Shown here piece after piece: positions 1 to 39,440 of a stretch of 39,440 nucleotides of DNA. A model generated the notes under the pieces. It did not search any database. It was not told the origin of the DNA and saw only the letters and a list, made by a program, of their open reading frames with translations. Source of the stretch: Parvularia atlantis. Lineage: Eukaryota. A program made the translations under genes and the position numbers. Where the stretch lies: contig CALSCO010001525.1 in assembly GCA_943704415.1 (NCBI GenBank), positions 1 to 39,440 of the forward strand. The letters are read 5' to 3'. Within the stretch, counting starts at the first letter, position 1, and every line of letters starts with the position of its first letter.

Positions 1-11435: not shown

Positions 11436-12583
11436 ATGGACCGGCGAGGATGCACGCCGCGGCCGCCGATATCGAGCGCGCTGTGGTCGATGCGCGAGGC
11501 GGCGCGGGCCAACAGCACGGTGTCGCGCGCCGTGCTCACGGCCGTGTGCGGCCTGTCGGCGCTGTTCATGCAGCGCCTGTGCCGCACGACCACCTACAAC
11601 GTCCAGACGCTCATCGACCTCGTCGACTCGGACCGCGGCGGGCGCCCGCTCCTCACGGTGCCGTGCCGCGGCGTGGCGGGCCGCGCACGGGCGCTCACGC
11701 CGGCCCGACGCGCCAGGTCATCAACCACGAGTGCAACATCGATGACCCGCTGCTGGCCGGCGCCCTGCCGTGGCCCGTGCTGCGCCGCTGCATCCGCGCA
11801 GGCCGCATGCGCTTCGTGCCCGCTTCCGAGTACATCTGCTTCCCAAACGACCTCTTGGGCTTCTTCTTCGGCCTCGGCCGGCTCGTGCCCGTGCGGTGCG
11901 CGCCGTCTGCGCGCCAGATGCCCGCGCTCACGTCGCCCGCGGTGCCAGATGGGGCCTCGGCGTGCACCAGTTTGGCATGCGCTACGTCGGCGACCGCCTG
12001 CTCGAGGGCGGGTGGGTCAACATCTTCCCGGAGGGCTTCGTGAACCAGCGCGGTGGGGGTGTGGCCGCGTGCGAGTGCGGCTGGCGTTGACGGGGGCGCC
12101 GCGCAGGGTTCATGTCGCGCATAAAGTGGGGCGTCGGCGAGCTGATCATGCGCGCGGGCGCGGCGTCGCCAGCACAGCACCCGATCATCCTCCCGATCGC
12201 GCACGACGGTGCATGGCCGCACGGACGCGCTGTTGCGGTCCTGCCTGACCGAGCGGGCGCCAGGCATGCGCGACGTCATGCCGGCCTCGCCGCCCGGGTT
12301 CAAGCTGCCGCGGCTGGGGCGCGAGGTGCATGTGATGGTGGGCGAGCCGTTCGACATGCGCGAGCTGCTGGACTACCACGCACACGCAGGGTGCGACATT
12401 CGCGCACACCGCATGCACCTCGCTGAGCGCGAGCGCAGGTCATCGCCCGACGTCGTGCGCAGCCACCTGACCGAGGTGGTGCAGATGAAGCTGGCCGACC
12501 TCGTGCACCGCGTGCGGCACTACCGGCACGACGCCACGCCCGATGACCCATTGCAGCTGCGCTACGTCGGCCGCGGGCGCTGA
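11436..12583 (+). CDS. TAZ: Tafazzin-family phospholipid acyltransferase, 6 exons
   Basis: RPLLT|VINHECNIDDPLL (NHx4DDP), FFGLGRLVPVR|WGLGVHQ, WVNIFPEG, IKWGVGELI, IILPIAHD|GMRDVMP, VMVGEPFD. Confidence 0.88.
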
Positions 12584-12633
12584 GCGCAGCTCGCCTGGCT
12601 TTAGAATGTACAGCTGCACAAGCACAGGCACGG

Positions 12634-14839
12634 TCACGACGCGTGCTCGTGCCGCGGCTGCGACGCCGCCACCCACAGGTGGTTGGCCACGTACAAGTAG
12701 ACGGCCCAGCTCGTGGCAAAGATGAGGAAGAGCACGTCGAACCACCTGCGCCGGCGGCGTCAGCAGCAGCGCAGTCGAGCGCGAGCACGCCGCCGCACCG
12801 GTGGTAGAAGTTGAACTGGAGACTGCCGAGCACACGCGTGAGGATGGAGCTGTGCGGCACGAACGATCAGCGGGCATGCTGGTTGCGCCGAAGCGGGGCG
12901 CGCACCGGTACTCGGGCGGCAGGTTCATGCGCATCAGCAGCACCGACGACACGCAGTACATGCCGATGACCTATGGCCGCGTTGTGAGCGCCCGCGCTTG
13001 TGCGGTCGGCCGCCAAAGGCACGAACCTGCGCAAAGATGAGCACGACGACCTTGGACGAGGCGTTGCTGGCGTGGGCGTGGAAGAACTGCACGGGCGCGC
13101 GCGTCAGTGACGGCGTCGCGCGTCTGCTCGCAGCGCACCTTGCCGAGGTGGATGAGCAGGCCGCGGATGTTGGTGACGATGATCACGCCTGGGTGAGCGT
13201 CAGTGCGTGCACACGACGGGCCGACAGCGCAGCGCGGCGCACCCACGAGGATGAACGAGATGTACTGCGACCACAGTGGCACGTCGACCTTCAGGTGCAG
13301 CCAGTGCACGAGGATCTCCATGCCCTGCGTGACCGGGTCCTTCTTGCCGTGGCGGTCGTAGATGATGTTGACGCTGGCCTGGCCGGTGCGGCGCGGCGGT
13401 GAGCGCCAGCATGCGCAGCGGCGCCTCGCCCACCATCACGATCTTATAGACGCAGTAGACCGACAGGACGTACCCGAGGAAGTTGAAGTAGCGCCCGCGG
13501 AACGTCTTGGACATGCGAATGCGCTCCTGCGGGCGCGTGAGCGACATGCGCACGGGCACACCGCAGTGCAGCGCCAGACCGACCTGCATCAGACGCTGCT
13601 CGTGCAGCTCGAGGAACATCTGGCGGCTGACCTCCTCCAAGCCGCTGATCTCGTTCTGCAGCATGCGCAAGCCTGCGGGCGCCGCCGCGCTCATCACTAC
13701 ACCGCGAGCACGATCGCCAGCGCAGCCCGCACTCTCGTCTGCGACCGTGCCACCGCCGCTGCCGCCGCCACCGCCCCTGAGCCCGCCGAGGCCGAGCAGG
13801 TGCTGCGCAAAGTCGCTCAGCCCCGGGCGGGAGCCGCGCTCGGGCGTCTTTTGCTTGGGCTTCTGGCGCTCGAGCACGACGCGCCTCTTCTGCAGAGCGT
13901 TGGTGCTGGTGTTAGCAGCGGCGACCGCACGCGTCGCACGCACGGCGCACCTTGCTGCCGATGGTCTGGAGGGTCTGGATGAGCCGGCGCTCCTGCTTGG
14001 CGACCTCCTCGGCGTCAACCGAGCTGGTGCACCAGCTTAGGTCCACAACCGGCACGCGCATGTGAGCGCGCACCGCACAAAGTACGTGATGTACGAGTAC
14101 GGCCCGTGGACGGCGCCCGAGCCCGACAGGAACGCCATAACGGTCACGCCGACGACGCCGACGCGGCTGACGAGCTGCTCCATGCCGATCTTGTCTGCGC
14201 GCGGGCGTGCGAGCGTCGGCCGCATGCACCGCCGGCGGGTGCGCGCACCGTGGTCGATCGGGAAGAAAGTGAAGACGTACCAAAACGCGGTGGCGTAGCC
14301 AAGCCACATGAGCGCGGCGAGCACGGCCGTGAATGCCGGCCGAAGGGCTGCGTCCCGCGGCGTGAGCGCACGGCGCGCGCGCGCGCACGGGGCCGCTGCC
14401 GCCGCCGCGGCCGCCGCCGCACCGCGCTGCCAGCTCGCGATGACGAGGTAGAAGAAGTAGTACGGGAGCAGGCCGACGACGATGAAGACCATCGTGTACA
14501 GGCTGAGGCGCCAGTGCAGGAAGCGCGAGGTCTCGTCCAGCACGCCCAGGACCTCGAAGATGATGAGCTCGAACATGGTGCACGAGAGCGTGAACGTGCA
14601 CAGGAACGCGAGCTGCACGCCGCGCTCGCGGATCTCATAGTTCTTGAACAGCTCGAGCGCGAACCAGAGCAGCCCGCCGAGCAGGAACACCATCTGCGTG
14701 CCCAGCACGACGAGCGAGTCCTGGCACGGCGCGAGGCGTGAGGCGTGCGATGCGGGCCGCGCGCGCGCGCAGGCACCGTCAGGAACCGCTGGCTCAGCAG
14801 CGCCGGCAGGATCGCGATCTCTGCCGCCGGTGCGTTCAT
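12634..14839 (-). CDS. GPR89: Golgi pH regulator / GPR89 (GTG-like) anion channel, multi-exon
   Basis: LFKNYEIR..TFTLSCTMFELIIFEVLGVLD; EQLVSRVGVVGVTVMAFLSGSGAVHGPY; SKTFRGRYFNFLGY; WSQYISFILVG; YCVSSVLLMRMNLPPEYR; FNFYHR|WFDVLFL. Confidence 0.93.
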
Positions 14840-14962
14840 CGCGTGCAAAGTGCTTCCTGGGGCCGCCGTCTCACGAGCCGCTCACGGCCCGGGCCACAGA
14901 CACAATTTTTGTCAAGCATTTTTAAAGAGGGGACGCGCGTGTCGCGGCGCCAGTGTGCGCGC

Positions 14963-17900
14963 TCAGCCGAGCAGGATCACGAGCTCCTTCGTGTGCTGCG
15001 CGATCGTGAACGCGAGGCCAGCCACGCCCTGGCTCTCGGGCCGCAGACCCTGTTGCACGGCCACGGTCAGCGCGCGTGGCCTCGCGACGCAGGCCCCGAG
15101 CACGCACGTCGCGGTCGACGTTCTGGCGGATCTCGAGCATTGACGCGATGACGGTCGCGAGCGACTGCAGGATCGCGTCGACGCGCGGGAGCACCTCAGG
15201 CGCGGGCGCCTGGCCGGGCGTGGTGAGGCTGTGCGAAATGACGTTCTTGAACCGGGTGATGGCGACGACGACCGAGTCGAGCGCCGTGATAAAGTCGCTG
15301 TCGGAGCGGGCCGTCTGGCACGCGCGCGCGGGTCAGCGGCGCATGCCATCGCCAGGGCCACCGCGCGCACCTTGAGCACGAGCAGCAGCGTCTGGATCGC
15401 CTGCACGATGACGTTGGTCTGCTGGTCCAGGAACGCCTTAAGGTCCTCGACCTGGCAGCGCGCGTCAGCACCTCGCCATTGCCATCGCATGCCGGCGCGC
15501 ACGAACCGCAAACTCGCTGCGCGCGGTCGACACGCCCGCATTGAGCTGCGACAGCAGCTTCATGACGACTTGCGAGAGCGCGGTCGACAGCGTCTCCATC
15601 TGGATCACCGACTCCTCCGTGAGGTGGCCGCCCGAGGCTTGCCCCTTGGCCAGCACGACGAGCTGCGTGAGCTTGTCCGAAATCTCGTTCTGCAGGCTGT
15701 TGAGCTTCTCGATCTGCTGCGGCTTGAGCTCGCCCTTGTGCTGGCGCTCAAACTCCTCCGCGTCGTCGAGGTGCTTGCGCACGGTCATCACTGCGCACGC
15801 ACGGTCAGACCACGCATCGCGAGTGCGCACGCACACGCGCCGCACCGATCGACTTCATTGCCAGGAGGATGTCGGCCGGCACCTGGCGCTGCACCGCGCC
15901 AAACAGCTCCTGGATGCCGTTGACGAGGTCCTTGATGGCCATGCCGTCGTCAAACACCATTTCCTGTTGCGCACGGAATGAGCACCGCGCAAGACACAGT
16001 GCAGCGCGGCGCACCTCGGTCACCGAGACCATGAAGCTCGTGTTGGTCGACTGGCGCGGGAGCGTGGCGACGCCGGCCATGCCCGCGCGCGACATTGTGC
16101 TCTGCACCATTGACGCGCGCGCGCTCGCCTTTGGCAGCGCGTGAGGTCACAGGCAGCGGTCGGCACGCGTGCGTGCGCACCTTGAGCGACGACACCTGCT
16201 CCTTGAGCGCGCGGACCTCCTCCTTTAGCGCCATGTTCTCGACCTGGATCTCGTTGCGCTCCATCTCGACGTTGTTCTTCTCGTCCAGTAGCGCGCGGGC
16301 CTCACGCGACTTGGCCTCGACCGCGTTCTCGTGCTGCAGCAGCATCGCCGACAGCTCCTCGACGATGGCCTTGTGCTTGGCCGAGCTGGCCTCGATGTCG
16401 CCGAGCAGCGCCTTTTTCTCCGCGGTGAGCTGGCGGTGGGCTGTCAGCTGCTGCACACCAGCGCGCAAACGTCTGCCGGCGCACTTCGCTCAGGAAGTCC
16501 TGCGCGTCACTCAGCTGCGTGTTGAGCGAGCGGATGCGCTCTTCGTCCTGCCGGACGGTCAGCTCGAGCAGCGCGACCTGCTGCAGCAGCTTCTCGTTCG
16601 CGGCCATCTGGCTGCGCAGCGCCTCTTCCGACTGCGGCCCCGTGAGCCTTGCCGCGCGGGACAACCACGCGCGCACCTTGTACTGCTCGGCCTCGTTTTG
16701 CCGCACCATGCGCAGCTCCTGCTCCAGGTTGGAGATCTGGCGCTCGTACACGGCGACCTTGCTGCTAAACTCGCTCTCGAGCGCGACGATCTTCTGCGCG
16801 TGCTTGGCCTGGGCCCGCGCGGCGGCGGCGGTGAGTGCGCGGCTGGTGATCGCGCGTACGCGTCGTGCCGGGCGCACGTTGAGCTGCGTCATCTCGGTCT
16901 GGTGCACCAGGCGCACGTTCTGGATCAGCTCCTCCGTGTGCACGGACGACTGCGCGGCCTCGACGAGGACCGACGCGGCCGAGCCGCGCTTCAGGTCAGG
17001 CACGGGCGAGGGCGGCACGGCCAGCCCGGCGGGCTTGGGCGGGAGGACGAGCGTGCGGTCGGGCGAGGCCGTCAACGGCGGCTGGATGAGTGTGTGCGTG
17101 CGCGAGCCGGCGGGCGAGATCATCGTGCCGAGGTCGGCCATGAGGTTGTCAAGTGAGTCAAAGTTGAGCGTGCTGTACTCGGTGTCAACCTCGGTCGCGG
17201 CGGTTGCTGTGGCGCGAGCACGCGTCACACGGCCATGTCGTGCAGCATGCCGCACAGCCGCCCGCACCGCTCTTGTCGCCCAACGGCCGTGGCGGCGCCG
17301 GCATGGTGACGTTGGATCCGCGCGTCTTGCTGCGTTGCGGGCGCGTGTCAAGGCAGCGCAAGCGCGCGTTAGGGCAGAGTGCGCGCACGTCAGCGCCTGC
17401 GCGACGATCGGCGCAGGCGGTGCGGGCGTGCGCTCCGGGTGCGCGGCCGCACGCGCGGCGCCTGCGCCGGCCGGGTGCGGGGGCAGCACGGCCACGCCGC
17501 CTGGAGGCGGCTGGAACGCGGCCGGCGGGCTGGACGAGAGCGCGGGTACGGGTACGGGGGCGACTGCGGCTGCGTGTGCGGGTGCGGCTGCGAGCGTGCC
17601 CTCGACGGCTGCGCGCGCGGCCGGGAAGCGGCGGCCGATCTCGACGTAGACGTCGCAGGCGAGCTCCTTGTACCTGTCGGGCGCGTCAGGCCGCAGGGTG
17701 CGCGCCGCACACGGACGCGCCTGTCATCCGGCAGCGTCGCGAGCTTCTGCCGCGCCTGGTTGCGCTTCGGGTGGAACAGGTCCTGCACGGGCAGGAACGG
17801 CATCGCCTCGCCGCCCTGGGCCGCCGCGCGCATGAGACGGCGCACGCTCGCGGCGCACGCACGCGCACCCGCAGCGCCACACGGCGTTTGAGCTCGTCAA

Positions 17901-18162
17901 ACACGTCCGTCGCGAGCTCGTTGAACTGCTGCTTGGACAGCTTCGTGAGCTTGTCGCTGCGGTGCGGTGCGGCGCGGCGCGGCGCGTGTTTGGCGTGCGT
18001 GCGATCGCGAACGCCGCGCGGGCGGCTGCCGCACCGCGCGAGCAGGCGCGCGTCGCCGACGCCCTTCTGCTTGACCTCGTCCAGGTACGCCGCGAGGTAC
18101 GCGTGCAGCTCGCGCAGCTGCGCCTCGGCCGCATCGTCCTCGCGCGAGCGCTTCGACGCCAT
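14963..18162 (-). CDS. SPA2: Spa2-type polarity scaffold (two Spa2-homology repeats, coiled coil, GIT/Spa2 C-terminal helical domain); no ArfGAP or ankyrin domain
   Basis: DKLTKLSKQQFNELATDVFDELKRR and PFLPVQDLFHPKRNQARQKLATLPDDR|YKELACDVYVEIGRRFP; C-terminus EDLKAFLDQQTNVIVQAIQTLL..AGLAFTIAQHTKELV. Confidence 0.85.
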
Positions 18163-18187
18163 CCGGGAGAGGAGGAAGAAGAAAGGG

Positions 18188-18196
18188 AAAAAAAAA
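18188..18196 (-). terminator. RNA polymerase III oligo(T) terminator of tRNA-Lys
   Basis: T9 on the minus strand, 12 nt after the tRNA 3' end. Confidence 0.8.
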
Positions 18197-18208
18197 TAAA
18201 CAAGCACT

Positions 18209-18315
18209 CTCCTCGTGTGGGGGTCGAACCCACGACCCCAGGATCGCCAAGCGGCCTGACGTCACGCGCCGCGCCAATAAAAGTCCTGTGCTCTAGCCGA
18301 CTGAGCTAACGAGGA
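18209..18315 (-). tRNA. tRNA-Lys(UUU) with a 33-nt intron (18277-18245) at position 37/38
   Basis: TCCTCGT-TA-GCTCAGTCGGCTAGAGC-A-CAGGA-CT TTT A[intron]A-TCCTG-GGGTC-GTGGG TTCGACC CCCAC-ACGAGGA-G; all stems pair; oligo-T terminator follows. Confidence 0.95.
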
Positions 18316-18375
18316 AGCATTATCCGATCGGGCGCGGAAAACGGCCAAGACCGCGCGCACGCCGTAATCAACCGC

Positions 18376-20703
18376 ATGGCCGAGGCAGCGCCCGTCGCGG
18401 GCCCCTGGACGGCGCTGGACCCGCCGCTGCGCGCGACGACGCTGGCCGCGCTCGCGCGCCTCGGCTTCGCACAGATGACACCCGTCCAGGCCAGCGCCAT
18501 TCCGCTCTTCATGTCCAAGAAGGACGTCGTGGTCGAGGCCGTCACGGGCTCTGGCAAGACCCTCGCCTTCCTCGTGCCCGTGCTCGAGATGCTCCTGCGC
18601 CGCGACGCGCCGCTCAAGCGCAACGAGGTCGGCGCGGTCGTGATCGAGCCCACGCGCGAGCTCGCCAAGCAGGTCGCCGACGTCCTCCAGACCCTCCTCG
18701 CCGACGTCCCGCACCTGCCCATGCTCATGCTCACGGGCGGCACGCACCTCGAGCACGACGTGGCCGCGTTCCGCGAGCACGGCGCCGCCATCGTCGTCGC
18801 CACGCCTGGCCGCCTGGAGGAGATGATGGCCAAGGTACAAGACTTCCGCCTGCAGGAGCTCGAGGTGCTCGTGCTGGACGAGGCCGACCGGTGCGCCGCA
18901 GCCGTGGTGCCGGCCGCCACCGCACGCGCGCGGTCTCACGCCAGGGGCGCAGGCTGCTCGACCTCGGCTTCGAGACGACGCTCAACAGCATCATGCAGCG
19001 GCTGCCCAAGCAGCGCCGCACGGGGCTGTTCTCCGCGACCATGACCGACGGCGTGCACGGGCTCGTGCGGGCGGTGTGCCGCGCGGGCCGGCCGACCGCG
19101 TGCCCGGCCGCTCACGCGCGTAAATGGCAGGGCTTGCGCAACGCCGTGCGCGTCGTCGTCAAGGTGGAGCGGTCGCAGTCCAAGGTTGTGCAGAAGACGC
19201 CGTCGCGGTGAGCACGTGAGCGCCGTCGAGCGCTGCCCGGCTCAATGCGGTGCAGGCTGCACATCCACTACCTCGTGTGCGAGAGCGACGAGAAGATGGC
19301 GCATCTGGCCACGTTCCTCAAGGGCCGCGCGGGCGAGAAAGTGATGGTGCGCCGCGGGCGAGCCGTGGACGGCCGGCACTGACCCGAGCCAACACCAGGT
19401 GTACTTTGCGACGTGCGCCTGCGTCGACTACTACCTGCGCGTGATGGCGAGGATACGCATGCTCAAGGGCGTCAACCTGTTTGGGCTGCACGGGCGCCTG
19501 GACCAGCGCAAGCGCAACGGTGCGCCCTGTGGGTGGCCTATCTGCTGCTCACGTGCGCGCGAGCGCGTGCAGCCGTCAGCCAAGCTTTTGCCGCTAGCAC
19601 CGACGGCGTGCTGCTCTGCACCGACGTCGCCGCGCGCGGCCTCGACATCCCCGACGTCGACTGGGTTGTCCAGTACGACCCGCCGCAGGACCCATCCGAC
19701 TTTGTGCACCGCTGCGGGCGCACGGCGCGGATCGGCAAGGAGGGCAGCGCGCTCGTCTTTCTGCTGCCCAAAGAGGAGACGTACATTGGTGCGTGGCGCG
19801 CGGTCGGCGCGTGCACACCGCGCGCTCACTGCCGCGCGAGCAGAGTTCATGCGCCTGAGGAAAGTGCCCGTGACGCCCTTCGCCACTGAGCCGGTCGGCC
19901 GCGAGCATGTCGAGCGCGTGCTGTCGCAGATGAAGGCCGCGAGCCGCCGCGACCGCGACGTGTTTGAAAAGGTGTGCACATCAGCGCCAGCGTGAGTGTG
20001 CGCTTAGAATTGTTCGCCGAAGGGCACGCTCGCCTTTGTGAGCTTCCTGCGCTCGTACAAGGAGCACGTCTGCAGCTACATCTTTGTGCTCCGCGACCTC
20101 GACCTGGGCCGGCTGGCGCGCGGCTTTGCCCTGCTCCGGGTGCGCGCGTCGCTCTGCCGCGGTCGGTTTGCTGATTGCTCTCGCGCCAGCTGCCCAAGAT
20201 GCCCGAGCTCAAGAACGCCAAGATCGACTTTGCGCCCGAGGAGATCGATGTGCGCGCGCGTGGGCTGGCCGCTCTGCCCCGCTCTCTCGCTCACGCACGA
20301 CGGCGCAGTTTGACGCGATCCCGTACGCCGACAAGACGCGCGAGCGCCAGCGGCAGGCGCGCCTGGCCAAGATCCGCGACGGGTCGCTCGTGCCGAAGCC
20401 CGCGCGCGGCCGGCGCCCGGCCAAGACCGTCGCGTGGTCCGACCAGAAGGACCGCAAGAGCAAGCGGCGCGACCGGCGCGAGAAGTGCGTCGTGGCGTGG
20501 TGCGAACGCGCGGCCTGTGCCTGACGGCGTCGCGCAGGAAGGACCTCAAGCGGCAGCGCGGGGCCGACGATGCGGGCCCGGCCGACGCGGCCGTGGACCT
20601 GGACGAGATCAACGAGGACTACCGCGCGTACAAGCGCTCACGCAAAGGCAGACCAGACGACGACGATGTTGACTCGAGCACGCTCGACAATGCCGATTTG
20701 TAA
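18376..20703 (+). CDS. DDX55: DEAD-box RNA helicase DDX55/Spb4 (60S biogenesis), about 11 exons
   Basis: [122 protein letters not shown] 20701-20703. Confidence 0.95.
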
Positions 20704-20735
20704 TTAGCCTGTGCGCTGAGGCTTACGTACAGAGG

Positions 20736-21752
20736 ATGGCGCCGCGTGAGTGCCCGGAGCCCCTCGCCGGCTTCGACTTCCTGCTGGGCGTGCTGCTGCT
20801 GGGCGGCATCCTGCTCTCGTACCTGCCGCAGATGGTCAAGATCTGGCAGCGCAAGAGTCACGTGGGGTTGTCGCTGACGCGGGTGAGGCGTGTTCACCGC
20901 GTCCGCACGACCTGCTCACCACGCGCCGCCGCCGCACCGCCCCGCGCCGCCGCCGCCCCGCGCAGCTTGTCCTGGCCACCGTGTGCAGCTCGGCCAACTT
21001 TGTGCTCTATGTCGCGCTCGAGAGCAACGACGCGTTCTACTGCTGCACGTCATCGTTCGTGTGCTTCGCCAACATGCTCTCGTTCATCCAGAGCACGCTC
21101 ATCGTTCTGTGCGACGAGGGCACGATCCTCCTGGCCTTCTACTACTTTGACCACAACTGGCTGGCCGAGAACGGCTACAACGCGCACAAGCTCTTTGCCG
21201 AGGCGCGGCTGATCGTCTCACTGCTCGTGGGCTGGCAGGCGCTGATCCTCCTGGTGCGTTGGCGCACGCACCACTGCAGCCGGCCGCCCGCTGATGCGCG
21301 CTCAAACACGCAGCTCTTCCTCAGCTTCACCCTCGGCCTCGGCTTCGACAGCTCGGTCACGTACATCTACGGCCAGATCCTCGTCGCCATCGCCTCGATC
21401 GGCACCATCCTCGTACTCCTGCCGCAGATCTACGCCACGTACAAGCTCAAGCACATTGGCTCGCTCTCGATGGCCACACTCTTCCTCCAGGGCTTTGGCA
21501 CGGTCATCCTCACGTACTTCTCGTTCACACAGAACGCGTGCGTGCGCCATGTTCGCCAGCCCGTGCACGCGGTGCTCAGTGCGCCCGTCGCCGCCCAACA
21601 GGTGGTACATCTCCGTGCCCTACGCCTTTTCCGCGTTCTTCACCATCGTCCTGTTCTTCGAGGCCTGGTACTTTCTCCGGCAGGATCGCAAAACCGGCCA
21701 CGACCCGACCGCGACCGCTGGCGTGCACAACCCGCACCACCCCAAGATGTGA
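20736..21752 (+). CDS. PQ-loop repeat 7-TM transporter, 4 exons
   Basis: Two PQ motifs: LSYLPQMVKIWQRKSHVGLS and LLPQIYATYKLKHIGSLS; several TM helices. Confidence 0.88.
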
Positions 21753-21834
21753 GAAACAGCGCCGGCTGCTGGCTGCGCCCTCCCCACTGCTACGTACGTA
21801 GGCCTATCAAGAAGTGCCGCAATAATAAAAGCAA

Positions 21835-23354
21835 TTATCGTCGCACTGAGCTCGCCGTCGACGCCGTTCGCGTGACCTGTCGGCAGCGGGCATGAGCGCG
21901 CGCCCGGCCAGCCAGCCGCACGCACCCGTGGCAGCATCGCCGACGGCACGATGCCGCCGTCCCCGTTGATGCTCGCCTCGAAGCTGGTCGACAGCGGCGC
22001 GGTCGTCAGCAGGCTCTCGTACCTGCGCGTGGACGGCATCGGCCGCGGAGCAGGCACGGGGCGCGACGCGGGCGCTTGTGCGGGCGCCTGGGCGGGCGTG
22101 GCCGGCACGGAGAGGTCGTCGTCCGCCCCGTCCTCGCCCACAAAGGGCGTGCAGGCCGAGAGGAAGGCGTCGGTCGACGTGTGCGGGTACGACGCCTGGT
22201 GGTGCGACGCCATGCACAGCAGCCGCCGCCACAGGTCGACGTAGTTGTGCCTGAACGTGCGCGAAAGCGCCATGAACGCCTGGCGCGGGCGTGAGCGGCG
22301 CACACGAGAGAGCGAGCGAGTAAACGCGCGCGCACGACAAAGTTCAGGAAGCCCTGCAACGGGGCGAAAAAGGCAAAGATGATCGCGAGCGGGAAGGTCG
22401 TCTCGGGGTCCATCGTCACGTCGGCAAAGTCGCGCACGAGCGCGAGTACGGCGAGCACCTGCGCACGCTGGTGAGCCGCACCAAGCGCGTGCCGCGCCGG
22501 TATGTCGAGAGCGCACCAGGCTCCAGAACCAGCATAGGATGAACGAGACGACGATGCTCACGAAGATCCGCCGCCGGTCCTCCGAGATGCCGGAGAAGCG
22601 TGGCGTCAGCTTGGAGTAGTTTGCGAGCTTGCGGAACTCGCTGGCGCGCACGTCAAGCAGGAGGCACGCACAAAGGCGCGCCGCACCGGCGCAGCAGCAC
22701 GAGCAGCAGCACGTTGGTGCACCACGAGAAGAAGATCCAGCCGTCGAAGAAGACGATGCGCGCCCACGACGCCGTGAACCAGCACCCGACCTCGTGCTCG
22801 ATCACCGTCTCCGAGTACAGCCCGAGCCCGATCGGCACAGCCACGCACACGGCCGGGACGAGCGTGCACACGGCGAGGTAGCCGAGCTCGTACACGCGGC
22901 CGCGCGCCTCGTTCCGCCGCACCTCCTGCAGCATCGCGAGCCCGCTGGCCGCGCACGCGCGCACGTCAGATCACGGCGCGGGCGTTGTTGGCACGACGCA
23001 CATGCAGCAAGACCAGAAGAACGTGGAGACGTAGAAGAACGTCTGGGTGGCGCGCGGCGTGAGCGCATCGCAGCGGCGCCGCACCGCGCGCACCGAGAGC
23101 ACCGCGCCCGACACGCACAGCGGCACGGACGGGTCCGGCACGTTGGTGAACCATGCTGCCGAGCCGCCGAGCATGAACAGGCTCATGTACGTGACCAGTT
23201 TGAGGAAGAACGAGCGGTCACCGGGTACGAGCGCGTAGTACGCGATAAGGCTGAGCTCGCCCGCGATCGACAGGCTCGCCGACGTCCACATGAGCGGCAG
23301 GTACACGCTCGCGTACAGCGTCCAGCCGTCGTTTTCGGCGGACCCCCTTGCCAT
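21835..23354 (-). CDS. cAMP-receptor-like (CAR/GCR1/GPR157-type) G-protein-coupled receptor, multi-exon
   Basis: Seven hydrophobic segments: SASLSIAG, LKLVTYMSL, Cys before TM3 then FFYVSTFFWSCC, GCW in ECL2, FILCWFWS, PLQGFLNFV in TM7. Confidence 0.82.
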
Positions 23355-23488
23355 GCGACGGGTGTGGCGGCGATGAGCTGTGTCACAATGCTTTTCCCGG
23401 ACGAGCTGACGCGATCAGGAGGCCCGCGCGCCGGCCTCAAGAGGGCGGCCTGCGCCACGCGGCGCCGCACCGCGCACGTGCACGCACC

Positions 23489-24488
23489 ATGCTCTCGCTC
23501 AAGTGCGTGTTTGTCGGCGACGTGGGCGCGGGCAAGACGAGCCTGACCATGGTGCTGGTGCGGCGCCCCACAACACGCCCGGCGGCTGAAACCGCCGTCT
23601 CACGCGCGCGACGTGCAGAACGGCGCCCCGTTCGACCCGAACGCGTTCGTGCCCACCGTCGCGGACAACTGGGCGGTGATGCGCATGCACCGCGGCGTGC
23701 CCGCGCAGCTCGGGCTGTGGGACGTGAACGCCCGCGAGGAGTACGACCGCCTGCGCCCGCTCTCGTACCCGCAGACGGACGTGTTTGCGCTCTGCTTCGA
23801 CGTCACGCGGCCACACGCGCTGCAGCAGATCCGCGACAAGTGGCACCACGAGGTGCAGCACCACTGCCCGGGTGTGCCCGTCGTCCTCGTCGGCACCAAG
23901 AGCGACCTGCTCGAGTCTCAGGCCGACGCCGACGCCCTCGCCAGCGGCGCAGAGCGCGACCGAACGTGGGCCCTCGCTGCGGCCTGGCGCGAGCGCCAGC
24001 GCGAGATCGGCCGCCAGCACCTGCTGTGGCGCGTGCGCCACGTCTGGCCGCTGCTGCGCCACGTCAGCCCGCGCGTCCCGCCCAAGGACGGCCAGTGCCG
24101 CCTCGACGGCCTGTGCGACGAGCTCGTCCTGCACATCCTTGGCTATCTCGACACGCCCGACCTCGGCCGCGTGGCGCGCGTCAACCGGCGGCTGCGCGAG
24201 CTCGCCGGCGACCGCGCGCTTTGGCCCGCGTGGCGCTACAAGCGCGGGCAGGTCGCCGGGCGGATCAGCGAGATTACGCCGTACACCGTGCAGGAGGTCG
24301 CGCGGAAGATCGGCGCGCGCGCGACGGTCATCACCAGCGCGACGGAGCCGGCGCTGGTTGTCGAGACGCTCTCGACGGCGCTGCTCGACGCGACCATGGA
24401 CCACTCGCCGTCGATCCACCGCCTCACGCTGCAGAACAAGCGCGGCCCGCGGCTCGTGCGGCGTGTGCGACGTGCGCTGCGCCTGTGA
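23489..24488 (+). CDS. Atypical Rho/Rac-family GTPase with an internal F-box domain (312 aa, one intron 23558-23618)
   Basis: MLSLKCVFVGDVGAGKTSL; VPTVADN; LGLWDVNAREEYDRLRPLSYPQTDVFALCF; KWHHEVQHHCPGVPVVLVGTKSDL; F-box LDGLCDELVLHILGYLDTPDLGRVARVNRRLRELAGDRALW (24102-24224); the GTPase fold then resumes ITPYTVQEVARKIGARATVITSA. Confidence 0.88.
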
Positions 24489-24576
24489 ACTGCGCGAGCG
24501 CCTGTAATTGTACGCTTGCTCCCTTGCTGAACATGCCCGATCCAATGCCACAAGCCCTGCATGCCGCGCTGCGCGC

Positions 24577-26669
24577 TCACTCAAACTTGATGCCCTGCGC
24601 CAGCGGCAGCTTGCGCGAGTGGTTGATGACCCTGCGCGCGAGCACGGTCAGCACGGGTTATCTCGCGCGCGTGCGCACGCACACGGTGGACTGGCGGCAG
24701 TAGTACTTCCACGCGTCCGAGCCGCTCTCACGACCCCAGCCGGTCTCCTTGTTGCCGCCAAACGCGCCGCCGATCTCCGCGCCCGACGTGGCCTGGTTGA
24801 CCGAGACGATGCCGCAGTCGGAGCCGGCCGGCCTTGGGGCGTGCGCGCGTGCGGCGTGAGCGCAGACAGCGACAGCGACGGCCGCCGCGCCACGCACCCA
24901 ATCCAGCGAAAGATAGCCTCGGGGCTCTGCGTGAACAGCGCCGACGACAGGCCCTGCGCCACCTCGTTGTTCCAGGCGATGGCCCGGTCGAGCGAGCTGA
25001 ACTTCATCGTGTGCAGGATGGGCTGTGTGTGCGTCAGCGCCGCACGACGTCCGCCCACGCAGTGCCACGCACCACAAACGTCTCGCGGTGCACGAGCGGG
25101 CAGTCGTGCTCCATTTGCGTCAGTGTCGGGCGCACAAAGTTGCCCTTGCCCGGCAGGACCTCGCCGCCGCAGAGCACCTGGCCGCCCTGCTTGGGCACCT
25201 CGGCCACGGCCTTGGCGTACTCCTCGACCGCGCGCGGCGTGTGCAGCGGGCCGCAGAGCGTGCCGGGCGTGAGCGGGTCGCCGATGCGCACGGTGGCGTA
25301 GGCTTTCTTGAGCCGCTCGATCACGGTGTCGTACAGCTTCTCGTGGATCATCTAGGCGCGGGCACTGCCCGTCAGCCCGCAGCGAGCCGCCAGCGCCGCT
25401 CGCACGCGTGCACGCACCAGCCGGCGCGCCGACGTGCACCGCTGCCCGGCCGTACCGACGGCCGCGAAGAGCACGCTGCGCACGACCATGTCCACGTCGG
25501 CGTCGTCGTTGACGATGATGGCGTTGTTGCCGCCGAGCTCCATCAGAGCCTTGCCTGCGCCCGCGGTGAGCACGCACTGTGCACATGCCCCTCGCCACCC
25601 GCCGCGCACCAAACCGGCCCTGGACGGTCGTGGCCACCTGCCGGCCGACGTGCGTGCTGCGGGCACAAGGCGGGAGTCAACGACGACCACGGCCCGCGCC
25701 AGCGCCTGCGCACACACACCTGCCCGTGAATGACACGAGCGGGATGCGCTTGTCGCCCGCGATCGCCGCGCCGACGTCCGCGCCGCCCGTCACGAGCGAG
25801 CAGATGGCGCCGGGCAGGTTGTTGGCCTCGAGCACGCTCGCGAGGATCTTGGTCACGGCGACGCTGACCAGGTTCGTCGTCGGGGCGCCCTTCCTGCGAC
25901 ACACACGCACGCACGAACGCGCGCGTCAGCACGACCGGCCGCAGCCCGGCATGCGGGCAGGGGCGCGCACCAGAGCATGGTGTCGCCGCAGACGAGCGCG
26001 AGCGCGTTGTTCCAGCCGTAGACGGCCACGGGGAAGTTGAAGGCACTGATGACGCCGACGTGGCCGAGCGGGTGCCAGCGCTCCATCATCGTGTGCTCCT
26101 CGCGCTCGGACGGGATCACCTTGCCGTTGAGCATGCGGCTAAGGCCGGCGGCGTAGTCGGCGATGTCGATGTACTCCTGCACCTCACCCAGGCCCTCGGG
26201 CTCGATCTTGCCCATCTCGAGCGACACGAGCCGGCCGAGGGCCGTCTTGCGCGCGCGCAGGGCGTCGCCAATCTGCCGCACGACCTCGCCGCGCTGCGGC
26301 GCCGGCATCGCGGCCCAGCGCGCGCGCGCGGCCTCCATCGCCTGCACGGTCTCGTCGTAGTCGGCCAGCGAGCCGGTTGTGACGGCGGCGATGGGCTCGT
26401 GCGTGGCCGGGTTGACCGAGACCACGCGCGGGCCGCGCCCGCCCCACCGGCCGTTGTACACGCCCGCGTTCTCACGCTCGAGGCCGAGCTCGCGCAGGAA
26501 CGGGTACTTGTCGAACGCGAGCTGCGGCCGCGGCGCAGCACGGGCGAGGTGCGACGCGTGAGACGTAGCGCAGCGACAACGTGTGAGGCGCACGCACCTC
26601 CGACGCCGCCGTCGACAGGCAGCGCGCGCCGCCGCGCCGCGTGGCAAACCGCGCCGAGGCGAGCAGCAT
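24577..26669 (-). CDS. ALDH7A1: Aldehyde dehydrogenase family 7 (antiquitin, alpha-aminoadipic semialdehyde dehydrogenase) with mitochondrial presequence
   Basis: [104 protein letters not shown]. Confidence 0.96.
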
Positions 26670-26702
26670 GGTTCGAGTTTCGAAGAGTGTGACGGGCGCG
26701 TG

Positions 26703-29447
26703 ATGCGGGCGCTGGCCATCATGGCCGCGTGCTGTGTCGCGGCGGCCGCAACGCCGCCGCCGCACCAGCAGCACCACCAGCCGCCCGCGCCGCCACTGCA
26801 GCCGCTGCGCCGCGTGACCGTGCCCGTGCGGCTCAACGTCGTGCTCGTGGGCTTCGAGAGCGCGCTCGCGGACCAGGCGCTGCTCGCGCCGTACCTCGAG
26901 GACGTCGAGACGCGCCTGCCGCACGCCTTTGTCGACGGCGGGGCGTCGGACGCGGTCGAGTACGCCTACGCGGTGCACGTGGTGCCACTCAGCCACACCG
27001 TCACGAAGCTGTTCGAGGCCGTCATCTCGACCTTTGTGCGCGCCGACAACGCGACGGCGTCGGGCGCGCATTACCAGGTCGACGTCGACCGCATCCTGCC
27101 CGTGGCCGAGTCGCTCGTGCACCGCCTGGGCCTGCACGACGCCTACACGCTCCTGCTCCTCAACTGCCCCAAGGGCCTGCGCGCCGACCTGCGCTACGGC
27201 TACCGCGCGGGCTTCTCGGCCGACGAGCTGCGACAGATCGCGACTTCGGACGACCTGCGCAAGATTGTGCTGCAGATCAACACCGCCGCCGACAAGAACC
27301 GGCCCGGCGGCCCGGGCGGCCCGGGCGACGCCGGCGGCATGCCTGCGCACGACGAGGACGCCGAGGCCGCCCTGCCCGACGAGGCGTCGCGTCCGCTCCC
27401 GCGCGGACCCGGCGTCGTGTTTGAGGACATGGTGGCGCAGGCCGACGCGTGGGCGCGCGCGTTCCTCGCCGAGACGCGCCAGCTGCTCGCGCGCCAGGAT
27501 GCGCCCGGAAACGTGCCCGCGGAGGACTGCGCGCGGCCGATGACGGTGCTGCTGCAGGACCCGGACGGCGACCACAGCCATGCCGTCAACATGAAGCCCG
27601 CGCTCACGCTGGCCGAGGCCGCCGAGGCCGCCATCGCCGTCGGCCATCCGAGCGACGCCGCGGCGCTGCGCCTGGCCGCGCAGGGCGGCGTGGTGCACGC
27701 GGGCTGCGTCGTCGGCAGCTGGGTCGGCCACGGCCGAACGGCGTTCATCGACCTGGCCGCGGGCCCGTTCTCGTGGGGCACGACGGCCACGGGCAAGGGC
27801 GCGCTCGTCGACACGGCCGCGGTGTACCCGGGCGCGCGCGACACGGTGGCGCAGGCGACGCGGCGGTACCGGACGCGCGCGCTGCTGCAGGCCGGCGACA
27901 CGGACGACGACACGTTTGACGACGGCGGAGCGAGCGCGGACGCGGGGCGCAGCCGCAGCATCGACGCCGAGCTGCGCATCTACGAGGCCTTCCTCGCGCG
28001 CAATTGCGATCCTGAGAACCTGCCGCAGGGCGAGGCGGGGCAGCGGCTGACGCGCGCGTGCGAGGAGACGCGCGTGCGCATGGCGCGGCTCGAGGCGCGC
28101 CGGGCCGAGCGGCCAGTGGCGCCAGGGGGCGGGCTGCTGTCGGACGTGGTCGAGGAGGAGGAGGCGCCGGCGGGTGCAGCGGACGCGGACGCGCCCGAGC
28201 GGTATCCGCCGGCGGCGTACGAGGAGTTTGGCGCGCGGCTGGGCAGCGTCATCTCGCGCACGCTGCGCACGCTCGTGACGCCCCCGACGGCGCGGTCGTC
28301 GCTGGACCTGCGCGGCCTGGCCAAGCGCGTGTCGTTCCGGGTCGTGGTCGTGACCAACCACCACAAGGCGTACCGGCACCTGGGCGCGGCCGCGGGCGGA
28401 TTTGACTATGACCTGTTCCGGACGGAGATGGACAAGCTCTGCCTGCCGGGCCACGCGTTTGCGTACACGCTGCAGGAGGTCGCGCTGACGGACGAGTCGC
28501 GGCTGGCGATGGTCTACTGGGACGCGCTGCACACGGCCGTCACTGGCGCAGGCGGGCAGGGCACGCGGATGTACCTCGACTCGGAGCACTTGCACCGGCA
28601 GCTCCTGGGCGACGACGGCGTGACTGAGGCCTCGGTCACGCCCGACGGGCTCCTGTCGCGCGTGCTCGTGTTCATCTTCGTGGTCGACTACGAGTTGCCG
28701 GTGCTGATCGACCTGTACCAGCAGGCGGCCGTGATCGACAACGCCGTCGTGGCCGTGCAGCACGGCCTGCAGACGTTCCGCACGCGCGACCAGTGCAACG
28801 GCCAGCCCGTCGCCGTTAGCCTGCGCAACCCGACCAAGGCCGTCATCGCCGCCGCGGCCGAGATCGTCGGCGGGCTCGCGGCCCCGCGCGACCGCCTGTG
28901 GTCGGTCGGCGCCGCGCCACTGCAGGCCACGTCGCCACGCGCGCGGCACGGCGCGTTTGACGTCGACACGGCGCACCGGCACTGGCTCACCGTGCGCATG
29001 GACCGGATCAAAGGCGCGCTCGACACGGTGCTGGCGCGGCTGCGCGGCGAGACGTCGGTGCACGTGGCGCGCGAGGTGGAGACGCTGCGTGCGACGTACA
29101 GCGAGGTTGTGCGGGTGCTCGAGGCCGTGGGCGACCACGCGGCGCTGATGGACTATCGGACCGTGTTCCGCCTGCTGTCGACGGCCGAGGACGACGTGCG
29201 GGTGCTGTTCAACGTGACGGCGGCGATGGGCGCGGTGCAGCACGAGGCGCACTGCCGGCACGAGGTCGACCCGGACGAGCAGGCCGCGCAGACCGTGCGC
29301 CTGCTCACGACCATCCTCACGCTCGGGCTCGTCAACGCCGTGCTGCTGCTCGTCTACTACCTGTGCACGTACGCGGGCCCGCTCCCGGCCGCCGTGCGCG
29401 CGACGATGCCCGAGGTGCTGCGGCCGAGCAAGGTGAAGATCAACTGA
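26703..29447 (+). CDS. Intronless 914-aa type I membrane protein of an uncharacterised eukaryotic family (resembles Arabidopsis At4g16180/At5g58100-type proteins)
   Basis: Signal peptide; [56 protein letters not shown]-terminal TM helix; ends RPSKVKIN* (KxKxx). Family call is from memory of the motifs. Confidence 0.7.
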
Positions 29448-29597
29448 GGTGGTCTGAGGTCGAGCACAAAAAGTGTAGAAAAAAGATGAAGAGTAGCAGC
29501 AGCACTGGCAGGGCAGGCAAGCTGGCAGGACAGGGCAGAAAAAAAAAAAAGGAAGATGGAAACAGCGGGCCAAAGGCAGCCGAAGCAAAAAACCTAC

Positions 29598-29669
29598 TGG
29601 AGGTGAGGGGGATCGAACCCCTGGCCCTTCGTATGCAAAACGAAAGCGCTACCACTGCGCCACGCCCCC
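29598..29669 (-). tRNA. tRNA-Ala(UGC)
   Basis: GGGGGCG-TG-GCGCAGTGGTAGCGC-T-TTCGT-TT TGC AT-ACGAA-GGGCC-AGGGG TTCGATC CCCCT-CACCTCC-A; G3:U70 Ala identity pair; T6 terminator at 29592-29587. Confidence 0.93.
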
Positions 29670-29777
29670 GGCACATCAAAAACTTAAGGCGGCGAAAACG
29701 CTCATGGCCGCGATTATGGCCGACTCTCCTGTGAAACCAATCAGTCGGGCTAACTGCGTCTACGCCGGCCCCGTGCG

Positions 29778-31304
29778 CTAGAACACAGTGCCGAGCGCGT
29801 CAAACCATGCCGTGACGGTCGGGTCGACCAGGGCGACGCGGCGGAAGGCGTCGAATGAGATGCGCCCCGTGCCGTCCGGGTCGGCCGCGCGGAAGGCTGC
29901 CGCCGCGCGTGCAGGTCAGCGGCGAGCGAGCTGCAAACGCGAGCAACAAAAAAACGCACTGCGCTGCACGAGCTCGCCGATGGCCTCGTCCGACAGGGCC
30001 TCGATTACGGGCTGGATCTGCTGCGGCGTCGGCCAGCGCAGGCTCGCACCGCCCGCGCTCGACGTGTCGCTCCCGCTGGCGCCGCTGCTCCCGCCACCGC
30101 TGCTCCCGCTGCTCGCGGCCGGCGAGGGCGGTGCGGGCGGCGTGCTCTTGCTCCGCCCGTCCTCGGCCGGGATGGCCGCCGAGAACGCGGCCGAGACGGG
30201 CTTGTCGCCCTCGGGGTTGTAGCGCTGTACCATGTCGTCCTGCAGCGCCCGGGCTACGTCGCGGATGAGCTCGAGCGAGAGCTGGAAGTACGCGCGGAAC
30301 ATCTTCTCGAGGTCGCCCGCGCTGATGAAGCCGTCGCCGTCGAGGTCGTAGCCCTTGAAGATGTCTGCGCGCGCGCGCGCGCGCGCACGCGCCTGCTCAG
30401 CCCCGCGTGCCCGTTCGCCCCCGCACGAGCCGCACGTACACGTCATCTTTTCGTCCTGCGAGCCCTTGCACAGGATCGACAGGCCGCACACCAGCTCGGA
30501 GAAGTTGATCAGGCCGTCGCCGTCCTGGTCAAAGAAGCTGAAGATGCGCTCGGTGATCAGGTTGCGCTCGAGCCCGAGCGGTCCCAGGCACTGCTCAAAG
30601 ACGCGCCAGCTGATGCCTGCGCCGCCGGGCGCGTTCGGGTCGCACAGGGCGCGGAACTGGTCATGCAGGGCCTCGAGCTCGACGTGGTCAAAGTGCGTGC
30701 GCCGCTGCAGCTCGCGCAGGTCGTCCCAGCTGAGCGCGGCGTCGTTCGGCGAGCGGCCCGCGCCCGGGTAGAGCACAGGCGCGAGCGGCGTGCGCGGGTT
30801 GGCGAGGGGCGGGACGGGCACGCGGATCTTGACGAAGACGTGCGTGCGCGGCACGTGCGGCTCGGCGGCCTCGCACGCCTCGCACAGGTCGTAGTCGACG
30901 CAGTTGGCGCACTTGTACCGCACGCCACGCAGGGGCGACGTGTTGCAGTGGTTGCAGGTCACGCCCCGGTGCACGTAGCCCTCGCGCCGCGCCTGGTCCT
31001 CCGCGATCGAGTACAGCAGGTTGAGCAGGTGCTGGCTCTCCTTGCCCCTGCCCGCGGGCGGCGGCGCCGGCAGGCTCGCGGTCGCCAGGGCCGGCGCCGA
31101 CGCCGACGCCTCTTGGTCGGCCGAAGCCGAGCGCGCCGCGCCGCCGTCGCGGTGCCGCCTGCTCCGTCTGCGGCTGGGTGCCGCGAGCCCCGCGGCCTGC
31201 GCGGCCGCCGTGAGCGCGTGCTGCTGGTACAGGGTGGCCGAGAGTGACGCCACGGCCACGGCGACGCCGGCGAACGCGAGCGTCACCCAACCCTGGTCGC
31301 TCAT
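29778..31304 (-). CDS. N-terminally anchored ZZ zinc finger + EF-hand (frequenin/CBL-like) protein, 3 exons
   Basis: TM WVTLAFAGVAVAVASL; LLNLLYSIAEDQARREGYVHRGVTCNHC..RYKCANCVDYDLCEAC..THVFVKIRVP; EF hands FDQDGDGLINFSE, YDLDGDGFISAGD, ADPDGTGRISFDA. Confidence 0.9.
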
Positions 31305-31450
31305 CCGCGCCTTGGGTAATCCTGCGGCTGCACCTCTGGTGCAACACACCGCCGGCGTGGCGTGGCGCCGTGTCAGTCGTCGAGCGAGCGGGCGATTGGG
31401 CACGCTCATCACCCGCCGCCGACCAAGCTCACAAAGACACACAGCTTTTT

Positions 31451-33214
31451 TCACCAGCGCCGCACGCGACGCCGCGGGGGCCCCACAGGCTCGCCGCCGT
31501 CGCGCCCGCCGCGGTACTCCCACACGCCCACGGAGCCGTCCCACGACGACGAGCACAGCACGGGCAGGGTCGGGTGCCAGGCCACGTCGCGCACGATGTG
31601 GTCGTGCCCGCCCTCGAGCCGGTGCGTGATCGCGCCCGTGAGCGCGTCCCAGACGTAGACCGTGCCGTCGTGCGAGCCCGAGTACACGAAGCGCTGCCCG
31701 GTCGTCTCGAGCGGCGAAAACTTGGCGCGGATGAGCGTGTCGTAGACCTGGTGGCCGGTGTAGGTCTGGAGCGAGACGTCGTTCTCGAGGCGCTGGTTGC
31801 GCAGGCTTGTGCTGCGCAGGGGCCCGAAGCGGTAGTCGGTGCGCCCGCGCCGGCGGCCCAGGTCGACGCGGCTGCTGTCGCTCATGTGGCGCAGGTCCCA
31901 CAGCTTGATCGACTGGTCCTTGCTGTTGCTGATAAAGTACCGCCCGTCGTTGCGCGGGTGGATGTACGTGATCCCGTCCTGGTGGCCCTCGAGCACGCCC
32001 ACGGGCTGGTTGCGGCGCAGGTCGCGCCGGTCCCAGACCTTGCACAGTGTGTCGTCCGAGCCGCTTAGCAGGACGTTGTTGGCGCCGTCGGCCCAGGCGA
32101 CCGTGTTGATGTCGTCCTCGTGCGCGGGGATGGCGAGGATGCGCCTCTGACTGGCGACGTCGTAGACGTAGAGGCAGTGGTCGCTGCTGCCGGCGAGGAT
32201 CTCGCGCGAGTCGCTCGAGAACTTGATGCTGAAGAAGCACACTGACCCGCTCCGGCTGACCGGCTCAAAGTCGAGCGCCAGGTGCAGGTCCGAGCCCGTC
32301 GCCTTGAACACATTCACGAGCTGGACGTACCGGCTCCAGGTCGAGTAGATCAGGAACTGCTGGTCGGGCGAGAAGTCGACGTCGATGATACTCCAGCCCA
32401 TCTGCCGCGCCTCGACCTCCTTCGTCAGGAGGAACGACCGCTCAAAGTCGAAGAAGCGGATCGTCGCGTCCTGGCACGCGCTCACAAACGTCCGCCCGTC
32501 TTTGCTGAACGACCCGCAAAAGTTCTGGTGGTGGAACGGGCCCAGGCGCCGCACGAGCCGGTTTGGCAGCAGCTGCCGCGTCAGCGACCGCTTCTTGGCC
32601 AGCGTGAGCGAGCCGAACGCCTCGCGCGCGCGCAGCCGCCGCAGCACCGCCGCGCCGGCGCGATCGGTCGGCGTCGTGGCCGCGCGCAGCTCCGTCGCGA
32701 GGTCGTTGCTGCCGATGGCCGGCGCGGCGGACGCGGGCACGGGCGCGGGCGCGGGCGCGGGCGAGGCGAGCGGCGACGAGTCGAGCGACGACGGCTCGTC
32801 CGACACGACGTCGTGGTCAAACAGGAGCAGCTCAGCGCGGCGGCGCGCCGCGGCCGAGCGCAGGCGGGTCGCGATCGGCCGGCTGTCCTCGTCGTCGCTG
32901 CCCTCTTCCTCTTCCTCGTCACCCTCGTCGTTCTCGTGGTCTTCGTCGTCGTCTTCCTCCGCATCCTCGTCATCGTCGTCATCGTCGTCGCCGCCGTCGC
33001 CCAGCAGCGCCCCGAGCCAGCCGTGCTCGTCGTCGCCACTGGCCGACATCGCATCGTCGACGCTCAGCCGTCGCCGCCGCAGAGCCGCCGCCGCCGTCGA
33101 CCCGGCCAGCTCTCCGCGCTCGGCGCCGCTCTCGGCGCTCTCGTCGCTCTGGTCGCCCTCGGCCTCCTGCGCCGCGGCCGCGGCCTCGACGAGCAGGCGC
33201 AGAATGCGTCGCAT
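31451..33214 (-). CDS. DCAF11: WD40 protein DCAF11/WDR23/LEC14B (CRL4 substrate receptor), intronless
   Basis: FCGSFSKDG..SACQD, GWSIIDVDFSPDQQFLIYSTW, AHEDDINTVAW, SGSDDTLCKVWDRR, GHQDGITYI..DGRYFISNSKDQSIKLWDLR, TYTGHQVYDTLIRAKFSP..TGQRFVYSGS, VRDVAWHP. Confidence 0.92.
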   Translation of the reverse strand: MRRILRLLVEAAAAAQEAEGDQSDESAESGAERGELAGSTAAAALRRRRLSVDDAMSASGDDEHGWLGALLGDGGDDDDDDDEDAEEDDDEDHENDEGDEEEEEGSDDEDSRPIATRLRSAAARRRAELLLFDHDVVSDEPSSLDSSPLASPAPAPAPVPASAAPAIGSNDLATELRAATTPTDRAGAAVLRRLRAREAFGSLTLAKKRSLTRQLLPNRLVRRLGPFHHQNFCGSFSKDGRTFVSACQDATIRFFDFERSFLLTKEVEARQMGWSIIDVDFSPDQQFLIYSTWSRYVQLVNVFKATGSDLHLALDFEPVSRSGSVCFFSIKFSSDSREILAGSSDHCLYVYDVASQRRILAIPAHEDDINTVAWADGANNVLLSGSDDTLCKVWDRRDLRRNQPVGVLEGHQDGITYIHPRNDGRYFISNSKDQSIKLWDLRHMSDSSRVDLGRRRGRTDYRFGPLRSTSLRNQRLENDVSLQTYTGHQVYDTLIRAKFSPLETTGQRFVYSGSHDGTVYVWDALTGAITHRLEGGHDHIVRDVAWHPTLPVLCSSSWDGSVGVWEYRGGRDGGEPVGPPRRRVRRW

Positions 33215-33284
33215 CGAGTGAACGCCACTGAGAGTGACAGGCGCAAGTCAGCATGCCCGCGCTTTGTTGACGTTGGGGTGACCT

Positions 33285-34253
33285 ATGGAACTCGACGAGG
33301 TCAAGGTGACCCCGCGCCCCCGCACGCGCCGCACACACGCTGAGTGCGCGTGCACGCAGGAGTGGATCCTGGACCACAACCCGTTCGGCGACAAGGCCAA
33401 GCGCGACTTCAAGAAGGTCCTCAAGCGCGCGGCGACAACGGGTGTGCTCGACCTGAGCTACCAGGAGCTCGAGGAGGTCTCGCCCAAGGTCTTCGACGTG
33501 GCCGCACTGACCTCGCTCAACCTCGGCGGCAACGCCCTGCCGACCCTCGTGCCCGACATCGGCCGGCTCGTCAACCTGCGCTCGCTCGACGTCTCCGGCA
33601 ACAAGCTCGCGGACGTGCCCGGGGCGCTGCAGCAGGTGGCGCGGCTCGAGACGCTCGTGCTCGCGTTCAACCCGCTCGCACGCGTGCCGGACGTGGTGCC
33701 GGTGCTGCGCACGCTGCGCATGCTCGACCTGAGCGGATGCCGCCTGACGAGCCTGCCCGAGTCGATCGGGAGCCTGATCGCGCTGGAGACGCTGCGGGCC
33801 GAGCGCAACCAGCTGCGGCGGCTGCCGCGCTCGCTCGGGCGGCTGGACCACCTGCGCACGCTCGTGCTGACCGACAACACGCTGGACGAGCTGCCGGACG
33901 AACTGGGCAACCTGAAGGAGCTGCAGACGCTGGACGTGCTGGGCAACCAGCTGACGGTGCTGCCGCGGTGCCTCGCGGGGCTCAAGGGCGTGCGCACGGT
34001 CGACCTGAGCAACGGCATGCTCACGACCGTCCCGGGCGACGTCGTGCGGCAGCTCACGCACGTGAAGCAGCTCAACCTCAGCCGCAACAAGATCGCCGCG
34101 CTGCCGGACGAGCTGCAGGAGCTGTGGATGGTGCACGAGATCGATCTTAGCTTTAACCCGCTCACGTCGGACGAGGTCTGGCCGGTGGCGGTGCGGCGCA
34201 TGAACAACATCAAGTTCAACTGGAACGCGATGCGCGGGGCGCTGTCCAAGTGA
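33285..34253 (+). CDS. Leucine-rich repeat protein (about 10 LRRs), one 54-nt in-frame intron 33306-33359
   Basis: Repeated LxxLxxLxLxxNxL units, e.g. LVNLRSLDVSGNKL, LKELQTLDVLGNQL. Confidence 0.88.
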   Translation: MELDEVKVTPRPRTRRTHAECACTQEWILDHNPFGDKAKRDFKKVLKRAATTGVLDLSYQELEEVSPKVFDVAALTSLNLGGNALPTLVPDIGRLVNLRSLDVSGNKLADVPGALQQVARLETLVLAFNPLARVPDVVPVLRTLRMLDLSGCRLTSLPESIGSLIALETLRAERNQLRRLPRSLGRLDHLRTLVLTDNTLDELPDELGNLKELQTLDVLGNQLTVLPRCLAGLKGVRTVDLSNGMLTTVPGDVVRQLTHVKQLNLSRNKIAALPDELQELWMVHEIDLSFNPLTSDEVWPVAVRRMNNIKFNWNAMRGALSK

Positions 34254-34449
34254 GGCCTGCGCCCCTTCCCCGCCTGCGCGCTGATTATTGTTGGTTGTGT
34301 GTCGGATGGTGTGTATGCGGCGGCGTCGGTGCGAGCCCAAACGGTCCGTCCTCATGCCTCATGTGCGTCACGCTGATACCAGGAAAGAGACACACGCGCG
34401 CTGCGCTGCTAGGGCCGCACGCGCGTCCAGGCCCGCCTCGCAGCGCCGC

Positions 34450-34835
34450 TCAGTGGTACTTGGCCATGGCCTCCTTCTCTGCGCACGCACGCGTCGGGTC
34501 AGCGGCCGCCCGGCCTTCCGCGCGCGCGCGCCGACGACGACGCACTGATGTGTGAGTACTCGAGCACGTAGCCAAGCACGCCCACGGCGACCATAATGTG
34601 GAACAGCGGCCGCGCCCCGCTGTTCTTCCCAAAGTTGCGCTGGACGTACGCCGTCGACCACGTGCTCAGGCCCGCGGCCACATTATTCCTGCGCGGGCCG
34701 CGGCGCCGTGCACGCGCGTCAGCACTGTGCGAGCGGGCGTGCGTGTGCATGCGCGGGCGGCGGGACGCACGGCGCGAGCAGCGCGCGGACGTAGCCGCCG
34801 AGGTTGCGCAGCTTCAGGTCCAGCACCGACGACAT
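34450..34835 (-). CDS. Mitochondrial ATP synthase subunit f (ATP5MF/ATP17-like), 3 exons
   Basis: Spliced MSSVLDLKLRNLGGYVRALLAP|NNVAAGLSTWSTAYVQRNFGKNSGARPLFHIMVAVGVLGYVLEYSHI|KKEAMAKYH*, with typical GY..EY.H and KYH end. Confidence 0.8.
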
Positions 34836-34889
34836 GCTGAATGTTGCAATTCGATTGGCAAACAGGCGGTATTTACACATATTCGAGGC

Positions 34890-36403
34890 CTACTGGCTGC
34901 GGCCGATGTCGAGGTCAAACTCGGCCGCCAGCTGGCGCTTGTACGAGAAGAACTTGATCATGGGTAGGAGCGCCTGCACCTGCTCACGCTGCAGCAGCTC
35001 CGGGCAGAGCGAGCGCACGGCCTCGACCCGGCCGATCTCAAACTGGAACGCGTCAAACGCGAGCACGAGCTGCTCGGGCGTGAGCGCTGGGCCGCGGCGC
35101 GCGAGCAGGTACGCGCGGATGAGCTCGGCGCGCTCGGCGTCCATCAAGTGGAAGTCCTGCAGCCGCTGCACGAGCTCGTCCGGCGTCGCGGCCTCGTCCA
35201 GCGTCACGCCCGCACGCCGGCGCCGCGCCGTGTCGGCCACGCTGCTCTCCTCCTCAGTGATCTTGCGCCGCATGCGGATCCACCGACGCCGCCGCACAAA
35301 CATGCGCCCGTTGCACTTGCCCGACCACTTGGACGAGAGCCAGCTGAAGGCGTACTGCCAGCCCTCCTCGTCCACGTCGCCGCTCTTGTCCACGCGCCAG
35401 TCCCACAGCCACTTCCACGAGCTGTTGGGCAGGTCGATGTACTCCTTGGCCAGGCGGTGTTGGCCGTGGATGTTGGACCACTGGCCGCGCTCCGTGCCCG
35501 GGAACAGCGCTGTGTTGCGCGCGCGCAACCCCGCGTCAGGCGCTAGCGGTCGCGCACCTGCGAAAAGCGCCGCACCGCACCGCGCGACGAAAAGCCCTTG
35601 GGGCCCGAGAGGCCGCTGCCACGCTGATTCTCCCACACCTCTTCGAGCACGAGGTCCGACGGCAGGACCATGCCGACGTCGGCGCCGGGCACGTCGTCGA
35701 TGGTGACGGCGCTCGCGCCCGGCGCCGCCACCACGCCCGCAGCCGCAGCCGCAGCCGCAGCCGCCGACGCTGACGCTGACGCTGACGCTGACGTCGACGC
35801 TGACGCCGCGCCCTTCGCCACACCCTGCCTGAGCACGTACTCGACGTCGCCATCGCCCGTGGTCGTGGGCATAAAGCGGTACTGGATCACGAGCGGGCCG
35901 CCCTGGAGCGACAGGTGGCCCTCGTACAGCTTGTGCGCCTTGCCCCAGGGCTGCTCGGGCGCGAGCAGCTCGTACGGCTGCGCGCTGAGCGAGACGCGCA
36001 GGCTGCTGCCGAGCAGTTTGCCGTGGACCTTCTGCCGCAGCACGACCGAGACGTCGGTCGTCTGGCCCGCGGCGTCGAGGATGACCAGGTCCGTCAGCAC
36101 CTCGTGCTTCTCGTGCGCGGGCACCTTGCTGCGGTGCACGACGGCCACGGCCGCGCGCTCGTTCGGGTTGAGCTGCGCGACGCGCGCGTCAGCACCGTCG
36201 CTTGCCAGTGCCCGCGGCGCACGTATGACGTCGGCGTGTCGACCATGCGCGCCGGCAGCTCGGGCCAGGCCGGGTCGAGCGCGCGCGTGCGCACGCGCAC
36301 GGTGAACGTGTACTGCGTGCCACGGGCGGTCAGCGCGCTCGCGCCGCGCGCAGCCAGACAGACGCACCGCGCTCTTGTTATCCACAATCACGCTCGTTAC
36401 CAT
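34890..36403 (-). CDS. Dysferlin (DysF) domain protein, Mug65/Spo73/Pex30-like, with an unknown N-terminal domain, 4 exons
   Basis: EEVWENQRG..FSSR|ALFPGTERGQWS..LPNSSWKWLWDWRVDKSGDVDEEGWQYAF..W..FVRRRRWIRMR; helical C-terminus. Confidence 0.85.
35737..35805. repeat. Coding hexamer repeats (GCAGCC)n and (GCTGAC)n giving an Ala/Ser linker
   Basis: gcagccgcagccgcagccgcagcc followed by gacgctgacgctgacgctgacgctgac. Confidence 0.8.
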
Positions 36404-36556
36404 CGCTGAATTGTGCTTTGAGACTTAGCCCATTCATCAACGCACCCGGCCAGTACGGGCTGCACGTGTGCTCCGCCATTTACACACCATCCGTATCTGA
36501 CCCACTGAGCGAGAAGCGGCCGCCGACTGCTCCTCGCGCGCGCGGCCCTCTCGTCC

Positions 36557-38113
36557 ATGGACAGCATCAGGAAGAAGCTCAGCTCGGCCATGGGCACGCT
36601 CGGGCGCAAGACTGAGAACCCCGTGGAAGCGTGCGTGCGGCGCCGGCTGGGGGACGGGGGACGCTGGGCACGCGCGGGCCGGGCTGTTGTGTCGCCTGAG
36701 AAACAACGTCGCGCACACACGCGGCGGGCCCGCTCACACGCCGCGCCCGCACGCAGGGCCGCGCACCACAAGGACGTGGTCGACATCAAGTTCGCAGACC
36801 TGACGATCAAGAAGACGCTCGGGACGGGGTCGTTTGGGCGGGTGCTGCTTGTGCAGCACAAGGTGCGCGCGACTGCGGCGCGTGCGCATGCGCCAACACG
36901 CCCGCGCGCCGGCCCGAACCCTCCCCGCGACCTCCCGCACCCGCCCGCTGCCCCGCCCACCGCAGGCGAGCAAGAAGCACTACGCGATGAAGATCCTCAA
37001 GAAGGCGCAGGTCGTCAAGCTGAAGCAGGCAAGCGCGAGTCGCACGCGCTCGGGCCGGCCTCGCGGGTTTGACGTGCGCGCACGCGCGCACGCGCAGGTC
37101 GAGCACACGATCAACGAGCGCAACATTCTCAAGATCATCGACAACCCGTTCACCGTCAACCTCATCTCGTCGTTCCAGGACGACGCCAACCTGTTCATGG
37201 TGATGGAATACGTCCCCGGCGGCGAGCTCTTCTCGTACCTGCGGCGGCAGCAAAAGTTCGACCCCGAGACGGCCAAGTTCTACGCGGCCGAGATCGTCAT
37301 CGCGTTCGAGCTCATGCACGCCAAGGACATCCTCTACCGCGACCTCAAGCCCGAGAACGTCCTGCTCGACGCCGAGGGCCACGTCCGGTTAACAGACTTT
37401 GGCTTTGGCAAGGTGCGGCGTGGCGCGGTGGTGGCGCGATGGCGTGGCGTGGCTGCGCTGGCGCGGCGGCGCGGCATGGGGCTGACGACTGACACGAACG
37501 CGCGCGCATGGCAGGAGGTGCCGGATGTGACGTGGACCCTGTGCGGCACACCAGACTACCTCGCACCCGAGATCATCCAGAGCAAGGGCTACGGCAAGGC
37601 CGTCGACTGGTACTCGCTCGGCGTGCTCATCTACGAGATGCTGGCCGGCTACCCGCCCTACGCCGACGACGACCACTTCCGGCTGTACGAGAAGATCCTC
37701 GCGGGCAAGCTCAGGTTCCCGTCCAAGTTCGACCCGGACGTGCGTGCACCCGCCTGCCTGTGCACAGCGCGTGCGCCCTGACGCCACGCGCCGCAGGCCA
37801 AGGACCTGTGCAAGAAGCTCATGACGGCAGACCTGACGCGAAGGTTTGGCAACCTCAAGAACGGGTCCAAGGACATCCGCAACCACAAGTGGTTCGCCAA
37901 CATTGACTGGAAGAAGGCTGTTAAGAAGCAGCTGACACCACCGATCAAACCGGCGGTGCGTGCGCAAGGCCGCGGCGAGCGCGGATGGTGACACATGTGC
38001 AGATCAAAGAGGACGGCGACGCGTCCAACTTTGACGACTACGAGGAGGACAGGGAACCGCTCGGGCTGACGGGCGGGGCCGACCCGTATCGGAGCATGTT
38101 TGCGAGCTTCTGA
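36557..38113 (+). CDS. cAMP-dependent protein kinase catalytic subunit (PKA-C), 7 exons including one GC-AG intron
   Basis: [109 protein letters not shown]-terminal FASF*. Confidence 0.96.
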
Positions 38114-38322
38114 CGTTTGTGCGCGCGTGCGTTCCGCTTTCTTTGCTGTCCTCCCCTCCCTCCCTCCCTCCCTCTTGTTCGTTTTCCCCTGTCCCGCTCC
38201 CTGCCTGCGTCCCCCCTCCCCCTTCACTCCGCCCGCCTCTGCCCTACGCCGAGACGCACTACAGCACACCTTTCGTTGTTGTTCTTTCACTCGCCCCTGT
38301 ACAGAACCTGCGTTCACGCCCC

Positions 38323-39420
38323 TCACGCCGCACCTTCATCCACCGTGACCTCGATGCCGTGCGCGCGCATCCGCTCAAACAGCCCTGACAGCTCCACGCC
38401 CGACGCCTCCGGGTACACAAAGCCGCTCGGGCACGCCGCGCCGCCGTCGCGTCCCAGCAGACGCATCACGAGCAGGAATAGGCCGGTGGTCGTGAGCGCC
38501 AGCTGGCCTTGCGCGTGCGTGAGCGTGACCGTGACCACCTCGGCGCCCACCCGCGCCGTGACGATCGCGACGGTCTTGAGCGGCGCCGTCGGCACGGTCG
38601 TGTTGGTCAGCAGGCTCTGCTTGACGCTCGTGGGCAGGATGCTGAAGAGCCGCAGGCGGTATGCCCACCAGAGCACGGTGTTGAGCGTGCTGTTGAACGA
38701 GCCCACGCGCAGGACACAGCGGCGGCAGGCGAGCGTGCGCGGGAGCGAGTCGGCCGCGAGGTCGTTGATGCGGTACAGCTTGACGCGCTCGCCGCCGGGC
38801 AGGGCGATCCACTTTGGGTCCGAGTAGCCCTGCACCGTCTCTGTGTTCCCGTCGCCACCCACCGCCTTGAACGTGTCGCCGAGGTCCTCGAGCGCCGAAA
38901 TCGAGTCGGGCCCGGACGCCTCGTTGTCGTCGGCCGCCAGCACAATCTCGATCGTCTCCACCGGCGCCGACAGCTGACGGCACGCCGCCGCCGCGCTTAG
39001 CACCCCGAGGCCCGCGAAGAGCGACGCGCCGAGCATGAGCGTGGCCTGGCCGGGGTTACGCCGGCGTAGCTCGTCCAGCTCGCTCACGCCCTTGCAGATG
39101 TCGATGTAGCGCAGGCCACGCTCGAGCACCTCGGCCACGAGATGCCCGGCCGGCTCGGACACAATCGCAACGACCGCGGCCACGTCGCCGTCCGCAAGGC
39201 CGGCCGTGCGCAGCGGCGCCGGGCTGGCCACGTCGACCCGCACGAGGCGGACGCGGTCGCGCGCGGTCGTACCGAGCGCCGCATCGACGGCGGCCTGGGC
39301 CCGCGCCGGGTTGCGGCCGCACAGCACGAGCGGCACACCCGCCAGCTCGGGCGCGGCCAGCAGCATCTGCGCCACGCGCAGGCCGACGAGGCCCCAGCCG
39401 CCGACGAGCACGACCGCCAT
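38323..39420 (-). CDS. Intronless saccharopine-dehydrogenase-like NAD(P)-dependent oxidoreductase, bacterial-type
   Basis: Rossmann motif VVLVGGWGLVG..LVLCGRN; RGLRYIDI; C-terminal GQLALT..CPSGFVYPE; 365-aa uninterrupted ORF. Confidence 0.75.
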   Translation of the reverse strand: MAVVLVGGWGLVGLRVAQMLLAAPELAGVPLVLCGRNPARAQAAVDAALGTTARDRVRLVRVDVASPAPLRTAGLADGDVAAVVAIVSEPAGHLVAEVLERGLRYIDICKGVSELDELRRRNPGQATLMLGASLFAGLGVLSAAAACRQLSAPVETIEIVLAADDNEASGPDSISALEDLGDTFKAVGGDGNTETVQGYSDPKWIALPGGERVKLYRINDLAADSLPRTLACRRCVLRVGSFNSTLNTVLWWAYRLRLFSILPTSVKQSLLTNTTVPTAPLKTVAIVTARVGAEVVTVTLTHAQGQLALTTTGLFLLVMRLLGRDGGAACPSGFVYPEASGVELSGLFERMRAHGIEVTVDEGAA

Positions 39421-39440
39421 CGGCTTTGTTGCTGTTGTTG

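What the first reader, a model, noticed from the sequence alone, without database searches (positions are those of the whole stretch)
23489..24488. Rho GTPase with an F-box inserted in the Rho-insert loop: candidate SCF-linked 'RhoFBX'
Seen: an approximately 120-residue segment between the G4 motif (TKSDL, about 23895-23909) and the resumed Rho C-terminal elements (ITPYTVQEVARKIGA..TSA, equivalent to Rac1 ITYPQGLAMAKEIGA..CSA). It contains a clear F-box (24102-24224) in frame in one exon, with no splice signals around it. Established: the Rho insert helix is a surface loop about 13 aa long, F-boxes bind Skp1/Cul1, and RhoBTB proteins link a Rho domain to Cul3 through appended BTB domains. Inference: this is a Cul1/SCF substrate receptor whose recognition module is the Rho domain itself, potentially sending Rho effectors, GEFs or GAPs for ubiquitination. 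I do not know of a described Rho with an F-box nested inside the G-domain.
Basis: partly seen in the sequence, partly recalled or inferred. Interest (0 to 1): 0.88.

Follow-up and report, generated by a model that had tools for sequence, protein, structure and literature searches.

The report
Rho GTPase with built-in F-box
A protist gene encodes a Rac-type signalling GTPase whose fold is interrupted by an F-box, and relatives in other unnamed eukaryotes share the design; it likely recruits a protein-destruction machine (Skp1-Cul1) to Rac-pathway partners.

Summary
Confirmed and extended. The two-exon gene (23489-24488, 312 aa) encodes a Rac-like G domain broken after G4 by an insert of about 110 aa. 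The insert holds a conserved helical arm and an F-box (Pfam 41 bits, cut-off 24.3). Contigs of one spliced, RNA-like run keep the insert unspliced. It belongs to a small unnamed family: five Ras+F-box clusters, two fragments and an intron-rich locus at 28% GC, 33-38% identical to the window protein. In the family the last strand, G5 and last helix resume after the F-box (HHalign E 3e-8), and a homologue's model rebuilds a whole Rho fold (Z 18). A Skp1 co-fold passes (0.79 against 0.00 for controls), but F-box-Skp1 is a textbook pair. The window copy is degenerate: G12V-, G60A- and Q61R-like changes, F-box Pro to Cys, no CAAX, basic tail. Best reading: an SCF adaptor that uses the Rho surface to recognise substrates, a Cul1 counterpart of RhoBTB-Cul3. 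Substrates, Cul1 binding and nucleotide binding are untested. Nine literature searches of the held open-access library found no description.

The parts
23489..23557 (+). Exon 1: beta1, P-loop GDVGAGKT (23516-23539; Val at the Rac G12 position), start of alpha1
   Evidence: RNA-like contig 23398-23556 joined to 23618
23558..23618 (+). Intron, 61 nt, GTGCGG..CTCAC..GCAG, phase 0
   Evidence: spliced in run X2; boundaries
23619..23909 (+). Rac-like G-domain N-half: switch I FVPTVADNW, G3 DVNAREE (23721-23741; G60A- and Q61R-like), switch II EYDRLRPLSY, G4 TKSD (23895-23906)
   Evidence: Pfam Ras E 3e-17; best PDB hits Rac1, E 1.5e-33; motif comparison
23910..23960 (+). Remnant of the Rho insert (predicted helix 23919-23942)
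   Evidence: Rho HMM alignment runs to exon-2 residue 114; helix 101-108 in a low-confidence model
23961..24104 (+). Family-specific helical arm and P..K.G.C loop ahead of the F-box
   Evidence: profile from 5 homologues scores the window segment 53 bits, 0 of 1000 shuffles as high; hits only family members among 280 proteins held
24105..24224 (+). F-box (LCDE..YLDTPD..DRALW); Cys replaces the conserved Pro
   Evidence: Pfam above cut-off; best PDB hit is the Skp2 F-box, E 0.0012; predicted Skp1 interface at exon-2 residues 158-193
24225..24269 (+). Linker back to the G domain
   Evidence: pLDDT about 28 in the model
24270..24401 (+). Resumed G-domain C-half: alpha4 (VQEVARKIG), beta6, G5-like TSA (24333-24341), alpha5
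   Evidence: family against Rho C-half, HHalign probability 95%, E 3e-8; window model aligns 8..261 to Rac1 30..178, Z 15.3; weak in the window sequence alone; RNA cover ends at 24334
24402..24488 (+). Basic amphipathic tail (net +8 in last 18 aa), no CAAX, stop TGA

Best explanation
The gene encodes a Rac-derived G domain with an F-box inserted between G4 and alpha4, and the protein likely acts as an SCF (Skp1-Cul1) adaptor whose Rho surface would capture Rac-pathway partners for ubiquitination. Shown: the nested architecture, the exonic insert, conservation in a small eukaryotic family, no CAAX and a basic tail. Predicted: the two G-domain halves refold around the insert, and the F-box docks Skp1. 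Inferred: switch I/II stay exposed and bind a GEF, GAP or effector; the G domain plays the part that WD40 or LRR domains play in other F-box proteins; the basic tail replaces prenylation for membrane targeting. Family members with G12 and Q61 intact could make substrate capture nucleotide-switched. The window copy is likely hydrolysis-dead and may bind Cul1 weakly.
For: F-box above Pfam cut-off in the window protein and in 5 clusters that also carry Ras. F-box Pro kept in 8 of 8 homologous F-boxes. Family at 33-38% identity to the window protein keeps arm, F-box and resumed CSA/CSS, in DNA of 28%, 51% and 70% GC. Post-F-box segments beat all 1000 shuffles against a Rho C-half profile in 4 of 6 homologues, 2 of 1000 in a fifth. 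The P0128 model has core blocks at pLDDT 83-89, including residues 241-250 after the F-box, and aligns over 1..276 to whole RhoA, Cdc42 and Rac1 (Z 18.5, rmsd 3.2, 158 aligned). Skp1 co-fold scores 0.79, best of 3 controls 0.00; the mark was reached by 51 of 78 solved complexes and 2 of 108 mismatches; contact agreement at least 60%, partner pLDDT at least 81; interface on F-box residues 158-193. G3/switch II is the best kept stretch (12-16 of 17 identical to Rac). Precedent: RhoBTB-Cul3 (PMC4931677, passages).
Against: No substrate, Cul1 binding or nucleotide binding was tested. The Skp1 pass can come from likeness to solved F-box-Skp1 complexes, used a stand-in Skp1 from a viral-collection contig, and the Rho chain's pLDDT was 52-54. 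The window F-box has Cys for the Pro whose loss markedly cuts Cul1 binding of Skp2 and Fbxo4 (PMC3237615, passages). The window model is poor (pLDDT 50.6, F-box under 50) and lacks exon 1. In RhoBTB the reported substrates bind mostly outside the GTPase domain, so Rho-as-receptor is not the rule even in the precedent. One homologue (P0129) and the window's post-F-box part are not significant alone. Switch I drifts in the window copy (6 of 12 identical).
Confidence: 0.5

Rival explanations
1. Self-destruct timer: the F-box mainly recruits SCF to ubiquitinate the GTPase itself, so a Rho that cannot switch off by hydrolysis is controlled by its abundance.
For: Q61 is lost in 3 of 6 sequences with a readable G3 (window R, P0124 H, P0145 L). 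RhoBTBs are substrates of their own ligase; SconB stability depends on its F-box Pro (PMC5029927, passages).
Against: 3 of 6 keep Q61; two of these also keep G12 and the third's P-loop start is not readable. A conserved arm of about 45 aa suggests a defined geometry beyond a degron. The window copy, the most hydrolysis-dead, is the one lacking the Pro.
Confidence: 0.2
2. Cullin-independent Skp1 complex: the protein binds Skp1 as a membrane-associated scaffold or decoy for Rac regulators, without ubiquitination (as recalled for yeast Rcy1-Skp1; not checked here).
For: Pro to Cys in the window F-box while the Skp1-facing residues still dock; basic tail; G12V/G60A/Q61R-like changes fit a fixed-state scaffold.
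Against: 8 of 8 homologous F-boxes keep the Cul1-contacting Pro, so this could hold for the window copy only.
Confidence: 0.2
3. The window copy is a decaying paralogue of a functional family.
For: Long branch (1.3) and not grouped with the 5 homologues on the G-domain N-half in a quick tree with no strongly supported branch; changes in G1, G3, G5 and the F-box Pro.
Against: Intact 312-aa frame, GC3 0.90-1.0 throughout, spliced transcript contigs, arm conserved at 53 bits.
Confidence: 0.08
4. Artefact: unspliced intron, mis-assembly or a chance chimera.
For: Donor-like site at 24033; only one RNA-like run, labelled a guess, with no cover of 24335-24488 in the listed pieces.
Against: An independent DNA contig spans 23756-25902; the RNA-like contig keeps the insert; homologues have the same order, including an intron-rich locus and an intronless mRNA-sized contig.
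Confidence: 0.02

Closest known systems
RhoBTB1/2 and Dictyostelium RacA (Cul3 adaptors)
   Same: Rac-stem G domain with deviant G12/G3, no CAAX, fused to a cullin-recruiting module (PMC4931677, PMC8305917, passages)
   Different: BTB domains are appended C-terminally and bind Cul3 directly; here an F-box sits inside the G domain and would reach Cul1 through Skp1; about 290-310 aa rather than 600-700
Canonical Rac1/Cdc42
   Same: N-half about 50% identical to Rac1 over 99 aa; whole fold recovered in models
   Different: insert of about 110 aa after G4; no CAAX; catalytic residues lost in the window copy
F-box proteins (Skp2, Fbxw7; 'F-box only' class)
   Same: F-box above Pfam cut-off, best PDB match Skp2, predicted Skp1 docking
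   Different: the F-box is internal to another domain; no LRR, WD40 or kelch domain
Kelch-F-box-Rho protein of Soliformovum irregulare (P0281, EukProt; Amoebozoa, Variosea)
   Same: Rho and F-box in one chain
   Different: F-box lies upstream of an intact Rho with CAAX and after a kelch propeller; lacks the family arm and TPD motif, so likely an independent fusion; I found no paper on it
Rab40 (SOCS box, Cul5); recalled, not checked
   Same: small GTPase joined to a cullin adaptor motif
   Different: Rab family, appended SOCS box, different cullin

Membership tests
Rho family (Rac stem) | Rac-like G-domain sequence | tested here: met
   Rac1 E 1.5e-33; family profile against Rac, probability 100%
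Rho family (Rac stem) | Complete G fold including beta6, G5 and alpha5 | tested here: met
   family HHalign E 3e-8; models Z 18.5 and 15.3; weak in the window sequence alone
Rho family (Rac stem) | Rho insert helix of 10-15 aa | tested here: inconclusive
   short helix predicted in the window model, not in the P0128 model; both low confidence there
Rho family (Rac stem) | CAAX box | tested here: not met
   absent in the window protein and 5 of 5 homologues checked; RhoBTB1/2 and RacA lack it too
Classical cycling Rho GTPase | G12, G60 and Q61 | tested here: not met
   window has V, A, R; Q61 kept in 3 of 5 homologues
Classical cycling Rho GTPase | GTP binding and hydrolysis | not testable with these tools
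   GKT, T35, D57 and TKSD are kept, so binding is plausible; needs an assay
F-box proteins / SCF receptors | F-box motif above curated cut-off | tested here: met
F-box proteins / SCF receptors | Skp1 binding | tested here: inconclusive
   model passes, 0.79 against 0.00, but it is a textbook pair with a stand-in Skp1
F-box proteins / SCF receptors | Cul1-contacting proline | tested here: not met
   Cys in the window copy; Pro in 8 of 8 homologous F-boxes
F-box proteins / SCF receptors | Cul1 assembly and substrate ubiquitination | not testable with these tools
   needs biochemistry
RhoBTB | Tandem BTB domains after the G domain | tested here: not met
   no BTB hit in Pfam; only about 30 aa follow the G domain

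The most novel reading that the evidence does not exclude
An undescribed protist family of GTPase-based SCF receptors: the F-box is built into the Rho fold, so that in members with an intact active site the GTP/GDP switch decides which Rac regulators or effectors are handed to Cul1, a nucleotide-gated ubiquitin ligase; the window copy is a switch-locked version.
Probability: 0.3. Interest if true: 0.88.

Novelty: new variant of a known kind. Interest (0 to 1): 0.7.

Why it matters
Small GTPases joined to cullin adaptors are known for Cul3 (RhoBTB) and, from recall, Cul5 (Rab40). This would be the Cul1 case, and it uses insertion inside the G domain rather than an appended domain. Some members keep the catalytic residues and others lose them, so the family is a natural test of whether a GTPase switch can gate substrate choice by a ubiquitin ligase, which is unsettled for RhoBTB. 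It also shows that the Rho-insert site tolerates a folded 110-aa module. A second, separate Rho-F-box fusion in an amoebozoan suggests repeated invention.

Tried and rejected
Word-index homologue searches missed the family: the whole protein gave 4159 hits, of which the 122 proteins listed carry no F-box annotation; region 92-289 gave 0 of 4813 candidates. Only the full HMMER scan found it. A family profile then added one fragment (4 hits among 6077), so the family looks rare, but its true size is unknown. No relative in viral contigs, prokaryote genomes (single-protein query, close relatives only) or GenBank phages; these scans are insensitive. L004 was a bacterial ABC-transporter false hit. 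I considered that the helix before the F-box is the true alpha4 (G4-to-TW spacing of 18 aa equals Rac's), which would put the insertion in the alpha4-beta6 loop: the pre-F-box profile has no match to the Rho C-half (probability 0.4%) and both models place alpha4 after the F-box, so it is disfavoured but not excluded (33 of 1000 shuffles for the window segment). The careful tree did not finish; the quick tree has no branch at 95 or more and is uninformative. The ESM Atlas was unavailable, and no whole genome is held, so paralogues and the host's own Skp1 could not be sought. The host lineage was not determined. No RNA cover of 24335-24488 in the listed pieces; this is not evidence of absence. 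Earlier scan findings: none returned.

Full report
Gene. The window is a 70% GC eukaryotic sequence with introns of 46-77 nt and GTGCG-type donors. The gene starts at 23489, has one 61-nt intron (23558-23618) and ends at 24488, giving 312 aa. Run X2 is labelled RNA by guess only, but it shows 13 joints with canonical intron ends in 4.5 kb where DNA run X1 shows none. One X2 contig spans the spliced junction (23398-23785) and a second continues 23756-24334 with no gap. So the insert is exonic. The last 154 nt are not covered by the listed pieces, and this is one run, as contigs.

Anatomy. Pfam finds Ras only up to G4 and an F-box above cut-off at 24105-24224. The N-half is closest to Rac1. A donor-like site at 24033 exists but is retained in the contig; by eye I saw no branch motif before the downstream AG sites.

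Family. A HMMER scan of 1.84 billion representatives with the segment from beta4 to the end gave 2964 hits, 150 listed. I scanned 36 of the 150 with Pfam, picked for long or multiple matched stretches: 5 have Ras followed by an F-box (P0123, P0124, P0128, P0129, P0145), 2 are F-box fragments with the same flank (P0252, P0259), 1 has an upstream F-box (P0250), and 28 have no F-box. The seven come from unnamed JGI, ENA or Logan records. They are 33-38% identical to the window protein and show arm, F-box with L[HND]TPD, then CSA or CSS and a helix. A metagenome scan gave 4 loci: L001 is P0124's intronless contig (51% GC), L002 and L003 are one intron-rich eukaryotic gene (27-28% GC) with the same order, and L004 is a false hit. 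An arm profile built from the 5 homologues hits 15 of 280 proteins held, all family; hits outside the training clusters are the window protein (48.8 bits), P0252 and P0259.

Nesting. The family's post-F-box profile matches the Rho C-half (probability 95%, E 3e-8) and the pre-F-box profile does not. AlphaFold2 with family-only alignments: P0128 has mean pLDDT 62, core blocks 83-89 on both sides of the insert and the insert at 35-57; it aligns over residues 1-276 to whole Rho structures (Z 18.5, rmsd 3.2 A, 158 aligned). The window's exon-2 model is poor (50.6) yet aligns 8-261 to Rac1 30-178 (Z 15.3, rmsd 3.2 A, 139 aligned), with alpha4, beta6 and alpha5 after the F-box.

Motifs. In Rac numbering the window copy has V12, A37, W40, V58, N59, A60 and R61; GKT, T35, D57, switch II DRLRPLSY and TKSD are kept. 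That G12, G60 and Q61 are needed for hydrolysis is established knowledge, recalled. Of 5 homologues 3 keep Q61. None of the six has CAAX; the last 18 residues carry net +5 to +8, against +4 and +6 in two Racs, so the basic tail is not unusual in charge, only in lacking the Cys. The F-box Pro is Cys in the window and Pro in 8 of 8 homologous F-boxes; this Pro contacts Cul1, and its loss markedly reduced Cul1 binding of Skp2 and Fbxo4 (PMC3237615, passages).

Skp1. With a complete Skp1 from a viral-collection contig (Pfam Skp1 and Skp1_POZ) as stand-in, the co-fold scored 0.79, best of 3 controls 0.00; the mark was reached by 51 of 78 solved complexes and 2 of 108 mismatches; contacts agree in at least 60%, partner pLDDT at least 81. 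The interface is the F-box (158-193). This shows likeness to solved F-box-Skp1 pairs and that the nested setting does not block docking in the model. It does not show binding.

Mechanism. Most likely an SCF adaptor whose G domain is the recognition module (0.5). Rivals: self-turnover timer (0.2), cullin-free Skp1 scaffold (0.2), decaying copy (0.08), artefact (0.02). The architecture is shown; folding and Skp1 docking are predicted; Cul1, substrates and membrane targeting are inferred.

Literature. Nine searches for a Rho-F-box protein listed none; I saw listings and abstract starts. 'F-box' occurs 0 times in the main text of PMC8305917 (amoebozoan Rho phylogeny), PMC7600811 and PMC4931677 (passages only). 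PMC5029927: passages. Schmidt et al. 2009 is known only through PMC3237615. Subscription papers, supplements and InterPro were not seen and could hold a mention.

Verdict. Real, expressed by one RNA-like run, conserved in a rare family, apparently undescribed: a new variant of the GTPase-cullin adaptor theme. Interest 0.7.

Noticed in passing
P0281/P0250 (EukProt, Soliformovum irregulare): Kelch propeller, F-box and intact Rac with CAAX in one 641-aa protein; G3 reads DTLDQ. A second, likely independent Rho-F-box fusion.
   Followed up: partly
window 21800-23354 (-): Head-to-head gene starting 135 bp upstream of the Rho ATG: 5 RNA-confirmed introns, about 429 aa, 6 hydrophobic segments by a simple scan, weak 7tm_2 hit (E 0.016); possibly a GPCR sharing a promoter.
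   Followed up: partly
window about 15100-18183 (-): Spa2/GIT-like polarity scaffold: GIT_SHD and C3G9 VBS-like domains.
   Followed up: no
L002 1753-2998 (+): Family member in a 28% GC genome with at least five introns, unrecognisable G3 and G5 TCNKSG; neighbours include an ankyrin protein, an ARM-TIR protein and a Ras-like gene.
   Followed up: partly
L005-L010: Six viral-collection contigs carry Skp1 homologues; four of 1.8-2.5 Mb break off at FNIK as if at an intron.
   Followed up: no
window 26703-29444 (+): Single-exon protein of about 914 aa with a signal-peptide-like start and DUF7906; not in the protein collection.
   Followed up: no
window 29961-31316 (-): ZZ zinc finger plus EF-hands with a hydrophobic N-terminus.
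   Followed up: no

Follow-up and report, generated by a model that had tools for sequence, protein, structure and literature searches.

The stretch of Parvularia atlantis DNA analysed here (39,440 nt in all; hereafter the window) carries, on its forward strand, a two-exon gene of 312 codons with an intact reading frame, which is spliced, expressed, and encodes a Rac-type protein with a nested F-box, referred to below as the Rho-F-box protein. Exon 1 (23489..23557, +; residues 1-23) encodes beta1, the P-loop and alpha1, and is spanned by an RNA contig, record 6 of run X2. It is followed by a GT..AG intron of 61 nt (23558..23618, +), the joint of which is found in an X2 contig at depth 39 and is absent from the DNA run X1, and by exon 2 (23619..24488, +; residues 24-312 and the stop), over which X2 contigs extend from 23618 to 24334. 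Transcript coverage of the gene as a whole runs over 23398-24334 except the intron, with a single difference from the window, a synonymous GAC to GAT change at 23837. X2 was taken to be RNA by guess, and it does act like RNA, in that its contigs skip introns that X1 retains, namely that of the Rho-F-box gene and six CT..AC introns of the adjoining aldehyde dehydrogenase gene; X1 may be the source sample itself, and is hence not independent. The end of the gene (24335-24488), where X2 contigs have stopped, is known from the DNA and from homology to seven relatives. No alternative letter occurs at the substituted codons discussed below in either run, and because both agree with the window these substitutions are not sequencing errors; the same contigs rule out a frameshift or a wrong model of exon 1. 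Third-position GC is 0.949, against 0.967 and 0.951 in two neighbouring genes and an intron GC of 0.754, and no second copy of the gene is present within the 39,440-nt window.

The Rho-F-box gene lies head-to-head with an expressed multi-exon membrane protein gene (~21900-23355, -), their starts ~130 bases apart, whose product gives a weak, sub-threshold match to 7tm_2 (E 0.018) and is possibly a GPCR. On the other side is the aldehyde dehydrogenase gene (~24580-26650, -), with its six introns confirmed by X2 and a transcript contig that extends to 24522 and comes within 34 bases of the Rho-F-box stop. Elsewhere the window holds a tRNA-Ala (TGC) gene (29598-29669, -); Spa2-homology (GIT_SHD) and VBS_C3G9 matches (15468-18261, -), perhaps within a single polarity-scaffold gene; an intronless frame of ~916 codons with a DUF7906 match and a likely C-terminal membrane segment (26697-29444, +); and a ZZ-type zinc finger followed by EF-hand-like motifs, recognized by eye (~29800-31310, -).

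The best PDB matches of the Rho-F-box protein are to Rac1 (E 1.5e-33), with Rac and Cdc42 nearest, and residues are numbered here as in Rac1. The G1/P-loop reads GDVGAGKT (23516..23539, +), with G12V (23522-23524), A13G and V14A, and with G10, G15, K16 and T17 kept. A one-residue insertion follows F28, and switch I/G2 reads FVPTVADNW (23646..23672, +), with Y32F, F37A and Y40W around a retained T35. The G3/switch II motif, WDVNAREEY (23718..23744, +), keeps W56 and D57 and carries T58V, A59N, G60A, Q61R and D63E, while the switch II helix and the residues beyond it, YDRLRPLSYPQTDVF (23742..23785, +), are the same as in Rac1, with conserved columns 64 to 72 unaltered. The G4 motif GTKSD (23892..23906, +) keeps K116 and D118. 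F28, S158 and A159 are retained as well; overall, G1, G2, G4 and G5 are intact and G3 is degenerate. A sequence-only reading of this DNA had named Val12, Ala37, Trp40, Ala60 and Arg61, and had proposed alignment to Rac1 as a check; that alignment, to PDB Rac1 and Rac-like proteins, bears out every named residue, and shows the list to be incomplete by A13G, V14A, Y32F, T58V, A59N, D63E and the insertion after F28. The DNA encoding the switch II helix also stands out in X1, as a 44-nt contig (23742-23785) at about double depth (500 vs 250), and other contigs match there and from 23874 onward, which probably reflects a Rac paralogue elsewhere in the genome with identical DNA over switch II, through codon bias or gene conversion.

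Relative to the consensus of 46 non-family rows, all six hydrolysis-site positions are altered in the Rho-F-box protein, and none of 11 nucleotide-binding positions; as these classes were drawn after the alignment had been seen, the contrast is a description and not a blind test, and its Fisher p of 8e-5 is inflated. The same site classes are altered at 8/29 (hydrolysis) and 6/53 (binding) positions in five relatives, and among the other conserved columns the Rho-F-box protein differs at 4/18 in the switches and 8/32 in the core. The substitutions exceed the Rho background. Among 120 listed matches, 110 of the 114 that could be scored keep G12, and the residue is kept at G60 in 119/120, Q61 in 118/120, F37 in 119/120 and Y40 in all 120; among 145 more divergent matches listed from 1.84 billion representatives, the corresponding counts are 86/100 for G12, 135/141 for G60 and 125/143 for Q61. 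Positions 12 and 61 are both altered in nine of 214 scorable Rho proteins that were fetched.

Between G4 and G5, where Rho proteins carry an insert of 10-15 residues, the Rho-F-box protein has an insertion of 121 residues (23913..24275, +) composed of a family-specific helical segment and an F-box (24105..24224, +). Pfam places Ras at residues 9-101 of exon 2 and an F-box at 163-202, above cut-off for both F-box-like PF12937 (E 1.6e-10; 41 bits vs 24.3) and F-box PF00646 (E 3.2e-7; 30.4 bits vs 20.5), and the top PDB match of the F-box is that of Skp2 (E 1e-3). It begins Leu-Cys, the Cys (24114-24116) replacing the Pro found in the Skp2 and Fbw7 alignments and in all seven relatives. The insertion matches every one of these relatives (blastp E 4e-23 to 5e-16, in a database of eight sequences), and its 61 residues ahead of the F-box match six of them. 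The G domain then resumes with alpha4, beta6, G5 (TSAT, with S158 and A159 kept) and alpha5 (24276..24401, +), as indicated by DSSP on a model of exon 2 (H224-231, E235-240, H244-261) and by superposition, alpha5 being divergent at its start. Residues 12-260 of that model, which is weak (pLDDT 58.8, pTM 0.39) and lacks the P-loop, superpose on Rac1 35-177 (Z 13.6, rmsd 2.9, 137 aligned), and residues 2-276 of a full-length model of the relative P0131 (pLDDT 69.8) on Rac1 2-178 (Z 19.4, rmsd 2.6, 160 aligned). The return to G-domain elements after the F-box, together with these superpositions, therefore places the F-box at the Rho-insert position, and a complete Rac fold is predicted by the models to close around it; the Rho insert, it follows, can hold a domain of ~120 residues. 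No BTB domain was found by Pfam (E 0.1), and the frame stops 35-40 residues past alpha5.

At least seven relatives share the nested F-box (P0127, P0130, P0131, P0136, P0279, P0280 and P0281). When 1.84 billion representatives were searched, P0127, P0130, P0131 and P0136 matched both domains among the 150 matches listed, Pfam having been applied to 40 of these, and a profile centred on the insert added P0280, P0281 and P0279, a C-terminal fragment. In a metagenome scan, L001 represents the P0130 gene, and L002 and L003 the P0281 gene, for which a six-exon model was built in this analysis. The number of relatives is a lower bound, each of two alignment searches having scored ~8000 candidates; a final homologue search found no further member among the 120 matches listed, mostly Rac, and no relative was found in viral contigs (nine pattern matches, none confirmed). 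The relatives share 24-44% identity across the G domain, which is too distant for dN/dS. Position 12 is G, G, S and K in the four relatives in which it can be read, and is obscured by an intron in P0127 and L001; position 61 is Q, Q, Q, H and L, and G3 cannot be aligned in L002. G12, G60 and Q61 are all retained in P0131 and P0136, and Q61 is replaced in L001 and P0280. In L002 (1752-2998; the same gene in L003), which is AT-rich and has six exons, switch I and G3 have collapsed with no DxxG, and G1, G4, the F-box and the basic tail are still present. Because P0131 and P0136 keep the full catalytic trio, a dead switch is dispensable for whatever the family does.

In a G-domain tree of 141 columns, from which L002, 17 near-redundant Rac rows and the fragment P0279 were left out, five relatives form one clade (99/92) and the Rho-F-box protein falls outside it, as sister to the Rho-BTB protein P0138 (86/88) on a long end branch (1.04-1.09). 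It stays outside when 10 motif columns are dropped; a constraint tree that holds all six members together is not rejected (p-AU 0.465), and a branch with the family and 10 Rho-BTB rows on one side has support of only 30/75. Since the G-domain columns place the protein elsewhere, its family membership rests on the insert. Other Rho fusions occur among the matches (P0159, P0187, P0198, P0227, P0224, P0214, P0207), comprising Rho-U-box(-BTB), Rho-RING-BTB, Rho-BTB-Kelch, N-terminal F-box-Rho with a CAAX box, and Rho-WD40 types; fusion of Rho domains with ubiquitin-ligase modules has occurred repeatedly.

The absence of a CAAX box and the polybasic C-terminus, both noted in the sequence-only reading, are evident in the finished gene model. 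No prenylation Cys lies in the last 20 residues of the Rho-F-box protein or of its seven relatives, and the last 16 residues carry a net charge of +4 to +8 in all eight members; by comparison, a C-terminal CAAX is present in 90 of 92 complete short proteins of the 120-match set and in 9/26 divergent representatives. In the Rho-F-box protein this tail (24438..24485, +), which has a net charge of +8 and lacks Cys, forms a predicted basic amphipathic helix (residues 275-288 of the model), with a hydrophobic moment equalled by one of 2000 shuffles; amphipathicity is significant in two of the eight members, this one and P0131 (p 0.018), and in none of the other six. As all eight lack CAAX and have a basic tail, CAAX loss is a family-wide trait. 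Treating it as one event with the catalytic changes conflates two distributions, given that full collapse is confined to this copy and L002. The related claim of no lipid anchor stands insofar as the prenylation Cys is missing; the basic amphipathic helix may nonetheless anchor the protein to the membrane, much as the amphipathic helix of Rit can stand in for the CAAX of Cdc42 (PMC4383620). A hidden CAAX exon was also considered, and four hypothetical 3' splices do yield CxxX; such an exon was judged implausible because all four acceptors fall in antisense coding DNA of the neighbouring gene.

The residue pattern bears directly on whether the G domain still hydrolyses GTP. G12, A59, G60 and Q61 are all altered, and as G12V and Q61L are hydrolysis-defective in Rac and Cdc42 (PMC6678527), the GTPase deficiency proposed in the sequence-only reading is likely. 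The G domain likely still binds guanine nucleotide, as its intact binding motifs suggest. Could the protein then be an always-on bait, locked in the GTP form like Rac G12V/Q61L, that hands a shifted set of effectors to SCF? Its changes at G12 and Q61 are the classic activating lesions (PMC13236570, PMC6678527), T35, D38 and the switch II helix are retained, Y40W is conservative, and changes at F37 cut PAK and WASP affinity only slightly (PMC6678527). The likeness to activated mutants nevertheless breaks down at G60A and Y32F, which in H-Ras favour the open, non-signalling state 1, impair the GTPase and leave effector binding weak (PMC4867591); G60A-GTP Ras, moreover, resembles Sos-bound Ras, binds Raf poorly, and reverts activated Ras (PMC7067412). 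This evidence comes from H-Ras single mutants, here combined in a Rac scaffold, and suggests a likely state that is nucleotide-bound, hydrolysis-dead and open, but not 'on'. Nor does an altered effector range fit readily: in Rac, residue 37 controls lamellipodia and residue 40 controls CRIB binding (PMC6678527), and changes at both strike both classic effector classes, which argues for loss of binding and not a shift, with the proviso that Y40C, the change actually tested, is more severe than Y40W. We accordingly regard a constitutively active bait as unlikely. The loss of Gly12 with a changed G3/Gln61 that is a feature of class ii pseudoGTPases is present here as V12, N59, A60 and R61, and we infer that the Rho-F-box protein belongs to that class, and is not an activated Rac; the combination of G12V and Q61R in a sequence need not signify 'activated'.

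We give roughly an even chance to the reading that the protein is a substrate receptor of an SCF (Skp1-Cul1) ligase, whose hydrolysis-dead G domain takes a Rac-network protein at the membrane. The Rho insert sits away from the switches, and the nested F-box would dock on Skp1 on the insert side of the domain, so that the switch side stays accessible. G12V, A59N, G60A and Q61R would halt hydrolysis, G60A and Y32F would keep the domain in an open, non-signalling shape, and F37A and Y40W would abolish ordinary effector binding. W56 and the switch II helix are intact and make up the surface that GEFs contact; they would then bind a Rac-network protein for ubiquitination, most plausibly a RhoGEF, a choice of substrate that is guesswork. 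The basic helix would hold the protein on acidic membranes independently of prenylation or GDI, and its level could be governed by its rate of synthesis and by its own ubiquitination, a mode of control proposed for RhoBTB, a CAAX-less, G12-substituted and GTP-binding Rho protein that serves as a Cul3 adaptor and for which self-turnover has been suggested (PMC4931677). The replacement of the F-box Pro by Cys in this copy alone weighs against an SCF receptor. A bolder form of this reading, to which we give a low probability, is that of a natural 'dominant-negative' Rac, in which the open G60A-type shape and W56/switch II capture RhoGEFs at the membrane for the nested F-box to deliver to SCF; if so, the Rho-F-box protein would stand at the switch-dead extreme of a hitherto undescribed family, the other members of which are GTP-gated SCF receptors.

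A quite improbable alternative is that the copy is relaxed or partly decayed, its G domain a mere scaffold or its F-box devoid of Skp1 binding, leaving a decoy or a drifting gene. The long end branch, the Pro to Cys change and the divergent alpha5 could be taken in its favour, and L002 shows that collapse of switch II is tolerated in the family. Decay of this kind had been raised at the outset as a possible refutation, and several features argue against it: the frame is intact, spliced and expressed, GC3 is like that of the two neighbours, none of the 11 binding positions is altered, the F-box exceeds Pfam cut-offs, and core divergence is no higher than that of five relatives (8-11 of 28-32 columns). 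GAPs can supply a catalytic residue in trans, as they do for Rap and Rab proteins. That the Rho-F-box protein still cycles in this manner, slowly alone and with a dedicated GAP, so that nucleotide state gates capture, is very unlikely given four adjacent G3 changes (58-61, G60 among them) and a branched residue at position 12, even though every binding motif is kept, P0131 and P0136 have the full catalytic set and are probably cycling, and class iii pseudoGTPases are active despite divergent motifs (PMC5593906).

GTPase-deficient Rho proteins and classes of pseudoGTPase are established (PMC13236570, PMC5593906; general background in PMC7600811, PMC5869587, PMC9101129), and among the closest parallels to the Rho-F-box protein are RhoBTB1/2 and Dictyostelium RacA, which likewise join a Rho domain to a cullin adaptor and lack CAAX (PMC4931677, PMC8305917). 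They further share a replaced G12 (Asn in RhoBTB1/2), an altered G3, a longer Rho insert and retained GTP binding; in contrast, they carry a BTB tandem after the G domain, work with Cul3 and are ~700 aa long, whereas here a single F-box lies inside the G domain of a 312-aa protein and Cul1 is the presumed partner. In amoebozoan Rho proteins the insert is reported to be of typical length or shorter (PMC8305917). Naegleria has fusions of F-boxes with Rho, Rab, Ran and G-alpha, for which GTPase-dependent ubiquitination was proposed (Herman et al. 2021, PMC8296547); for an F-box nested in the GTPase domain, that paper names G-alpha. Its Rac rows differ from our protein, in that the F-box precedes the G domain, by eye, in the eight rows with a printed sequence, of which the five uncut ones end in CxxX, six further rows being without sequence (PMC8296547). 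P0214, an N-terminal F-box-Rho protein, matches the insert over the F-box only (E 0.001) and falls outside the family in the tree. Fusions of an F-box with ARF have also been catalogued (bioRxiv 2020.10.31.363457). In literature searches that covered subscription journals thinly, we found no title or abstract reporting a Rho domain with an F-box nested inside it.

By features, the nearest Atlas clusters are Rab40 and FBXO4 (scores 0.75-0.80, to be read as leads only, with all Atlas matches <0.9), and Pfam Arf occurs in 65% of the members of one FBXO4-like cluster. Both Rab40 (Ras with a SOCS box) and FBXO4, the substrate domain of which is reportedly GTPase-like, tie a small-GTPase fold to a cullin adaptor, but the adaptor is terminal and not nested as in the Rho-F-box protein. 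Rnd1-3 and RhoH also lack Gly12, have a changed G3/switch II, and are presumed GTP-bound and GAP-insensitive (PMC13236570, PMC5593906); unlike the Rho-F-box protein they carry no ligase module, retain CAAX (Rnd), and are active signalling proteins, whereas G60A, Y32F and F37A point here to a non-signalling shape. H-Ras G60A and Y32F are equivalent substitutions, but engineered one at a time in Ras (PMC4867591, PMC7067412); here they are natural, occur together with G12V and Q61R, and lie in a Rac scaffold. Links between small GTPases and cullin ligases are known from RhoBTB, Rab40 and the Naegleria F-box fusions. The family offers a natural series in a scaffold of 280-345 aa, from the intact P0131 and P0136, through L001 and P0280 with Q61 replaced and the present protein with its degenerate G3, to the collapsed L002, and comparing its members would test directly whether substrate capture depends on nucleotide state. 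Set against these known systems, the substitutions by themselves are of a familiar kind; what sets this gene apart is the family with its nested F-box, the graded loss of the switch across that family, and the apparent non-signalling signature.
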